Virus record (IMG/VR): IMGVR_UViG_3300016472_000673 | Coordinates: 1 to 62,799 of that record | Strand: one strand, 5' to 3' | DNA from: a virus | Taxonomy: Duplodnaviria > Caudoviricetes | DNA: 62,799 nt | Shown here: in pieces, positions 1 through 62,799 of the stretch | How the letters are laid out: every line of letters starts with the position of its first letter | Position numbering within the stretch: position 1 is the stretch's first letter | The notes under the pieces: generated by a model | Database searches by the model: none | What the model saw: only the letters and a program-made list of their open reading frames with translations | What the model was told of the DNA's origin: nothing | Made by a program: the position numbers and the translations under genes

Positions 1-182
1 TGCAACTCAAAATTAAAACCCCAGACATAGAATTAGAGTATACAGATGAATATAGTATAATAGAAGAAGCAGCTAAGAAACGTATACTAGAAATTATTAA
101 CCAGTTATATACACATCATCAAACGAATAGTAAAATAGATACTGTATCTCCTTATGATGTACTTGATGCAATGAAAAAATAA
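1..182 (+). CDS. Small hypothetical protein (~60 aa), 5' end cut by the window edge
   Basis: Open frame (a)tg caa ctc aaa ... aaa aaa taa = MQLKIKTPDIELEY...DAMKK*; ends 3 nt before the polymerase ORF; absent from the ORF track. Confidence 0.6.
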   Translation, partial: QLKIKTPDIELEYTDEYSIIEEAAKKRILEIINQLYTHHQTNSKIDTVSPYDVLDAMKK

Positions 183-185
183 ATT

Positions 186-1073
186 ATGACTGACTATATT
201 ATAACTAGCGACACAGATTCTCTATTTATCCATGTCAAAGACCTACTATTACATCGATACCCAGATTTAGATTTAGCAGATAAGGATAAAGTGATTCCAT
301 TAATACTAGAAATAGCAGTTGAATTACAAGAAGTTGCTAATAAATTTATCGGAGATTTTGCTCAAAATGCTTTTAATATTCAAGAACGTCCTTATTACTT
401 TGAATTAAAACAAGAAGTAGTTATTGAAAGAGGTTATTTCGCAGGTAAACGTCGTTATGCAATGTACATTGTAAACAAAGAAGGTGTTGCTGCTGATGAG
501 ATGATAATGATGGGTCTTGATTTGATGAAATCAAATATGACACCTCTATATTCTGAATTTGGTGAAGGATTACTTAAAGATATTATGTTTGGTAAACCTA
601 AAACCAAAATAGACCAGAAAATAATTGATTTTAAAAAGTATGTTAAAACAATGCCTATTGAAGAAATAGCTAAGCCTACAGGAGTAAAACAAATTGAATC
701 ATATATTGAACGTGCTCCTAAAGCAGGTGAAATATTCTCAACACTAAAATTAAAATGTCCTATTAATACTAAAGCAGCTATATACTATAACGACTTACTT
801 AAATTTAAAAAAGTACATAAACAATACCCATTGTTTACTGCTGGCGATAAAATGAAATATATTCAACTTAAAACAAATCCATATAATGTAGATGTAATTG
901 GATTTACAGGTAATGATCCGGATTTTATTGTTGAATTAATTGATAAGTTTGCTGATAGAGAGGAAGGATTTGAATCAACTCTATTAAATAAATTAAAAAG
1001 TATTTATGAAGATTTAGGATGGTCATTTCCTTCATTAAATGAAATAGTAAATAAGTATTTTCGATTTGTTTAG
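186..1073 (+). CDS. Family B DNA polymerase, C-terminal part (motif C, palm, thumb)
   Basis: SDTDS (motif C) at residues 8-12, KRRYA and GLDLMKS motifs; no motif A, motif B or exonuclease domain. Confidence 0.9.
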   Translation: MTDYIITSDTDSLFIHVKDLLLHRYPDLDLADKDKVIPLILEIAVELQEVANKFIGDFAQNAFNIQERPYYFELKQEVVIERGYFAGKRRYAMYIVNKEGVAADEMIMMGLDLMKSNMTPLYSEFGEGLLKDIMFGKPKTKIDQKIIDFKKYVKTMPIEEIAKPTGVKQIESYIERAPKAGEIFSTLKLKCPINTKAAIYYNDLLKFKKVHKQYPLFTAGDKMKYIQLKTNPYNVDVIGFTGNDPDFIVELIDKFADREEGFESTLLNKLKSIYEDLGWSFPSLNEIVNKYFRFV

Positions 1074-1096
1074 GCAAAATATAAATCTTATATTTA
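1073..1096 (+). promoter_or_regulatory. Class I repeated upstream element GGCAAAA-N9-TATATTTA (representative copy)
   Basis: Recurs about 40 times directly upstream of start codons, oriented with the gene. Confidence 0.75.
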
Positions 1097-1100
1097 AATT

Positions 1101-1832
1101 ATGGAAAAACAATTACTACTCTCAGTTATTGAAAAGTATTACCTGAATGGAATACATGAAAAAGTAAAGTGGATAATTAAAGATGAAAAAGTACAAATAC
1201 AATTTACTTCACCTACAATGGATTTATGTGGCGTAGTAGAAGCTCCTGAATTTGAAATTAATGATTGTGTTTTAGGAATATACGACACAAATAAATTGCT
1301 TAAATTAGTAAGTATTACAAATCAATTTATAGCATTAAATACTGAAACACGTAATAATGTTACTACTAAATTACTAATAGCAGATAATGAATATGACTTG
1401 ACTTATCATCTTGCTGATCTAAGGATGATACCTATTGAAACGATGGTATTAGATGAAAGTCAAGTTACATTTGATTACTCGTTTGATATTGATAAAGAAC
1501 TAACTGATCGTTATATTAGAGCTAAAAAAGCACTAGGTAGTGATGAAGTTAAAATTCAAGCATCGTATAGTGAAGAACAAGAAAAAAATATTTATTTTAC
1601 TTTAGGTGGTAAAACATCACACGATGATAAAATTGACTTCTATACGTTAGCTAGTGAAATGACATTACCGTCTTCTGCATTTATATACAACGCCAACTAT
1701 ATTCAAGAAATATTTGTTGAAAATAAAGGAGCAACAGGTCATGGTTGGTTTGACGAGAACGGAATTCTAAAATTAGAATTCATAGACGAAAGAAATATTA
1801 AAAGTATATATTATCTTCCTCCAAAGGAATAA
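1101..1832 (+). CDS. Sliding clamp (T4 gp45-like)
   Basis: 243 aa, LGIYDTNKLLKLV motif, lies between polymerase and clamp loader. Confidence 0.7.
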   Translation: MEKQLLLSVIEKYYLNGIHEKVKWIIKDEKVQIQFTSPTMDLCGVVEAPEFEINDCVLGIYDTNKLLKLVSITNQFIALNTETRNNVTTKLLIADNEYDLTYHLADLRMIPIETMVLDESQVTFDYSFDIDKELTDRYIRAKKALGSDEVKIQASYSEEQEKNIYFTLGGKTSHDDKIDFYTLASEMTLPSSAFIYNANYIQEIFVENKGATGHGWFDENGILKLEFIDERNIKSIYYLPPKE

Positions 1833-1844
1833 TATTTATATACG

Positions 1845-2371
1845 AGATACTTGACAGGTCTCACGTTACGAATTATTAATTAACCCGCTCACCTTAGGGG
1901 AGCACAAAAGTGAACATTATGACACAATTAAATTGGAACAACACTTGGACGTATGATCCATTTGACATTGTTTGGAAAAATTTATTCGAACCAAACAGTA
2001 CATTCAATACTTTTAAAGAAAAAATCAACCATCCAGTTGATATTTACGAAACAGAAGAAGGTTTACGATTTGAACTTGCAGTAGTAGGTCTTAACAAAGA
2101 AGATATCGACATCCAAGTAGATGGAGATACACTTAGAATTAAACATGAAAAAGTAAGTCAAGATATTCCTCTTGACAAATATCTACAAAAAGGAATTGCT
2201 CGCCGTTCATTTGATTTAGCTTGGAAAATTTCATCTAAACTCGATTTAGGTAAATTAAATGCTAAATTAGATAAAGGATTGCTCACTATTGATATTCCTT
2301 ATTCGGCAGAAAAAGCACCTAAAAAGGTAGATATTAAATAAGTTTTGAAGGCAAGAGACCTGTCAGTATCT
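1845..2371. repeat. 17-bp inverted repeat pair bracketing hsp20 (1845-1862 and 2355-2371)
   Basis: agatacTtgacaggtctc versus gagacctgtcagtatct: reverse complements except for one bulged T. Confidence 0.85.
1910..2341 (+). CDS. hsp20: Small heat-shock protein Hsp20 (IbpA-like); start may be ATG 1919
   Basis: PVDIYE, GIARRSF, LDKGLLTI and C-terminal VDI motifs of the alpha-crystallin domain. Confidence 0.93.
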   Translation: MNIMTQLNWNNTWTYDPFDIVWKNLFEPNSTFNTFKEKINHPVDIYETEEGLRFELAVVGLNKEDIDIQVDGDTLRIKHEKVSQDIPLDKYLQKGIARRSFDLAWKISSKLDLGKLNAKLDKGLLTIDIPYSAEKAPKKVDIK

Positions 2372-2391
2372 TTAATTTATAAATAAATGTT

Positions 2392-2664
2392 ATGACACAG
2401 AAAAAAATAAATGCAACAGATGCTCCTCTTGAAGGAGCCATTGAATGGTTCTGGAAGCAACTACCAGAGATTCTACCATATACAGTTGATACAGAAACTG
2501 CTATGAAATTGTTAGACGCTTATGAAAGAGCTAAACAAACTCAAAAGCATATGGTGATGCATGCTTACAACTATGGATTTGATGATGGTGTGTATATGCC
2601 ACCTTCTAGTCTTGTAGACAATGCTGATGAAAACTTTTACAATCAATTCTATGGAACAGAATAA
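2392..2664 (+). CDS. Hypothetical protein (AVEW-type small phage family)
   Basis: GAIEWFW near N-terminus, FYNQFYG at C-terminus. Confidence 0.6.
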   Translation: MTQKKINATDAPLEGAIEWFWKQLPEILPYTVDTETAMKLLDAYERAKQTQKHMVMHAYNYGFDDGVYMPPSSLVDNADENFYNQFYGTE

Positions 2665-2869
2665 ACAACAAACAGCAGTAGAATGGTTTATTTCTAAATT
2701 ACCGACCAGATACAAGAATGCAATTATGAATGATTGCAAAGATGAGATTATGCAAGCCAAAGAAATGGTGAAAGAAAGAGAACACGAACTAAAACAATTA
2801 TGGTTTGGTCGAGGTATAGTAGCCGCCAAAGAGGATAAAATCAGTGAATTAAAACCAAAAAGGGAATAA
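2651..2869 (+). CDS. Hypothetical protein (TAVEW family); start moved to ATG 2651
   Basis: MEQNKQQTAVEWF; short overlap with the upstream stop. Confidence 0.6.
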   Translation: MEQNKQQTAVEWFISKLPTRYKNAIMNDCKDEIMQAKEMVKEREHELKQLWFGRGIVAAKEDKISELKPKRE

Positions 2870-2889
2870 ACCAAACTAAAACAAAACTT

Positions 2890-3132
2890 ATGAAAAGATT
2901 TCTTAGTGACATGTCTGTTTTCTTGTTTCTTGTGATATTCACAATATTATTGTTCACAGCAGGACTTTATTGTGAGAGCAAAAAAGACCCATACGAAGAA
3001 GGTATGCATTGGGATTATAGTATTCATTGTGAAAATGGGTACGTGTACAAAACGATGAATAAGGTCAAGGGTACAATTCAAGTTTTCAATAGTGATGGAA
3101 CACCATTGAAATGTGGTCAAAAAATATATTGA
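2890..3132 (+). CDS. Membrane-anchored hypothetical protein
   Basis: N-terminal hydrophobic helix followed by a Cys-containing domain. Confidence 0.6.
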   Translation: MKRFLSDMSVFLFLVIFTILLFTAGLYCESKKDPYEEGMHWDYSIHCENGYVYKTMNKVKGTIQVFNSDGTPLKCGQKIY

Positions 3133-3235
3133 GAATTTCTATCACCAAAAAAGAATTGGTGGATGCGTTGGATAATGAAGTGTCAGGTATTCATGCAATA
3201 TATTGGAATAAAGTGATACAAGAAATAGAAAAATT

Positions 3236-3526
3236 ATGAAAATAAAACCATTACATAATCACATTGTGATTAAACAACAAGATGAAACTGAAACAATGTA
3301 TGGAAACATTGTAGTACCTGATTTAGGAAAAGAAAAAGCTATGTTGGGAGAAGTAATAGCTATTGGGCCCGGAATGATAGGACTAAATGGAAATTTAATT
3401 CCCAATACATTAAAAGTAGGACAGCAAGTTACATTTCCTGCTTTTGGAGGACAACGTATTAGTATAAAAGGTGAAGAATATCTTATATATAAAGAACAAG
3501 ATATATTTGCTGTAATAGAAGATTAA
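3236..3526 (+). CDS. groES: Co-chaperonin GroES
   Basis: MKIKPLHNHIVI, GEVIAIGPG, EYLIYKEQDIFAVI. Confidence 0.95.
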   Translation: MKIKPLHNHIVIKQQDETETMYGNIVVPDLGKEKAMLGEVIAIGPGMIGLNGNLIPNTLKVGQQVTFPAFGGQRISIKGEEYLIYKEQDIFAVIED

Positions 3527-3567
3527 AGCCGTTTTTACTTTCTTGTATCTGGTGTATATTTATTGAT

Positions 3568-4221
3568 ATGAATAATATATCTGGAATATATAAAATAACA
3601 AATCCTGAAGGAAAAGTATATATTGGACAATCTTCTAGTATTGAGAAACGTTGGAAAACCTATAAAAGATTAGAAGATGTAAAAACACAACCTAAATTGT
3701 ATGATTCTTTAAAAAAGTACGGATGGCAAAATCATAAATGGGAAGTGTTAGAAGAGTGTAATGATAAAAATTATAAAGAAGAATATTATATTTCATTATA
3801 TGATTCATATAATAATGGTTTAAATAGTAGTATTAAAAGTAAAGGACCTTCATTTCAAACTAATGAAACAAAACAAAAAATAGGATTAAAAAACAGAAAA
3901 CCTAAACCAAATAGTGGAGGAAAAGGTAAACCAAAACCTCCTCGTACTAATGAACATAAACAAAATATTAGTAAATCTTTAAAAGGATATAAACAAACCG
4001 AACAGCATATATTAAACAAAATTAAATCTTTAAAAGGAATAAAAAGATCTGGTAAAATTGTTCTTCAATATGATTTGCAAGACAATTTTATAAAAGAATG
4101 GGAAACAGCGAAGCAAGCATGTTTATTTTATAATCCTAAAGATTTAAACGGAATAAGTGCTTGTTGCTTAGGTAAACAAAAAACAGCCTTTGGTTATAAA
4201 TGGAAATATAAAATAATATAA
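3568..4221 (+). CDS. Free-standing GIY-YIG homing endonuclease with NUMOD3/NUMOD1 tail, between groES and groEL
   Basis: GIYKITN..VYIGQS; C-terminal QYDLQDNFIKEW..KTAFGYKWKY. Confidence 0.9.
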   Translation: MNNISGIYKITNPEGKVYIGQSSSIEKRWKTYKRLEDVKTQPKLYDSLKKYGWQNHKWEVLEECNDKNYKEEYYISLYDSYNNGLNSSIKSKGPSFQTNETKQKIGLKNRKPKPNSGGKGKPKPPRTNEHKQNISKSLKGYKQTEQHILNKIKSLKGIKRSGKIVLQYDLQDNFIKEWETAKQACLFYNPKDLNGISACCLGKQKTAFGYKWKYKII

Positions 4222-5835
4222 ATGAGTAAAATAATTAAATTTGATAGGGAAGCAAAAGAAAAACTACAGGACGGTATTAAAAAAGTATATGATGCTGTAA
4301 CTGTAACAATGGGTCCTTTTGGACGTAATGTATTGATTGAGAAAGAACATGGACAAATAGTATCAACTAAAGATGGTGTTAGTGTTTCCAAGACAATTAC
4401 ATTAGAAGATCCAATTGAAAATATGGGTGCTACTGTAATTAAGCAAGCAGCACAAAAAACAGTTGATCAAGCAGGTGATGGCACAACAACATCAACGTTG
4501 TTGGCTTATAATATTGCTAATCAAGCACTTGAAGCAACATCAAAACCATCAGTTAATGTTACTCAAGTAAAGTATGGTATTGAAGCAGCTGTTAAAGCAG
4601 TAATTAATGAATTAAAAGAAATATCAATAGATATTACTGATGAAAAGCAAATTAAACAAATTGCTACATTATCGGCTAATGGTGATGAAGAAATAGGTGA
4701 GCTAGTAGCTACTGCTATTGATAAAGTAGGAAGAGATGGTATTGTAACTGTTGAAGAGTCACGCTCCGGTGAAACATCACTCGAAGTAGTAGAGGGACTT
4801 CAATTTGATCGTGGTTATAAGTCACCATATATGGTGACAGATAACAATACAATGCAATCTGTTCTCAACGATGCTTTGATTTTATTGTATGATGGTCGTT
4901 TAAGTGCTGTAAAAGATCTATTACCTGTACTCGAACGCGTATCACAAGAAAATAAAGCATTACTTATTATTGCTGAAGATATTGATGGTGAAGCACTTTC
5001 AACACTCATTGTAAATAAAATGAGAGGTATATTGAAAGTAGTAGCTGTTAAAGCACCTGACTTTGGTGAACGTAGAACATTAATTTTAGAAGATATTGCT
5101 GTTGTAACTGGTGGTACTGTAATTTCACCTCAAAAAGGTATGAAATTAGAACGCTTTAACATGGAATGGTTCGGTAAAGCAAGAACTATTACTGTAGGTA
5201 AAGATACTACTACTATTGTAGATGGTAAAGGTGAAGCTGAAAAAATTGACGCTCGTGTTGATGAATTAAAGTCTCAAATCGATAATGCAAATTCACCTTA
5301 TGAAGTTGAACGTTTACAAGATCGTTTAGCAAAAATGATTGGTGGTGTAGCTATTATTAATGTAGGTGGAGGTACTGAAGTTGAAATGAAAGAGAGAAAA
5401 GATCGTATTGACGATGCACTTCAAGCAACTAAAGCTGCACTCGAAGAAGGTATTGTAGCTGGTGCTGGTATGGCATTATTCAATAGCAGAAACGCTATTA
5501 GTAATAGAGATAGTAGCGATTTTGGATTAGGAGGTAGAATAGTATTCAAAGCATGTTCTGCTCCGCTTAATAAAATCCTGTCTAATGCTGGTGAAGACTA
5601 TTACGAATGGATTTCAGTTTTAAAAGAAGAAAATGCTGTACCTGATATTATAGGAGAAAGAACAGTTAATGCTTTTAAATCAGGTATTATTGATCCTACT
5701 AAAGTAGTACGCTGTGCTCTTGAAAATGCAGCTGCAGCTGCAGTTACATTGCTAATGACAGAAGCAGTAATACATGACAAACCATCTGAGAAGAAAAAGA
5801 CAGATGATTTTGGGATGGCAAATTTAGAAATGTAA
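4222..5835 (+). CDS. groEL: Chaperonin GroEL
   Basis: GDGTTT, EGLQFDRGY, KAPDFGERR, GIIDPTKV. Confidence 0.98.
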   Translation: MSKIIKFDREAKEKLQDGIKKVYDAVTVTMGPFGRNVLIEKEHGQIVSTKDGVSVSKTITLEDPIENMGATVIKQAAQKTVDQAGDGTTTSTLLAYNIANQALEATSKPSVNVTQVKYGIEAAVKAVINELKEISIDITDEKQIKQIATLSANGDEEIGELVATAIDKVGRDGIVTVEESRSGETSLEVVEGLQFDRGYKSPYMVTDNNTMQSVLNDALILLYDGRLSAVKDLLPVLERVSQENKALLIIAEDIDGEALSTLIVNKMRGILKVVAVKAPDFGERRTLILEDIAVVTGGTVISPQKGMKLERFNMEWFGKARTITVGKDTTTIVDGKGEAEKIDARVDELKSQIDNANSPYEVERLQDRLAKMIGGVAIINVGGGTEVEMKERKDRIDDALQATKAALEEGIVAGAGMALFNSRNAISNRDSSDFGLGGRIVFKACSAPLNKILSNAGEDYYEWISVLKEENAVPDIIGERTVNAFKSGIIDPTKVVRCALENAAAAAVTLLMTEAVIHDKPSEKKKTDDFGMANLEM

Positions 5836-5854
5836 ATTTAATTAAATAAAGTTT

Positions 5855-6775
5855 ATGAAACAGCATTCTCTTTGGATTGAACGTTACCGCAGTCAAACAT
5901 TAGATGAATATATAGGTAATAACCAATTAAAAAAAAGAATACAAAAATGTATAGATGATAATGATATACCCCATTTTATTTTAGCCGGGTGTGCTGGGGT
6001 TGGCAAAACAACGCTTGCTAAACTAATTGTTAAAAATATAAATTGTGATTATCTCTATATTAATGCTAGTGATGAGAATGGTATTGATATGATTAGAGAT
6101 AAAGTTAAAACATTTGCTTCTACATCTACATTTAAACCACTTAAAGTAGTTATTCTAGATGAAGCAGATTTCTTAACCCAACCAGCACAAGCTGCACTTA
6201 GAAATCTAATTGAAGAATATTCAATTACTACTCGTTTTATTCTTACTTGTAATTATATTGAACGCTTAATTGAACCACTTCAATCACGTTGTGAAGTTCA
6301 TAAACTAACTCCTCCATCTAAGGGTGATGTTGCAAGACATGTTTGTACTAGTATTCTTGATGTTGAAGGCGTTGAATATGATATTAAAGATGTAGCTTTA
6401 CTAATTAAAGAGTATTATCCTGATGTACGCTCTATAATTAAGAACTTACAAGCCGGCGTTGTAGATGGAAAATACCAATGGATTTCATTGAATATTAATT
6501 GGATGAAAAAGTTGATAGAAATACTTAAACAACGAGATAATAAAGCTTGGTATGATATTCGTCAACTTATAGCTGATGAACAAGTAGACGATTTTCAAGT
6601 AGTTTTTAGATATATGTTTGATAACCTAAGCGAATTTAGCTATGGAAACGATGCTCAAGTATCAGTTATACTAGATGAATATAGCTGGAGAGCAAATGTA
6701 GTACCTGATAAAGAAATAAACTTTATGGCATCAATAAGCAGAATATTAGATACAATTAAAAAACAAGTAATATAA
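5855..6775 (+). CDS. Clamp loader large subunit (RFC / T4 gp44-like AAA+)
   Basis: WIERYRS, Walker A GCAGVGKT, LDEAD, LQSRC. Confidence 0.95.
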   Translation: MKQHSLWIERYRSQTLDEYIGNNQLKKRIQKCIDDNDIPHFILAGCAGVGKTTLAKLIVKNINCDYLYINASDENGIDMIRDKVKTFASTSTFKPLKVVILDEADFLTQPAQAALRNLIEEYSITTRFILTCNYIERLIEPLQSRCEVHKLTPPSKGDVARHVCTSILDVEGVEYDIKDVALLIKEYYPDVRSIIKNLQAGVVDGKYQWISLNINWMKKLIEILKQRDNKAWYDIRQLIADEQVDDFQVVFRYMFDNLSEFSYGNDAQVSVILDEYSWRANVVPDKEINFMASISRILDTIKKQVI

Positions 6776-7131
6776 TGAGTGGAGGACGCTTTAACTACGA
6801 TCAATATAAGATTGGGTATATTGCTGATGAAATTGAGAAATGGATTGAAAAGAACGGCAAACCTAAAACAAGAAAGGAATTAGCGGACGAGCCTTATTTT
6901 GGAGCAGATTATTACAAGGAATTTCCCGAGGCTCTCAACCACTACGAATACCCCGATGAAGTGATTAAGAAGTTTAAGGAAGCCGTCGACGTACTTAGAA
7001 GAGCAGAAATTTATGCACATAGAGTGGATTGGCTATTAAGCGGTGATGATGGTGAAGAAAAATTTCTAGAAAGACTAAATAAAGAACTTAATGAACTAAA
7101 TAAAAAACATACAAATGGAACAACAGTTTAA
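6775..7131 (+). CDS. Hypothetical phage protein
   Basis: MSGGRFNY and RVDWLLSGDDGE motifs; translationally coupled. Confidence 0.7.
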   Translation: MSGGRFNYDQYKIGYIADEIEKWIEKNGKPKTRKELADEPYFGADYYKEFPEALNHYEYPDEVIKKFKEAVDVLRRAEIYAHRVDWLLSGDDGEEKFLERLNKELNELNKKHTNGTTV

Positions 7132-7348
7132 TGTAAATATTACATTAGATAAAACAACAGGTATTGCCTGTGATGAATGTAGTAATGAAACTTTTCAAGA
7201 AGGATTTATGCTTCGAAAAGCATCTCGTTTCGTAACAGGCACAGCTCAGGATACTCTTATTCCTATTTCTATGTTTGTCTGTACTAAATGCGGTCATGTA
7301 AATGAACAATTTATACCTATGCAATTAAGAAGTCAAGATAATGTTTAA
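7115..7348 (+). CDS. Zinc-ribbon protein
   Basis: CDEC and CTKC pairs. Confidence 0.7.
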   Translation: MEQQFNVNITLDKTTGIACDECSNETFQEGFMLRKASRFVTGTAQDTLIPISMFVCTKCGHVNEQFIPMQLRSQDNV

Positions 7349-7595
7349 TATATTTAAAATAAATAAAATGAAAAAAGAACAACAAGAACAAATGGAACAA
7401 GAGATTGTTCAACTTAGGCAATATGTAGTTAATTTAAATGAAGAGAAAAAAGCATTGGCTGCTCAACTTAATGCTGCTGCAGAACGAATGCAAGCATTAA
7501 GTGGAATGATTACTAGTTTAGAAGAAGAACTAAATTATCGTAGAGCACAAGAACAAGCTAAAAACAAATATAACGACGATTCAAGAAATTATTAA
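7341..7595 (+). CDS. Coiled-coil hypothetical protein
   Basis: Q/E/L-rich heptad pattern. Confidence 0.6.
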   Translation: MFNIFKINKMKKEQQEQMEQEIVQLRQYVVNLNEEKKALAAQLNAAAERMQALSGMITSLEEELNYRRAQEQAKNKYNDDSRNY

Positions 7596-7603
7596 TTTAA
7601 TAA

Positions 7604-7996
7604 ATGGCTGCTACTATTTTTAATATAATAAAAAGAATAACTACCACTAAAGATAATTGGTGTGATATTCCTGAGGAAGAAAAAAATACATTTAATAATT
7701 GGATGTGTAATAGAATACTTTCAATGGATCCTGATTATTGTGAAGTGGTTAATGTAGTACAAAAAAATACATTTATAATGAAAGGAGAACATCTTTATAA
7801 TCTATATAAAGATCTTATTCCTAAACAATATAAGTATCTTAAATACATTAAAGCTAAAAATAAAAAGGAATATAAAGTAGAGCAAGTAGAAGCTATATCT
7901 CAATATTTTGAAATCAGTAAAAAAGAAGCTAAAGAATATATTGATATGCTTTCTAAAGAAGAAATAGAAAATATAATGTTACAAATCAATGGATAA
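7604..7996 (+). CDS. Probable clamp loader small subunit (T4 gp62-like)
   Basis: FNNWMCNRILSM and YFEISKKEAKEYIDML pattern; near the large subunit. Confidence 0.7.
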   Translation: MAATIFNIIKRITTTKDNWCDIPEEEKNTFNNWMCNRILSMDPDYCEVVNVVQKNTFIMKGEHLYNLYKDLIPKQYKYLKYIKAKNKKEYKVEQVEAISQYFEISKKEAKEYIDMLSKEEIENIMLQING

Positions 7997-8204
7997 ATTA
8001 GATTCAATCGTTACTTCAATTATAACACAGTTTAAAGAAAGATCACTTAAAGGTAAAGCAAAATACGGTGTTGATTTAGATCGTACCGATTTATCTTTAC
8101 TAGAATGGATTGAGCATGCAAAACAAGAGCATATGGATGCTATCTTGTATTTGGAAAAAATTAAACAAGAATATATAAGTGGCAGCCAAGAAAAAATTAT
8201 CTGA
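7989..8204 (+). CDS. Conserved phage protein, possible all-alpha nucleotide pyrophosphatase fold
   Basis: GKAKYG..HAKQEHMDAILYLEK. Confidence 0.5.
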   Translation: MDKLDSIVTSIITQFKERSLKGKAKYGVDLDRTDLSLLEWIEHAKQEHMDAILYLEKIKQEYISGSQEKII

Positions 8205-9114
8205 AATTGAGTTGAAGATTAAAAATCATCAACTTCCAGAAATAAATTATCAATATAGTCGTACTGTATCTTATTCTCAATACTCAATGTGGGCTAAGTG
8301 TCCACATCAGTGGTATCTTACTTATGTAGAGAACAAACAACCATATCAAGCATCTATTCATACTGTATTTGGAACAGCATTCCATGAAACACTTCAAGAA
8401 TATATTACTACAATGTATAATATTAGTGGAGCAGCAGCGGATAAGATGGATTTAGAAGCTCTATTTCAAGAACGCTTTAGAAAAGTATACGCTGAGGAGT
8501 ATAAAGCAGCAGGTAATCATTTTACTACTGCGGGAGAAATGGGTGAGTTTTTTGATGATGGTATTACTATGTTAAGTTGGATTAAAAAGAATAGAAATAA
8601 ATTATTTACTATTCGAAAAGTAAAATTACTAGGTATAGAATTACCTTTAATTTTAAAAATAGCAAACAATATCTACTACAAAGCATTTATTGATTTTGCT
8701 TTATATGATGAAGAATTAAATAAAATATATATTTATGACATTAAAACGTCAACTCGTGGATGGAGTGATTACGAGAAAAAAGACAGTAAAAAAACTGCTC
8801 AAATCTTACTTTACAAAGAATATTTCTCCAGACAATATGGATACGACGTTGAACAAATCGAAGTTGAATTCTTCATCGTTAAGCGAAAAATCTATGAAAA
8901 CACTGAATACTCAATTCCCCGAGTTCAATCTTTTAAACCAGCAAGCGGAAAAATCAAACGAAAAGAAGCAATAGATAACTTTAATTCATTTGTACAAGAT
9001 TGTTTTGATGAGTTTGGAAAACCACAAATAAAATTATACCTTAAAAATGTAGGCGAAAGTAATTGCAAATGGTGTCCCTACAGTGATAAACCTGAACTTT
9101 GTAATAAAAATTAA
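8179..9114 (+). CDS. PD-(D/E)XK nuclease (RecB/Cas4-like)
   Basis: SYSQ..CP, GTAFHE, IDF..YDIKT, QILLY, C-terminal CKWC..C. Confidence 0.88.
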   Translation: MAAKKKLSEIELKIKNHQLPEINYQYSRTVSYSQYSMWAKCPHQWYLTYVENKQPYQASIHTVFGTAFHETLQEYITTMYNISGAAADKMDLEALFQERFRKVYAEEYKAAGNHFTTAGEMGEFFDDGITMLSWIKKNRNKLFTIRKVKLLGIELPLILKIANNIYYKAFIDFALYDEELNKIYIYDIKTSTRGWSDYEKKDSKKTAQILLYKEYFSRQYGYDVEQIEVEFFIVKRKIYENTEYSIPRVQSFKPASGKIKRKEAIDNFNSFVQDCFDEFGKPQIKLYLKNVGESNCKWCPYSDKPELCNKN

Positions 9115-9118
9115 ATAA

Positions 9119-9307
9119 ATGATTAATTACGCTCACGTTATAGTAGATTTACAAGCTGGAGATACAGGTATGAGACTTTATAATAATGATAAATTATTAT
9201 CATTTAATAATACAGAAGATTTTAAAAGTTATGTTATAGATAATATAAAAACTAATTGTCCTTTAGTAAATAATATTATCTTTAGTATGACTCCTTTTGA
9301 TATATGA
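9119..9307 (+). pseudogene. Adenylosuccinate synthetase-like N-terminal remnant fused to unrelated sequence
   Basis: VIVDLQAGDTG resembles the PurA P-loop (Q-x-GD-x-GKG) but stops before KGK. Confidence 0.55.
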
Positions 9308-9376
9308 TGCGGTTTTTTTATATTTTATATATATTTATGGGAGGATATATTATTATCTAATACATAAATATATAAT

Positions 9377-9991
9377 ATGATAATACGTGATAAAACTATT
9401 AAATATTGTGGAATTTATAAAATAACAAATCCAAATAATAAGGTTTATATTGGTAAATCTAAAGATATTGAGTATAGATTTATACAATATGCTTTATTAA
9501 ATAAAAAAACAATCGGAATAAAGTTATTTAATTCTTTGCAAAAGTATGGATGGGATTATCACATATTTGAAATTATAGAAGAATGTGATGAAAATAAGCT
9601 TGATGAAAAAGAAATATATTGGATAAAACAATGTAATTCTGTTAAAGAAGGATTAAATATAAAATATGGGGGAGAAGGAGGAAAATGGTCTGAAGAATCT
9701 AAAAGAAAAATTTCTATAAGTAAAAAAGGAAAACCTTCACCTTTAAAAGGAAAAATTCGTTCATATAGAGGAAGAATATCCCCTAATAAAGGAAAAAAAA
9801 GAAGTGAAGAAAGTAAATTATTAACAAGTTTAAAATTAAAAAATAAACCTCAAAATGGAAAACACATAATTAATTATATTACTAATCAAAAATGGATTAG
9901 TGCTTCTGAAGCTGGAAGATATTATAATGTGTCTTCTGTTACTATCCATAATTGGGTTAAAAATAGTAAAAATAACTTAAAATATAATTAA
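9377..9991 (+). CDS. GIY-YIG homing endonuclease
   Basis: GIYKITN..VYIGKS, NUMOD3-like basic repeats, C-terminal HTH. Confidence 0.9.
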   Translation: MIIRDKTIKYCGIYKITNPNNKVYIGKSKDIEYRFIQYALLNKKTIGIKLFNSLQKYGWDYHIFEIIEECDENKLDEKEIYWIKQCNSVKEGLNIKYGGEGGKWSEESKRKISISKKGKPSPLKGKIRSYRGRISPNKGKKRSEESKLLTSLKLKNKPQNGKHIINYITNQKWISASEAGRYYNVSSVTIHNWVKNSKNNLKYN

Positions 9992-9993
9992 TT

Positions 9994-10188
9994 ATGAAAA
10001 AAATGACATTAACTAGTGTAAAACTTCCCGAAGATCTATGGGATGAATTTCGTATAAGTTGCGTAAAGCATAAGTTTTCATTTCAAAAATTAACAGAACG
10101 CTGTATGTATCTTTACTTAACAAATGAAGAATTCAGAAAACAAATTCATAATCAATTAGATACACAACTAACAGAAGAAAGTAATTAA
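9994..10188 (+). CDS. Ribbon-helix-helix-like DNA-binding protein
   Basis: LTSVKLPEDLWDEF strand-helix-helix pattern. Confidence 0.6.
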   Translation: MKKMTLTSVKLPEDLWDEFRISCVKHKFSFQKLTERCMYLYLTNEEFRKQIHNQLDTQLTEESN

Positions 10189-10197
10189 AACAGTTAT

Positions 10198-11658
10198 ATG
10201 AAAGAAGGATATATACCACAAGCACAACGAAAAAAGATTTTATTGCTTTGTGATGATATTAGAATGACAAGTGGCATTTCCACTATGGCACGTGAAATTG
10301 TTATTGGCACAGCTCATCATTTTAATTGGGTAAACGTAGGAGGAGCTATTTCTCATCCTGATAAAGGTAAACGTTTTGATTTAAGCGCAGATACAAATCA
10401 AAATGCAGGTATTGAAGATGCAAATATATTTCTTTACCCAACAGATGGTTATGGTAGTTCTGAATTAATAAGACAACTTATCCAAATTGAAAAACCAGAT
10501 GCATTAATGATGTTTACTGATCCAAGATATTGGGTTTGGTTATTTCAAATTGAGCATGAAATAAGAAAACAAATGCCTATTATTTATCTTAATATATGGG
10601 ATGATTTGCCTTATCCAATGTATAATAAGTCGTTTTATGAATCATGTGATGCATTATTTGCTATTTCAAAACAAACAGAAAATATCAATCATTGTGTATT
10701 AGGACCTGAATTAGCAGCTGAAAAAGTAATTAAATATGTTCCTCACGGTATTAATGAGAAATTCTTCTTTCCTATTAATACTGAACATCCTGAATATTTA
10801 GCATTACAAGAATTTAAAAAACAATTATATGGTGATAAACAATATGATTTTAATCTACTATATAATGCTAGAAATATTCGTCGCAAATCAGTAGCTGATC
10901 TAATGTTAGCTTGGAAATTGTTTATTGATACATTACCAATAGAACAAGCTAAAAAATGTATATTTACACTTCATACTCAACCTATAGATGAAAATGGAAC
11001 TGATTTGTTTGCTGTAAAAGATATGTTATTTGGAAGACATTCTCAATACAATATTATATTTTCAAATAATAAGTATCCATCTAATATAATGAATTTACTT
11101 TACAACTCAGCAGATATAGTAGCATTAGTTAGTAGTAATGAAGGATGGGGATTATCACTTACAGAAGCAATGATATGTGGTAAACCAATTATAGCAACTG
11201 TAACTGGTGGTATGCAAGATCAAATGCGATTTGAAGATGAAGATGGTAACTGGATTAAATTCACAGAAGAATTTGGTTCTAACCATAAAGGAAAATATAA
11301 AAAACATGGCAAATGGGCTTACCCAGTATTCCCATCTAACCATAGCCTTGTAGGTTCAATTCCAACACCTTATATATTTGATGATAGAGCTCAACCTGAA
11401 GATATAGCTGAACAAATATCTAGAGCATATTTTTGTAAAGAATATCATCCTGAAACTTATAAAGAAATATGTAAAGCAGCTCATGAATGGGTTCATTCAG
11501 ACGAATCAATGATGACAGCAGCTAATATGTGTAAAAATATAATTAATGGAGTTGATGAGACATTTGAAAAATGGGAACCAAGATATGCGTTTGAAATGAT
11601 TAAAGTAGAACCATTAGAACAACCAAAACATTTTGTAAAACACGTTATCGCTAAATAA
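10198..11658 (+). CDS. Glycosyltransferase, GT-B (GT4-like)
   Basis: YVPHGI, RNIRRK, NEGWGLSLTEAM (EX7E). Confidence 0.9.
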   Translation: MKEGYIPQAQRKKILLLCDDIRMTSGISTMAREIVIGTAHHFNWVNVGGAISHPDKGKRFDLSADTNQNAGIEDANIFLYPTDGYGSSELIRQLIQIEKPDALMMFTDPRYWVWLFQIEHEIRKQMPIIYLNIWDDLPYPMYNKSFYESCDALFAISKQTENINHCVLGPELAAEKVIKYVPHGINEKFFFPINTEHPEYLALQEFKKQLYGDKQYDFNLLYNARNIRRKSVADLMLAWKLFIDTLPIEQAKKCIFTLHTQPIDENGTDLFAVKDMLFGRHSQYNIIFSNNKYPSNIMNLLYNSADIVALVSSNEGWGLSLTEAMICGKPIIATVTGGMQDQMRFEDEDGNWIKFTEEFGSNHKGKYKKHGKWAYPVFPSNHSLVGSIPTPYIFDDRAQPEDIAEQISRAYFCKEYHPETYKEICKAAHEWVHSDESMMTAANMCKNIINGVDETFEKWEPRYAFEMIKVEPLEQPKHFVKHVIAK

Positions 11659-11710
11659 TGGTTTCCAACAGGTACATATATTTATTAATATAAATAAGTA
11701 CCTATAGGAG

Positions 11711-12394
11711 ATGAATTATCAACGAATATACAATCAAATAATAGAACGTGCTAGAACAAGACAAATAGAAGGGTATGTTGAAAAACACCATATTATTCCT
11801 CGCTGTATAGGTGGTTTGGATAATAAAAGTAATATAATCCAATTGACAGCTAGAGAACATTTTATATGTCATATGTTATTATGTGAAATATACCCAAATG
11901 AATCTAAATTAAAACATGCTTTATTTTTAATGTCTATTGGAAAACAAAAAGTAAAAAATAAACATTATAAAGTAAGTAATAGAACTTATGAGCGTTTAAA
12001 ATTAGAATATGCTTTACTTTTAACAGGGAAAAAACAAAAAGATAAAACCAAATTAAAAAAAAGTGAATCAATGAAACGTGTTTGGGCTAATAAAACAGAT
12101 GAAGAAATGACTAATAAAGCTCAAAAAATATGGAATACTCGACGAAAAAATAATAAAGGATCAACAACATTACAACAACGTCAAAATATTAGTAAAGCCT
12201 TAAAAGGACGAAAAATAACATGGGATAGAAAAAGAAATCAAATTATAGAGCAATATGATTTACAAAATAATTTTATCCAAGAATGGTCTAGTATATCACA
12301 AGCAAGAAAACAAATAAAAGGAGATATTCAAGCTTGCTGTAAAGGTAAACAAAAAACAGCAGGTGGTTATGTTTGGAAATATAAATTAAAATAA
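11711..12394 (+). CDS. HNH homing endonuclease with NUMOD1 tail
   Basis: EKHHIIPR..LTAREHFICH; C-terminal KTAGGYVWKY. Confidence 0.9.
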   Translation: MNYQRIYNQIIERARTRQIEGYVEKHHIIPRCIGGLDNKSNIIQLTAREHFICHMLLCEIYPNESKLKHALFLMSIGKQKVKNKHYKVSNRTYERLKLEYALLLTGKKQKDKTKLKKSESMKRVWANKTDEEMTNKAQKIWNTRRKNNKGSTTLQQRQNISKALKGRKITWDRKRNQIIEQYDLQNNFIQEWSSISQARKQIKGDIQACCKGKQKTAGGYVWKYKLK

Positions 12395-12408
12395 TTAATA
12401 AAAATAAT

Positions 12409-13716
12409 ATGAAACCTTTAGTTATAATATCATGTGCCATTGACACATGGAGTGGTTATGGGGCTCGCTCAAGAGATATTGCTTTAGCAATTATTAAGTC
12501 AGAAAAATACGATGTTAAAATATTACCTCAAAGATGGGGAGCTACTCCATTCGGTTTTTTGAAATCAAACAATCCTGATCATAAATTAATGATGGATTGT
12601 ATTTGGAATAGTCCTCAACTTCCAAAACAACCTGACTGTTGGATTCAAATTACTGTACCAAATGAATTTCAACCAATAGGTAAATTCAATATTGGTATAA
12701 CAGCTGGTATCGAAACTACAGTCTGTGCTCCACAATGGATTGAAGGTATTAACAGAATGAATTTAACATTAGTATCTTCAGCTCATGCTAAAGTAGTATT
12801 TGAAAATAGTAAATTTGAAAGACGTAACTCACAAACACAACAAATAGAAGGAGTAATTGAATTACAAGCTCCTATAGAAGTATTATTTGAAGGAGTAAAT
12901 ACAGAAATATATAAAAAATTAGATAACATTGAAGGTGAATTAAATGATATATTAAACGATATATCTGAAGAATTTAACTTCTTATTTGTAGGACATTGGT
13001 TACAGGGCGAGATAGGCCAAGATAGAAAAGATGTTGGCATGTTGATTAAAACATTTCTTGAAACATTTAAAGATAAAAAATCTAAACCAGGTCTTATACT
13101 TAAAGTATCCTGTGGTAATTACTCTATAATGGATAGAGATGAAATACTAGATAGAATTAGAAAAATTGAAGAAGCAGTAGGTGGTGATTTACCAAGTATC
13201 TATTTAATTCATGGTGAATTAAGTGATGAAGAAATGAATGAATTATATAACCATCCAAAAGTAAAAGCATCTGTTTCGTTTACTAAAGGTGAAGGATATG
13301 GTCGCCCGTTACTCGAAGCATCAGTAGCAGGTAAACCTATTATTGCTTCTAATTATAGTGGCCATTTAGATTTTCTTAGCTCAGAAATGTCAATCCTACT
13401 TCCAGGTCAAATCACTCAAATACACCCTTCAGCAGTAGTACAAGATATGCTTATAGCTGAGAGTGGATGGTTCACTGTAGATTATGATAAAGCATCAAAA
13501 ATACTTGAAGATGTTTATAAAAACTATAAAAAGTATGTTGATGGGGCGAAAAAACAATCTTATTGTTCGCGTACAGAATTTAGCTTAGAAAAAATGAGTG
13601 AAAAAATAGTTTCTATTTTAGAAGAAAAAGTACCTAAACAAGTTGCACTTAAGTTACCAAGTCTCAAACGCATTGAACTTCCCAAACTCCGTAAAGTTGA
13701 ATTCCCAAATGAATAA
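12409..13716 (+). CDS. Glycosyltransferase, GT-B (GT4-like)
   Basis: SGYG, GEGYGRPLLEA (EX7E). Confidence 0.9.
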   Translation: MKPLVIISCAIDTWSGYGARSRDIALAIIKSEKYDVKILPQRWGATPFGFLKSNNPDHKLMMDCIWNSPQLPKQPDCWIQITVPNEFQPIGKFNIGITAGIETTVCAPQWIEGINRMNLTLVSSAHAKVVFENSKFERRNSQTQQIEGVIELQAPIEVLFEGVNTEIYKKLDNIEGELNDILNDISEEFNFLFVGHWLQGEIGQDRKDVGMLIKTFLETFKDKKSKPGLILKVSCGNYSIMDRDEILDRIRKIEEAVGGDLPSIYLIHGELSDEEMNELYNHPKVKASVSFTKGEGYGRPLLEASVAGKPIIASNYSGHLDFLSSEMSILLPGQITQIHPSAVVQDMLIAESGWFTVDYDKASKILEDVYKNYKKYVDGAKKQSYCSRTEFSLEKMSEKIVSILEEKVPKQVALKLPSLKRIELPKLRKVEFPNE

Positions 13717-13718
13717 AT

Positions 13719-13769
13719 TTTAAACAGAAAATAGCTTTTGGGTATATTTGGAAATATAAAGAAAATTAA
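13719..13769 (+). pseudogene. Relic 3' end of a NUMOD1 homing endonuclease
   Basis: Reads FKQKIAFGYIWKYKEN*, matching KQKTAFGYKWKY of ORF 3568. Confidence 0.65.
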
Positions 13770-13803
13770 TTATTACCCATATAAATTTAAAAAAAGTAGA
13801 TTA

Positions 13804-14199
13804 ATGAAAGAAGTACTCACTATATGTCCTCGATGTAAAGGAAATGCATGCCATGTAGCGTCTAATGATAAACTAACTGTTTGGAGTTGTTTTGGATGTG
13901 GTTTCACATCCAATTCAACCCTAACAGAAGATAAACTAGAAGTAACTGAATCTGTAATGCCTCAACTTTATATTGATCTTAAATTTAAAGATGAAAATGG
14001 TTACCATTGGTATCCATCAACAGTAATTCTTGAAGATAAATCAATGGTATTTGCCGATGGTAGATCAACTGAAGATTGGAAATGGTCAGCTGTTCAATCT
14101 AAAGAAGGAAAAGCAGATATGACTACATTACAGCAGTTTGATGAAAAAGACTTTATGGAAGCTCTTGATTATATAGGATTTTTTCAAAAACAAAAATAA
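13804..14199 (+). CDS. Zinc-finger hypothetical protein; start moved to ATG 13804
   Basis: CPRC and CFGC pairs; the listed upstream extension overlaps the endonuclease relic. Confidence 0.7.
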   Translation: MKEVLTICPRCKGNACHVASNDKLTVWSCFGCGFTSNSTLTEDKLEVTESVMPQLYIDLKFKDENGYHWYPSTVILEDKSMVFADGRSTEDWKWSAVQSKEGKADMTTLQQFDEKDFMEALDYIGFFQKQK

Positions 14200-14203
14200 C
14201 GTT

Positions 14204-14824
14204 ATGTTAAGAATTAGTTATGCTATCACGGCTTGTAATGAACACGTTGAATTAGAACGTTTATTAGAAATGTTAGAAAACAATATTCGTCCTAAAGACG
14301 AAGTTGTAATTCAAGTAGATACAACAGCTACTCCTGAAGTAAGAGCATTGTGTATTGATTATATGAGAGAAAATTGGCGTGCTGTAGAATTTCCATTAAA
14401 TAAAGATTTTGCAGCGTTTAAAAATAATCTAAGTAAACATTGTACTAAAGAATTTATATTTCAAATAGATGCAGATGAATATCCTCATCCACATTTATTA
14501 GAATCACTTCCTGAAATATTAGAATATAACTATAATATAGATGTATTTCTAACTCCTAGAATAAATACAGTAGAAGGTTTAACTGAACAACATATTAAAC
14601 AATGGGGTTGGAATGTTAATGAAAAAGGATGGGTTAATTTTCCAGATTATCAATGGCGTATCTGGAAAAATAATAGAAAAATTCAATGGATAAATAAAGT
14701 ACATGAACGTTTAGATGAATTTAATGAATATTCTGCTTTACCTCAAATAGAAGAATATTGTTTAATTCATCCTAAAACAATTGAAAGACAAGAAAAACAA
14801 AATAAATTTTATGGTACAATCTAA
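14204..14824 (+). CDS. Glycosyltransferase GT2-like
   Basis: ISYAITACNE, IDADE, VHE. Confidence 0.88.
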   Translation: MLRISYAITACNEHVELERLLEMLENNIRPKDEVVIQVDTTATPEVRALCIDYMRENWRAVEFPLNKDFAAFKNNLSKHCTKEFIFQIDADEYPHPHLLESLPEILEYNYNIDVFLTPRINTVEGLTEQHIKQWGWNVNEKGWVNFPDYQWRIWKNNRKIQWINKVHERLDEFNEYSALPQIEEYCLIHPKTIERQEKQNKFYGTI

Positions 14825-15662
14825 TCCACTAACATTTTGTATTTCTACTTATAATAATTTATCTTATTTAAAATTAGCTATTAAATCAGTAAGAAAGAAT
14901 AGTTATTTTAAAGACGCTCCATTTATTATTCATGCTGAAAATTGTACTGATGGCACTAATGAATGGCTTAATGAAATTAAAGAACAATATAATTTAGATG
15001 TTTATATTGAAATAAACGATATAGCTAAAGGTATAGGTGGTGGAATGAATTTTTGTGCTAATAAAGTTCAAACTGAATATATAAATTTTCTTCATTCTGA
15101 TTTTTATGTTACTAAAGATTGGGATTTAGAATTATTAAAAGTACATGAAAAATACCCTAATGAAAAATTATGGGTTAATTCACATAGAGTTGAACCTAAT
15201 ATGTTTAATTCACCAGATAGACCTGGTACTATTTTAATTCCATTAGATATCTTTGGAGCATACTATTATAACTTTAACCCAGAACAATTTGAAGAATGGG
15301 CTGAGGAATTTAAATCAATGAACGAATTTGAAATACCTAAAGGTGAAGGTGTTAGTGGATTAATTAAAAAATCAATATGGGATAAAGTAGGAGGTAATGA
15401 TTCTAGATTTGCTCCCACTAGTTGGGAAGATATGGATTTATTCTTAAGAATGTTACAAATTGGAGTTAGATTTATATTACCTTCTAAATCCTTAGTTTGG
15501 CATTTTGGAGCTAGAGGTAGTCATAGACTAGAAGAAAATAACGGACAACCCTCAGAAAGACAAAGAAAATCAGAACAAGAAAATGCTAAAAAATGGTTGG
15601 ATAAGTGGGGTAAGATACCTATATTTGATGAATATGGAATGATTAAATTATATGAAAAATAA
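14811..15662 (+). CDS. Glycosyltransferase GT2-like; start probably ATG 14811
   Basis: ISTYNN, CTDGT, HSD, WEDMDL. Confidence 0.85.
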   Translation: MVQSNPLTFCISTYNNLSYLKLAIKSVRKNSYFKDAPFIIHAENCTDGTNEWLNEIKEQYNLDVYIEINDIAKGIGGGMNFCANKVQTEYINFLHSDFYVTKDWDLELLKVHEKYPNEKLWVNSHRVEPNMFNSPDRPGTILIPLDIFGAYYYNFNPEQFEEWAEEFKSMNEFEIPKGEGVSGLIKKSIWDKVGGNDSRFAPTSWEDMDLFLRMLQIGVRFILPSKSLVWHFGARGSHRLEENNGQPSERQRKSEQENAKKWLDKWGKIPIFDEYGMIKLYEK

Positions 15663-16641
15663 AACTATGGAAAAAAAGAAAATATTAATAACAGGAGGAT
15701 TAGGATTTATTGGAACTCACTGTGTTGAAAAATGGAATAGTTTAGAATATGATATAACTATCATAGATAATTTATCTTCAAATGCATTACCTCCAACTGA
15801 TAAATTATTTAAAGATTGTAAAATAATAATTAAAAATATATTAGATATAAACATAACTCAACTAAAAAAATTTGATATTATATTACATTTAGCATCCCCT
15901 GTTGGCCCAGTTGGAGTATTAAAACATTCTGGTAGAATGGCTTCTATTATTATTGATGATATTTACTGGGCTATTGGTGCGGCTAAACATAATAATTGTC
16001 CTTTGATTTTTATTTCTACCTCTGAAATTTATGGTTATAGAGATAGTAAAACTTATCTTAAAGAAGATGAACAGAAAGTATTAAATGGAGATTTTACAGT
16101 TAGAAATGAATATGCTATATCTAAATTACTAGCAGAAATTGTTTTATCTAATACAGCAAAAATAGATCCTGAATTTAAATACCAAACAATCAGACCCTTC
16201 AATGTATCAGGAAAATATCAATTACCTGATAATGGATTTGTAGTTCCTAGATTTGTAGAACAAGCATTAAATGGAGAAGATATTACTGTTTATTACGATG
16301 GTCTTCAATTAAGAGCATTTACTTGGGTTAAAGATATTGTTGAAGGAATCTATTTAACATCTATAGCTCCTAATGAATATTGGAATCAAGAATGGAATGT
16401 AGGGAATGAAAAAAATGAAAATACAATTTTATATTTAGCTACTAAAGTTAAAGAAATCTCAAATAGTAATTCAAATATAATCAATGTTGACCCTACTATG
16501 CTCCATGGCCCTCTATTTTCAGAAGCCCCAGAAAAAATTCCAAATAGTGAAAAAATTAAATCATTATTAGGGTGGAAAGCTACTAAAGAAGTAGATGATA
16601 TTCTAAAAGAAGTTATTGATTATTTTATTTCTAGAAAATAA
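15652..16641 (+). CDS. NAD-dependent nucleotide-sugar epimerase/dehydratase
   Basis: TGGLGFIG, STSEIYG, YAISK. Confidence 0.92.
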   Translation: MKNKTMEKKKILITGGLGFIGTHCVEKWNSLEYDITIIDNLSSNALPPTDKLFKDCKIIIKNILDINITQLKKFDIILHLASPVGPVGVLKHSGRMASIIIDDIYWAIGAAKHNNCPLIFISTSEIYGYRDSKTYLKEDEQKVLNGDFTVRNEYAISKLLAEIVLSNTAKIDPEFKYQTIRPFNVSGKYQLPDNGFVVPRFVEQALNGEDITVYYDGLQLRAFTWVKDIVEGIYLTSIAPNEYWNQEWNVGNEKNENTILYLATKVKEISNSNSNIINVDPTMLHGPLFSEAPEKIPNSEKIKSLLGWKATKEVDDILKEVIDYFISRK

Positions 16642-16644
16642 ATT

Positions 16645-17571
16645 ATGATATTATATAATGAATATTTTCAATCTGTAACTGAAGTTCAAAAATTAGGTTT
16701 TCCTGATGAATCTGATATTAGAATACCTATAGAATATTTAAAAAATAAACAATTTATTTTATTTAGAACTTGCCATTCATATGGAGATTGGATCCTATTA
16801 TCAGCAGCCCCACGATTATTTAAACAAAAATACCCAGACTGTACTGTAATAATACCTTCTCCTGAATGTATATTAAAATATTTTTCCCCAGATTCTTGGT
16901 TATATAAACATAATAATCCTTTTAATAATGTTGTAGAAATATTTAAAAATAACCCTTATGTTGATGGAATGATTGATGAAATTCCTCAAGGTATGCCTAT
17001 ATATCATGATCATTTTAGAATATATGATGAAAAAAATGCTGATATTCCTATAGTTCAACAAATGTTAAAGTTTTGGAGGTTTGAAGATCATGAAATAGAA
17101 GATTGTCAACCTGAATTATATTGGGATGATAAAGAAAAAATTATAGGAAATAATATAATTGAACAAGTTTTTGAAAACCAATCTTTTGGATTTTTATATC
17201 TTGACGATCAGTATGTAGTAGGAGATGGAATAAATCATACCTGGTATTCTGAAGATATAAAACAAGAAAAATTAAAATACAAAAGATCATTAATTCAAAA
17301 AGAAATAAATAAATATAATTTATCTTGGTTATATTATTCAGGAAATAGTGAGTTTATATATAAAACTAGTAATAAAATAGTTAATGTAAAAGAACTTAAT
17401 ATTAGTTTACGTATACAACAATACATAAAATCAAAATCAAAATTAATAATAGGTCATCAAGGAGGATATGGTACGGATTGTATGCCTAGATATACAAAGT
17501 GTTATGTTGTTCCTTTAACTCCTGGATCTATAGCAGAACATATATTAATTGGAACAACTTATTTATATTAA
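16645..17571 (+). CDS. Putative glycosyltransferase (GT9-like N-terminus)
   Basis: SYGDWILLSAAPRLFKQKYP and NNPYVD. Confidence 0.55.
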   Translation: MILYNEYFQSVTEVQKLGFPDESDIRIPIEYLKNKQFILFRTCHSYGDWILLSAAPRLFKQKYPDCTVIIPSPECILKYFSPDSWLYKHNNPFNNVVEIFKNNPYVDGMIDEIPQGMPIYHDHFRIYDEKNADIPIVQQMLKFWRFEDHEIEDCQPELYWDDKEKIIGNNIIEQVFENQSFGFLYLDDQYVVGDGINHTWYSEDIKQEKLKYKRSLIQKEINKYNLSWLYYSGNSEFIYKTSNKIVNVKELNISLRIQQYIKSKSKLIIGHQGGYGTDCMPRYTKCYVVPLTPGSIAEHILIGTTYLY

Positions 17572-17572
17572 T

Positions 17573-18808
17573 ATGAATGATTATAAATTAATTGATAAAT
17601 GTCCTATAACTAAAGATAATAAAAGCATAATTTATTTAGATTTAGGTTTAATGCCTTTAGTTAATAATTTAAATAATACTAAAGAAGAATCTTTAAATTG
17701 TCCACGATATTCTTTAGCTGTACAATTATTTGAAAAAAGTGGATTATCTACATTAACAACAGAAATAAATCCTAATATATTATATTCACATTATTTATAT
17801 AAATCTGGAGTATCTCAACCATATATAGAGCATTGTGAAGAAATGTTTTGGTTTATGGATACTTATCTTTTTTTAAAAGAGAAAGATAAAGTTTTAGATA
17901 TTGGAGGCAATGATGGTACTTTATTAAAAACATTTTTAGAAAAAAAATCATTTTTAGATGTATTAAATATTGATGCTTCCACTAATCTAACTATAGAAGC
18001 AGAAAAAAATGGTATTCCTTCAATTAATGATTTTTGGGGAGTAGAATTAGCTAAAAAAATAAATACTAAATTTAAATTAATTATAACAACTAATTGTTTT
18101 CAACATACTGCTCCAATTGAAAGTTTTGTAGAAGGAATTTCAATGAGTTTAGAAAAACAAGGAATATGGTGTTTAGAATTTCCTTATTGGAAAACAAGCA
18201 TTGAAACTAACCAATTTGACCAGGTTTATCATGAACATATTTATTATTATTTATTAAAACCTTTAACTTTATTATTAGATAAATATAATCTTAATATAAT
18301 TAAAGCTGTTAAATATCCTATTCATGGTGGAACTATGAGATTATTAATTACTCATAAAGGAAAATTAAAAGAAACATTTCAACAAGATGAATGGAGTGTA
18401 CCTAAAATTTTAAATCAAGAAAATTTTACTTTAGAAGATTATATTAAATGGGGAGAAAATATTAAAAAAAATATTAGAAAAAGCAAAGAATATATTTTAT
18501 TTTTAAAAAATAAAAAATATAAAATAGCTGGTTTTGGAGCAGCAGCTAAAGGTTGTGTATATTTAAATGCTGCTGAAATTAATTTTAATCAAATTGATTA
18601 TGTAATAGACGATACAAATATAAAACAAAGAAAATTTATACCAGGAACTGGTATAGAAATAGTATCTAGAAAAAAATTACAAACTAATCCTGTAGATTAT
18701 ATTATAATATTAGCTCATAATTTTTCTGATTATATAATTAAATCATTAAGACAAGATAATTATAAAGGAAAATTTATTATTCTTCTACCAGAAATAAAAG
18801 AAATTTAA
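17573..18808 (+). CDS. NDP-sugar C-methyltransferase (NovU/EryBIII-like); start probably ATG 17573
   Basis: LGLMPLVN, DIGGNDG, YHEH, HGGT, GAAAKG, IPGTGIEI. Confidence 0.9.
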   Translation: MNDYKLIDKCPITKDNKSIIYLDLGLMPLVNNLNNTKEESLNCPRYSLAVQLFEKSGLSTLTTEINPNILYSHYLYKSGVSQPYIEHCEEMFWFMDTYLFLKEKDKVLDIGGNDGTLLKTFLEKKSFLDVLNIDASTNLTIEAEKNGIPSINDFWGVELAKKINTKFKLIITTNCFQHTAPIESFVEGISMSLEKQGIWCLEFPYWKTSIETNQFDQVYHEHIYYYLLKPLTLLLDKYNLNIIKAVKYPIHGGTMRLLITHKGKLKETFQQDEWSVPKILNQENFTLEDYIKWGENIKKNIRKSKEYILFLKNKKYKIAGFGAAAKGCVYLNAAEINFNQIDYVIDDTNIKQRKFIPGTGIEIVSRKKLQTNPVDYIIILAHNFSDYIIKSLRQDNYKGKFIILLPEIKEI

Positions 18809-18814
18809 TTTAAT

Positions 18815-19558
18815 ATGGAAAAAACATTAGCTGTTATATTACATTATAATTCTGTTAAATACACTGATACTTTGTATGAAATGTTAAAACCATATGAAAA
18901 AGAAGATTATGATTTAATTGTTATTGATAATGGTTCTAATGAAGATAAAATTTCTAAATATGCTACTTTTAAATTAGAAGAAAATACATACTATGGAGGT
19001 GGATTAGATGTTACTATGAATTATTTTATTAACAATAAACAATACGACTCTATGATACTTCTAAATTCAGATTTAATAATACATGGGTATAATTTTATTA
19101 AGGCTTTACGTAATGAATTATTTGCTGAAGAAGATTTAATATCAGTATCTGGTTGTGTAATACAACCTGAAAAAAATCAATGTCATTGGAAGGCAATACA
19201 TAATTGGGGTAGTAAACAAATACGTTATGTTCCTTGGGTTGATTATCAATGTTCTTTATTAAAAAGAAAATTTGTAGAAGAAATAAAAGAATTTGGAAGT
19301 AAATTTGGGTGGGTACAAGATATAATGACAGGAATTGTATGTGAAGATAAAGGATGGAAAATCGGAGTGTGTGATTGGTTACCTGTTATTCATTTTGGGA
19401 ACGGTTCAGTTAAAGAAAATTCTAATGACCCTATTATATCTAAATATAACCAATTAGCTGAACAAGAAATGATTCAGTATTTTCAAGAAAAAGGTTTATG
19501 GAATAGATTTTTAGAACAAAGAATTAAAGGAGAAAATTATAAAGCATTTTATGAATAA
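18815..19558 (+). CDS. Glycosyltransferase GT2-like
   Basis: VIDNGS, LLNSD. Confidence 0.75.
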   Translation: MEKTLAVILHYNSVKYTDTLYEMLKPYEKEDYDLIVIDNGSNEDKISKYATFKLEENTYYGGGLDVTMNYFINNKQYDSMILLNSDLIIHGYNFIKALRNELFAEEDLISVSGCVIQPEKNQCHWKAIHNWGSKQIRYVPWVDYQCSLLKRKFVEEIKEFGSKFGWVQDIMTGIVCEDKGWKIGVCDWLPVIHFGNGSVKENSNDPIISKYNQLAEQEMIQYFQEKGLWNRFLEQRIKGENYKAFYE

Positions 19559-20195
19559 TATATTAACATTAGACGAATTAGCAACAAAATACGGTACTGA
19601 TAAAGGACCAAATGATCATATCTACACACCAAGATATAGTTTATATTTAGAACAATATAGAGATACAGAATTTAATTTATTAGAAATAGGAGTATGTGAT
19701 GGTGCTTCTATCAGAATGTGGAAAGAATATTTTCCAAAAGCAAATATTGTGGCTATAGATATAGATCCAAGATGTAAAGAATATGAAGAAGATAGAATTA
19801 ATATTCATATTGGAGATCAAACGGATATTAAATTTTTAAATAGTGTATTTAACGAATATAAACATTTTGAAATAATTTTAGATGATGGAGGTCATAGTTA
19901 TAAACAACAAATAATTTCTTTTGAAACTTATTTTCCCCAACTAACACCTGGCGGAATGTATTTTATTGAAGATTTACATACTTCATATCGCCCAAAAAGC
20001 GTTTGGGATGATTACTATATTACATGTGTAAATTATTTTAAAAATATGGTAGATAAAGTTAATTTAAATGGAAAAAGTTTTACTGGATATAAAGAAATTT
20101 ATAATCAGTCTTTAGATTATTACGAAAGAAATATTGATTTTATTCATTTTTACAAAAGTGTAGTTGTAGTGAGTAAAAAAGAAATACCATTATGA
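19551..20195 (+). CDS. SAM-dependent sugar O-methyltransferase (MycE-like)
   Basis: YGTDK, LEIGV, DDGGH, GGMYFIEDLHTSY. Confidence 0.88.
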   Translation: MNNILTLDELATKYGTDKGPNDHIYTPRYSLYLEQYRDTEFNLLEIGVCDGASIRMWKEYFPKANIVAIDIDPRCKEYEEDRINIHIGDQTDIKFLNSVFNEYKHFEIILDDGGHSYKQQIISFETYFPQLTPGGMYFIEDLHTSYRPKSVWDDYYITCVNYFKNMVDKVNLNGKSFTGYKEIYNQSLDYYERNIDFIHFYKSVVVVSKKEIPL

Positions 20196-20974
20196 TTCAT
20201 TGTAAATTACACGGTCGATTAGGTAATAATTTATTTACAATAGCTACTGGATTATCTTTAGCTAAAAAGTTAAATACTGGGATAACCGTTGGAGAAACAG
20301 CATTATGCGGACATTATGGTACTGTTCCTATAGATTTGTCTTTATTTAAATATAAATTTATTCAAACTGATAATGTAAATTTAAAATATATTTATAATGA
20401 ACCTACTCTACATTATACTGAAATAGAACCTCAAGATAATACTACTATTTCTGGAGTTTTTGGTTCTTGGAAATATTTTGATGATATAAAAGAAGAATTA
20501 TGGTTTAAATATTTTACTCCTTCTGAGGAAATTGTAAATAATTTATCTAAATACAATATATCTTCTAATACTTTAGGTATTAGTGTTCGTCGTGGAGATT
20601 TTTTAATGCTACAACATAATCATTGTGTTTTATCTATTGAATATTATCAAGAAGCAATAGATAAATATTTTCAAAACAACATAGACTCTATTTATATTTT
20701 TTCAGATGATATAGAATGGTGTAAAGTAGTGTTTGGTGATTCTGTGCATTATGTACAAGATACTGTAAATACTCAATTTTTTTTAATGACTAAAATGAAA
20801 CATCTTATTATATCAAATAGTACTTTTGCATGGTGGGGAGCCTATTTAAATCAAAATAATGGAATCATTATTATCCCTGATCCTTGGTTAGGCCCAGCAT
20901 TAGATCATGAAAATACTAATGATATATATTATCCAATCTGGATAAGGCAAAAACATATTAGAAAAATAGCATGA
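20192..20974 (+). CDS. Alpha-1,2-fucosyltransferase-like (GT11)
   Basis: GRLGN, VRRGD, FSDD, ISNSTFAWWGAYL. Confidence 0.92.
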   Translation: MIHCKLHGRLGNNLFTIATGLSLAKKLNTGITVGETALCGHYGTVPIDLSLFKYKFIQTDNVNLKYIYNEPTLHYTEIEPQDNTTISGVFGSWKYFDDIKEELWFKYFTPSEEIVNNLSKYNISSNTLGISVRRGDFLMLQHNHCVLSIEYYQEAIDKYFQNNIDSIYIFSDDIEWCKVVFGDSVHYVQDTVNTQFFLMTKMKHLIISNSTFAWWGAYLNQNNGIIIIPDPWLGPALDHENTNDIYYPIWIRQKHIRKIA

Positions 20975-21789
20975 AATTATATATAAATCATTTAAGTACA
21001 GAAAATATAAATAATTATTTAAAAGAAAAAAATATAGATCATATTGATTTTTCTCTTTTTATTGATGATATACCTAAAGCAGCACAAGATTTATCTTCTA
21101 TTAATATATTAGTTTTACAAGAACCAAATGAATATTTTGGACTTCATGATTGGACTATAAATAACTATCATTTATTTTCTTTTATTTTAACATGGAGTGA
21201 TAAAGTATTAAATAATTGTCCTAATGCTATATTTCTTCCATTTGGAAATTTATGGATAAATAAAGAACAATATTTGAAATCTCGTGTTAAAAAATTTGAA
21301 GTAGCTCATTTACGTGGTAAAAATTTAAAAACATATGGTCATTCTCTTCGTCATGAAATATTTGATAGAAAAAATGAAATAAAAATTCCAACTAGATTTT
21401 TTGATGTATATGGAGGAATGAATTCTATTGGTGAAGCTAGTAAAGGTAAAGAATTTGTTTTTGGAGATTCAATGTTTGGGATTATAATAGAAAATACGTC
21501 TCATAGAGGATATTTTACTGAAAAGATAATGGATTGTTTTTCTTTAAAAACATTTCCTTTATATTGGGGATGTTCTAATATAACTGATTTTTTCAGTAAT
21601 AAAGGAATAATAAAATTTGATAATGTAGATGATCTTATTTATATTATTAATAATTTAGATGAAAAATTCTATTATAATCATTTAAAAGCAATAGAAGATA
21701 ATTATCAAAAAGCTATTAATGTTATTGATTATGAAATAAGAATAGTAGAAAAAATTAAAGAAATATTTATTTTTAATAATTTAATATGA
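20971..21789 (+). CDS. GT10-like (fucosyltransferase fold) glycosyltransferase
   Basis: IENT..YFTEKIMD..PLYWG. Confidence 0.82.
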   Translation: MKLYINHLSTENINNYLKEKNIDHIDFSLFIDDIPKAAQDLSSINILVLQEPNEYFGLHDWTINNYHLFSFILTWSDKVLNNCPNAIFLPFGNLWINKEQYLKSRVKKFEVAHLRGKNLKTYGHSLRHEIFDRKNEIKIPTRFFDVYGGMNSIGEASKGKEFVFGDSMFGIIIENTSHRGYFTEKIMDCFSLKTFPLYWGCSNITDFFSNKGIIKFDNVDDLIYIINNLDEKFYYNHLKAIEDNYQKAINVIDYEIRIVEKIKEIFIFNNLI

Positions 21790-22685
21790 ATAAAACTAAA
21801 ACTCTTATTCAAGTATTTTCTCTAGTTAAAGAAATAGATTATTTAGAAAGAACTTTATTATTTTTAAAACAAAATTCTTTTTTTGTAGATAAAGAAAAAC
21901 ATTATATAATATTAGATGTTAATTTTCTTATTTCTGATTATTTAACAGATTGGGATAAATCTATCTTAAAAAAAGATTATTTTTTAGATAGATTAAAACA
22001 TTTAGAAAAGTATTATACTAATTGGTGTGATGAGTGCTACTTTGATACTAATGAAACAATTAAGGGAGCATTAGGATATTTTATAAAGAATAGTTTAACC
22101 AAATACCATAATGTAGATAATATTATCTTACTAGAACCAGATGTAATATTTAATCCTTATACTTTAAGTCTTTTTTTAACATCTGCTGAACAAATTAAAA
22201 ATCAATCTTCAAATTATATAATTACAGCTGAGTATGTTAAAATGTGGGATAGTAGTTGGGATATATTAGTTAATTCTAAGTTTATAAATGAATCTTTTAC
22301 TTATAGAAATACTATTGACCCTATAGCAGATACTTATTTTATAAGTAATGATGTTAATTTAATACCTTTAGTTATTAATAATAACAAATATTTTAAATTT
22401 GGAGGAGGATGGTTTACAATGTATTCAAAATCACTTTTTGATTTAATAGATTTTCCCAAAACATTAGATGGTTATGGGCCCTTAGATAATTATATAATGT
22501 ATTTTTGTACTCATCAATCTCATCTTGTAACACAATATAAAATAGAAAATTTAATAGTTACTGATTATCATAATGATACAACATATTATGATAATTATAT
22601 TTTTTCCCATAATAAAAAACAAGATTTGTATAATAAAAATAATGACATAATGTATAGTCATTTTAAAAGTAAATTTGGTTTTTAA
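21786..22685 (+). CDS. Putative GT-A fold protein
   Basis: LLEPD, FGGGWF, GYGPLD; within glycosylation island. Confidence 0.5.
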   Translation: MNKTKTLIQVFSLVKEIDYLERTLLFLKQNSFFVDKEKHYIILDVNFLISDYLTDWDKSILKKDYFLDRLKHLEKYYTNWCDECYFDTNETIKGALGYFIKNSLTKYHNVDNIILLEPDVIFNPYTLSLFLTSAEQIKNQSSNYIITAEYVKMWDSSWDILVNSKFINESFTYRNTIDPIADTYFISNDVNLIPLVINNNKYFKFGGGWFTMYSKSLFDLIDFPKTLDGYGPLDNYIMYFCTHQSHLVTQYKIENLIVTDYHNDTTYYDNYIFSHNKKQDLYNKNNDIMYSHFKSKFGF

Positions 22686-22709
22686 TAAACTTTTAAGTAA
22701 ATTTATAAA

Positions 22710-23336
22710 ATGAAAAATATATATGATGTAACAAACGAATTTGAAAAACGTTTAGGAGAATATACTGGAGCTCCTTATGTAATTACTGTTGATAATCAAT
22801 CTAATGGGTTATTTTTAGCTTTAACTTATGAAAAAGTTAAAGGAATAGAAATAACTATCCCTGCTCGAACTTATCCTTCAGTACCTTGCGAAATTATTCA
22901 TGCTGGGGCTAAAGTAAAATTTATCCCAGTAAAAGGAAAAACAATAAAAGGAGCATATCAATTATCTCCTACTAATGTTTGGGATAGTGCTTTACGATTT
23001 ACTACTAACATGTACATACCAGGAACTCATATGTGTGTTTCATTTACAGGACCTTATAAACATTTTAAATTAAGTAAAGGTGGAGCTATTTTAACTGATA
23101 ATCATGATGCTTATTTATGGTTTAAAAGAGCAAGATATAGTGGTCGTCGTGAATGTTCTTACCATGATGATCATTTTGATATGTTAGGTTGGAATTTTTA
23201 TATGATGCCTGAGTTAGCAGCTAGAGGATTATTATTAATGAATCAGTTTTATAATTTAGATGGAACTCCTAAACACAATGAAGATTTAGAATTACCTTAC
23301 CCGGATTTGTCTAAATTTGAAATTTATAAACAGTAA
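22710..23336 (+). CDS. DegT/DnrJ/EryC1 sugar aminotransferase, short form
   Basis: FEKRLGEYTG, DSA, SFTGPYK..GGAILTD, GWNFYM. Confidence 0.85.
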   Translation: MKNIYDVTNEFEKRLGEYTGAPYVITVDNQSNGLFLALTYEKVKGIEITIPARTYPSVPCEIIHAGAKVKFIPVKGKTIKGAYQLSPTNVWDSALRFTTNMYIPGTHMCVSFTGPYKHFKLSKGGAILTDNHDAYLWFKRARYSGRRECSYHDDHFDMLGWNFYMMPELAARGLLLMNQFYNLDGTPKHNEDLELPYPDLSKFEIYKQ

Positions 23337-23339
23337 AGT

Positions 23340-23882
23340 ATGTTTTATACAAAAGAAGAATTACAAAATGTTGGTTTTAAATCTGTGGGTGAAAATGTTT
23401 TAATTTCTAATAAAGCTTCACTTTATGGAGTTAAAAATATTAAAATTGGTTCTAATGTTAGGATTGATGATTTTTGTATTATTAGTGCCGGAGATGGAGG
23501 AATTGAAATTGGAAACTATGTGCATATAGCCTGTTATGCTCACTTAATGGGAGCAGAAAAAATTATTATTGAAGATTATGCTCAAATCTCAGGTAAAACA
23601 TCAATATATTCATCATCAGATGATTTTTCAGGAGAATATCTTGTTGGACCTACAATTCCTAAAGAATATACAAATGTTAAACATTTAACAGTTCATTTAA
23701 AAAAGTATGTTGTATTAGGATGTAATACTGTTGTTTTACCTGGAGTTACTTTAGGTGAAGGGTGTGCTGTTGGAGCTTTAAGTTTAGTAAATAAAGATTT
23801 AGAACCATATAAAATATATGGGGGATCTCCAATAAAAATTTTAAAAGATAGAAAATCAACAATAGCAAATATAATACTATAA
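23340..23882 (+). CDS. Hexapeptide-repeat acyltransferase (VioB/WbbJ-like)
   Basis: IGSNVRIDDF, VLPGVTLGEG..VGALSLV..GSP. Confidence 0.9.
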   Translation: MFYTKEELQNVGFKSVGENVLISNKASLYGVKNIKIGSNVRIDDFCIISAGDGGIEIGNYVHIACYAHLMGAEKIIIEDYAQISGKTSIYSSSDDFSGEYLVGPTIPKEYTNVKHLTVHLKKYVVLGCNTVVLPGVTLGEGCAVGALSLVNKDLEPYKIYGGSPIKILKDRKSTIANIIL

Positions 23883-23887
23883 TAAAA

Positions 23888-24532
23888 ATGAAAAAAATTG
23901 TAGTTTTTGGAGGTACTGGAGGGTTAGGAGAAAAATTAATTCCTTTTTTAAAAAGAAAGTACAATGTAGTTTCTATAGGTAGTAAAGATGTTGATATAAC
24001 TTCTTTACAGCAAACTCAAAATTTTTTTGAAACAAATGATATTGATATTGTATTAAATATGAGTGGAAAAAAATATGATATTTTTTTAAATGAAATTACT
24101 CAAAATGATATAACTAAAATTCAATCTATGATGAATGTTAATATGTTAGGTAATATAAACATATTAGCAAGTTGTCTTCCTAAAATGATTGAAAAAAAAT
24201 ATGGTAGAATAATATCAATATCATCTATATTTTCTGAATTAAATATTCCCAAAAACTCAATATACTGTGCATCAAAAGCTTTTGTTGATAGATTAATTTC
24301 AGTAGCAAACAAAGAAAATATTAAGTTTGGTATAACATGTAATACTATACAACTTGGATACTGGGATGGAGGAATGTGTTATAGAGTAGATGAAAAATAT
24401 CAAGAAAAGGCAAAAAATAAAATTGGGTTAAAACGTTGGGGATCTATAGAAGAATTATACAATACTATAAATTTTATAGTAGAAAATGAATATGTTTGTG
24501 GAACTAATTTAAAAATAGACGGAGGAATTTAG
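23888..24532 (+). CDS. Short-chain dehydrogenase/reductase (FabG-like)
   Basis: GGTGGLG, ISS, YCASK, IDGG. Confidence 0.88.
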   Translation: MKKIVVFGGTGGLGEKLIPFLKRKYNVVSIGSKDVDITSLQQTQNFFETNDIDIVLNMSGKKYDIFLNEITQNDITKIQSMMNVNMLGNINILASCLPKMIEKKYGRIISISSIFSELNIPKNSIYCASKAFVDRLISVANKENIKFGITCNTIQLGYWDGGMCYRVDEKYQEKAKNKIGLKRWGSIEELYNTINFIVENEYVCGTNLKIDGGI

Positions 24533-24533
24533 T

Positions 24534-25475
24534 ATGAGATACTATAATGTAGGTATTAAAGGTACCGGTTCTTATTTACCTTCTAAAATTATAACAAATA
24601 AAGATATTGAAAAAAAAGTAAATACAACAGATGAATGGATACAACAAAAATTAGGTATAAATGAAAGAAGAGTTGTAGAATATGAATTAACTTCTGATAT
24701 GGGGTATGAAGCTGCTTTAAAAGCACTTGAAGCTTCCAATTTAAATATAAATGATATAGATTTAATTATAGTAGCTACTTCAAGCCCAGAAAAAATATCT
24801 CCATCAATATCATGTACTATTCATAATAAATTTAATGTAGAAAAAAATATACCTGCTTTTGATTTAAATGCTGTTTGTTCTGGATTTGTTTATGCTATAA
24901 ATTTTGTAGTTCCTTTAATTAGTTATAAAGTATATAAAAATGTACTAATTATAGCTACTGAGACTTATTCAAAAATAACAAATTGGGATGATCAACATTG
25001 TGTATTTTTTGGAGACGGAGCTGGAGCGGTAATTTTAGGTTATACAGAGAAAGGTTGGATTTCAGGTGAGAACAATGCTAATGGTAAAGATACAGGAATG
25101 ACAGGGTTTAACTTACCTTTAAATTCAAAGTTTATAATGAAAGGTAAAGAAGTTTGGAATGCTGCTGTTGAATTTATACCTAAATCTGTTAGAAGTATTA
25201 TAAAAATTGCTGATATTAATATAAATAACATTGATTTAATTATACCACACCAACCCAATATTAATATTATTAAACATATATCTAATGATTTAAATATACC
25301 AATGGTAAAATTTAAAACCATTATGAATAAATACGCCAACATAGCCGGTGCTTCTATACCTATTGCTTTAGATGAAGCTGTTAAAAATTCAGAAATCAAA
25401 GAAGATAGTATAATATTATTAACAGCAATAGGATCAGGATGGACTTGGGGATCAACTATAATATCTTATAAATAA
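24534..25475 (+). CDS. fabH: 3-oxoacyl-ACP synthase III
   Basis: GTGSYLP, AVCSGF (Cys), FGDGAGA, PHQPN (His), ANIAGASIP (Asn). Confidence 0.93.
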   Translation: MRYYNVGIKGTGSYLPSKIITNKDIEKKVNTTDEWIQQKLGINERRVVEYELTSDMGYEAALKALEASNLNINDIDLIIVATSSPEKISPSISCTIHNKFNVEKNIPAFDLNAVCSGFVYAINFVVPLISYKVYKNVLIIATETYSKITNWDDQHCVFFGDGAGAVILGYTEKGWISGENNANGKDTGMTGFNLPLNSKFIMKGKEVWNAAVEFIPKSVRSIIKIADININNIDLIIPHQPNINIIKHISNDLNIPMVKFKTIMNKYANIAGASIPIALDEAVKNSEIKEDSIILLTAIGSGWTWGSTIISYK

Positions 25476-25481
25476 AAAAAC

Positions 25482-26621
25482 ATGATATCATTTGTAATTC
25501 CAAGTTATAATAATTTAGAACATTTAAAAAATATTTATACATCAATTAAAAAATATGCTTCTGAAGCAGAGATAATTTTATTAGATGATGGCTCAAATGA
25601 TAGTACTTGGGAATGGATACAACAGTTAGATTGTGTTAAATATAAAAGTGAAAAACGAGTAGGACATACTATTTTATATGATAAAGGTATTGAATTAGCT
25701 ACTAATGATATAGTAGGTATATTACATGCTGATATGATTATAGGTCCTAATTATATTCAAAATATTCTTAAACATCTTAAACCAGGTAAAGTAATTTGCG
25801 CTACAAGAATAGAACCACCTTTACATCCAGAGGGAAAAGAAAAAATTATTAAAGACTTTGGTTTAGATTTTAATAGTTTAAATATATCATCATTTGAATC
25901 TTACTGTTTACAAGCTCAAGAAGAATATAAAGATCAAATTACTAAAGGTATGTTTGCTCCTTGGGTATTATACAAAAGTGATTTTCAAAAAATAGGAGGA
26001 CATGATCCAATATTTGCCCCATTTCCGTATGAAGATTCAGATATATTTCAAAGATGGATTTTAGTTGGTTATGAATTGATTCAAAGTAGAGATGCTTTTG
26101 TGTATCACTTAACATGTCGAGGTCATAGATGGAATGAACAAATAGGTAAAGATGATGAATATTATAAAATAGTATCGCAAAAAGCAGCTAGAAATTATAT
26201 TCGTAAATGGAGTAGTTGGATTAAAAATGATGAATATCAATATCCTATTATTACTCCTAAATATAATATTGGTTTTGTAGTGAATAATTGTAATATGCAA
26301 TTGCTTGAAATACTAGAACCATGGTGCGATAATATTTACGTTGATTGTGAAGTAGATTCATATATTATTAAAGAACAATCTAATACTAAATTTAATTTAA
26401 AAGATAGAATTAGAAAGTATATGTTTAATAATAAAAATAAACCAAATGATATAATAATTGAATTTGATGCTACTAAATTAAATCAAAATAATTTTCAATT
26501 ACTACAACAATTTCCTGAAATTATAACAGAATCAGGGGAAATAGGTGAATTTGAATTAGATATTTTTAATATTAAGATTAATAATATTAAAACATATGAA
26601 CATAATTTAATATATTTATAA
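25482..26621 (+). CDS. Glycosyltransferase GT2-like
   Basis: VIPSYN, DDGSND, HADM, YEDSD. Confidence 0.88.
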   Translation: MISFVIPSYNNLEHLKNIYTSIKKYASEAEIILLDDGSNDSTWEWIQQLDCVKYKSEKRVGHTILYDKGIELATNDIVGILHADMIIGPNYIQNILKHLKPGKVICATRIEPPLHPEGKEKIIKDFGLDFNSLNISSFESYCLQAQEEYKDQITKGMFAPWVLYKSDFQKIGGHDPIFAPFPYEDSDIFQRWILVGYELIQSRDAFVYHLTCRGHRWNEQIGKDDEYYKIVSQKAARNYIRKWSSWIKNDEYQYPIITPKYNIGFVVNNCNMQLLEILEPWCDNIYVDCEVDSYIIKEQSNTKFNLKDRIRKYMFNNKNKPNDIIIEFDATKLNQNNFQLLQQFPEIITESGEIGEFELDIFNIKINNIKTYEHNLIYL

Positions 26622-26633
26622 AAAAATTAATTT

Positions 26634-27173
26634 ATGTCTCGCTCCCGTCGTTCCAAACTTGATCCACTTAATAGAATTATTACTCTGGGAGATATCGATT
26701 CAGAGTCAATAAATGAAATAATTCAACTAATATATGAAATTAATGAAGAAGATATTAAAAAAACACAAGTAGAACCAATAAAACTAATAATTAATTCGTT
26801 TGGAGGAGAATTATATAGTGGACTTGCTTTAATAGATACAATTGATAACTCAAAAACTCCAATTTATACTATATGTCACGGCTCAGCCATGTCAATGGGA
26901 TTAATAGTATATGCTGCTGGCTATTATAGAACAGCAAGTAAATATTCAACGTTTATGTATCATGAAGCTTCATACCCTGTAGAAGGAAAAGTAATATACC
27001 ATAAACAAGAACTGAATGAGACAGAACGAATTGATAAAATATGTGATGATTATTTAGTATCTAAAACTAAATTATCTAAAAAACAATTAGATAAAATTAA
27101 AAACAATCAATTAGATTGGTATTTTGATGTTAAAACAGCATTAGAATATGGAATAGTAGACGAAATTGTGTAA
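26634..27173 (+). CDS. clpP: ClpP-like protease proteolytic subunit
   Basis: INSFGG, AMSMG (Ser), FMYHE (His), DWYF..ALEYGIVDEI. Confidence 0.9.
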   Translation: MSRSRRSKLDPLNRIITLGDIDSESINEIIQLIYEINEEDIKKTQVEPIKLIINSFGGELYSGLALIDTIDNSKTPIYTICHGSAMSMGLIVYAAGYYRTASKYSTFMYHEASYPVEGKVIYHKQELNETERIDKICDDYLVSKTKLSKKQLDKIKNNQLDWYFDVKTALEYGIVDEIV

Positions 27174-27195
27174 TATTTATACATAAACATATATA

Positions 27196-27507
27196 ATGGC
27201 TGAAGTTAAACCTAAATTAAAAATATCAGTTAATAAAAACCCAACAAAAGAAGGTATAAAAGTACAATTTGTAATGCCTGAAGCAATTGCTGGTGATTCA
27301 AAAGCAACTGTAACTCAAAAATTACAATCTAAATTAAACACTGGTTTAAGCCAATATGGTTTAACTATTAATCAAGATACAGATGTACCTTACGCTAATG
27401 TTATTGGTTTCTTAATACCAATAGCCGACATTAAATTATTCATTAAAAAAGCAATTACTGAATCTACAGCTCAACCTCCATCAAATGATGAAACCCCTAA
27501 AGTATGA
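27196..27507 (+). CDS. Hypothetical protein
   Basis: Preceded by an ATATTTAT element at ~27173. Confidence 0.65.
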   Translation: MAEVKPKLKISVNKNPTKEGIKVQFVMPEAIAGDSKATVTQKLQSKLNTGLSQYGLTINQDTDVPYANVIGFLIPIADIKLFIKKAITESTAQPPSNDETPKV

Positions 27508-27803
27508 GACGCAGAATTCCGAAATTTAAAGCAGTATTATCAGAAGGAGAATCGTATGAAATGATGTTAAAAATTCCTGAATTAAAGGAAATTGTTCTCG
27601 AAGAAACATTATTTGCTATTAAAGAAGGAGTAGACAAAAAGAAAAAATCAACGTTGTTGTTTGAATTGGTAGATTTAAATTATTACATTGAGTTGAAAAA
27701 AGATAATTGGAAATCATCTCTTGAAAATGTTTTGGAATTTTATGTTGAACAAGAAGATTATGATAAATGTGTTGAATGTAGAGATTTAATAAATAAATTG
27801 TAG
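27504..27803 (+). CDS. Small protein with C-terminal UVR-like motif
   Basis: EQEDYDKCVECRDL. Confidence 0.6.
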   Translation: MRRRIPKFKAVLSEGESYEMMLKIPELKEIVLEETLFAIKEGVDKKKKSTLLFELVDLNYYIELKKDNWKSSLENVLEFYVEQEDYDKCVECRDLINKL

Positions 27804-27805
27804 TT

Positions 27806-28216
27806 ATGGAAAGAGATAAACAAGCGGATGGGATTAAAAAATCAATTGAAACTATTATAGGTACAAATACTGTTTTAAAACGTAAAAAGAAATCAGAAGA
27901 AGATATTCATAGAGAACATTTTCTTAAAATAATTCAGTTAATGGATGAATTACAGGTTCGTTCAAATATTTTAAATGTTGATTTAAAGCTAAACTTTTAT
28001 GATTATGATTCAAAGTTCTATGAAATAATTGATAGAATGTTTATGCTTCAATACGGTGAAGATATAGCTGAAATTATTTTCTTTTATGTTTATGAACGTT
28101 TAAATCCAGATGGTACAATAAATTCACTACAAGATCAAGAAGGAAATGAAATTATTCTTAATAATCCTTTTGAATTGTGGAATTTAATAGATAAAATTAA
28201 AAAGAATAAAAAATAG
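27806..28216 (+). CDS. Hypothetical protein
   Basis: 136-aa ORF within operon. Confidence 0.65.
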   Translation: MERDKQADGIKKSIETIIGTNTVLKRKKKSEEDIHREHFLKIIQLMDELQVRSNILNVDLKLNFYDYDSKFYEIIDRMFMLQYGEDIAEIIFFYVYERLNPDGTINSLQDQEGNEIILNNPFELWNLIDKIKKNKK

Positions 28217-28218
28217 TT

Positions 28219-28818
28219 ATGCTTGCTAAAGTATATAGTCGAGAAGACATTTTACGGGCTATGCGTTTTACTAAATCTAATCGTGCTGCTGCACGTTATT
28301 TAGGATGTTCATATCAACATTATAAACCATACGCTAAATTATTTAGAGTAGATGAATCTGATCCTAACTCCCCTACTTTATTTGAAGTACATAAGAATCA
28401 AAGTGGAAAAGGAATACCTAAATTCTTACCTAATAAAAGAAAAGAACCAAATGTTAAATTAATATTTGAAACAGGTACAGGATACGAATCATTTACTCCT
28501 GAAAAAATCAAAACAAGAGGTATAGCTGAAGGTTATTTAAAAGATGAATGTTATACTTGTGGTTTTTGTGAGCGAAGATTAACTGATTATAAATCTCCCT
28601 TATTACTTAATTTTAAAGATAATAATAAATCTAATTATTTATTAAATAATTTAGAAATACTATGTTACAACTGTTATTTTCTATATGTAGCAGACCCTCT
28701 TACTCCAGACCAAATAAGACATATTGAAGATAATATTACTGTTAAAGCAGTTCCTTATACTTGGGATTTAGATGAAGCTCATATAGAGAATATGAAGGCT
28801 TTAGGACTTTTGGATTGA
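28219..28818 (+). CDS. HTH plus degenerate HNH/zinc-binding protein
   Basis: SNRAAARYLG, CYTC..NLEILCYNC; catalytic histidines not evident. Confidence 0.6.
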   Translation: MLAKVYSREDILRAMRFTKSNRAAARYLGCSYQHYKPYAKLFRVDESDPNSPTLFEVHKNQSGKGIPKFLPNKRKEPNVKLIFETGTGYESFTPEKIKTRGIAEGYLKDECYTCGFCERRLTDYKSPLLLNFKDNNKSNYLLNNLEILCYNCYFLYVADPLTPDQIRHIEDNITVKAVPYTWDLDEAHIENMKALGLLD

Positions 28819-28897
28819 TTATGAGGTTTCTTGGAAATATAAAGAAATCTTGGATTAGGCAAAATAAAGTCATACATTTAACTTATAATTAAAAAAT

Positions 28898-29188
28898 ATG
28901 CGTTACGAACTAGCACAACAATTTACTGAATTTGAATTACCTAATGAGGTAAAACAAGCATGGAAAGCAGGAATACCATTGATTGGTTCACTTAGATTCA
29001 CAAAAATGATGTTATTCGCAAATAAAGTTGAATTAACTAATGATGATATTGATTATTTTATGGCTATGAAGCCTAAACAAAATGAAGATGAAACTCCTGA
29101 ATCATTTAGAATTCGTTCTAAATTCGCAAAAGCACTCCTAAAATATAGAGCTCATCTTTATGATTATTCTGTTTATTATCAACAATAA
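28898..29188 (+). CDS. Hypothetical protein
   Basis: Class I element at ~28858. Confidence 0.65.
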   Translation: MRYELAQQFTEFELPNEVKQAWKAGIPLIGSLRFTKMMLFANKVELTNDDIDYFMAMKPKQNEDETPESFRIRSKFAKALLKYRAHLYDYSVYYQQ

Positions 29189-29200
29189 AATTAATGTTAT

Positions 29201-29401
29201 ATGAAATATTTTCAAGTTAAAGTTGAATTTACAGTAGAAGAAAATAATAAAATTAAAAAACAAAAAGTAAATTACCTTGTAGATTCAATGACTGTGACTG
29301 AAGCAGAACAGAGAATGGTTAAATATCTCCAAGAACAAGGAGAAAATGAATTCCAAATTAAATCAGCAGTTGAATCTTCTATCTCAGCTGTAATTAGTTA
29401 A
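29201..29401 (+). CDS. DUF4494-like protein
   Basis: KIKKQKVNYLVDSMTVTEAE pattern of the Bacteroidota DUF4494 family. Confidence 0.7.
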   Translation: MKYFQVKVEFTVEENNKIKKQKVNYLVDSMTVTEAEQRMVKYLQEQGENEFQIKSAVESSISAVIS

Positions 29402-29410
29402 AATAATACT

Positions 29411-29485
29411 CGGGATGTAGTACAGCCCGGTTAGTATGCATGGTTTGGGACCATGAGGTCGCTGGTTCGAATCCAGCCATCCCGA
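29411..29485 (+). tRNA. tRNA-Pro(TGG)
   Basis: Acceptor cgggatg/catcccg; anticodon arm catgg-tttggga-ccatg; TTCGAAT loop. Confidence 0.95.
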
Positions 29486-29499
29486 CTACGAGTATTATT

Positions 29500-29587
29500 G
29501 GAGGTTTGGCAGAGAGGTTGATTGCACCGCTCTTGAAAAGCGGCATACGTGATAAGCGTATCTGGGGTTCGAATCCCTAAGCCTCCG
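29500..29587 (+). tRNA. tRNA-Ser(TGA)
   Basis: ccgct-cttgaaa-agcgg, long variable arm, G73. Confidence 0.93.
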
Positions 29588-29588
29588 C

Positions 29589-30437
29589 TTAAGCAAGTAA
29601 TTTATAATATTCTTTAAAATGTTTTAATCGATCAGGTAAACCAATTGTACCTCCATTAACACATTTAGTTACATTCACAACAGTAGTATCACTAGCATCA
29701 ACACATCTGCCTAAACAATTCTTACTAAAAAACCAAGCAGCAGATAATAATGGATACTTAGTTGCTACTAAATCAGGTTCAGCTACAACATCAACACCAA
29801 TAGAATCACTAAATGCTTTATAATTATTTTTACCTGTTAATTGAATATAACCACGTCCGCGATATTTAAAACCTTCACCTGATGCTTCGGGACCGTTACC
29901 CATTCTGCCACCATAAACACGACTAGCTATTTTTTGAGGGTTGCGAGCATAAGAATCAGGAGACACATCTCTAAAATATTTAGGAAATATTTTTCTTAAA
30001 CCATCAGCTGAATAGTTTAAATTTTCACTTACTAGTCTAAATCCTCCTGATTCGTGACCACATTGAGCTAAGAAATGAGCTAATTTAACAGGATTATTAA
30101 TTCCAAACTTTGAAGCAACTTCAGGTATTTGAGATATAACAGTATCAGGTATATGTCCTTTTAATCGTTCAATATTTAATCCTGAAACAGTAGGTATAGT
30201 AGGAGAAGGTGATGGAGTAGATGGAGCTGAAGTTGGTTGGAGATTAACTGTTATTAATTTATTCCAAACTAAATCACCAACTACACCATCAACAACAATA
30301 TTATTATTTATTTGAAATCTTTTAACTGCTTCTTCAGTATTTTTTCCAAAAATACCATCTGCGGTTAAACCTAATTTCTGTTGAATTTTTTTAACATCGT
30401 CACTTTTGGACCCAACTTTAAGTAGTGGCATAAACAC
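29589..30437 (-). CDS. Endolysin: peptidoglycan-binding domain plus GH19 catalytic domain
   Basis: ADGIFGKNTEEAVKRFQ, P/T linker, HFLAQCGHESGG, YRGRGYIQLTGK. Confidence 0.93.
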   Translation of the reverse strand: MFMPLLKVGSKSDDVKKIQQKLGLTADGIFGKNTEEAVKRFQINNNIVVDGVVGDLVWNKLITVNLQPTSAPSTPSPSPTIPTVSGLNIERLKGHIPDTVISQIPEVASKFGINNPVKLAHFLAQCGHESGGFRLVSENLNYSADGLRKIFPKYFRDVSPDSYARNPQKIASRVYGGRMGNGPEASGEGFKYRGRGYIQLTGKNNYKAFSDSIGVDVVAEPDLVATKYPLLSAAWFFSKNCLGRCVDASDTTVVNVTKCVNGGTIGLPDRLKHFKEYYKLLA

Positions 30438-30444
30438 ATTTATT

Positions 30445-30454
30445 TATAAATATT
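30445..30454 (-). promoter_or_regulatory. Class II element AATATTTATA (candidate late promoter), representative copy
   Basis: On the minus strand just upstream of the endolysin; ATATTTAT also precedes many plus-strand genes. Confidence 0.55.
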
Positions 30455-30497
30455 AGAGTAGGCAAAATAGATTTTATATATTTAATTTATTAATTAA

Positions 30498-30571
30498 GGA
30501 CCCATAGCTCAGTTGGTTAGAGCAAGAAACTCATAATTTCGAGGTCCCAGGTTCAAGCCCTGGTGGGTCCA
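30498..30571 (+). tRNA. tRNA with CAT anticodon (Ile2-like or elongator Met)
   Basis: ggaccca/tgggtcc, loop ctcataa; paired G1-C72 argues against initiator. Confidence 0.9.
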
Positions 30572-30574
30572 CAC

Positions 30575-30646
30575 GGCCGGTTAGTTTAACAGGAAAAATA
30601 CATCACTTGTAATGATGAGTTAACGGTTCGGTTCCGTTACTGGCCT
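30575..30646 (+). tRNA. tRNA-Thr(TGT)
   Basis: catca-cttgtaa-tgatg; acceptor ggccggt/actggcc. Confidence 0.85.
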
Positions 30647-30654
30647 CAAATAAC

Positions 30655-30726
30655 GGTCCTATAGTTAAATGGATATAACAAAGACCTTCTAAGTCTTTTT
30701 TGGAGGTTCGATTCCTCCTAGGACTA
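30655..30726 (+). tRNA. tRNA-Arg(TCT)
   Basis: aagac-cttctaa-gtctt; T arm ggagg-ttcgatt-cctcc. Confidence 0.92.
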
Positions 30727-30742
30727 CTAACATTCATACTTA

Positions 30743-31204
30743 ATGGAAAGAAAATTTAAAACTTTAAATAGCAATCAGCAAATAGACATAACAAATTATA
30801 TTAGTGAATATTTATTGCAGTATCCAAATGTTGAGATATTAGTTGGATGCGATTCACAAAATCAAAATTTAATATCTACAACTTATGCAATTGTAATTGG
30901 ATTATACAAACCTGGTAAAGGTGCTCATGTGTTATACTCTAAATGGAGCACTAATTTTGAAAAAGAAAGTACCGTTCGTCTACTAAATGAAGTTTGGTAT
31001 TCGGTTGAAGTAGCAGAATATATTAAAAATAAGCTTAATATAAAAGCTACTTGGATAGATATTGATTTAAACCCTGATCCAAAATATAAATCAAATCAGG
31101 TACTAGCTAGTGCTGTAGGTATAGTAACAGGAATGGGATATAAAGTAAGGCATAAAGGAAATAATCCAGTTATGGTATATGCTGCGGATCATATTGTAAA
31201 ATAA
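30743..31204 (+). CDS. RNase H-like YkuK (DUF458) family protein
   Basis: VGCDSQ, RLLNEV, IDIDLN, AADH. Confidence 0.8.
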   Translation: MERKFKTLNSNQQIDITNYISEYLLQYPNVEILVGCDSQNQNLISTTYAIVIGLYKPGKGAHVLYSKWSTNFEKESTVRLLNEVWYSVEVAEYIKNKLNIKATWIDIDLNPDPKYKSNQVLASAVGIVTGMGYKVRHKGNNPVMVYAADHIVK

Positions 31205-31251
31205 ATTATGGCAAAATTTTTTATTATATTTATAAAATAAAATTAAATAAT

Positions 31252-31731
31252 ATGAAAAAAATATTTTTAATTTTCACTCTACTATTATCTTTTATTTTCA
31301 ATTCTTATTCAGTTGATCCACAACGTGGAAAAGATTTTGAAGAAATAAGTAAAGAAAATTTATGGAAAGTGATTAATGAAATGGATATTCAACATCCTAA
31401 AATTGTATTTGCTCAAGCATTACTTGAAACAGGAAATTTTACAAGTTATGTTTTTAAAACAAATAACAATTTATTTGGTATGAAAATGCCAGGAAAACGT
31501 CCAACTGTAGCTAAAAAACCAAAGAAAAAAGGAGGGTATGCTAGATATGACAGTTGGATACAATCAGTAGAAGACTATAAGTTATTCCAAGACTATGTCT
31601 TTGAAAGAAGAGGAGAACTTGGAGAAACAAAATATTTTAGTTATCTTGATAGGATGTATTGCGAAAGTACAGGTTATAGTCAAAAACTTAAAAAAATAAT
31701 AGAAAAAAATAAACAAATATTTAACAGTTAA
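31252..31731 (+). CDS. GH73 glucosaminidase-like peptidoglycan hydrolase with signal peptide
   Basis: AQALLETG, NNLFGMK, Y..W..SV.DY; hydrophobic N-terminus. Confidence 0.85.
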   Translation: MKKIFLIFTLLLSFIFNSYSVDPQRGKDFEEISKENLWKVINEMDIQHPKIVFAQALLETGNFTSYVFKTNNNLFGMKMPGKRPTVAKKPKKKGGYARYDSWIQSVEDYKLFQDYVFERRGELGETKYFSYLDRMYCESTGYSQKLKKIIEKNKQIFNS

Positions 31732-31738
31732 TTTAAAC

Positions 31739-31895
31739 TGTCAGATGGTGAAAAGCGTTACGCATGGCAGACACACCCACTCGTCTAGTGGGCGCAGATA
31801 ACGAGATAGATAAGTAATATGGGTTGACCACAAAAGCCGGCTTATTTTGTTACTTATTGAATCGCTGTATAGAGGTTCGAATCCTTTTCTGACAG
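31739..31895 (+). ncRNA. tRNA-like RNA, 157 nt, nominal GTC anticodon, 78-nt variable arm
   Basis: Acceptor tgtcaga/tctgaca, D stem gtg/cac, cccac-tcgtcta-gtggg, T arm agagg-ttcgaat-ccttt. Confidence 0.8.
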
Positions 31896-31921
31896 CAAAT
31901 ATTTATATTAAATAATAATTA

Positions 31922-32239
31922 ATGGCCTGTCACTGTTTATCTTTAAAAGATCAAAAAGAATTCTACAGTTTACTCAAAGCTAGGAATTCAGATTTGATTA
32001 TAAAAATGGTAAGATGTGTTATTAGTGCTACTAAACGTAATAAATCAAGTATTGATATATTTGATATAACATTTAAAAACTTAGATTCATTAATATTTAC
32101 TGTTGAAAAAAGTCAATATAAAGAATTACTTTCTAATTGTTTAGATGATCTTATAGTAGTTGAAGAATATGAGTTATGTGCTGAGATTAAAAAGATATTA
32201 GAAAATAAAAAAGGAAGAAAAAAAAAAGAAGTTCTTTAA
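31922..32239 (+). CDS. Small protein with C-terminal UVR-like motif
   Basis: EEYELCAEIKKIL; similar layout to ORF 27504. Confidence 0.6.
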   Translation: MACHCLSLKDQKEFYSLLKARNSDLIIKMVRCVISATKRNKSSIDIFDITFKNLDSLIFTVEKSQYKELLSNCLDDLIVVEEYELCAEIKKILENKKGRKKKEVL

Positions 32240-32244
32240 AATAT

Positions 32245-32620
32245 GGGGCATACCGGTATTGATTCGGAAATGAAGATAATACTACATGCAGACAAAGTAA
32301 GAATGTCTTTAAATACTTACAAAACAATAAACGCAGAAGAATTATCTTCTTTCACCTTCGATGATGCTATGGCTTTCGTTGGTGCCGATTACGCTGTAGC
32401 AGCCTAATCACTCCCGCACACATCGTGGGATTTAAAAAGAATGTGAAATTAGGCGGTGTTTTTTGGTTCAAGCCTATTTAACAGGAACCGGCCACATTTG
32501 AGAGTAATAGTGGAAAAATAAAAACTCTATATTTACTTATTGTGAATAATAAGATAAGCATGTGAGACGTTAGTATTATTGTTCTTTGCGAAGACCTGGG
32601 TTCGAATCCCAGATGCTCCA
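32245..32620 (+). ncRNA. ssrA: tmRNA
   Basis: ggggcat/atgctcc-a with G3-U70, ggtattga 5' motif, T arm, tag frame 32333-32407 ending YAVAA*. Confidence 0.95.
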
Positions 32621-32666
32621 CTAGATTTTTTATATTTATTAGTGTTCACCGTTAAAACTAATAAGT

Positions 32667-32948
32667 ATGAATCTATTCAAAGATAATAATGATATTAATG
32701 AAAAATCAGTCGCTGGGTTTATTTCACTTGTTGTAATGATTGGGTTTGCTATTGCTGATGTGGTTACTGGGTATATGGGTAAAGATTTAGTTGTGAATGA
32801 ATTTATATTTAATGCTTTTTTAACATTAACATTAGGTTCTTTAGGTATAGCTTCTGTTGACAAATTCATTAATTCTAAAAAACCATCAAATAATAATACT
32901 TCTAATAATAATGAAATAGAAGAAAGAAAAGAAGACGATTTAATATAA
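32667..32948 (+). CDS. Two-TM membrane protein (holin candidate)
   Basis: Two hydrophobic helices and a charged C-terminal tail. Confidence 0.55.
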   Translation: MNLFKDNNDINEKSVAGFISLVVMIGFAIADVVTGYMGKDLVVNEFIFNAFLTLTLGSLGIASVDKFINSKKPSNNNTSNNNEIEERKEDDLI

Positions 32949-32970
32949 CCACCATTAAAATTAAAAATAA

Positions 32971-33159
32971 ATGAACCCTAAAATTTTGAGCTTTGTTGGA
33001 TCTTTACTAGTAATGGCAATTGCTATTGGTATTTTTTTCATGTTAATGGAAAAAGAAATGCCACAATCTAATAGAGAGTTATTAATTGCTTTTGTCTCTG
33101 TTTTGTTTGGTGCTATGGCTACATCAATCAAGAAAATAACAGGAGACGATGAAAAATAA
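32971..33159 (+). CDS. Two-TM membrane protein
   Basis: Two hydrophobic helices. Confidence 0.6.
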   Translation: MNPKILSFVGSLLVMAIAIGIFFMLMEKEMPQSNRELLIAFVSVLFGAMATSIKKITGDDEK

Positions 33160-33418
33160 GGATAATATTATTGTCTTTATAGGTATAATACTATTAGTCA
33201 TTTTTATAGGATTTTTATTTTATAGTTCTTATAATAGAGATAAACTTAAACTTATTAGAGAAGATATAACTAATGATTCTATTATTATGAAAGAAAATAA
33301 AATGATTAAATCACAAGATAGTATTTTACAAATTAATTATTCTATTTTTAAAAAAACTATAAACAATCATGAAAGACGTATTCGTGATTTGGAAAAAAAA
33401 GTAGATTGGGCAAAATAA
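33149..33418 (+). CDS. Membrane-anchored coiled-coil protein
   Basis: N-terminal TM, HERRIRDLEK. Confidence 0.6.
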   Translation: MKNKDNIIVFIGIILLVIFIGFLFYSSYNRDKLKLIREDITNDSIIMKENKMIKSQDSILQINYSIFKKTINNHERRIRDLEKKVDWAK

Positions 33419-33450
33419 AAATTTTATATTTAAAACAAAAAACTAAGTTT

Positions 33451-33606
33451 ATGAAAAAAACAATGTTTGTTATTGCGAGTGCTATGATTATAGCGGCATG
33501 TGGTAGTCAAGAAACTACTACTAAAGTAGAACAAGTTGATTCTTTACTTATTGACTCCACATCTATAGCTCCAGTAAACGATTCAGTAGAACATGTTGTT
33601 CTCTAA
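33451..33606 (+). CDS. Small lipoprotein; start moved to ATG 33451
   Basis: MKKTMFVIASAMIIAAC lipobox; class I element at ~33409; terminator follows. Confidence 0.75.
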   Translation: MKKTMFVIASAMIIAACGSQETTTKVEQVDSLLIDSTSIAPVNDSVEHVVL

Positions 33607-33614
33607 AAAAACCT

Positions 33615-33647
33615 AAGGTCCGGTTGAAAAACCGGACCTTTTTTTTT
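33615..33647 (+). terminator. Intrinsic terminator
   Basis: aaggtccggtt-gaaa-aaccggacctt plus T-tract. Confidence 0.9.
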
Positions 33648-33658
33648 AATTTTAAATT

Positions 33659-33859
33659 ATGATTGAAAATATTATTAAAAAAATTAATAGTAATAATACT
33701 GATAGTATTATGCTTGACAATGAAGAGCTTATAGCTCTTATTTTAAAATCTGTAAATGACATATTTGCCTATAAAAAAGCAGAATCGGCAAAATTATTTC
33801 ATTATATTGATACAGAAGATCAAAATGAAAAAATAGGTGTTCGCATTAAGTTTAATTAA
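33659..33859 (+). CDS. Hypothetical protein
   Basis: 66-aa ORF with A-rich start. Confidence 0.5.
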   Translation: MIENIIKKINSNNTDSIMLDNEELIALILKSVNDIFAYKKAESAKLFHYIDTEDQNEKIGVRIKFN

Positions 33860-33863
33860 TATT

Positions 33864-33986
33864 ATGTTAGGTTTTATTATTTTAATAATCTCATTTATTA
33901 TTACTATTGCTTAGTTATGGGTAGGTGGTATTGAATACATAAAAAAATATCATTCTAATTATAAAAATGAAGATTTTTTAGATTAG
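33864..33986 (+). pseudogene. Small membrane protein gene with in-frame TAG (33912-33914); paralogue of 35867-35983
   Basis: MLGFIILIISFIITIA*LWVGGIEYIKKYHSNYKNEDFLD. Confidence 0.65.
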
Positions 33987-34015
33987 AATAATGATGTAAG
34001 TAAAAAATTAAAGTT

Positions 34016-34297
34016 ATGAACTACAAAAACATGCTCGAGTATCTTCGTGGCAAGAAGATATATGGGAATAAATTGGACGCACCCGAAATAACACGGGTAC
34101 TAAAGATCATCAACAAGAACCACGATGATGAGTACGGAACAATAAACGAACATTACGTTGTCACGTACGAGATCAGAGCTAATATACACAACAACGTTTT
34201 CAAAAGACAAACGTGTCTCGTAAATAAATCATCCTATAAGTCTTGGGAAAAAGAAAAAAAATCCGTAATATTATTAAAACAAAACGAAAATGAATAA
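34016..34297 (+). CDS. Hypothetical protein
   Basis: 93 aa; more C/G-ending codons than the flanks. Confidence 0.6.
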   Translation: MNYKNMLEYLRGKKIYGNKLDAPEITRVLKIINKNHDDEYGTINEHYVVTYEIRANIHNNVFKRQTCLVNKSSYKSWEKEKKSVILLKQNENE

Positions 34298-35444
34298 CGT
34301 AGAACAACAATACTTAGACCTGGTTAAAGACATATTAGAAAACGGTCACACTAAGGGTGATAGGACTGGTACTGGTACTAAATCCGTATTTGGTAGAACC
34401 ATACGCCATTCTATGAAGGATGGATTTCCACTTCTCACTACAAAGAAGATGGCGTGGAAAACGATGGTGACCGAACTCCTATGGTTCTTACGCGGAGACA
34501 CAAACATTAAGTATCTTGTGGATAATGGATGTCATATTTGGGATGGTGATGCATATAAGAATTACTGTAACCAAATTCCTGAGTATAGTAAACAGTTTAC
34601 TATACCTAAGGAAGAGTATCTTAACAAAATCAAAACCGATGATGAGTTTGCAAAGAAGTGGGGAGAACTCGGACCTGTGTATGGAGCTGGTTGGCGTAGG
34701 TGGAAACGTAATGATTCATTTATTGTTGAAGACGATGTTTGGAAAAATAACGAAGGCTGGTGTTCATTAAAAGATTTTAATAAAGATGAATTGTATATTG
34801 ACCAAATCGCAAACGCAATTCACCTACTGAAGACAGACCCCGATAGTAGGAGGATACTTGTGAATGCCTGGAACCCATCGGATTTACCAGAGATGGTTCT
34901 ACCGCCCTGTCACTACTCGTTTCAATTTTATACGAGAGAGTTGACTTGGGAAGAACGAGTTCAATGGGTTATGAAGAACACTGACGTTGAATGGGAAAAT
35001 CTTTACATTGTTGAAGAAATAGCTAAACCAACTACCCCTAAACGAGCAATCTCTTTAATTTGGTCGCAGAGATCAGTGGACGCGGGATTGGGGCTCCCGT
35101 TTAATATCGCATCCTATGCGCTTCTATTAGAAATAATCGCCAAACAAGTTAATATGATTCCCGAAGAAGTGATTGGTAATTTGGGAGATTGTCATATCTA
35201 TCTCAATCACATAGATGGATTGAAAGAGCAGTTGACAAGAACACCGTATGAATTACCTAAATTAAATATTAATACAGAGTTTTGGCCAACAGAAAGTGGT
35301 GAATGTGGTGTAGGATTGATAGATGCTAAAGCTGTTCTTGACTCATTTAGTAATGATAGTTTTTGTAAGTGCTTATTAGAAGAAGATATCCAATTGTACA
35401 ATTATCAGTATCATCCTAGTATTAAACTTCCATTGTCAAATTAA
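34290..35444 (+). CDS. thyA: Thymidylate synthase with insertions
   Basis: DRTGTGT, ELLWFL, LGPVYG, LPPCH, QRSVD, PFNIASY, HIYLNH. Confidence 0.97.
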   Translation: MNNVEQQYLDLVKDILENGHTKGDRTGTGTKSVFGRTIRHSMKDGFPLLTTKKMAWKTMVTELLWFLRGDTNIKYLVDNGCHIWDGDAYKNYCNQIPEYSKQFTIPKEEYLNKIKTDDEFAKKWGELGPVYGAGWRRWKRNDSFIVEDDVWKNNEGWCSLKDFNKDELYIDQIANAIHLLKTDPDSRRILVNAWNPSDLPEMVLPPCHYSFQFYTRELTWEERVQWVMKNTDVEWENLYIVEEIAKPTTPKRAISLIWSQRSVDAGLGLPFNIASYALLLEIIAKQVNMIPEEVIGNLGDCHIYLNHIDGLKEQLTRTPYELPKLNINTEFWPTESGECGVGLIDAKAVLDSFSNDSFCKCLLEEDIQLYNYQYHPSIKLPLSN

Positions 35445-35457
35445 TAAAACAAAAGTT

Positions 35458-35686
35458 ATGAGCAAACCAATTTTTATTGTAAGAGATACCTCAATACAAT
35501 CCAGAAATAGCAGAAGAAATTTCCCATCGACTCAGCAAACAACCCATTGCTGAAGACTACCATATTTTAGTAATGGCAGATGCATTTACAGGCGGACAAA
35601 CAAAGTTCGAATGTTATAACTCTCCTCATATAGAAATGGAATTTGAAGAGTTGTAGCGTCGGGTGTTAGAGTTATTAAAAGATTAA
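35458..35686 (+). pseudogene. Small gene with a frameshift and an internal stop
   Basis: MSKPIFIVR, shift to IPQYNPEIAEE..EDYHILV..FECYN..EEL*RRVLELLKD. Confidence 0.6.
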
Positions 35687-35696
35687 AACAAAAGGT

Positions 35697-35873
35697 ATGG
35701 AATAAACAAAATTTAAGGTAGGAGATAAGGCTTACAAACCAAAAGGATATAGGTTTCCTTGTACAATTGTATCTGTTTTCAAAACAGTAGAAGGTAAGAT
35801 TAGAGTTGTTGCGGAAATGGATGAATATGGATTATTACATATTTTCAATGAAGATCAATTAGAACTATGTTAG
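35697..35873 (+). pseudogene. R67/DfrB-like SH3-fold protein with TAA at codon 3
   Basis: ME*TKFKVGDKAYKPKGYRFPCTIVSVFKTVEGKIRVVAEMDEYGLLHIFNEDQLE aligns by eye with the R67 DHFR pattern. Confidence 0.6.
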
Positions 35874-35983
35874 GAATTATAATATTAGTCACTTCAATGG
35901 GACTATCTCTGATTTGGCTGTGGACTGGAGGTATAAAATATATACACAAATACCATAAAAATTATAAAGAAAATAATTTTTAG
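35867..35983 (+). CDS. Small membrane protein (38 aa)
   Basis: MLGIIILVTSMGLSLIWLWTGGIKYIHKYHKNYKENNF; paralogue at 33864. Confidence 0.55.
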   Translation: MLGIIILVTSMGLSLIWLWTGGIKYIHKYHKNYKENNF

Positions 35984-36021
35984 GCTAAGTAAATTTAATA
36001 TATTTATAAGAAAAATAGTTT

Positions 36022-36786
36022 ATGTACTTAGAATGTATTACAGTTTGTGTTAATTATGGTGATTTCTTAGCCCAAACGTTACCTCAAAATAAACAACATT
36101 TTAACCACATGGTTGTTATTACAACACCAAGTGATAAACTTACTCAAAAGGTATGTGATTATCATAATGTTGAATATCTAGTAACAAATGAATTTACTGC
36201 TGGGGGAGCCCCATTTAATAAAGCTAAAGGTATAAATATTGGATTAGAATACCTATCTCGAAAAGATTGGATATTACATTTAGATGCTGATATGTATCTT
36301 CCGCCTCTTACTAGAGGTATTTTAGACCGTATTTCTTTAGTTAAAGAAAATATCTATGGTATAGATAGAATAATGTGTCCTAGTTTTGAAGAATGGACTA
36401 AATTTTTAAATGAACCCGGTCCTCTTCATACAGGATGGGTTTATATACATCCAACTCGTTTTCCCATGGGTGTTCGCATTGGTGAGTATATGGGTGAAGG
36501 ATATGAGCCAATAGGGTTTTTCCAATTATGGAACCCAAATGTTTCTGGTATAAAACTATATCCTGAAGAACATGGTGCTGCTGATAGAACAGATGTTATT
36601 CATGCTAAAAAATGGCCTAGAGTTAAACGAATATTAATACCTGAAATTATAGGTATTCATTTAGACTCAGAAAATGCTACATTAGAGCAAATGGGAATGA
36701 ATTGGCAAGGTAGAAAATCAAAACCATTTGGTTATACTACTATAGAACAACATAAGAAAAAAGGGTGGAATATTTTTTCCAAATAA
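36022..36786 (+). CDS. Glycosyltransferase GT-A fold
   Basis: CVNYGDFL, FNKAKGIN, HLDAD, GFFQLW. Confidence 0.8.
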   Translation: MYLECITVCVNYGDFLAQTLPQNKQHFNHMVVITTPSDKLTQKVCDYHNVEYLVTNEFTAGGAPFNKAKGINIGLEYLSRKDWILHLDADMYLPPLTRGILDRISLVKENIYGIDRIMCPSFEEWTKFLNEPGPLHTGWVYIHPTRFPMGVRIGEYMGEGYEPIGFFQLWNPNVSGIKLYPEEHGAADRTDVIHAKKWPRVKRILIPEIIGIHLDSENATLEQMGMNWQGRKSKPFGYTTIEQHKKKGWNIFSK

Positions 36787-36812
36787 AATATATTTATATA
36801 AAATAAGTTAAT

Positions 36813-37232
36813 ATGAACAATTATAAAAATAATCAAGAAATACTTTCAGCTTGGAAAAACCAAATTGAAATGAGTCCTTCCTCTATTTTTAGTAGACAAG
36901 ATGTTTTAAATGTGTTAGATAGTGTATTTAAAGCCCTCAATCTTGTTGAAGGAGAAAATACAGATAATAGAGAATCATTTGCTAGTATTACTAATGAAGC
37001 TATGAATAATTTTAAAGCAGAAACATTAAAAGGTTTAGCTGAATTAATAGATGAAGGTAAATATCATGATGAATTAATGGATTTTTCCCAAATTGTATAT
37101 ACTATTGAACCAGGTAGTATTATAGCTGTAAAAGATGGAGTTATAATAGACTTAGAAAAGTTTGATGAATTCTTAGAAACAATTAAAAATCATTGTCTTA
37201 ATCCTACTGTCTCTCTCACTAGTAATGAATAA
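36813..37232 (+). CDS. Hypothetical protein
   Basis: SPSSIFSRQDVL; ATATTTAT upstream. Confidence 0.6.
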   Translation: MNNYKNNQEILSAWKNQIEMSPSSIFSRQDVLNVLDSVFKALNLVEGENTDNRESFASITNEAMNNFKAETLKGLAELIDEGKYHDELMDFSQIVYTIEPGSIIAVKDGVIIDLEKFDEFLETIKNHCLNPTVSLTSNE

Positions 37233-37242
37233 AATATTTTAA

Positions 37243-37965
37243 ATGAAAGTTATTGCTATTAGTGATACTCATGGTAAGCATAATCATGTAAGCTTACCAG
37301 ACGGTGATTTATTAATACACGCTGGTGATTTAACCAATATTGGAAGAGAAATAGAAGTAGAAGAAGTAATTAACTGGTTTTATCAACAAGCAAATCGTTA
37401 TACTTATGGTATAGTGTTTATAGCAGGTAATCATGATCGCTCATTTGATCCTAAATTCAATTTAAATGATGGAAAAATTAAAAAACCAAAATGGTTACTT
37501 AATATTTTATCTAATATTAAATCTACTAACCATATACACTATTTGGAGAACAACTCTGTTGAAATAAACGGAATTAAAATATGGGGATCACCTATTACAC
37601 CTTGGTTTGGAGGTGACTATTGGGCATTTAACGCTCATAGAGGTCCTGATATAATGAAATATTGGGAACAAATTCCATCTGATGCTAACATAATAGTTAC
37701 TCATGGTCCTGTAATGTATAAGTTAGATTATACAATATATGATAAAAAATATGTTGGTTGCGAACAATTAAGATATCAAATAGAAACAATAAAACCATTA
37801 CTTCATATTTCAGGTCATATTCATGAAGGGTATGGGTATGAATACAATGCTGATACTCATTATTTTAATGCTTCAATTTGCAATATCAATTATAATCCAA
37901 TAAATGAACCTTGGAGTATAGATGTTGATTTTGAAAATAGAAATATTAATGGTGAGTTTTTTTAA
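37243..37965 (+). CDS. Calcineurin-like metallophosphoesterase
   Basis: SDTH, HAGD, GNHD, THGP, GHIHE. Confidence 0.93.
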   Translation: MKVIAISDTHGKHNHVSLPDGDLLIHAGDLTNIGREIEVEEVINWFYQQANRYTYGIVFIAGNHDRSFDPKFNLNDGKIKKPKWLLNILSNIKSTNHIHYLENNSVEINGIKIWGSPITPWFGGDYWAFNAHRGPDIMKYWEQIPSDANIIVTHGPVMYKLDYTIYDKKYVGCEQLRYQIETIKPLLHISGHIHEGYGYEYNADTHYFNASICNINYNPINEPWSIDVDFENRNINGEFF

Positions 37966-38335
37966 AAATATTATTATTTGTTTTTTTCCTAATGAATATA
38001 CTGAATTTATTTATTTGGGAACTATTGATTATTTGTTTGAAAAAAATACAAAAGAATATAATATAATAAGAGATTTTATTTTAGTTGTTGATGGTGTTGC
38101 TAGACCAAAATGGTGTCCTAAATGGTTTTTACGTTTATTAGAATTATATAAAGACAATAATTCAATAGTAAATAAATTACATAGCAAAATAACCAAAAAT
38201 ATTCGTATTACAAATATGTCAACTACATATCATAGCCACAACATTATTATACAGGGGTATTTTAATCCTGAAATTATGTATAGTATAGAAAGATTAAAAG
38301 AAAAATTATTATATGAAACCGATACACAAATTTAA
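37949..38335 (+). CDS. Hypothetical protein; start probably near ATG 37949
   Basis: RPKWCPKWFLRLL. Confidence 0.55.
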   Translation: MVSFFKNIIICFFPNEYTEFIYLGTIDYLFEKNTKEYNIIRDFILVVDGVARPKWCPKWFLRLLELYKDNNSIVNKLHSKITKNIRITNMSTTYHSHNIIIQGYFNPEIMYSIERLKEKLLYETDTQI

Positions 38336-38708
38336 TGGTGGTTCTGGAGCTACATTATGTCATAAGTGTTATAAAATAATTAGTAATGGTTTTACTGATG
38401 ATTTATATTGTAAAGAACATAATGATGAAGAATCTATTTACAAATATAAATTAGTTAGAGAACATGATGGATTAGTTAAAGCAGGCAATGTGGCTTATTG
38501 GATAGAATGGGATGAAAACAATAGAGGTAAAAAACCACATCAAGAACCAGCAATAGGATATAGTTTTGTACTTGACCTTATGTATGGTGACTATACTTGG
38601 TTAACAACAGAAATAGAAGAAATTTTGGATAGGCAAGATAATTATTTTAAATTTAAAACAAAAAATAGTATTTACGAATTATTTATAAATGAGACAGAAA
38701 ATAAGTAA
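38313..38708 (+). CDS. Hypothetical protein with N-terminal zinc motif
   Basis: HKFNGG..LCHKC..C..H; FKTKNSIYEL. Confidence 0.65.
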   Translation: MKPIHKFNGGSGATLCHKCYKIISNGFTDDLYCKEHNDEESIYKYKLVREHDGLVKAGNVAYWIEWDENNRGKKPHQEPAIGYSFVLDLMYGDYTWLTTEIEEILDRQDNYFKFKTKNSIYELFINETENK

Positions 38709-38895
38709 AGAAAAACGTCGTTGGTTTATAGTTATGAATTCTAAATGTCAGTTTTTTTGTGGGTTACAATATGGTGGAGAATTAGTTTGGACAGATGATT
38801 CTAGTAGAGCTAAACCACTTGATGATGAAAGAAAATTTGAAACATTACAAGTATTATGTCGTGGTGAAGAATTGATAATGGACTACATTAATTAA
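38689..38895 (+). CDS. Hypothetical protein
   Basis: Overlap-coupled ORF. Confidence 0.55.
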   Translation: MRQKISKEKRRWFIVMNSKCQFFCGLQYGGELVWTDDSSRAKPLDDERKFETLQVLCRGEELIMDYIN

Positions 38896-38920
38896 TAATA
38901 TTTATTGGTAAATAACAAAT

Positions 38921-39253
38921 ATGAAACAAATTAATGAAGTTAAAAGAATGCAACAATTAGCTGGTATTTTGAAAGAAAATATGGAAATGGAAGAGATAGA
39001 TTTTGAAAGTCAACTTAAAAATAATATAGAAAATGCTATAAATACTGAATATGAAAACATACATGGTAAAGTATTTGCTGGAGGAGTAAAAGAATACGCT
39101 AATATGTATGTTGATGAAGGAAAATACTTGAAATATAGTGGTATGAATATTGATGAAATAACTCAAAAGTTAATTGAAGACGCAGAAAATGAAATTAGTG
39201 CAGAAATGGAATCCTCAGATATAGACAATCCATTTGAAGATCCTAATTATTAA
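38921..39253 (+). CDS. Acidic protein, possible internal head protein
   Basis: INEVKRMQQLAGILKE leader; class II element at ~38898. Confidence 0.5.
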   Translation: MKQINEVKRMQQLAGILKENMEMEEIDFESQLKNNIENAINTEYENIHGKVFAGGVKEYANMYVDEGKYLKYSGMNIDEITQKLIEDAENEISAEMESSDIDNPFEDPNY

Positions 39254-39273
39254 TCAATAAAAACAAAAAAACA

Positions 39274-40654
39274 ATGAAGGTTATTAAGGAAAATTACACA
39301 ATGAAGTGGTTTGAGTTTGTTGATGAGAAACTTATTCATCATGAAGCAACTAGTGAGTATTCAATTGCTTTAACAGACGATGGTAAAATAAAAAATATCA
39401 TTAATGAATTTGGATCTTCAATAAGCGAAGGTAGTGAAGTGTTTGAGTATTTCTCAAGCAAGTACAATGGTTAATTTTAATGAAGGTAAAGACGAATCAT
39501 ATATTCGTCGCCGCAATCATCTTTTAGAGATGATGAAAAAAGAAAAATGGGATGTGGATGAAAAACCACAATGTAAAAAACGTGGTCGTAAAATCAAAGA
39601 AAAATCTAAACCAAATATTGATTTAGAAAAACCAAGAAACAAATATTATAGTTGGTTAAAATAAATGTTATGACAGAACAAGAACTAATAGACGCTGGTT
39701 TTGAAAAACTTGTAGAAGAAAATAGTAGTGAATCGTTTTATTATTACTTTTGGGAACCATATGAAATGAGTGGTTTTGGTCTTATTTCACCTGCTAATGA
39801 TGAAGTAAAAGATAATTTTTGGAAAATATACATGTTTGATAATGAAAGTATAGTATTCTCAGATATTAAAGAAATTCAAACACTTATAGATGTGATAAAA
39901 AGAAATACTAAAATCAAATAACTATGGCTAAAGCTATCCTTGAATATGATCTTACTAATCCTGATGATGTTATAGAATATAATAGAGTTAATAAAGTATT
40001 AGATTTAGCTCTAGCAATTTGGGATATAGATAGTTTTCTAAGATCAAAAATTAAATATGCTCCTGATGATATATCTCAAGAAAAGTATGAAGCATATAAT
40101 GAAGTTAGAGAAGAATTATATGAAATATTGAATAAGCATAGTATTAATATGGATAACATACTAAAATGAAAAAGTTTGAATGGTTAAAAATATTAAATAG
40201 CCCATTTAAACTGTTTAGTATTAAATGGTATATTGGTAAAACACGAATTGGAATACCTTATTTTTACCCTAGAAAATGGATTAAAAATAAAGAAAAACCA
40301 GGATACTTAAAACCTATACCACTTAAAGTAGGATTTGATTATTGTGGTTTAGGATGGAAGACTAAGTGGGATGATACTGATTTTAGATATGAATGGGGAC
40401 CTGTATTTACATTTGTATTCTTTGGTTATCAAATAGCAGCAATGGTAGGATTTAAAGATAAAGAAGCGGTTCATGCATATTGGGAAGCATGGTTATGTTA
40501 TGAATACGCTACAGATAAAACTAAATCTAAAGCAGAACGAATAGCTGAATGTAGAAAAATAATGCCTCAAATATGGTATAGGTATACTAATGGAAACAAA
40601 GAAACAATTGATTATTATGAACGTATACTTAAACCAAAATATTTAAATAAATAA
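39274..40654 (+). other. Five coupled small hypothetical ORFs (39274, ~39467, ~39669, 39924, 40166)
   Basis: Abutting or overlapping plus-strand ORFs of 66-162 aa; no function recognised. Confidence 0.6.
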
Positions 40655-40700
40655 GTTGGCAAAATAATTTTTTTATATTTATACATATAATAGCTAAAAA

Positions 40701-41759
40701 ATGCCAATCATTACAAAAGATCAATCTCAAGACAAAGCTAGTAATCGTTTAGACAGGAATTTAAACAAAAAGAAGAAACAAAAACCACTAAGTGAAGAAG
40801 AATGGAGTGAACTAACAAATAGAGGAGCTAGTTTAGCTGAGCAATTTGAATGGCTTAAAATTAAAAAACGAAAGAATGATTATAAATAATGCTGAGTTAA
40901 TGTATAAAGCATTTTTAATTGAAGCCACAACTAAACGCCTTGTATTGAAAGGAATTACTGATTGGGAAAAATTAACTAAAGAAATTGATGAACAATATCA
41001 ACCAACTACAGCAGAAGAAATGGAAATATTTAGTGAAGCTATTATATACGCTAGGTGCGCTATATTAAACTAAAAAGTTATGAATAAAACAAAATGGTAT
41101 TGGTGGTTTCCTTTTTTAGGATTATTCTTTATAGAAGAAATTACAGGATGGGTTTGGGATAGCAAACCAGAAGAACAAAAACAAAGAATATCATATTATT
41201 CTTCTATATGGACTTTACACTTAATAAGCGCTTCTATATTTATGATGATATTTATTTTAGTGGTAAAATCTTAAAATAATATAATATGGTTGCTATTATC
41301 TTGAAAGGTTTTCACTATTCTTTTGGGATAGCCCCTAAAATATACACTACACCAACTACCATTTCTAAACAAATAACATTCACTGACAGTTGTAGATATA
41401 ATCTTAATTCTGATGATCAATTAGATATAAATAAGTTATTTGGTATTGGTTATTTTCCATCACATCATCATAATAGTGTTAGGTTTGGATGGAGATATGA
41501 TTTAAAACAAGATAAAATAGAAGTGTTAGCTTATTGGTATGAAGATAAAGTAAGAAAAAATATGTCTTTATTTTTTGCTAATATAGGGAAAAAATATGAA
41601 TATGATATTCATGCAATGAAAAGTTCTCATATTTTAAGTGTTAAAAAAACAGTTGGTTATACTGTATTTGTTCCAAGTAAACATTATGGTTTTTCTCTTA
41701 ATCCATATTTTGGAGGTAATAGACGAGCACCTCACACTATGAAAATACTTATTGATTAA
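40701..41759 (+). other. Four hypothetical ORFs (40701, ~40877, 41080 membrane protein, 41286)
   Basis: Consecutive ORFs downstream of the element at ~40658. Confidence 0.6.
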
Positions 41760-41809
41760 AAGGGCAAAATAAAAGTCTTATATTTAGTTTATAATTAAAA
41801 ATAAATATT

Positions 41810-42589
41810 ATGAACACAGATCAAATGATGACAAATCACAACTACTCACTAGATGAGATTAAACAGCTTGCCCCATCTGTTTTTACAGATCAAAAAGCAC
41901 CTCACCTAACAGACAAGTACATTCAAACTCCAACATCACGTGTTGTTGAAGATTTGATGCGTTTGGGATGGCAAGTAACTAAAGCTCAAGAAATTAAAGC
42001 TCGCAAAGGTAAAGGATTTCAAAAACACATGGTTATATTTCGCAACCCAGACATTATGATTAGAGGTAATAATGGAGACGATTCATTCCCTCAAATTCTA
42101 CTTACTAATTCACATGATGGTAAATCAGCATTTAATTTTAGAGTAGGTATTTTTCGTTTAGTATGCTCAAACGGATTAGTTGTTAGTGATGCTGATTTTA
42201 ATAATGTTTCTATTAAACATATTAATTATACTTTTGAATCACTCCAGGAAAAAATAAATGGTGTGATTGAAAAGTTACCTGGTTTGGTTCAAAAAATTAA
42301 CTTGTTTAAGAGTAAAGAATTGACTCAAGAACAAATGATTGATTTTGCAACTAAAGCAGCTACACTTAGAAATAAACAAGTAGTGAATGCTATGGATTTA
42401 CTTAATGCCACTCGTGATCAAGATAATGGAAATGATTTGTGGGTAGTATTTAATCGAGTTCAAGAAAAAATACTTGGTGGTGGTTATAGTTATGGTAGAA
42501 AAAATCGTAAAGCACGTTCAATTACAAACTTTCAACAAGATATTAAAATAAACGAACAATTATTTGAATTAGCTGAAGCTTATCTTTAG
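41810..42589 (+). CDS. DUF932/DUF945 family protein
   Basis: APSVF, LTNSHDG, FRLVCSNG, LWVVFNRVQE. Confidence 0.88.
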   Translation: MNTDQMMTNHNYSLDEIKQLAPSVFTDQKAPHLTDKYIQTPTSRVVEDLMRLGWQVTKAQEIKARKGKGFQKHMVIFRNPDIMIRGNNGDDSFPQILLTNSHDGKSAFNFRVGIFRLVCSNGLVVSDADFNNVSIKHINYTFESLQEKINGVIEKLPGLVQKINLFKSKELTQEQMIDFATKAATLRNKQVVNAMDLLNATRDQDNGNDLWVVFNRVQEKILGGGYSYGRKNRKARSITNFQQDIKINEQLFELAEAYL

Positions 42590-42595
42590 TTTTTA

Positions 42596-42630
42596 AAGGT
42601 GGGGGTATTAATAACCCCCACCTTATTTTT
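42596..42630 (+). terminator. Intrinsic terminator
   Basis: aaggtgggggt-attaata-acccccacctt plus T-tract. Confidence 0.85.
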
Positions 42631-42677
42631 GGAAGGCAAAATAATTATTTTATCTTTAATTCATAAAAATAAAAGTT

Positions 42678-44167
42678 ATGATTACTTACAATTTAGAAGC
42701 AGTTAAACCCAAACTTATTGATTGGGTGAAAAGCAATGTGTCTGATTTTTGTAGTGATATGTTTAAAGAAATACAAAATGCGGCTAGACATAAATCACCA
42801 GATGATATTGAAATGTTTTTAGCTCAAATAAGAGAAACTGAAAAACTATCAGTGGATTACACTAAAATAATTAATGAAGCACAAACATTAGCTGATATAC
42901 TCAAAATAGCTGATGAAGATATTATGTTTAATATTTTTTATGAAAGAGAAGATGAAATTATGTCTATTGTTTTGGGTATTAAAATAGAACAAGTATATTT
43001 ATAGAAAAATAAAATAAAATGACCGCTGTAAACTTTATCAAGGCAATTATCAACGCACAGCATGGGTGGACTGTAGCTGATCAGTTTGAATCTACTTATG
43101 ATAACCCATCTCCAAGTAATTTTAGTGAACAAAATCAAGAAGCACTTGATTTAATTAAAGAAACTATTGAAGATCTATTTGATAGTAATCTTTTGAGTGA
43201 TGGATTGGTAGATGAACTAAATTATTATCTTGACTGTATGGAAGGTCTTGTTGATGAAAAAGAAGTAGATGATGATTATGATGATGGATTTGATGATTAT
43301 GACTATAATAAAGGTTTATTTGATATCGATTAATGGAACGGTTATTTAGAGCTTTATTTAAAACTATTATAGCTATTTTTATTTTAATGGCTATTATTAA
43401 ATATGGTAATAGTATAATATGTTTTTATGAGAAACACCCATGGATGTTAATAACAACTATATTTTTCTTGTACTATTATTATTTTTCAAAATAGGCAAAA
43501 TAAGATTTTTATATTCATTATATGAAAAAAACAGCAGTACAAGAAGTAATTGATTATATTGAAAATTCAACAAAGATAAAGTTTAAAGATACAAGTAAGG
43601 AATTATTTAATGATAAACATAAGTATCAAATAACTGAAGCTATTGAACACGTACTTGCTGGTTTTATTACTAATGATTATCTTAGATATAAGATAGCTGA
43701 AAAATATTACAATGACGTTTATGGTAATAATAGAAATAATGAAGAATAATTTAAAAAATAAGTTATGAAATACCTTATAACAACAGTTATAGTAATACTA
43801 CTGGGAGTAGTTATGTATGGTTTGTATTCATTTATGTATTTGGAATTGAATCCCCTTAAGTGGGATGATAATGTTCGTAAATCTATTAGTTTTGGTTGGT
43901 TTAGTTTATCCATGTTAATTGTTATTGTTAGATCAATGACTAAAAAAGATAAAACTGATCCATATGGAAGAAAATATATCTAAATGGGAAGAATTAGAGA
44001 ATGAATTAGATGTTTGTTCATTTGTTGCTTTTAATAAAAGTAATAAATGGTCATACAAGATTTATTCTATAACTACAGATGAGATATATGAACAAAATAG
44101 TGGTTATGAATCTAAAAATGATGCTAAAAAAGCATGTTTAGATAAGTTAATTGAATTGGCAAAGTAA
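42678..44167 (+). other. Small hypothetical ORFs (42678, 43019 very acidic, ~43334 membrane, 43522, 43765 two-TM, 43964)
   Basis: Plus-strand ORFs with A-rich starts. Confidence 0.6.
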
Positions 44168-44200
44168 ATCTATTATTTTTACTTCATAAAATTAAAAGTT

Positions 44201-44836
44201 ATGAAAGTAATAGAGAAACCATGGCGCTATGGTTCATATCTAGCCTATGAAAATATTGAAGATGAATTCATACCTATTGAACGAGGAGTAAGGGTGTTAC
44301 CTGCTCCATTCTTTTATGACAAAAAAGTATTTTTCACATTACATAGACTATATCAACCAGGTGAAAAACAATCATTCCCAAATGGTGGTTATGAAGTTAT
44401 AGACATGACCGGTGGTATTAGAAGTTATGATTTAGACCAAATCATTATTCACCCAGCAGTATTGAAACATAAAAAGATGCTGGAGAAAATGAAACGCAGA
44501 ACTGAAAAAACTCAAAAGCAAATTGATCGAGAATTAAGAAAACGTAATCGCGAAGCTAAGAAACAAAATAAAACAGGCAAACGAGGCCGCCCAGCACTTA
44601 GCCCAGAAGAAAAAGCAAAACAAGAAATAGCCAAAGCAGAAAGTAAAATACGTTCAGGTGGTAAACGAGGTAGACCTAAATCAAATATACCTAAACTAAC
44701 TACTGAAAAAATAAGTACAGGTAAACGAGGCAGACCAGCATTAAGTGAAGAAGCAAAACATCAACGTGAATTAGCTAAACTAGCAACTAAAGTTAGAAGT
44801 GGTGGTAAACGAGGTAGACCTAAGAAGGCAAAATAA
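44201..44836 (+). CDS. AT-hook DNA-binding protein (4 x KRGRP)
   Basis: Duplicated unit TGKRGRPALS..RSGGKRGRPK. Confidence 0.8.
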   Translation: MKVIEKPWRYGSYLAYENIEDEFIPIERGVRVLPAPFFYDKKVFFTLHRLYQPGEKQSFPNGGYEVIDMTGGIRSYDLDQIIIHPAVLKHKKMLEKMKRRTEKTQKQIDRELRKRNREAKKQNKTGKRGRPALSPEEKAKQEIAKAESKIRSGGKRGRPKSNIPKLTTEKISTGKRGRPALSEEAKHQRELAKLATKVRSGGKRGRPKKAK

Positions 44837-44865
44837 TTATCTTATATTTACTAAAATTAAAAATT

Positions 44866-46497
44866 ATGATGTCAGACAATGAAATTCAAAAATGGAATAG
44901 AGAAATGTTCAATGAAATGCATGAACCTATTCAAGAAAGTGTTTCTGATGCTCTAGATTATGTTAAGCATACTTTAGAAGAAGCAAAGGAATGGCATATG
45001 GAAACTGAAGTGGTGGTTTGGGCTCTAAAGTATATGAAAGATGATCCAACATTAACTATTAAACAAGCAATGTCTTACTCATTTAATGATTGGATAAAAT
45101 AAAAATAAATGAAAACATTTAAAATAACAGAAAAAGCTCCAGTTGTCTGCATTTGGACATACATAGTTGAAGCAGAAACTGAAAAAGAAGCATTAGAGTT
45201 AGTAACAAATGGTGATGTTGAAGCAGCGGAGATGAATATAGAAGTAGATTATGAAGATGCTGAATGTACATATCATATTGAAGAAAAAGAAGAGGCAAAA
45301 TAATTTTTTTATCTTTATTTAAATAATTAAAACTAAAGTACATGGCAAAAGGAAAATACCACTATTACACTGATGGCGGAGTCTTCCTAAGAGAATGTTA
45401 TGATTTTAGGATAGCTAAGAAAGAGGCAAAGAAGTTAGCCGCTGAGAGAAAAATAAATGCATACCTCTACACACATTATCCTTCCGGCAAACAGGACCTC
45501 TATACTGTGTTACCAACCGGAGAGATTATATCAAACGGTACTATGGGCCCGTTAAATAATTAAAAAAAAAGTTGGCAAAATAATTTTTATACATTTAACT
45601 AAATAAAAAGTTATGAAAAAAATTGAATTTGTAGAACGCAAAGATGTTGATGATTCCGTATGGTATTTCACCCAAGTAAATGGGTGTTATATCGTTAATT
45701 CTGGTTCTTCCAGAAAAGAAAGAGCATATGATTTTTTCAAAAATTATGTTGAAAACTCAAACAAAAAACCAGTTGAAACTGTTCTAGAAATTGTTGAAGT
45801 AGAAGAAGTAGCAGCACCATTCTAAAACAAACCATTATGAAAATTCAACTTGTCAAAGAAACAAAGTACGACAAAGCTACCTACTACATCACAACAGATA
45901 GTAATTTCAAAGCAGGTTCTATTTGTGATAATATAGCAGAAGCAATGGAAATGTTTGAAAATATCAAATATGAAGTAAGTGGTAAACGTGTTGAAGTTTT
46001 AATGCAAGAAGAACTTTAATAAATAAACTAAAAACCATGTTAATTACAAGAGTATCTCAACTAACAGGAAACAAACACACACTTGATTTACCTGTAACTG
46101 AAGAACAAATGTACCGTTTCTGGAATGGTGAGCTTGTGCAAAATGTATTTCCTCATCTAGCAGCGGCTGAACGTGAGTTTATTTTAAATGGAATCACCGT
46201 TGAAGAATGGACCAATATGTTTGGGAATGGAGAATATAATGATGATTATGATTACTATGATAATGATAATCATGATGATTACAATGAAGATTAAGATTGG
46301 CAAAATAAATTTTTTATATTTATTAAAATTAAAAAAATGTTAAATAAAATTAAACAGTTTATTTTTGGTGAAGTAGTAAAGGGTGAACCCGCCTATTCTA
46401 AAATAGAAGTTACTACTGTTGAACCAAATACATTTGTTTCATTTAATGATTGGACTAAACAATATAACGTGTCTAGCCGATTTGAAAGAGCAAAATA
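44866..46497 (+). other. Small hypothetical ORFs (44866, 45109, 45342, 45613, 45837, 46037, ~46337)
   Basis: 53-85 aa, several acidic, most behind a class I element. Confidence 0.6.
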
Positions 46498-46652
46498 AAA
46501 ATTTTAAATTTAATAAATGATATATTTTTTACTGATTATGATTATTTTTTATTTAGCTGCTATAAATAAAAATATAAAATTTAAAAAATAGTTTTTTAGG
46601 TAAAATAAAGATTGTATATTTAATTATTATTTAAACAATTAAAACAAAGGTT

Positions 46653-46889
46653 ATGAACAACGAAACGATGAATGTAGAAACAAAGCGCCGCGGAAGGCCG
46701 GTTGTTGAGAACAGTGCTCGTCAACTGAAACTCGCAGCACAAGCAGCACGTGGTGAAGTAAAACGAGGCCGTCCCGCGAATCCAAGTTCAAATCGCCAAA
46801 CCAAAATTGCAGCACGAATGATTGTAGTTGCAAATGGTGGTGAAGTGAAGCGTGGTAGACCCAAGATGATAAAAGAAGTGGTTGCGTAA
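46653..46889 (+). CDS. AT-hook protein (3 x RGRP)
   Basis: RRGRP, KRGRP, KRGRP; paralogue of ORF 52208. Confidence 0.8.
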   Translation: MNNETMNVETKRRGRPVVENSARQLKLAAQAARGEVKRGRPANPSSNRQTKIAARMIVVANGGEVKRGRPKMIKEVVA

Positions 46890-46901
46890 GCAACCACTGA
46901 T

Positions 46902-46985
46902 ACCTGGGTGGAGTAATGGAAGCCTCGACAGACTTAAAATCTGTTGGTCAGAATGACCGTGCGGGTTCGATTCCCGCCCCAGGTA
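46902..46985 (+). tRNA. tRNA-Leu(TAA)
   Basis: acctggg/cccaggt, acaga-cttaaaa-tctgt, variable stem, A73. Confidence 0.92.
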
Positions 46986-47020
46986 CTGATAGTCATACTT
47001 TTAATTTTTAATGGTGAAAC

Positions 47021-47052
47021 GACCTGGAGTGTCTACTCCGGGTCTTTTTTTT
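47021..47052 (+). terminator. Intrinsic terminator
   Basis: gacctggagt-gtct-actccgggtc plus T8. Confidence 0.9.
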
Positions 47053-47104
47053 AAAGGTTGGCAAAATAAAAGTTTTATATTTAATCAATTAAAAAATAAA
47101 AGTT

Positions 47105-50100
47105 ATGAAACTAATTTACACAAAACGCGAACTTCAAGAACTAGACACAATTGAACAAGCTTGGGATGGTGATGAATTAAAAATTGATAATGGCAATACA
47201 CGTGTATGGTTAACACATACAGAAAATAGACAATACAATGGTGATTATACTGTTGAAATAAATATAAATGGTGATTGGACTCAACATTATATGTTGTTTG
47301 AATAAGAATGGCAAATTAATTTATTATATTTATTAAAATTAAAAATTATGTCACCAGTAGAACAGCTTTACACTATGATTATTGGTCTCTTGCCCGACGA
47401 GGTACTTAAAGAGCATGGACAAACCATTCTCATGGAGTCCCTCAGGCTCAGGACAGAGGAGAAGAACAGGCTCAAGGCAGCCTGGCTAGAATCGAGGGTA
47501 TCAATGGGTGGTTGGGACGATTTTGAGGAGTTCTACGCCAAGTTTAAGAAAATATAGAAAAATAAAGTTGGCAAAACAATTCACTATATTTATTGAAATT
47601 AAAAGGTTATGAAAAACAATACAACAACATCTTACCAAGCCCCTGAAGTAACTTTACTCATCAATATACTAAAAAATATTGATGGTGAGACTATGCAATA
47701 TCTTTTAAAAACAGTTGGTATGGAGCAACAAATGCTTCGTCAATTAATTATGACATCATCTGACAGTGATATTCAATATTTACTTGAAGAAAAAAAATCC
47801 ATATCTAAAGTCTAGATTAAAGTTGGCAAAACAATTTTTTTATTTTTAATTAATAAAATTAAAAGTTATGAACAAAAATGAACGTCTTTATTTGTTGGAT
47901 GATGCACAATGTAAACTTTCTGAGGCAATTGAACTTATTGAAACTGCTCTTAAAGGCACTAAATATGAAGCACACGCCAGAGCTTATATTTTAGGTCACC
48001 TTAAAAATTGGATTGATGCTCATAATTCTTATAATATGGGTATTCAACAATACATGGACGCTTTGATTGATGAAGAGGTTGAAAATTAATAAATAAGGTT
48101 GGCAAATTATTTTTCTATATTTATTAAAATTAAAAATTAAAAAGGTTATGAAAGTAAAAAAACATCTCACAAACCGGGACGTTCTTATCAAAGCAGTTAA
48201 GGAATTGAATGACATTGAATTAGTATTTCTTAGGGAACGTATTCTCACATCTTGTGATTCTATTCTTGATCATGAAGATGAGTACCTTGAAAATGCTAAA
48301 AATAATTTCAGTTTTGTAGAACCTAACTTTTACATCAAGACTATAAAAAATATCAAACAAAAAGTAGATTTTATTGATTAATCAAGGTAGGCAAAATAAT
48401 TTTTTATATTTAATTAAATAATAAAAATAAAGGTTATGACAAAACAACAGACAATCGAAAAGCTCAAACAGCAGATGCCCAGCTTCTACTCGCTGGAGCA
48501 AGTCATTGAAATCGTGGCAGGGATTGACTGCGGGAGTTTTGTACCCGAAGCCCGTATCGAGATGGCCGTGAACGCGGCGAGGAAGGCAATCAGGGATGCT
48601 GTAAGGGACTTCGATCCAAATGACCATGGCTACGAACTCGAAATGAATGGTAACGAGGTCTACATCTCGTCCATAGACCTCGACGAGAGCACCTTCGCCG
48701 ACTCTGTCGAGGATGCGATAAGGGAAGCATTCAGCGCAGAATAAAAAAAGTTGGCCGGATCATTGGTGATCCGGCCACTTCTTCTTGTTTTCAAGTATAA
48801 TCAAAACTAAATACATGAAAATAGAACTAACAAACATGCAGCTACAAAACCTATACTATGTAGCTAATAAGGTGAAATTAGAAAAGGAGAAGGGAATGTT
48901 CGCAATGATCGAAATGAATGAACTAGATGAACTAATTGAATTACTTGATAATGCAATAGAAGAAAATAATAAGCAATTCAGACAAGAATTGTGGAATAGC
49001 GTTGCTAAAACTATGGATAAAATGAAGTCAAAATAATTTATTAATTTCACTACAAATAAAAATTAAATAGTATGAATGATATTTTCATCTCCCATAAAAC
49101 TGACCTTATCGGTCCGGTGCGCATCGAGAAATTCCGTCTACATGACGGGTACTTCTTCGACATGGTATATGACTATATGACTGGCCGCCACATGATCTCG
49201 GAACTTTTCGACGATTGTGGCGAACTTGTAGATACTAACTATGACGATGGTGATGAATATATTGCGCTCCTTGAAGAGGAAGCAGCAATAATGATGGCAA
49301 AATAATAACTATACATTTAACTATTAAAAATTAAAACACATGAAACTACTATCTCAAACCCAACGAACAGTTAATTATTATCAATTTGAAGTTGAAGGAC
49401 GAATAATAAATGTTACTGACTTTTTAGATGATAGAGGAAAAATAATAGATACTATTTTTGAAGATCCTACTGGAAATCCAATAGAGTTGGAACTCCAAGA
49501 TCAAATATGTGACATGATAGACACAATAAATGGTTAAGGAGGTCAAAATAATTTACTAATTTTATTTTAAATAAAAATATAATAATTATGAAACAAGAAA
49601 CATTTAAGGTGTCCACAAACATGCACCTAGAAAATTCATTTAGTGTCATCGCGTCTAATATAGGTGCTGAAGTTGAGGTCACTGTAGGTATTCACAAAGA
49701 AGGGAAAACCGGGTGGTTTGAATTTTATGACGTTAACTCAGAAGATGAGGAATGGCATGCAGAAGGTGGGTTGTGGTTTAGTAATAATACATTGACTGAT
49801 TATGATGGAGTTTTTGACATTCCTGTCTTTGTTCTAGATAAACTTAAGGAGTGGGGATATGCTGTAGATGAATTTTATAGTTGAAATTAGGAAGTCAAAA
49901 TATTTTTTTAATTTCACCTCAAATAAAAATTAAATAGTATGAACAACTACATTGACAGTTACAAAAAACTGTACTCTACTCTTGGATCATTTCAACAATA
50001 TGCGTCGAATGACACATTAATTCCTTGTTATGGTTGGATCAATAATAATTACGAAGCAGGATATTACTATAAAAGTCAAGCCGCTGAGCGATTGAAGTAT

Positions 50101-51008
50101 GATTGTGATGTAGTTGATCAAATCATATATCTTCAGGGTACAAATAGATTTACCCTTGAAAACCTAAAGCACCAAAACTGGCTTCAACATGTTGAGTTGA
50201 TTAAGGATTTTTACGAACTAAAATCCGAAACACTCCATGAAATACAAAAGGAAATGAAGAGTATGTATAAAGAAGTGTATAAAAAAGTACCGCGTATAAG
50301 CCAAAATGAACTTAGGTAATAAGGAAGTCAAAATAATTTATTAACTTTATTTCAAATAAAATTAAAAATTATGACAGTAGCTAATGAATTTGAATTCGAA
50401 GATATGTCAACTGAAGAAGAATGGTTGAATGTAGAATTCTATGGAGACGCATCCGTAGAAAACGACGGTATTGGCTCTTATGAGTATTGGGGATTCAAAG
50501 GTTATGATCATGGTCATGATTATTTTATAGTAGAAAACATAACATGGGATAAAAACAAATATACTGAACAACAAAACCAAGAAATAAATAAATACTTGGA
50601 AAACAATTGGGATAAAGTACATGATCAATTGTGTGATGTGGCAGAAGGAATATCTAAAGATTATATCTAATAAAGACTAAAGTAGTCAAAATAAAATACT
50701 AATTTCACCTCAAATAAAAATTAAACATTATGACACAAGAACTATTTAATCAAATCTTTGACCAACTACAGCACAATCAGGAACTTCAAAAAGAATGGGA
50801 GAATGAATACCCAGAATATGCTAAATCACAACCATTCTATTTTGGTATCAAATATACACTAACAACACATTTTGAAGGTCCATTAACTATAGCTTATGGA
50901 TTAGCTCCTGAAAATATGGCGGGGAAATGTTTGATAATCAATAGTGATTATCGCATGGAGACGTTTAGATATGGTTGTGAAGATATGATTAAGTTTATTA
51001 AAAAATAG
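47105..51008 (+). other. Thirteen single-gene cassettes (47105, 47348, 47609, 47868, 48148, 48436, ~48815, 49072, 49340, 49588, 49939, 50371, 50730)
   Basis: 65-126 aa, no recognisable domains; all but ~48815 preceded by their own element. Confidence 0.7.
48752..48777. other. Perfect 11-bp GC-rich hairpin
   Basis: tggccggatca-ttgg-tgatccggcca. Confidence 0.75.
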
Positions 51009-51432
51009 TGTAATAAGGAAGTCAAAATAATTTACTAACTTTATTTCAAATAAAAAATTAAAATAACATGAACACAATTATCATGACAACCCAACTGAGT
51101 GCTGCTATTGTTGTTTGGGGATTAATTGCTTATGTTATTGTTAATAATGTACGGAGTTTGTGTAAAAAATAAAATGTATTAAATTAATGGATGGAAATAG
51201 ATGTTAGAGGGTGGAAAACAATAAAGCGTTATGTAGTATTTTTTTATGTAGTTTTGTTATAGTATGTGGAATGATGTTAGTGTAAAGTTATGTTGTGATG
51301 TGATAATGGTTCCCTTTTTTTCTGCCCTGCCTAATTTTTTTTCTAAACCCAATTTTTCCTCATTCTATTTTTTTTTTCAATAAAAAGGCAAAACAATTTT
51401 TTTATATTTATTTAAATAAAAAATTAAAACGT

Positions 51433-51612
51433 ATGAACGAACAATTTTACGCCTGTCTTAGGTATGGATGTGTATGGACAGACGCAGTCAAAAACATGAG
51501 ACCCGAATACAGTTATGGCACAGAAATCTATTTCTTCGAGACCATGGAAGAGGCAGAAAAGAAAGCCTCTGAACTTCGGGAAAATATTAAAAATTGGGGA
51601 GATTGGGGTTGA
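51433..51612 (+). CDS. Hypothetical protein (59 aa, not in ORF track)
   Basis: MNEQFYACLRYG..NWGDWG*; element at ~51387. Confidence 0.6.
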   Translation: MNEQFYACLRYGCVWTDAVKNMRPEYSYGTEIYFFETMEEAEKKASELRENIKNWGDWG

Positions 51613-51669
51613 GTCAATAGGGAAGTCAAAATATTTTATTATATTTATTAAAATTAAAAATTAAAAATT

Positions 51670-51798
51670 ATGATAGAACTGAATGAAACAGAAGCAGCAA
51701 TAGCAATTGCAGTAATAGATGAACTTAGTGACTATTACAATGAAGAAGCATGGCAATCGTATTACGAACAATATTATGAAGAAGACAAATGGGTATAG
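51670..51798 (+). CDS. Very acidic 42-aa protein (not in ORF track)
   Basis: MIELNETEAAIAIAVIDELSDYYNEEAWQSYYEQYYEEDKWV; flanked by two elements. Confidence 0.65.
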   Translation: MIELNETEAAIAIAVIDELSDYYNEEAWQSYYEQYYEEDKWV

Positions 51799-51856
51799 GA
51801 AGTCAAAATTAATTATTATATTTATTAAAATTATTTCACCATTAAAAATTAAGGTT

Positions 51857-52084
51857 ATGAAAATTGAGTCGACATTAATCAACATCACTACTGAAATATT
51901 CAATACAAAGGATGTACTCGAATGTAAAAAAATCTTGACTGATCATATTTTGAAGTGTGGAATCAAAGAAATAGATAAAAAGAAGATACAATTCAACCTC
52001 ACTCAAATCAACACACACACTCAACTGTGGAAGTATGTTTCAAATCTTATACTGAGGTATGAAGGGTTGGGAATAAATTGGTAG
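51857..52084 (+). CDS. Hypothetical protein; start moved to ATG 51857
   Basis: Element at ~51802 lies inside the listed longer ORF; aaggttATG start context. Confidence 0.65.
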   Translation: MKIESTLINITTEIFNTKDVLECKKILTDHILKCGIKEIDKKKIQFNLTQINTHTQLWKYVSNLILRYEGLGINW

Positions 52085-52207
52085 AAATAATTTATTATAT
52101 TTAGCCATTAAAAAATTAAAATTATGTTTGCAAGCAAAGAAGTCAAAATAAAATATTATATTTAATTGTTGAAAAAATAATTATTCATCATTAAAAAACA
52201 AAAGCAA

Positions 52208-52558
52208 ATGACAAAGTCGCTGATGTATCTGAACCAGATTGAAGAAAAAGCTGGAACAGCTGTGATTGAAAATGCTGATGGAACGTTCAAGGCTATGGTT
52301 GAAATACCAAATCTGGTAACTGGGTATCTAAGAGGCCGACCGATCAATCCTGAATCACGCCGGCAACAAGAATTGAAAGCCAAGGCTGAACGAGCCAAAG
52401 CAAATGGCGGTGTGAAGAGAGGAAGGCCAATCGTAGCTGATTCAGTTCGTCAACAAAAATTAGCTGAGAAAGCAGCTCGAATAGCCGCTGGTGAAGTAAT
52501 TAAGCGTGGACGTCCGAAAATGCAATTGGCTGATGTACTGGTTAGTGTTAATATTTGA
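52208..52558 (+). CDS. AT-hook protein (3 x RGRP)
   Basis: LRGRP, KRGRP, KRGRPKM; followed by a GCAA-loop hairpin at 52583-52608. Confidence 0.8.
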   Translation: MTKSLMYLNQIEEKAGTAVIENADGTFKAMVEIPNLVTGYLRGRPINPESRRQQELKAKAERAKANGGVKRGRPIVADSVRQQKLAEKAARIAAGEVIKRGRPKMQLADVLVSVNI

Positions 52559-52851
52559 ATTAATTAATTAAAAACTATAAAAGCCCCGGACACGCAAGTG
52601 TTCGGGGCATCATAGTCGAAAAGTAGATGTCAAATTAAAATATTATATTTAATCATTAAAAATTAAAAATAATGATTACAGAAGTAGCAATTGAAGTGCT
52701 GAGCGAAATAAGCGCTGCACTTGTTATAGTTGGAGTAATAGCTTATATTTGTATTACATTTACTAAGCCCGAAGAAGATATTGAATGGAAGGATATTAAT
52801 AGGGCGAAATAACAAATATATATTTAATTATTAACAATTAAAAATTAAACC

Positions 52852-53193
52852 ATGACTACCCTCAATCAAAAACTGGATGGCATCAGAAAAGAGGCAGAAG
52901 AGAAAATTAAATCCCTCCTTAAAGAGGGGGAAGATTTCGATTTCCCAGCTTCTTTTCTTGACCCGGAATACGGGAACACAGGACTAGAACTGGATGTATT
53001 TTGCGGAATTCACAAAATGAGTTTCCGCATAACCCAGTTTTTCTGGACAAATGAAAACATCTACTTGGTAGGTGTAGGATGGGATGAAGAGGAAGGATAT
53101 GAAAAAAGCCGGTTGTTTTCCGGTTATGAAATTGGGGTTGAAATGCTGGTAACAACAGCAAAGATAGTTGAAATCATGAAAAATAAAAAATAA
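52852..53193 (+). CDS. Hypothetical protein, last cassette of the array
   Basis: Variant element at ~52803. Confidence 0.65.
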   Translation: MTTLNQKLDGIRKEAEEKIKSLLKEGEDFDFPASFLDPEYGNTGLELDVFCGIHKMSFRITQFFWTNENIYLVGVGWDEEEGYEKSRLFSGYEIGVEMLVTTAKIVEIMKNKK

Positions 53194-53200
53194 AATAATG

Positions 53201-53227
53201 AACCCGGGTTAACAGCCCGGGTTTTTT
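53201..53227 (+). terminator. Intrinsic terminator closing the array
   Basis: aacccgggtt-aac-agcccgggtt plus T-tract. Confidence 0.85.
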
Positions 53228-53533
53228 ACTGCTTAGCAGAACACAGCATCAGCCTAGGCCTCTGCCTAGGCTTTTCTCTTCTACTCCTATATCGGGCCGA
53301 CATCGGTTTGATAGCGATCTATTATCGCTCTGTCCCCATAATAGTTGCGGTCCATCGATGGGGCGGTCTTGCCTAGGAAAAAATGCTCCATATTCTCAAC
53401 TCGCAAACACCTCTCACCATCGACAGTATATACACATATACTTTATTTACAATTTCCATTTTAACCCCTTTTGCAATTCCTTTGTAAAATCTCAAAATCT
53501 CTTTTAATACAATTTTTTTGTATATAAACCTAT

Positions 53534-54058
53534 TTATTTAGAATTTTTATTTTCATTCTTTTCTATTTCCTCTGCTATTAACACATTAGAAAATATAACA
53601 CCCAGTTCTTCTATCACTCGTTGAGCAGTACCAGAATCAATTCTAAACATTTCCCTATCTTCAGACACACGATATTGACTTAAATGGTCATGTACTCTAG
53701 CTTCCAAAACACGTGAAGCATAACATTTAAGATACCACACCACAAACCACGGTGTTGGAACACCAGTTGCTTTACTTATTTCTTTTGCTCGCTCATGTGG
53801 ATTTTTTATTGTCATACCTATTTTAATCATACCAGGCATCGATTCATTAACTAATATGTAAACATATTCTATAGCTCGTACACCGCCTGAAGAGTCGAGT
53901 ACTGCTTCTTTTAAATAAACTACTCGCTCCCATCCCGACCCACTTGGAAAATCAGGCGACGGAATTCTAGTATGATGTGTCGCATATTTAAATTCAGTAT
54001 TAGTGTCTAATTGCACATAATACTTCATATATTCGAGTTTAACATATTTGGTTGCCAT
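53534..54058 (-). CDS. T5orf172/MUG113-type GIY-YIG protein; start moved to ATG 54058
   Basis: YVYILVN..MIKIGMT..ER..TGVPTP..LE..VH..REMF; minus-strand class I element at 54067-54090. Confidence 0.85.
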   Translation of the reverse strand: MATKYVKLEYMKYYVQLDTNTEFKYATHHTRIPSPDFPSGSGWERVVYLKEAVLDSSGGVRAIEYVYILVNESMPGMIKIGMTIKNPHERAKEISKATGVPTPWFVVWYLKCYASRVLEARVHDHLSQYRVSEDREMFRIDSGTAQRVIEELGVIFSNVLIAEEIEKNENKNSK

Positions 54059-54110
54059 AATTAATTTAAATATATTGAAAATATTTTGCCTCCTTTCAAT
54101 ATTTATTATT

Positions 54111-55106
54111 ATGAAGACATACAAAATAAAATCTGAGGATAAAGCTGCTTTCCTTAATCGTATGGAAAAACTTAAATCTCCCATCGATACTACCCAGATT
54201 AAAGATATACCAATTGATAATGCATTTGAAGTAACAATAGAAGACCCTGAGCAACTATTGTTAGTAAAAAAAGTTTTAAATCAAGCACCAAAAATTGATG
54301 TTTTGAAAGAAAATATATCCTTATTAGAAATAATTAAAGAAGCAGTTGCGGATGATATTAAAAAAGCAGCCGAAGCAAAAGCTATTATAAACTGGATAAA
54401 AGGTAAAATAGAAAATTATACGCAAGATACTAAAGAAATAGAATTTTATGATAAACCATATAATAAAATTATTTTAAATTATAATGGATTAAAAATAAAA
54501 ATATTAGAAGCTATTTCAAAAGATAAAAGCCTAGGAAAGTATGTCCCAGCAACTAATGAATTATTTATATATGATGCTGATATAACAGCTAAAGAAACAG
54601 GAAATTTATTTAAAACAAAATTTAAAATAAGTGCTAAATTTAATGAAAAATCTGTATTTCATGAATTAATACATTATTTTGATGCAACACGTCAGTATAA
54701 AGGAGGAAAAGAAGATTTAGTAAAACAAATTGAAAAAATAAAAAATACAAAAGGAGATAAATGGAAAGCATATGTTAATTTCCCAATGGAAATGAATACC
54801 CATTTTTTTGAAAGAGTATTTCCTGAAATTTTAAAAGATATTGAAAATAATAAACAGTTAGTTGTTAAACCATTTCCTGAATTTTTTAAAGAAATGTTTA
54901 AAGATCAATCATTTAGTGATTTTTATGAATATTTAAATGATAAAAATAAAAGAAAAATTCAAAAACGCTTAGGTACGTTATATCTGGAGTTAAAGAATAA
55001 TCCTGATAAGATAAAAGAACTTTCTAAAGTTAATTTGGATAACATAGAAAATGAAAAGGAAAAAGTAGGTTGGCTCAAAAAGATATGGAATAAATTATCT
55101 TCTTAA
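54111..55106 (+). CDS. Protein with zincin-like HExxH domain; start moved to ATG 54111
   Basis: VFHELIHYFD and downstream YVNFPME; class II element at ~54099. Confidence 0.65.
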   Translation: MKTYKIKSEDKAAFLNRMEKLKSPIDTTQIKDIPIDNAFEVTIEDPEQLLLVKKVLNQAPKIDVLKENISLLEIIKEAVADDIKKAAEAKAIINWIKGKIENYTQDTKEIEFYDKPYNKIILNYNGLKIKILEAISKDKSLGKYVPATNELFIYDADITAKETGNLFKTKFKISAKFNEKSVFHELIHYFDATRQYKGGKEDLVKQIEKIKNTKGDKWKAYVNFPMEMNTHFFERVFPEILKDIENNKQLVVKPFPEFFKEMFKDQSFSDFYEYLNDKNKRKIQKRLGTLYLELKNNPDKIKELSKVNLDNIENEKEKVGWLKKIWNKLSS

Positions 55107-55149
55107 GGAAGGCAAAATTTATTTTATATATTTAAAACAAAAAAAAGCT

Positions 55150-55491
55150 ATGAAAAAGTTTGAAAATTGGCTCAACGTAGTTACATCATTCGGAGCAACT
55201 ATTGTTATTGTTGGTGCTTGGCAAAAACTTACTCATCAATCATCGGCTGATGTATTTTTGACTATTGGATTGTTAACTGAAGCGGTTATTTTTGCTTTGT
55301 ATGGTATTCTCTATATGAGAAACCCAATGGGAACAACAGTAGAAACAACAACTATTGCTAATAATGTTAAAGATGTTAATATTGAAGAAAGTATAAACTT
55401 GAATAAAGAAAAAATGAATACATTGAACAAAAATATTGATGAATTAAATTCTGTTTATACGGGAATGTTGGATGTGATGCGTAAAAAATAA
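55150..55491 (+). CDS. gldL: Shortened GldL/PorL-like membrane protein
   Basis: GATIVIVGAWQKLTH..TIGLLTEAVIF (two TMs) and C-terminal LNSVYTGML. Confidence 0.85.
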   Translation: MKKFENWLNVVTSFGATIVIVGAWQKLTHQSSADVFLTIGLLTEAVIFALYGILYMRNPMGTTVETTTIANNVKDVNIEESINLNKEKMNTLNKNIDELNSVYTGMLDVMRKK

Positions 55492-55512
55492 TTTTAATAC
55501 TTTAAATTAGAG

Positions 55513-55545
55513 AAAGAGCTAACTGTAAAGTTAGCTTTTTTTCTT
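55513..55545 (+). terminator. Intrinsic terminator after the gldL-like gene
   Basis: gagctaact-gtaa-agttagctt plus T-tract. Confidence 0.85.
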
Positions 55546-55658
55546 TTTCTTTCCCACAAAATAAGCTTGGCTGAGCAAGAAAAATCCCGTATTTTCTAAC
55601 TACACTACTACAATTATAAAAACGTAGAATGTTGATATTTATAGATAAATATATACTT

Positions 55659-55859
55659 ATGAGATATAAAGCGAACGTAGTAATGCAATTGGAACATATA
55701 GACTCAATTGCAAGCCGTATACAATTCCAAGTAAACAGAGGTTACAATCAAAATCAAATTTTGGAAACTATTGAGATGTTGAAGGAACAAATTGAAAAAA
55801 CTCGTGAAATGGTTTCACTCGAGGACGATGATTTCGCTAAACAATTTTCTGGATTATGA
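55659..55859 (+). CDS. Hypothetical protein; start moved to ATG 55659
   Basis: Class II element at ~55635. Confidence 0.6.
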   Translation: MRYKANVVMQLEHIDSIASRIQFQVNRGYNQNQILETIEMLKEQIEKTREMVSLEDDDFAKQFSGL

Positions 55860-56143
55860 TTTGGTGGCAAATATTACTTTGGGTGGTTGGAATCCACGTT
55901 GTTGAAGTTGTAGGCGTACTTATATTCTTATTAATGAGACGAAATGGTGCTTTAGAAAAAGCACTTGCTGAACAACAACAATATATTGATGCTATTTCAA
56001 TAGTAATTGAAAACTCTGATCAACAATTAAAAGAATTAGATAGAATGGGTGCTTTTGAAGCTGATGATGAAGTAGGAACTTTCTTTAGAAATTTAAAAGA
56101 AATTCAAAACCTTATCAATCAGTTTAAAACAAATCAAAAATAA
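55856..56143 (+). CDS. Membrane-anchored conserved phage protein
   Basis: N-terminal TM; GAFEADDEVGTFF. Confidence 0.7.
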   Translation: MIWWQILLWVVGIHVVEVVGVLIFLLMRRNGALEKALAEQQQYIDAISIVIENSDQQLKELDRMGAFEADDEVGTFFRNLKEIQNLINQFKTNQK

Positions 56144-56156
56144 CTTGAATGTAAAA

Positions 56157-56927
56157 ATGTACTATACAAACGAAGAAACTGATTTATTCTTAGAAGAAGA
56201 ATTACAATTAACAAAGAAAGGAAAACCACGTAAGCGTAAGCCAAAAGAATCTCGTATCTATTTCACTCAAGATACTGAAGATGCTATTGTTGAGTATTTA
56301 ATAACTGAAGACACAGCTTTACGTAATAAAATTTACAATGAACGTATAAAATATGGTTTTTATAAGTTAGCAGAAAATATTATTCATACGTTTAAGTTTT
56401 ATTATACTGATACTGATACAATTGAGGAGTTAAAGCATGAGGTAATTACGTTTTTATTAGAAAAATTACATTTATATAATCCAACTAAGGGTAAAGCGTT
56501 TAGCTATTTTGGAACAATAGCTAAGCGCTATCTTATTGTATATAATGAGAATAATTATAAGAAGTTACAAGAGAAAGCAGACGTAGATGAGAGTGATGAT
56601 GATCAAATGATGCTGTACGAGCATGATGCTAATATAGAAAGAGTATTTGATGAAGTTGTTTTTATAGATCAATATATTAAGTATATAGATATTAATTTAT
56701 TTAAGTTATTTCCTAAAAAACAAGACTCTCAAACAGCTGATGCTATTATTGAATTATTCCGGAAACGTGAATCATTAGAAATATTTAATAAGAAAGCACT
56801 TTACATTTATATTCGAGAAATAACAGATGTTTCTACTCCTCAAGTTACTAAAATTATAAAAAAACTTAAAATAATATATATTCAGCTATACAATGAATAT
56901 TATAATAATGGGTATATAGAAATTTAA
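56157..56927 (+). CDS. Phage sigma factor (T4 gp55-like late sigma); start probably ATG 56157
   Basis: YFTQDTEDAI, KLAENII, YNPTKGKAFSYFGTIAKRY (sigma region 2-like). Confidence 0.75.
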   Translation: MYYTNEETDLFLEEELQLTKKGKPRKRKPKESRIYFTQDTEDAIVEYLITEDTALRNKIYNERIKYGFYKLAENIIHTFKFYYTDTDTIEELKHEVITFLLEKLHLYNPTKGKAFSYFGTIAKRYLIVYNENNYKKLQEKADVDESDDDQMMLYEHDANIERVFDEVVFIDQYIKYIDINLFKLFPKKQDSQTADAIIELFRKRESLEIFNKKALYIYIREITDVSTPQVTKIIKKLKIIYIQLYNEYYNNGYIEI

Positions 56928-56956
56928 GAATTTATATTTATTAGTAAATACAATTT

Positions 56957-57340
56957 ATGTCGAATTTCGATAATGTTACTTTATTTGGGAATACATCGTT
57001 ATCTGATTTATTTAAACAAATACATAAGAATAATAAAGATATTGATAAACAAATTGGAGAATTTATTGATACTTTAAAACCTATGGCATCTTCTAATGCT
57101 GGTTCTGCAGTAATGCTTATGCCTACTGTTAAAGATTTAATTGATGTTAATGTAAAAAATAATGAACAATTAATTAAAATGGCAGCTATTGCTCAAAGAG
57201 CAGCTAGTGTTAATGCATCTAATGGAACTGAGTTAATTAATATGGATGAAATTAATGCATTATTAGAAGAACAAAAAGAAATACAAGAGCAAGGTCAAAA
57301 ACTATTAGAACAAACTCCATCTTATAAATTAGAAAAATGA
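56957..57340 (+). CDS. Helical hypothetical protein
   Basis: Class II element upstream; lies between sigma and baseplate genes. Confidence 0.65.
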   Translation: MSNFDNVTLFGNTSLSDLFKQIHKNNKDIDKQIGEFIDTLKPMASSNAGSAVMLMPTVKDLIDVNVKNNEQLIKMAAIAQRAASVNASNGTELINMDEINALLEEQKEIQEQGQKLLEQTPSYKLEK

Positions 57341-58509
57341 GAGTAAGAGAAAATTTATCTTCTGTAGTATCTTCAATAGGTAAAAATAATTTTTCTCCTC
57401 CTAAAAAAATTCAAATAGGTAGAGTATATGGTGTTGTTACTACTGAAAATACTCCTACCAAAGAAATGTTTGAAAGTGTTGGAGGATTTAATGGGGTAGG
57501 AACTATATTTTATCTTGATTATGCCCAATCTAAAGAAATTGTAGGTACCATAAATAATGAATTTTTTAAAACATGCAAAAGAGCTAAACCTCTTTACCCT
57601 CAGTATCAATATTATCCCTTAATAGGAGAATTAGTTTTTTTAGAAGATCTTGCTTCTCCTGTATCTCAAATATCTAATACTTCTTTTTCTAAATATTATA
57701 TTAGTGTAGTTAATTTATGGACAAATAACCAACAAAATTCTCAACCAGCAAACGATAATGCTAGTTTAGGATCTACATTTTCTGAAAATCCAAATATTAA
57801 GTCTCTAATATCGTATCAAGGAGATTATATTTTAAATAGCAGACAAGGAAGTTCTTTAAGATTTAGTACAGTAACTAGAGGTGTTAATCCTTCAAATGAA
57901 TGGAGCCAAATAGGAAATGAAGCTGATCCTATTACTATTTTAACTAATGGTTTAGCTTATGATTCTACTAAACAATATTATATTGAACAAATAAATAAAG
58001 ATGCTTCATCTCTATATTTAACATCAACTCAAAAAATACCATTGCAAACAGATAAAACAGGAGTTTTAAATAATTTAACAAATCCTTTAAATGCTTCTGA
58101 TTATACAAACTCTCAAGTAATTTTAAACGGAGATAGAGTAGTATTAAATTCTAAAAAGAATGAAGTAATGTTATTTGCTAAAACTAATATTGAATTAAAT
58201 ACTAAAAATATTATTAATTTAAACGCTGATGAAAGAGTTCATTTAAACACAAATATTATTTTTTTAGGAAAATACGATTCACAAAATATACCTCAACCCG
58301 TATTATTAGGTAATAATACTTTTGAAGTATTTGTTTTATTACAACAGACATTAACAACATTAGGATCTTATTTACAAAAAGCTGTAAGTACTTCTGAAGG
58401 TTCTCCTATAATTGGAATAAATACAGCTGGAAAGGAAATAATTAATGATATGAATAGATTATGTGATTTATTAAATAAAATAACATCTAAAAAAGTATTT
58501 ACAACATAA
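57337..58509 (+). CDS. Probable baseplate hub/spike protein (gp5-like)
   Basis: YPLIGELV OB-fold motif, QVILNGDRVVLNSK beta repeats, PVLLGN. Confidence 0.65.
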   Translation: MRVRENLSSVVSSIGKNNFSPPKKIQIGRVYGVVTTENTPTKEMFESVGGFNGVGTIFYLDYAQSKEIVGTINNEFFKTCKRAKPLYPQYQYYPLIGELVFLEDLASPVSQISNTSFSKYYISVVNLWTNNQQNSQPANDNASLGSTFSENPNIKSLISYQGDYILNSRQGSSLRFSTVTRGVNPSNEWSQIGNEADPITILTNGLAYDSTKQYYIEQINKDASSLYLTSTQKIPLQTDKTGVLNNLTNPLNASDYTNSQVILNGDRVVLNSKKNEVMLFAKTNIELNTKNIINLNADERVHLNTNIIFLGKYDSQNIPQPVLLGNNTFEVFVLLQQTLTTLGSYLQKAVSTSEGSPIIGINTAGKEIINDMNRLCDLLNKITSKKVFTT

Positions 58510-59768
58510 TGGCTAATAATTCTATTAATATATCACCCGTTATATCTCCTGATATTGTTAATAATATATCAAAATCTAACAATATTAAATCATTTGGAGA
58601 TCAACTTAAAAATCAAGCTAAAGAGAAGATAATAATAGGAGGTCAAGATAAAATAAAAGAAATAGGAGATAAACAGCTTGAATTAACTATAAAAGAAGAA
58701 CAAGCAGGAGTTAATAAAAATAATACAATAAAAAAAGCTGAGCAAGATTATAACACCAAACAAATAACTGAACAACAATATAATGATATTATTACGGCTG
58801 CTCAAGCTACTTATAATACAGAAATAGCTGCTGTTAATTTAGAAAAACAAAAATTACAACAAGATAAAGATAATATAATTAATGATCCTCTTCAAAAATT
58901 AAAAGATAAACAAAAACAACTAAATAATAAAGTTAAAGCTTTAAAAAAACAAAATATAAATATAGATAATAAAGCTAAAAAAGATTTAGCTAAGCAAGTA
59001 TTATCCAATGCTTCAAAAACATTAGCTCCAATTATTGCTCTTCAATTAACAAATGGTTTTATTTCTATTATTTCTCAACGAAAAAAATTAGAAATTTTAG
59101 TTGATCAAGTAAATGAATATATTGATACTCAAGTTAAAGACCAATCAACTGTTACTATAGCTACTAATTTAAGAAACAACGCTGTTACTTTAATAAATAG
59201 TAATATAAAAAAATTACAAGCAATAGAAAAAATTCTTAAAACAATCACTACTATAATAACTACTATCACAATAATACTAACAGTGATAGAAAGAATATTA
59301 AGTTTACCTATACCTGCTTTACTTCCTGTAAAAGTACAACTTCAACCTACACTACAAAAAATATTAAGATTAATATCAGCTATAAATGCTGTATTAATTA
59401 TAGTAACTAATTTATTAGGAAATGAAATTTTAAAATTAATTGAAATAAGAGAACGTTTAAAAGAAATTAGTTTAAAATTAGATGGCAAAACTTTAAATAG
59501 TTTAGATAGTCAAGAATTTACTGATTTAGTTAGTACTTTTGCTCCTGTTGGTACAGGAGAATTTTTACCCTATAAAGGATTTAATTTTAAACTAAAAGAA
59601 GAAAATAATCCTAAGTTTGTAGTTAAAGGTAATAAACGCCGTTACGCTGTTGCTATTGATCGTGATGGGGTTGAAGTACTTAAAAGTGAATTTTCATTTA
59701 CATTAGACCCTAACGACTTAATAGATCAATTAAAATTAATTATTGATCAACAAAACTTACAAGGATAA
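58509..59768 (+). CDS. Coiled-coil probable structural protein
   Basis: Long heptads, hydrophobic hairpin, RRYAVA C-terminal domain; baseplate context. Confidence 0.6.
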   Translation: MANNSINISPVISPDIVNNISKSNNIKSFGDQLKNQAKEKIIIGGQDKIKEIGDKQLELTIKEEQAGVNKNNTIKKAEQDYNTKQITEQQYNDIITAAQATYNTEIAAVNLEKQKLQQDKDNIINDPLQKLKDKQKQLNNKVKALKKQNINIDNKAKKDLAKQVLSNASKTLAPIIALQLTNGFISIISQRKKLEILVDQVNEYIDTQVKDQSTVTIATNLRNNAVTLINSNIKKLQAIEKILKTITTIITTITIILTVIERILSLPIPALLPVKVQLQPTLQKILRLISAINAVLIIVTNLLGNEILKLIEIRERLKEISLKLDGKTLNSLDSQEFTDLVSTFAPVGTGEFLPYKGFNFKLKEENNPKFVVKGNKRRYAVAIDRDGVEVLKSEFSFTLDPNDLIDQLKLIIDQQNLQG

Positions 59769-59781
59769 AATATTTATAATT

Positions 59782-60111
59782 ATGAATGCTAAAGTATTTA
59801 AACAATTAATTAAAGAAGCAGTTCGCGAAGCTGTTCGTGAAGAAATTGGTGTATTATTGTTAGAACAGAAAAAACAAGAATTAAATGAAAGTAAAACATT
59901 TAGTTTTACAAGTAATGATATACCTGTAAGTACAGATACTAAAACAGCTTTACGTAGCAAAATGAGTACCATGTTTGGGTATGAAACTCCTCAAGCTCAA
60001 TCTCATCTAAAAGTTAATCCAGCATCTGATAACCCATTCGCTGCTTTTATTGCTGACGCGGCCGCTAATATGACTCCACAAGAAGTTTCAGGATTAAGAA
60101 ATTTAGGATAA
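59782..60111 (+). CDS. Hypothetical probable virion protein; start moved to ATG 59782
   Basis: FKQLIKEAVREAVREE; class II element at ~59770. Confidence 0.6.
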   Translation: MNAKVFKQLIKEAVREAVREEIGVLLLEQKKQELNESKTFSFTSNDIPVSTDTKTALRSKMSTMFGYETPQAQSHLKVNPASDNPFAAFIADAAANMTPQEVSGLRNLG

Positions 60112-60112
60112 A

Positions 60113-62799: not shown

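What the first reader, a model, noticed from the sequence alone, without database searches (positions are those of the whole stretch)
31739..31895. 157-nt tRNA-like RNA with a giant variable arm and an extra D-loop hairpin
Seen: a complete cloverleaf frame with a 7-8 bp acceptor, Leu/Ser-type D arm and canonical T loop. It also has a gcg-tta-cgc hairpin inside the D loop and an anticodon loop TCGTCTA with C33 and T37 instead of U33 and purine 37. The 78-nt variable region folds back on itself (gcag/ctgt, cga/tcg, gataagtaat/gttacttatt). The insert is not at a usual intron position and has no visible group I core. Retained pairing, including G-U pairs, argues for selection on structure rather than decay. 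Inference: a non-decoding tRNA mimic, such as a nuclease decoy, ribosome or synthetase modulator, or a tRNA scaffold carrying an RNA cargo. It lies 350 nt upstream of tmRNA.
Basis: partly seen in the sequence, partly recalled or inferred. Interest (0 to 1): 0.82.

Follow-up and report, generated by a model that had tools for sequence, protein, structure and literature searches.

The report
Giant-armed aspartate-type tRNA-like phage RNA
This lake phage carries a real, conserved 157-base RNA gene built like a transfer RNA with a 78-base folded side arm; it is the phage copy of an uncatalogued RNA family of Bacteroidota bacteria that looks chargeable with aspartate, unfit for reading codons, and tied to an asparagine regulator.

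Summary
Window 31739-31895 (+) folds as a full cloverleaf with a D-loop hairpin, the loop UCGUCUA (C33, U37) and a 78-nt arm. ARAGORN and Rfam 15 do not call it.

It is not chance. On 48 distinct viral copies, 98% of cells pair (shuffles 84%, slid 39-49%) and 26 of 40 pairs show double changes. A model built from them finds 48 more viral copies of 91-176 nt. It also finds copies in 14 of 151 sampled Bacteroidota and 0 of 121 Pseudomonadota.

All full-length copies keep U1-A72 and G73, and nearly all keep GUCU in the loop. Phage copies sit in tRNA arrays, some beside a normal tRNA-Asp. Their arm tips are perfect palindromes of many sequences, which suggests self-pairing.

In the bacterial sample the RNA occurs exactly where an E. 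coli-AsnC-like regulator and GatB both occur: 15 of 15 against 0 of 14.

My best reading, unproven: an off-ribosome carrier charged with aspartate, possibly amidated to asparagine. I got no expression data. This scan found the same family earlier on other DNA. Five paper searches for such an RNA found no description.

The parts
31739..31895 (+). Whole tRNA-like RNA: U1 to discriminator G73, 157 nt. C74 is encoded at 31896; CCA is not encoded.
   Evidence: sequence. Model R1 scores it 157.1 bits, but it is one of the training sequences. Close relatives L002 and L003 are about 96-97% identical at the same place.
31739..31745 (+). Acceptor stem 5' strand UGUCAGA, pairing with 31888-31894. U1-A72, G2-C71 and U3-A70 are nearly invariant.
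   Evidence: 7 of 7 pairs in all 48 copies. helix 1: 100% paired, 6 of 7 pairs with double changes. U1:A72 plus G73 in 95 of 96 viral copies (the other is cut short) and 28 of 28 bacterial copies.
31748..31774 (+). D arm: Leu-like 3-bp stem GUG/CAC, with A14 A15 and G18 G19 (31766-31767).
   Evidence: helix 2: 99.3% paired; the 11:24 pair switches U-A to C-G in 8 copies. Invariant columns A14, A15, G28, G29. The best non-family R1 hits are tRNA-Leu genes (window 46902-46985 at 39.1 bits; T4 tRNA-Leu at 33.8 bits).
31755..31763 (+). Extra hairpin GCG-UUA-CGC inserted in the D loop. It is specific to one phage clade and absent from the bacterial copies.
   Evidence: In 43 of 69 viral copies with a D loop of 12 nt or more, this insert holds a perfect palindrome of 8 nt or more (null mean 3.4, maximum 11 in 1000 shuffles), with 25 distinct palindromes of 6 nt or more. 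The window's own copy has an odd 3-nt loop and is not a full palindrome.
31776..31792 (+). Anticodon-like arm CCCAC-UCGUCUA-GUGGG. G34 U35 C36 lie at 31783-31785; also C33, U37, A38.
   Evidence: helix 3: 99.6% paired; one pair occurs as A-U, U-A, U-G, G-C and C-G; the loop reads NNGUCUM in 95 of 96 viral copies.
31793..31870 (+). 78-nt variable region. P1 is 31794-31797 / 31865-31868, P2 is 31802-31804 / 31862-31864, P3 is 31809-31819 / 31848-31858. Internal loops read GAUA and GAA.
   Evidence: helices 4-7: 91-100% paired, 12 of 17 pairs with double changes.
31817..31831 (+). Conserved apex motif AUAUGGGUUGACCAC.
   Evidence: The 18-mer around it occurs exactly in 65 IMG/VR stretches. The core GG(G)UUGACCAC also appears in copies found from a 5' anchor that does not include it and in bacterial copies. 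No covariation bears on its pairing: helix 8 never varies.
31834..31843 (+). Self-complementary tip AAGCCGGCUU, a perfect 10-nt palindrome.
   Evidence: 68 of 74 viral copies that carry the GACCAC motif have a perfect palindrome of 8 nt or more here (null mean 6.8, maximum 16), with 15 distinct sequences. The predicted self-duplex is -16.7 kcal/mol.
31871..31887 (+). T arm AGAGG-UUCGAAU-CCUUU, preceded by U48 at 31870.
   Evidence: 5 of 5 pairs in 47 of 48 copies. helix 9: 100% paired, 4 of 5 pairs with double changes.
31252..31731 (+). Upstream gene, endolysin-like. It ends 7 nt before the RNA. It is context, not part of the RNA.
   Evidence: phrog_21890, E 1.8e-11.
32245..32621 (+). Phage tmRNA, 350 nt downstream. 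It is context only.
   Evidence: (76.7 bits against a gathering score of 47).

Best explanation
This is the phage-borne copy of a tRNA-derived RNA family of Bacteroidota. I give the reading in layers, each with its own odds.

(1) Shown, about 0.95: it is a conserved, structured RNA gene. It has a complete class-II (tRNA-Leu-like) cloverleaf core and a modular extra arm.

(2) Inferred from anatomy and context, about 0.8: it is transcribed with the tRNA/tmRNA cluster. RNase P and 3' trimming cut it out like a tRNA, and it receives CCA, because only C74 is encoded.

(3) Inferred, about 0.55: it works off the ribosome. It keeps G73 and G34-U35-C36, which aspartyl-tRNA synthetase reads. It also has the U1-A72 pair of the hosts' tRNA-Asn. 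But it carries U37 (and C33 in this phage clade), where decoding tRNAs have a purine (and U33).

(4) Inferred, about 0.3-0.35: it is a carrier on which aspartate is loaded and then amidated to asparagine by the host amidotransferase GatCAB. In bacteria this would be controlled by an AsnC-type regulator. The phage expresses its copy from a tRNA array, free of that control, perhaps to feed an Asn-rich proteome (Asn is 7.2% of residues here).

(5) Inferred, about 0.5: the phage clade's self-complementary arm tip, and in most relatives the D-loop hairpin too, make the RNA pair with itself into dimers or chains.

The confidence figure given for this explanation is for layers 3 and 4 taken together as a mechanism.
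For: Structure: one search gives 98.0% of cells paired, against 84.0% in shuffles (0 of 500 reach it) and 39-49% with partners slid. 26 of 40 pairs have double changes.

Family size and range:
- 48 distinct viral copies found from the apex 18-mer.
- 48 more distinct copies (56 hits) found from a 5' anchor.
- 14 of 151 sampled Bacteroidota genomes against 0 of 121 Pseudomonadota (Fisher p 3.6e-4).

tRNA-like handling: 30 of 96 viral copies lie within 20 nt of a called tRNA or tmRNA gene. 61 lie within 500 nt, and all 61 are on the same strand.

Identity marks: U1:A72 plus G73 in 95 of 96 viral and 28 of 28 bacterial copies; GUCU in 95 of 96 viral loops. The five strong Asp determinants are G73, G34, U35, C36 and C38 (PMC9976931, section 29 read). 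Bacterial GatCAB is promoted by U1-A72 and blocked by G1-C72 (PMC1635274, abstract read). Host tRNA-Asn genes in five RNA-positive genomes have U1-A72, G73 and C74.

Not the phage's own tRNA-Asp: 7 viral loci also hold a canonical class-I tRNA-Asp with CUGUCAC and G1-C72.

Asparagine link:
- An Lrp/AsnC-family gene lies divergently upstream in 3 of 3 loci scanned with Pfam.
- It lies beside the RNA in 9 of the 14 sampled RNA-positive genomes. Partial copies beside it in G062 and G046 add two more.
- Its closest solved relative is E. coli AsnC (2cg4, E 8.5e-38; next best 1.2e-22).
- The NCBIfam AsnC model scores 180 bits, against 72 for the next family. This is below the 227-bit cut-off.

Phyletic pattern in the 151 genomes: the AsnC ortholog is in 29, including all RNA-positive ones. 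Of those 29, the 15 with GatB all have the RNA and the 14 without GatB have none (Fisher p 1.3e-8).

GatCAB has no obligatory translation job in these hosts: AsnRS and GlnRS were each found in 5 of 5 RNA-positive genomes tested.

Self-pairing: (68 of 74 and 43 of 69 copies; 15 and 25 distinct palindromes). One D-insert is self-complementary only if G-U pairs count (20 nt, L352), which points to selection on the RNA rather than the DNA. Co-folding two copies gives -95.3 kcal/mol against 2 x -41.1.
Against: - I have no evidence of expression, end processing, CCA addition or charging. The one RNA run that I laid covers the tmRNA but not this element, and contigs cannot show absence.
- The window's copy has A38, not the determinant C38. 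Bacterial tRNA-Asp strictly keeps G1-C72 (PMC9976931, section 29), so charging by AspRS is not assured.
- The GatB tail domain binds the D loop and sits near the variable loop, and one extra D-loop base blocks amidation (PMC1635274 abstract; PMC2811023 passages). A 9-nt D-loop hairpin and a 78-nt arm could clash with it.
- GatB is near-universal in the phylum (126 of 151). Without conditioning on AsnC, its link to the RNA is not significant (p 0.13).
- The 15-against-14 split may be one clade effect. Taxonomy was hidden from me. Only G020 hints at an independent joint absence.
- gatB lies more than 140 kb from the RNA in the 5 genomes where both sit on the same contig (coordinates).
- RNA-positive genomes have 2-5 AsnB-type asparagine synthetases (5 of 5 tested), so the RNA is not needed as the sole route to Asn.
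- No AsnC-like ORF occurs in the 96 viral loci, and no GatB in 5 complete phage genomes that carry the RNA.
- Two tandem bacterial copies have UUC in place of GUC, and one has C37.
Confidence: 0.4

Rival explanations
1. A protein-titrating tRNA mimic that needs no charging. It binds and sequesters or modulates a tRNA-binding protein: AspRS, GatCAB, a queuine-inserting or other anticodon-loop enzyme, or a host tRNA-cleaving defence nuclease.
For: The loop GUCU, the acceptor end and the apex GGGUUGACCAC are invariant, which fits protein recognition. The phage clade has derived changes (C33 in 64 of 96 copies, a D-loop hairpin, palindromic tips) that could tune or block an enzyme. Phages carry it next to ordinary tRNAs.
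Against: The family is chromosomal in Bacteroidota and co-inherited with an AsnC-like regulator. That points to host physiology, not to phage counter-defence. No candidate nuclease or partner was identified. The intact G73 and 7-bp acceptor with encoded C74 are features a pure decoy of the anticodon loop would not need.
Confidence: 0.2
2. A real decoding tRNA. Either it is an unusual class-II tRNA-Asp isoacceptor, or it is charged by SerRS (long arm plus G73) or another synthetase and recodes GAY codons.
For: The tRNA core and tertiary-pair nucleotides are complete. ARAGORN calls the two shortest members (91-92 nt) tRNA-Asp(gtc). Most bacterial copies have U33. [quoted passage not shown] Class-II tRNAs with non-Leu/Ser anticodons exist: nev-tRNAs (PMC3333845) and allo-tRNAs (PMC5389517), both seen only as abstracts in search listings.
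Against: U37 is nearly universal in the family, and C33 occurs in 64 of 96 viral copies. Canonical tRNA-Asp genes co-exist in the same phage tRNA arrays. Table-11 ORFs in the window are long and ordinary, so nothing suggests recoding. The arm varies from about 15 to about 130 nt, which is odd for a ribosomal substrate.
Confidence: 0.1
3. A dedicated aminoacyl donor for some other aminoacyl-tRNA-dependent transferase (cell envelope, natural product, or DNA/RNA modification) rather than for GatCAB.
For: The anatomical arguments are the same as for the best explanation: chargeable but non-decoding. There is precedent for off-ribosome use by a phage enzyme: Mu Mom uses glycyl-tRNA to modify DNA adenine (PMC13219725, passages read).
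Against: No conserved transferase gene lies beside the RNA. Downstream neighbours differ: TrmB-like, DUF3078 twice, AMP-binding, MerR and others. The only conserved partner is AsnC.
Confidence: 0.1
4. A self-assembling RNA whose function depends on forming dimers, rings or chains through its two palindromic tips, as GOLLD, ROOL and OLE form homo-oligomers. The tRNA body would serve mainly for processing and stability. This can co-exist with the other readings.
For: (68 of 74 and 43 of 69 copies; many distinct palindromes whose centres are also self-complementary). (the dimer is favoured by 13.1 kcal/mol in the nearest-neighbour model). GOLLD, ROOL and OLE form homo-oligomers (PMC12286853, abstract in a search listing).
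Against: The bacterial copies mostly lack long palindromes here (6 of 17 have 8 nt or more) and have no D-loop insert. Self-pairing is therefore a phage-clade add-on and not the family's core function. The window's own D-loop hairpin is not a full palindrome. A fold program cannot model kissing loops, and no experiment was done.
Confidence: 0.1
5. A decaying tRNA, an intron-bearing tRNA-Asp, or a chance fold.
For: The single-sequence fold energy is unremarkable (z -1.43). ARAGORN and Rfam do not call it.
Against: Covariation in every helix including the arm. More than 100 distinct copies in phages and bacteria (124 distinct). No Rfam intron or ribozyme hit at E<=10. The insert is at the variable region and is far shorter than the roughly 200 nt or more of group I introns (recalled).
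Confidence: 0.02

Closest known systems
Bacterial class II tRNA-Leu (within Rfam RF00005)
   Same: 7-bp acceptor; 3-bp D stem with GGUGAAA...GGCAGAC; A14; an A15-U48 pair possible; G18 G19; a canonical T loop; a long variable arm. The best non-family hits of model R1 are tRNA-Leu genes (39.1 bits in the window; 33.8 bits in T4).
   Different: G73 instead of the Leu determinant A73; U1-A72; GUC in the loop with U37 (and C33 here); an arm of 78 nt against about 15 nt; a hairpin inside the D loop. It is not scored by RF00005 even at E<=10.
tRNA-Asn as cofactor of the indirect pathway (AspRS plus GatCAB, the transamidosome; PMC1635274, PMC2811023)
   Same: U1-A72 and G73, as in the hosts' own tRNA-Asn. 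The anticodon is acceptable to AspRS. In the sample the RNA occurs only in genomes that have GatB.
   Different: The anticodon is GUC, not GUU. It has a class II body, a giant arm and (in phages) a D-loop insert close to where the GatB tail binds. It looks non-decoding. Charging and amidation are untested.
Phage T4 species 1 and species 2 RNAs (rnaC, rnaD)
   Same: Stable RNAs of 139 and 119 nt annotated at the end of a phage tRNA array. rnaC has a tRNA-like T hairpin GGGUUCGAAUCCC. Their function remains unknown (recalled).
   Different: Not homologous. R1 scores rnaC 15.7 bits, no better than unrelated T4 tRNAs (12-21 bits), and reports nothing better than -0.4 bits (E about 7) within rnaD. 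Family members score 57 bits or more. They have no cloverleaf and no anticodon arm.
Non-canonical or non-proteinogenic tRNAs: allo-tRNAs (PMC5389517), nev-tRNAs (PMC3333845), tRNA-Sec; Bacillus cereus tRNA-Other and staphylococcal cell-wall tRNA-Gly (last two recalled)
   Same: tRNA-derived molecules whose body type and anticodon do not match, or that serve off-ribosome chemistry.
   Different: None has a 45-130-nt structured arm with a conserved apex motif, U37, an AsnC partner, or self-complementary tips. The 2020 review of non-canonical tRNAs does not contain the word Bacteroidetes (PMC7609411, term search).
GOLLD, ROOL and OLE homo-oligomeric RNAs (PMC12286853)
   Same: Phage- or prophage-associated structured RNAs, often near tRNA genes (recalled), that self-associate.
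   Different: Those are 500-800 nt (recalled) and are not tRNA-shaped. Self-association of this RNA is only predicted.

Membership tests
Canonical elongator tRNA (Rfam RF00005; ARAGORN) | Cloverleaf with 7-bp acceptor, D/T-loop tertiary nucleotides and a 7-nt anticodon loop | tested here: met
Canonical elongator tRNA (Rfam RF00005; ARAGORN) | Scores above the family's gathering threshold, or is called by a tRNA finder | tested here: not met
   ARAGORN calls only 2 of 124 family members, the 91-92-nt ones.
Canonical elongator tRNA (Rfam RF00005; ARAGORN) | U33 and a purine at position 37 | tested here: not met
   The window has C33 and U37. U37 is in 95 of 96 viral copies and C33 in 64 of 96.
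Bacterial tRNA-Asp (identity set in PMC9976931, section 29) | G73, G34, U35, C36 | tested here: met
Bacterial tRNA-Asp (identity set in PMC9976931, section 29) | C38, and the strictly conserved G1-C72 pair | tested here: not met
   The window has A38 and U1-A72. Most relatives have C38, but all have U1-A72.
Bacterial tRNA-Asp (identity set in PMC9976931, section 29) | Aminoacylation by AspRS | not testable with these tools
   Needs an in vitro charging assay.
GatCAB substrate (bacterial rules, PMC1635274) | U1-A72 first pair | tested here: met
GatCAB substrate (bacterial rules, PMC1635274) | No supernumerary D-loop nucleotide that clashes with the GatB tail | tested here: inconclusive
   The D loop carries a 9-nt hairpin ahead of G18. 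The published antideterminant is U20A, after G19. The effect of this insert is unknown.
Class II tRNA-Leu | Long variable arm and Leu-type D arm | tested here: met
Class II tRNA-Leu | Discriminator A73 (Leu determinant; table in PMC9976931) | tested here: not met
   G73
   The window itself is in the model's training set, so its 157.1 bits is by construction. L002 and L003 (about 96-97% identical) and the 5'-anchored set show membership.
Phage T4 rnaC / rnaD | Sequence and structure homology | tested here: not met
   15.7 bits on rnaC; within rnaD nothing better than -0.4 bits (E about 7).
Intron-bearing tRNA (group I or other) | Intron or ribozyme core; insertion in the anticodon loop | tested here: not met
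   No Rfam intron or ribozyme hit at E<=10. The insertion is at the variable region and is conserved with covariation.

The most novel reading that the evidence does not exclude
Bacteroidota and their large phages make asparagine on a dedicated, non-decoding tRNA-shaped cofactor. AspRS loads aspartate on it and GatCAB amidates it away from the ribosome. An AsnC regulator switches it on in the host. Phages carry a self-dimerising version, expressed from their tRNA arrays, to supply their Asn-rich proteomes. This would be an RNA-borne amino-acid biosynthesis module that viruses have taken up.
Probability: 0.25. Interest if true: 0.9.

Novelty: new variant of a known kind. Interest (0 to 1): 0.76.

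Why it matters
tRNA-like RNAs that work off the ribosome are few. Each known one (tmRNA, YrlA, cell-wall tRNAs) opened a piece of biology.

This family is large and strongly structured. It is absent from Rfam 15, and none of my five paper searches for such an RNA found it described.

It occurs in freshwater and soil Bacteroidota and in many of their large phages. It combines three features that can each be tested directly:
- a full set of charging marks on a loop that should not decode;
- strict co-inheritance with an AsnC-type regulator, and only in genomes with GatCAB;
- in phages, arm tips that stay perfectly self-complementary while their sequences change.

If the asparagine reading is right, it would explain why many Bacteroidota keep GatCAB although they have AsnRS and GlnRS. 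It would also show a virus boosting an amino-acid supply with an RNA. If it is wrong, the RNA is still a clean new system for studying tRNA mimicry and natural RNA self-assembly.

Tried and rejected
- Expression: the look-up of sequencing runs gave 19 DNA runs and one metatranscriptome run, all kept as contigs. Laying X20, X5, X6 and X3 showed an RNA contig over the tmRNA (32300-32621, 18 differences in 322 bases) and short A-rich pieces, but none over 31748-31895. Contigs cannot show absence, ends or CCA, so this says nothing either way.
- Cultured or GenBank phages: blastn of the region and of two family members against 50,697 phage records gave only chance matches of 17-39% of the query.
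- Promoters and terminators: the consensus scan matched shuffles (9 against 9.5; 0 terminators). It uses sigma-70 hexamers, which may not suit Bacteroidota.
Only 7 of the 120 loci held the RNA.
- AsnA as a displaced partner: AsnA is rare (4 of 151, none RNA-positive), so it is uninformative. The neighbours of the AsnC ortholog in RNA-negative genomes are unrelated genes (HemD, Zn peptidase, FKBP, phosphatase).
gatB is more than 140 kb away in 5 of 5 genomes with both on one contig.
- Apex motif pairing: I looked by eye for pairing of GGGUUGACCAC with the D-arm GUGGU, the anticodon loop or the 3' end, as in a T-box. Copies with GGCGG D stems keep ACCAC, so there is no covariation and I dropped the idea.
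- K-turn or loop-E assignment of the GAUAG/GAA internal loop: the sequence fits neither recalled consensus, so I left it unassigned.
- Papers: seven searches (and the term search) found no description of this RNA. One search was aimed at the GatCAB rules rather than at the RNA. Subscription journals are not covered and supplements were closed, so an sRNA list in a Bacteroidota transcriptome paper could hold it unseen.
- I did not use protein structure or complex prediction, because no protein claim needed it.
Full report
WHAT IS THERE. The window is an IMG/VR virus record of 62.8 kb, estimated 38% complete, with about 24-33% G+C. It carries a tRNA cluster (Pro, Ser, Met, Thr, Arg at 29.4-30.7 kb; Leu at 46.9 kb) and a tmRNA at 32245-32621. 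The element lies in the 190-nt gap between an endolysin-like ORF (31252-31731, phrog_21890) and a 105-aa ORF (31922-32239).

There is a 7-bp acceptor, a Leu-type D arm with an inserted GCG-UUA-CGC hairpin, and the anticodon-like arm CCCAC-UCGUCUA-GUGGG. The 78-nt variable region has three stacked helices. A canonical T arm and G73 complete it. ARAGORN does not call it. Rfam 15 has no match at gathering score or at E<=10. The fold energy of this one sequence is not unusual (z -1.43).

IT IS A FAMILY, AND THE FOLD IS SELECTED. Relatives of the upstream endolysin-like gene led to two close phages with the element at about 96-97% identity, and to two distant copies at about 68%. The most conserved stretch is the arm apex. 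As an exact 18-mer it occurs in 65 IMG/VR stretches. After removing 4 coding chance hits and one truncated copy, 48 distinct copies remained. All 48 have 7 of 7 acceptor pairs.

On their MAFFT alignment, which was not fitted to any structure, RNAalifold recovers the cloverleaf plus the arm. The pair count gives 98.0% paired cells, against 84.0% in shuffles (0 of 500 reach it) and 39-49% with partners slid. 26 of 40 pairs have changes on both sides, against 6-11 when slid. The covariation score is 0.42, against 0.06-0.09. Every helix except the invariant apex covaries.

That set was chosen by its apex. I scored 100 of the 102 new loci with a covariance model built from the first set. This gave 56 hits at E<=1e-8, 48 of them distinct, of 91-176 nt. 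The arm is modular. Short members have a simple hairpin. Long ones share GG(G)UUGACCAC.

DISTRIBUTION. The model finds the RNA in bacterial contigs titled Pedobacter and Sphingobacteriales, often as a tandem short (108-114 nt) plus long (141-145 nt) pair. In an even sample of 151 Bacteroidota genomes, 14 have strong hits (E<=4.2e-11, 108-212 nt). Three more have 83-nt hits of about 49 bits, which I take to be tRNA-Leu. One further genome (G046) has a copy cut by a contig end. None of 121 sampled Pseudomonadota has a hit (p 3.6e-4). The phage therefore most likely infects a Bacteroidota host; this is an inference.

WHAT KIND OF tRNA-LIKE RNA. The body is class II and Leu-like. The best non-family hits of the model are tRNA-Leu genes. 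The ends are not Leu-like: U1-A72 and G73 occur in 95 of 96 viral copies (the other is cut short) and in 28 of 28 bacterial copies. The loop reads NNGUCUM in 95 of 96 viral copies. Position 33 is C in 64 of 96 viral copies but U in most bacterial ones. Position 37 is U almost everywhere.

G73, G34, U35, C36 and C38 are the five strong aspartate determinants (PMC9976931, section 29). The window has four of them, with A38. U1-A72 is what bacterial GatCAB requires, and G1-C72 blocks it (PMC1635274, abstract). The hosts' own tRNA-Asn has U1-A72, G73 and C74. ARAGORN calls only the two shortest members, as tRNA-Asp(gtc).

Seven phage loci carry a canonical class-I tRNA-Asp as well, with CUGUCAC and G1-C72. 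So the element is not the phage's Asp decoder. Of the 96 viral copies, 30 lie within 20 nt of a called tRNA or tmRNA gene. 61 lie within 500 nt, all on the same strand. This is why I infer tRNA-type processing. No call tests it.

THE BACTERIAL PARTNER. In 3 of 3 loci scanned, the gene divergently upstream is an Lrp/AsnC-family regulator. A phmmer search finds its ortholog beside the RNA in 9 of the 14 sampled RNA-positive genomes and in 6 other loci. Partial copies beside it in G062 and G046 add two more. It is specifically AsnC-like: the closest solved structure is E. coli AsnC (E 8.5e-38, next best 1.2e-22). The NCBIfam AsnC model scores 180 bits, against 72 for the next family, but that is below the 227-bit cut-off. 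Other neighbours vary.

Across the 151 genomes the ortholog (E<=1e-35) is in 29, including all 14 RNA-positive genomes and G046 (p 4e-13). The remaining 14 all lack GatB and lack the RNA. In this sample, then, the RNA is present exactly where the AsnC ortholog and GatB are both present: 15 of 15 against 0 of 14 (p 1.3e-8).

CAVEATS ON THAT PATTERN. Taxonomy was hidden, and the GatB-negative genomes may be one clade. Only G020 hints at an independent event. Its AsnC is 77% identical to the Pedobacter protein and has the same amidohydrolase neighbour, with a 193-nt gap and no RNA. GatB was not found in it with two models.

GatB is in 126 of 151 genomes, so without conditioning on AsnC the link is not significant (p 0.13). 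gatB is never near the RNA. RNA-positive genomes also have AsnB homologues, AsnRS and GlnRS, each in 5 of 5 tested. So the RNA cannot be the only route to Asn. This also means GatCAB has no obligatory translational job in these genomes.

PHAGE-SPECIFIC FEATURES. In viral long forms the 26 nt after GACC hold a perfect palindrome of 8 nt or more in 68 of 74 copies. Mononucleotide shuffles give a mean of 6.8 and a maximum of 16. There are 15 distinct palindromes. The D-loop insert does so in 43 of 69 copies (null 3.4, maximum 11), with 25 distinct palindromes of 6 nt or more. The centres are palindromic too; a plain hairpin does not need that. One insert is self-complementary over 20 nt only with G-U pairs.

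This points to selection for RNA-RNA self-pairing. Bacterial copies show it less (6 of 17) and have no D-loop insert. The window's tip is AAGCCGGCUU, with a predicted self-duplex of -16.7 kcal/mol. Two copies co-fold at -95.3 kcal/mol against 2 x -41.1. Its D-loop hairpin has an odd loop and is not a full palindrome. The copies are related, so the counts are not independent events. The diversity of the palindromes is the argument.

No AsnC-like ORF lies in the 96 viral loci. No GatB is found in 5 complete phage genomes of 209-321 kb that carry the RNA, while 2 of the 5 encode an Asn-synthase-domain protein. Asn makes up 7.2% of residues in the window's ORFs.

READING. I commit to a chargeable, non-decoding tRNA-like RNA that works off the ribosome. 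Its most likely job is as a carrier on which aspartate is amidated to asparagine by GatCAB. In hosts this would be under AsnC control, and phages have taken it over. The phage clade has added self-pairing tips.

The structure, the family and the AsnC co-inheritance are shown. Processing, charging, amidation and dimerisation are inferred. The published GatB contacts with the D loop and variable loop (PMC2811023) are a real difficulty for this copy. The rivals are a protein-titrating mimic, a true decoder, a donor for another transferase (precedent: Mom, PMC13219725) and a self-assembling scaffold; they are set out with odds in their own section.

COMPARISON AND NOVELTY. T4 rnaC and rnaD are positional analogues but not homologues. 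Rfam 15 has no family for this RNA. None of my paper searches found it, but supplements were closed and subscription journals are not covered.

This scan had found the same family before on other DNA. I re-tested several of those notes. The family, the tandem bacterial genes, the AsnC neighbour and the self-complementary tips all hold. GatCAB as a genomic neighbour does not hold. A conditional co-occurrence with GatB does.

Noticed in passing
window 32245-32621 (+): Phage-encoded tmRNA with tag AEELSSFTFDDAMAFVGADYAVAA. A metatranscriptome contig of a relative covers 32300-32621 with 18 differences in 322 bases. Relatives L002 and L003 have ...FTFEDAM....
   Followed up: partly
L003 259-333; L008 5954-6039; L010 6211-6296: ARAGORN reports 'tRNA-???' genes with two-base anticodons (aa, gt) in related phages. 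Model R1 scores the L008/L009/L010 ones 34 bits, like class II tRNAs. These may be other odd tRNAs in these phages.
   Followed up: no
Viral loci, 3' flanks of the element (e.g. L088, L103, L111, L122, L135, L140; and L082, L092, L102, L117, L119, L126, L136, L146): Two recurrent conserved sequences follow the RNA in many unrelated-looking contigs. One begins CCTGAACACAGTG. The other is AGTTACYGTTCTTTGACATA...AGGAGAAA just before an ATG. They may be another small RNA and a shared promoter/RBS.
   Followed up: no
G279:C1:146442-147227 and G281:C1:71950-72759 (complete jumbo phages that carry the RNA): 2 of 5 complete phage genomes of 209-321 kb with the element encode a 488-aa ORF with an Asn_synthase domain. 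None encodes GatB.
   Followed up: partly
Bacteroidota genomes G001, G004, G010, G042, G066: These genomes hold AsnRS, GlnRS, GatB and 2-5 AsnB-type synthetases together. So the role of GatCAB there is unexplained by translation alone. GatB is in 126 of 151 sampled Bacteroidota.
   Followed up: partly
L386 and L393 (G138:C1:3852069-3852399): Two tandem short bacterial copies have CUUUCUC in the loop (UUC, a Glu-type triplet) in place of GUC, and keep U37, U1-A72 and G73. L380 has GUCC, with C37.
   Followed up: no
window 4222-5835, 34290-35444, 29589-30437: The phage encodes a GroEL-like chaperonin (phrog_5725, E 2.9e-147), a thymidylate synthase (phrog_160) and a second, larger endolysin-like protein on the minus strand inside the tRNA cluster.
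   Followed up: no
window 31832: The window has one extra A in ACAAAAGCC compared with nearly all relatives. 14 contigs of a lake DNA run lack it.
   Followed up: no

What the first reader, a model, noticed from the sequence alone, without database searches (positions are those of the whole stretch)
55111..55545. Stand-alone phage mini-GldL: candidate inhibitor of the host T9SS/gliding motor
Seen: a 113-aa gene with its own class I element (~55111) and terminator. It has two TM segments (GATIVIVGAWQKLTH, TIGLLTEAVIF) and a tail LNSVYTGMLDVM, joined by only a short linker. Known: GldL/PorL forms the proton-driven GldL5M2 motor of type IX secretion and gliding, the TM2 glutamate in GLLTEA is essential, and the chain ends in a conserved LNxVYGGML motif after a long cytoplasmic region. 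Here both conserved ends are kept, most of the cytoplasmic domain is missing, the second glutamate after TM2 is absent, and no gldK/M/N is in the window. Inference: it co-assembles with host GldL/GldM and jams or uncouples the motor. That could stop gliding or remove T9SS-dependent receptors (superinfection exclusion).
Basis: partly seen in the sequence, partly recalled or inferred. Interest (0 to 1): 0.9.

Follow-up and report, generated by a model that had tools for sequence, protein, structure and literature searches.

The report
Phage-borne truncated GldL motor subunit
A freshwater phage carries a stand-alone, shortened copy of GldL, the stator protein of the motor that powers gliding and type IX secretion in Bacteroidota, and it most likely interferes with the host's motor.

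Summary
ORF 55150-55491 (113 aa) has a repeated promoter-like element upstream and a hairpin terminator downstream. It is a truncated GldL. The two-helix membrane hairpin matches Pfam GldL_N (E 1e-16) and keeps K26, H29 and E44, which correspond to F. johnsoniae K27, H30 and E49. After about 20 disordered residues comes a helix that matches the GldL C-terminal LNSVYGGML helix. About 110 cytoplasmic residues are missing.

The gene is under purifying selection (dN/dS 0.17 hairpin, 0.74 linker, 0.04 C-helix; one pair). No gldK, gldM or gldN was found in the window.

Stand-alone shortened GldL genes of 95-186 aa also occur in 18 further viral loci from several phage contexts. None of the 10 viral records searched holds GldM. 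The bacterial GldLs I checked, including two short ones of 161 and 164 aa, sit beside gldM.

The inhibitor reading (poison or decoy stator subunit, possibly for superinfection exclusion) is the best-supported inference, but it is untested. The complex prediction gave no verdict. My literature searches found no report of a phage-encoded GldL or PorL. An earlier-findings look-up by sequence showed no prior note on other DNA.

The parts
55110..55133 (+).
   Evidence: Exact site, with a second copy (2 mismatches) at 30460; expected 0.01. A looser regex gives 9 copies, most 20-30 nt upstream of small-gene ATGs. Promoter function is inferred, not shown.
55150..55491 (+). Mini-GldL coding sequence, 113 aa plus stop
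   Evidence: ORF list; Pfam GldL_N E 1e-16; TIGR03513 at 56.9 bits, below its 68.3 cut-off, in 2 stretches; PDB GldL/PorL hits; 8 full-length orthologues at 73-98% identity.
55153..55230 (+). TM helix 1 (residues 2-27), with K26 and nearby H29, which correspond to F. johnsoniae K27 and H30
   Evidence: AF2 helix 2-27, pLDDT about 90. K26 and H29 are invariant in 28 diverse mini-GldLs. Alignment to 6YS8 GldL.
55246..55320 (+). TM helix 2 (residues 33-57) with GLLTEA. E44 (codon 55279-55281) corresponds to the essential E49 of F. johnsoniae GldL
   Evidence: AF2 helix 33-57; E44 invariant; aligned to E49.
55321..55380 (+). Variable, probably disordered linker (residues 58-77). It replaces about 110 residues of the GldL cytoplasmic region, including the 'cage' segment
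   Evidence: pLDDT <50 for 63-77; variable among orthologues; dN/dS 0.74.
55381..55485 (+). C-terminal amphipathic helix (residues 78-112), with a heptad pattern read by eye, ending in LNSVYTGMLDVM. It matches the terminal helix of GldL
   Evidence: Profile match to F. johnsoniae GldL 170-214 at 23.6 bits. BLASTP 44-54% identity to the last 27-40 residues of about 210-aa GldLs. dN/dS 0.04. AF2 helix 78-112.
55509..55544 (+). Intrinsic-terminator-like hairpin followed by a T-run
   Evidence: Consensus scan: 16-pair stem, then TTTTCTTTCC; 2 sites found against 0.1 expected.

Best explanation
The gene is a phage accessory gene with its own promoter-like element and terminator. It sits in a variable spot between the small-gene region and the baseplate module. 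It encodes a trimmed GldL: the inner-membrane hairpin that in cellular GldL builds the pentameric ring around the GldM dimer, joined by a roughly 20-residue floppy linker to the last helix of the GldL tail.

Shown: homology of both ends, retention of K27, H30 and E49 equivalents, loss of about 110 cytoplasmic residues, purifying selection on both ends, no gldM in the viral records searched, and recurrence in several phage contexts.

Inferred: after infection the protein inserts into the host inner membrane with both termini in the cytoplasm. It then either mixes into host GldL pentamers or forms its own ring around host GldM, whose N-terminal TM helix is nearly invariant across the phylum. The long tail is thought to hold GldL still against an unidentified cytoplasmic structure. 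Without it, such stators would free-wheel or stall, so type IX secretion and adhesin movement would stop.

The likely benefit is loss or immobilisation of T9SS-dependent surface receptors. That would give superinfection exclusion and less wasted adsorption of progeny.
For: The evidence is in five groups.

1. GldL identity. Pfam GldL_N reaches 61.3 bits against a 24-bit cut-off. hhalign of the mini profile against a full-length GldL profile gives probability 99.8%. The PDB profile search hits GldL/PorL chains 6ys8, 7sau, 7sax, 7sat and 7saz, with separate N- and C-terminal matches.

2. The motor residues are kept. The invariant columns over 28 mini-GldLs that are only 27-44% identical to the window protein (apart from two close orthologues) are A16, V19, K26, H29, G40, E44 and F48. 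In F. johnsoniae, K27, H30 and E49 are functionally important, with E49 pairing with GldM R9 (bioRxiv 10.1101/2020.05.11.089193, section 5 read; PMC8986121, passages read).

3. Selection. dN/dS between the window and L002 is 0.17 for the hairpin, 0.74 for the linker and 0.04 for the C-helix. Eight full-length orthologues keep both ends and vary the linker.

4. Stand-alone status is specific to viruses in the samples I could check. Twenty-one GldL-like ORFs lie in 21 viral sources (249 kb) with no GldM, apart from the 15.7-bit match noted under evidence against. None of 10 viral records has Pfam GldM_1st, and one of them is 93% complete. By contrast, 59 of 79 metagenome GldL loci have GldM directly downstream, and the other 20 are cut within 1.3 kb. 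The two short bacterial GldLs (161 and 164 aa) lie beside GldM. GldM residues 7-17 (PRQKMINxMYL) are nearly invariant in 22 genomes.

5. Biological rationale. The GldL tail is proposed to anchor the stator (bioRxiv 10.1101/2020.05.11.089193, discussion passage; PMC9389320, passage). Phage-resistant F. psychrophilum isolates carry gldK, gldL, gldM and sprA mutations (PMC9804748, passages).
Against: No interaction or phenotype was shown.

The missing 'cage' may matter little. Its deletion in F. johnsoniae gives only a small gliding defect (bioRxiv 10.1101/2022.01.28.478170, passage). The effect of deleting the rest of the tail is not in the texts I could read, so a trimmed GldL could still be partly functional.

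The strongest constraint is on the C-terminal helix rather than on the hairpin. That points at least as much to a cytoplasmic partner as to GldM.

In one viral group the GldL-like gene lies directly upstream of a holin, which suggests a lysis-linked role there.

The host is not identified, and the record is only about 38% complete, so a gldM elsewhere in this phage is not excluded.

An in-house GldM profile gave a weak 15.7-bit match to ORF 56957-57340. Pfam does not confirm it.
Confidence: 0.5

Rival explanations
1. Decoy for a cytoplasmic partner. The membrane hairpin serves mainly as an anchor, and the conserved terminal helix titrates whatever binds the GldL C-terminus. That partner could be the unidentified static anchor of the stator, or a regulator such as the CheY-like PorX. 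The result would be that host motors are detached or deregulated.
For: The C-helix has the lowest dN/dS, 0.04 against 0.17 for the hairpin. It is the one part of the tail that all viral forms keep. P. gingivalis PorX binding needs a hydrophobic patch near the PorL C-terminus, residues 279-298 (PMC5005315, passage). Phosphorylated PorX of F. johnsoniae binds the GldL cytoplasmic domain (PMC10951265, passages).
Against: The F. johnsoniae two-hybrid construct GldLC is given as residues 59-189 (PMC8986121, figure legend). That lacks the last 26 residues, so PorX binding there does not need the terminal motif. A mere anchor would not need invariant K26, H29 and E44. The PorL patch sequence is not the LNxVYGGML motif.
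Confidence: 0.17
2. Working minimal stator. The phage supplies a streamlined GldL that forms active GldL5GldM2 motors, free of host regulation. These would keep type IX secretion running during infection, for example after host gene shut-off.
For: All residues known to be needed in the membrane core are kept. Replacing or deleting the cage has no effect or only a small effect in F. johnsoniae (bioRxiv 10.1101/2022.01.28.478170, passage). Bacterial gldKLMN-like operons with GldLs as short as 161-164 aa exist. Phage genes with T9SS sorting domains have been reported in other phages (PMC7468147, passage).
Against: No T9SS C-terminal sorting domain (PF18962) was found in the window. A 20-residue linker cannot span what a tail of about 150 residues spans. 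The shortest operon-borne bacterial forms seen are still about 50 residues longer.
Confidence: 0.13
3. Membrane-energetics or lysis-timing protein. A GldL-type ring without a proper axle or anchor lets protons through. This would lower the proton-motive force to time holin triggering or to shut down host transport.
For: In the 141-146-aa viral group (10 loci) the gene lies directly upstream of a holin (phrog_3427, E 9e-28) and near the large terminase. A buried, invariant Glu in TM2 is what a proton path needs.
Against: In this window the gene is not in a lysis cassette. None of the 10 neighbouring proteins scanned matched a holin or endolysin family, and the protein itself has no PHROG holin match (best E 0.054, unknown function). 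The very strong constraint on a cytoplasmic helix is not explained. That 5:2 pentamers alone are not known to leak is recalled knowledge, not tested here.
Confidence: 0.12
4. Decaying fragment of a captured host gene with no function.
For: It lies in a variable region next to a T5orf172 (homing-endonuclease-like) gene.
Against: The frame is intact with its own promoter-like element and terminator. Eight full-length orthologues down to 73% identity all keep both ends. dN/dS is 0.21 overall.
Confidence: 0.03

Closest known systems
GldL/PorL, stator subunit of the GldL5GldM2 (PorLM) proton-driven motor of type IX secretion and gliding (F. johnsoniae GldL, PDB 6YS8; 7SAU, 7SAX, 7SAT, 7SAZ)
   Same: Two-helix membrane hairpin with the KxxH and GLxTE motifs (K27, H30, E49) and the terminal LNxVYGGML helix.
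   Different: 113 aa instead of the 204-261 aa of the full-length forms examined here (open frames in the wider genome sample run to about 400 aa). About 110 residues of tail are missing, including the cage segment and the internal LNxLY helices. It is below the TIGR03513 equivalog cut-off, is encoded by a phage, and has no gldK/M/N beside it.
Short GldL paralogues (161 and 164 aa) in second gldKLMN-like operons of some Bacteroidota genomes (loci L108, L109)
   Same: Shortened tail, with the Glu in TM2 and the terminal helix conserved.
   Different: They sit next to a GldM gene, and in L108 also next to GldK-type and GldN genes. They are about 50 residues longer and are chromosomal.
Other viral stand-alone GldL-like genes found here: 95-116 aa (L006, L009), 141-146 aa (L010-L018, L020), 175-186 aa (L019, L021-L025)
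   Same: Hairpin plus terminal helix, with no GldM in the record, in phage gene contexts.
   Different: Only 25-54% identical to the window protein over partial lengths. They have different neighbours: tail sheath and capsid, holin and terminase, or primase and helicase. The longer groups are nearer to the roughly 210-aa Flavobacteriia-type GldL, while the window's protein is nearer to the Chitinophagaceae type. This suggests at least two separate captures.
Phage proteins that disable a host motility organelle that also serves as a receptor, such as Tip of phage D3112 and Aqs1 of DMS3 against the Pseudomonas type IV pilus (recalled, not looked up here)
   Same: A small accessory phage protein proposed to switch off a surface machine on which phage adsorption depends, giving superinfection exclusion.
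   Different: As recalled, those proteins are not mimics of a machine subunit. They bind the PilB ATPase. Here the phage protein is a trimmed homologue of the stator subunit itself, and the function is not demonstrated.

Membership tests
GldL/PorL (T9SS/gliding motor stator) | N-terminal two-TMH domain matching GldL_N (PF22827) above the gathering score | tested here: met
   61.3 bits against a 24-bit cut-off, E 1e-16, residues 12-54; 62 bits in the six-frame search.
GldL/PorL (T9SS/gliding motor stator) | Invariant Glu in TMH2 (F. johnsoniae E49) and the periplasmic-end K27 and H30 | tested here: met
   E44, K26 and H29 align to E49, K27 and H30. They are invariant in 28 mini-GldLs and in 25 full-length GldLs.
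GldL/PorL (T9SS/gliding motor stator) | Whole-protein equivalog score (TIGR03513, cut-off 68.3 bits) | tested here: not met
   56.9 bits, in two separate stretches.
GldL/PorL (T9SS/gliding motor stator) | Long cytoplasmic region of about 150 residues, including the membrane-proximal cage | tested here: not met
   Only a linker of about 20 residues lies between TMH2 and the last helix. The DWxxVYPEL cage motif is absent.
GldL/PorL (T9SS/gliding motor stator) | Conserved C-terminal helix LNxVYGGMLxAM | tested here: met
   LNSVYTGMLDVM. Profile match to GldL 170-214. 44-54% identity to the C-termini of 20 GldLs of about 210 aa. GldL also has internal LNxxY repeats, and the terminal one is the best match.
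GldL/PorL (T9SS/gliding motor stator) | Encoded in a gldKLMN/porKLMN cluster, directly upstream of gldM | tested here: not met
   No GldM_1st, GldN or FGE-sulfatase match in the window. The downstream genes are unrelated small ORFs.
GldL/PorL (T9SS/gliding motor stator) | Assembles as a pentamer around a GldM dimer | tested here: inconclusive
   One complex prediction (4 mini-GldL plus 2 GldM 1-225) returned 'no answer'. It is neither support nor evidence against. A 5:2 job exceeds the tool's chain limit.
Holin / lysis-cassette membrane protein | Match to a holin family and position beside an endolysin or spanin | tested here: not met
   No PHROG holin match (best PHROG E 0.054, unknown function). 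The 10 neighbours scanned show no lysis family. In another viral group the GldL-like gene does precede a holin.
Phage superinfection-exclusion proteins acting on host motility or receptor machines | Expression blocks the host machine and the adsorption of other phages | not testable with these tools
   Needs expression in a gliding host. Only the rationale is available: T9SS mutants are phage resistant (PMC9804748, passages).

The most novel reading that the evidence does not exclude
Phages of Bacteroidota have captured the stator gene gldL more than once and trimmed it to its two interaction modules, the ring-forming hairpin and the terminal tail helix. The product is a stand-alone poison or decoy subunit that shuts down the host's type IX secretion and gliding motor. 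This would be the first virus-encoded mimic of a subunit of a 5:2 ion-driven rotary motor. The ultra-conserved terminal helix would mark the still unknown site where the stator is anchored or regulated.
Probability: 0.4. Interest if true: 0.85.

Novelty: new variant of a known kind. Interest (0 to 1): 0.72.

Why it matters
GldLM is one of the few ion-driven rotary motors known. How its stator is held still, and what its long cytoplasmic tail does, are open questions. In the texts read here the anchor is described as unidentified (PMC9389320; bioRxiv 10.1101/2020.05.11.089193).

A natural, selected minimal GldL shows which parts evolution keeps when the rest is discarded: the hairpin with K27, H30 and E49, and the last helix.

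If the protein is a dominant-negative subunit, three things follow.
- It would be a genetically encoded off-switch for type IX secretion and gliding.
- It would be a new kind of phage takeover or superinfection-exclusion device, in a phylum where phage resistance commonly arises through T9SS mutations.
- It would be a handle for fishing out the partner of the GldL C-terminus.

Its recurrence in several phage contexts suggests a general strategy rather than an oddity.

Tried and rejected
Complex prediction. Four mini-GldL copies plus two copies of GldM 1-225 from locus L104 scored 0.27 against a mark of 0.32, and the verdict was 'no answer'. A native 5:2 assembly exceeds the six-chain limit. 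I do not use this result as evidence either way.

Fold of a full-length GldL, alignment A7. Mean pLDDT was 54.6, too low to say how the terminal helix packs, so I did not use it.

Metagenome scan with alignment A4. It returned only full-length GldLs of about 250-290 aa, apart from two ORFs cut at contig ends, and no new mini-GldL contexts. It was useful only as a control for gldL-gldM adjacency.

Cluster look-up of 10 distant mini-GldLs. Almost all are singletons on contigs of 1-17 kb with no useful names, so whether those distant forms are viral or cellular stays open.

Sequencing-run search. No RNA holder was listed, so nothing can be said about expression. The DNA holders are freshwater or lake metagenomes.

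tblastn of three viral GldL-like proteins against 50,697 phage records. The only hit was one unannotated 10.5-kb 'Bacteriophage sp.' record. I did not examine it further, and it may be bacterial DNA.

PorX-decoy idea. I considered it and down-weighted it because the F. johnsoniae GldLC construct is given as residues 59-189 (PMC8986121).

Y13 of F. johnsoniae GldL corresponds to T12 here. I considered this as a sign of an inactive subunit and rejected it, because Chitinophagaceae-type full-length GldLs have Val there.

C-terminal truncation instead of internal deletion. BLAST also aligns the protein collinearly with the first 116 residues of a Chitinophagaceae GldL. However, the helix matches the terminal LNSVYGNML repeat better than the first repeat. 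Internal deletion is favoured, but the alternative is not excluded.

Weak in-house GldM-profile match to ORF 56957-57340 (15.7 bits). I treat it as chance similarity between polar helices, since Pfam gives nothing.

Literature searches for a phage-encoded GldL or PorL found none: 'GldL'+'phage' (49 papers, 20 listed); 'phage-encoded'+'gliding motility'+'type IX secretion'; 'gliding motility'+'superinfection exclusion'; 'GldL'+'auxiliary metabolic' (0 papers); 'PorL'+'bacteriophage'. Two apparent hits in that last search were the words 'porlymorphic' and 'Porlamar'. The published Nature Microbiology version of the GldLM structure paper is not held, and supplements are closed. Any GldL tail-truncation data there could bear on the 'working minimal stator' rival.
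Full report
What is there. The window is a 62.8-kb viral record that CheckV estimates at about 38% of a genome. Its GC content is 28.5%. Nearly all genes lie on the + strand. ORF 55150-55491 encodes 113 residues. Seventeen bases upstream of the ATG ends a 24-base element (55110-55133). It recurs in looser form at 8 other places, mostly 20-30 nt before the start codons of small genes and once before a tRNA-like sequence. The leader before the ATG is A-rich. Eighteen bases after the stop codon begins a 16-pair hairpin followed by a T-run.

What the protein is. Pfam GldL_N matches residues 12-54 at 61.3 bits against a 24-bit cut-off. The NCBIfam equivalog for PorL/GldL matches in two stretches but stays below its cut-off, 56.9 against 68.3 bits. 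A profile of the orthologues hits the five solved GldL/PorL chains. The N-terminus aligns to F. johnsoniae GldL residues 8-58 and the C-terminus to residues 170-214, which end in LNSVYGGMLSAM. hhalign of the mini profile against a full-length GldL profile gives 99.8% probability for the hairpin. AlphaFold2 with a 28-row alignment predicts helices 2-27 and 33-57 at pLDDT about 90, a low-confidence linker 58-77 (pLDDT <50 for 63-77), and helix 78-112 at pLDDT 61-78. Read by eye, the hydrophobic positions of the last helix (I82, M89, I96, Y103, M110 and L92, L99, M106) follow a heptad pattern. So the protein is the GldL hairpin joined by a short tether to the last helix of the GldL tail, and about 110 residues of the cytoplasmic region are missing.

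GldL tails contain repeated LNxxY helices. The phage helix matches the terminal repeat best, which favours an internal deletion. A derivation by C-terminal truncation after the first repeat cannot be fully excluded.

Functional residues. Mutagenesis in F. johnsoniae found Y13, K27, H30 and E49 of GldL to be important. E49 is invariant and pairs with GldM R9 (bioRxiv 10.1101/2020.05.11.089193, section 5 read). E59 is needed for gliding but not for secretion (PMC8986121, passage). The phage protein has K26, H29 and E44 at the K27, H30 and E49 positions. In an alignment of 28 mini-GldLs, most only 27-44% identical to it, the only invariant columns are A16, V19, K26, H29, G40, E44 and F48. Y13 is T12 here and E59 is absent. 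However, Chitinophagaceae-type full-length GldLs also lack both at those columns, so neither change is informative.

Selection and relatives. The word-indexed search found 8 full-length orthologues (112-116 aa, 73-98% identity) and one 78-aa piece. Two IMG/VR contigs carry the gene in the same gene order: T5orf172 gene on the minus strand, a 351-aa gene, mini-GldL, then genes of 76, 95 and 256 aa followed by the baseplate module. The orthologues keep both ends and vary the linker. For the single pair with DNA available (window and L002), dN/dS is 0.21 overall, 0.17 in the hairpin, 0.74 in the linker and 0.04 in the C-helix, with dS 0.65.

The exhaustive profile search of 1.84 billion representatives found 865 proteins at E<=1e-3. 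Of the best 150, 71 are 130 aa or shorter. Of those, 17 align end to end with the mini profile. The other 54 align only with the N-terminal part, so they are either fragments or minis with divergent tails. A cluster look-up showed mostly singletons on short contigs.

Viral against cellular context. A scan of IMG/VR with one mini-GldL subgroup gave 20 loci, two of which are the contigs already found. The other 18 encode stand-alone GldL-like proteins in three length groups. All keep the Glu-bearing hairpin and a terminal helix.
- About 95-116 aa: L006, beside tail sheath and capsid genes, and L009.
- 141-146 aa: L010-L018 and L020, directly upstream of a holin and near the large terminase.
- 175-186 aa: L019 and L021-L025, beside exonuclease, primase and helicase genes.
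Neighbours were annotated for L006, L009, L017 and L023 only.

No GldM was found in these 21 viral sources (249 kb) with an in-house profile, apart from one weak 15.7-bit match that Pfam does not confirm. With Pfam GldM_1st, none of the 10 whole viral records searched has a match, and one of those is 93% complete.

In cellular DNA the picture differs.
- 80 named genome loci, almost all Chitinophagaceae, hold GldLs of 250-261 aa where the gene is complete.
- 59 of 79 metagenome GldL loci have GldM immediately downstream. The other 20 are cut by the contig end within 1.3 kb.
- In a sample of 401 genomes of the phylum, 101 have a GldL_N match, usually one, in an open frame of about 200-400 aa.
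- I examined ten second matches. Two are short GldLs (161 and 164 aa) lying next to GldM, one of them also next to GldK-type and GldN genes. One is a 64-aa hairpin-only ORF with the Glu, whose context I did not examine. Seven are other small membrane proteins without the Glu.
So in the samples I could inspect, stand-alone trimmed GldLs occur in viral DNA only.

Origin and host. The phage chaperonin is 57% identical to that of Flavobacterium phage vB_FspM_immuto, genus Immutovirus. The region around the finding is syntenic with that phage: small genes, a T5orf172 gene, variable genes, a homologue of the 260-aa gene, then the baseplate. Immutovirus has other genes where the mini-GldL sits and no GldL-like sequence. 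The DNA occurs in freshwater metagenomes.

The hairpin of the window protein is closer to Chitinophagaceae-type GldL (55-60% identity, about 80 bits for the whole protein) than to about 210-aa Flavobacteriia-type GldLs (about 46 bits). The 141-186-aa viral groups show the reverse. This suggests at least two independent captures and leaves the host of this phage open within the Bacteroidota. The panel of full-length GldLs was small and partly chosen by similarity to a mini-GldL, so I make no claim of a chimeric origin.

Mechanism. Cellular GldL forms a pentameric ring of ten helices around the two GldM helices. GldM is thought to rotate. GldL must therefore be held still, probably through its long, structurally unresolved cytoplasmic tail bound to an unidentified static structure (bioRxiv 10.1101/2020.05.11.089193, passages; PMC9389320, passage). 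The phage protein keeps everything needed to enter such a ring and to face GldM R9, and GldM's TM helix is almost invariant across the phylum. It also keeps the last tail helix on a tether far too short to reach where that helix normally sits.

The reading I favour (about 0.5) is that it poisons or replaces host stator rings, producing motors that cannot deliver torque. Secretion of new surface proteins and adhesin movement would then stop. Mutations in gldK, gldL, gldM and sprA make F. psychrophilum phage resistant, and gliding adhesins are thought to be phage receptors (PMC9804748, passages; PMC13288928, passage). Switching the motor off would therefore plausibly protect the infected cell from other phages and spare progeny from adsorbing to doomed cells.

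The rivals are listed separately with their evidence: a decoy for a cytoplasmic partner of the terminal helix, a working minimal stator, a proton-leak or lysis-timing protein, and a dead fragment. The one complex prediction allowed returned no verdict and I do not count it.

Novelty. The family is known. A virus-borne, stand-alone, trimmed member is not described in the searchable library (with false positives checked). No cultured-phage record in the collection carries one. An earlier-findings look-up by sequence returned no note on similar DNA elsewhere. I class it as a new variant of a known kind, with a substantial chance of being a new type of phage takeover device.

Limits. No experiment was done. 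One tool for gene context was closed. Supplements and the published version of the key structure paper could not be read. The host is unknown and the phage genome is incomplete.

Noticed in passing
L010-L018 and L020 (e.g. L017:5977-6411, holin at L017:6414-6815): A 141-146-aa viral GldL-like gene lies immediately upstream of a holin (phrog_3427, GTA_holin_3TM) and a few genes before the large terminase (neighbours annotated for L017; the same gene layout is seen in L011, L018 and L020). This may be a lysis-linked use of a stator fragment.
   Followed up: partly
L019, L021-L025 (e.g. L023:5086-5613): Viral GldL-like proteins of 175-186 aa keep the Flavobacteriia-type cage motif (DWxRVFPELDD). 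In L023 the gene sits between a PD-(D/E)XK exonuclease and a primase/helicase, with no GldM in the record.
   Followed up: partly
L108 (G085:C1 around 531 kb) and L109 (G349:C7 around 190 kb): Some Bacteroidota genomes hold a second gldL-gldM pair with a short GldL of 161-164 aa, in addition to the main GldL. In L108 it is a full gldKLMN-like set.
   Followed up: partly
L110, L111, L112, L115 (bacterial loci); L116:8428-8622: There is a separate family of small bacterial membrane proteins (70-145 aa, ending ...GRRRV) with a GldL_N-like first hairpin but no TM2 glutamate. One 64-aa hairpin-only ORF (L116) does keep the Glu.
   Followed up: no
window 56957-57340: A 127-aa protein gives a weak match (15.7 bits) to the D1 region of an in-house GldM profile. 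Pfam shows nothing, so this is probably chance similarity between polar helices.
   Followed up: partly
window 55856-56143: A 95-aa protein has one TM helix carrying His and Glu (IWWQILLWVVGIHVVEVVGVLIFLLM), followed by a coiled-coil-like tail. It is conserved in L002 and L003, two genes downstream of the mini-GldL, and matches no family.
   Followed up: no
window 53534-54184 (minus strand): A T5orf172/MUG113-domain gene lies on the opposite strand, overlapping the annotated start of the 352-aa gene. It is conserved in L002 and L003, and a T5orf172 gene sits at the syntenic place in Immutovirus.
   Followed up: partly
window 4222-5835: A phage-encoded GroEL-type chaperonin is 57% identical to that of Flavobacterium phage vB_FspM_immuto. 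Related genes occur in Bacteroides, Vibrio and other large phages.
   Followed up: partly
L104, L035, L134 (full-length GldLs): The GldL cytoplasmic tail contains two or three repeats of an LxxNLxSLNxxY helix motif. The terminal copy is the most conserved.
   Followed up: partly
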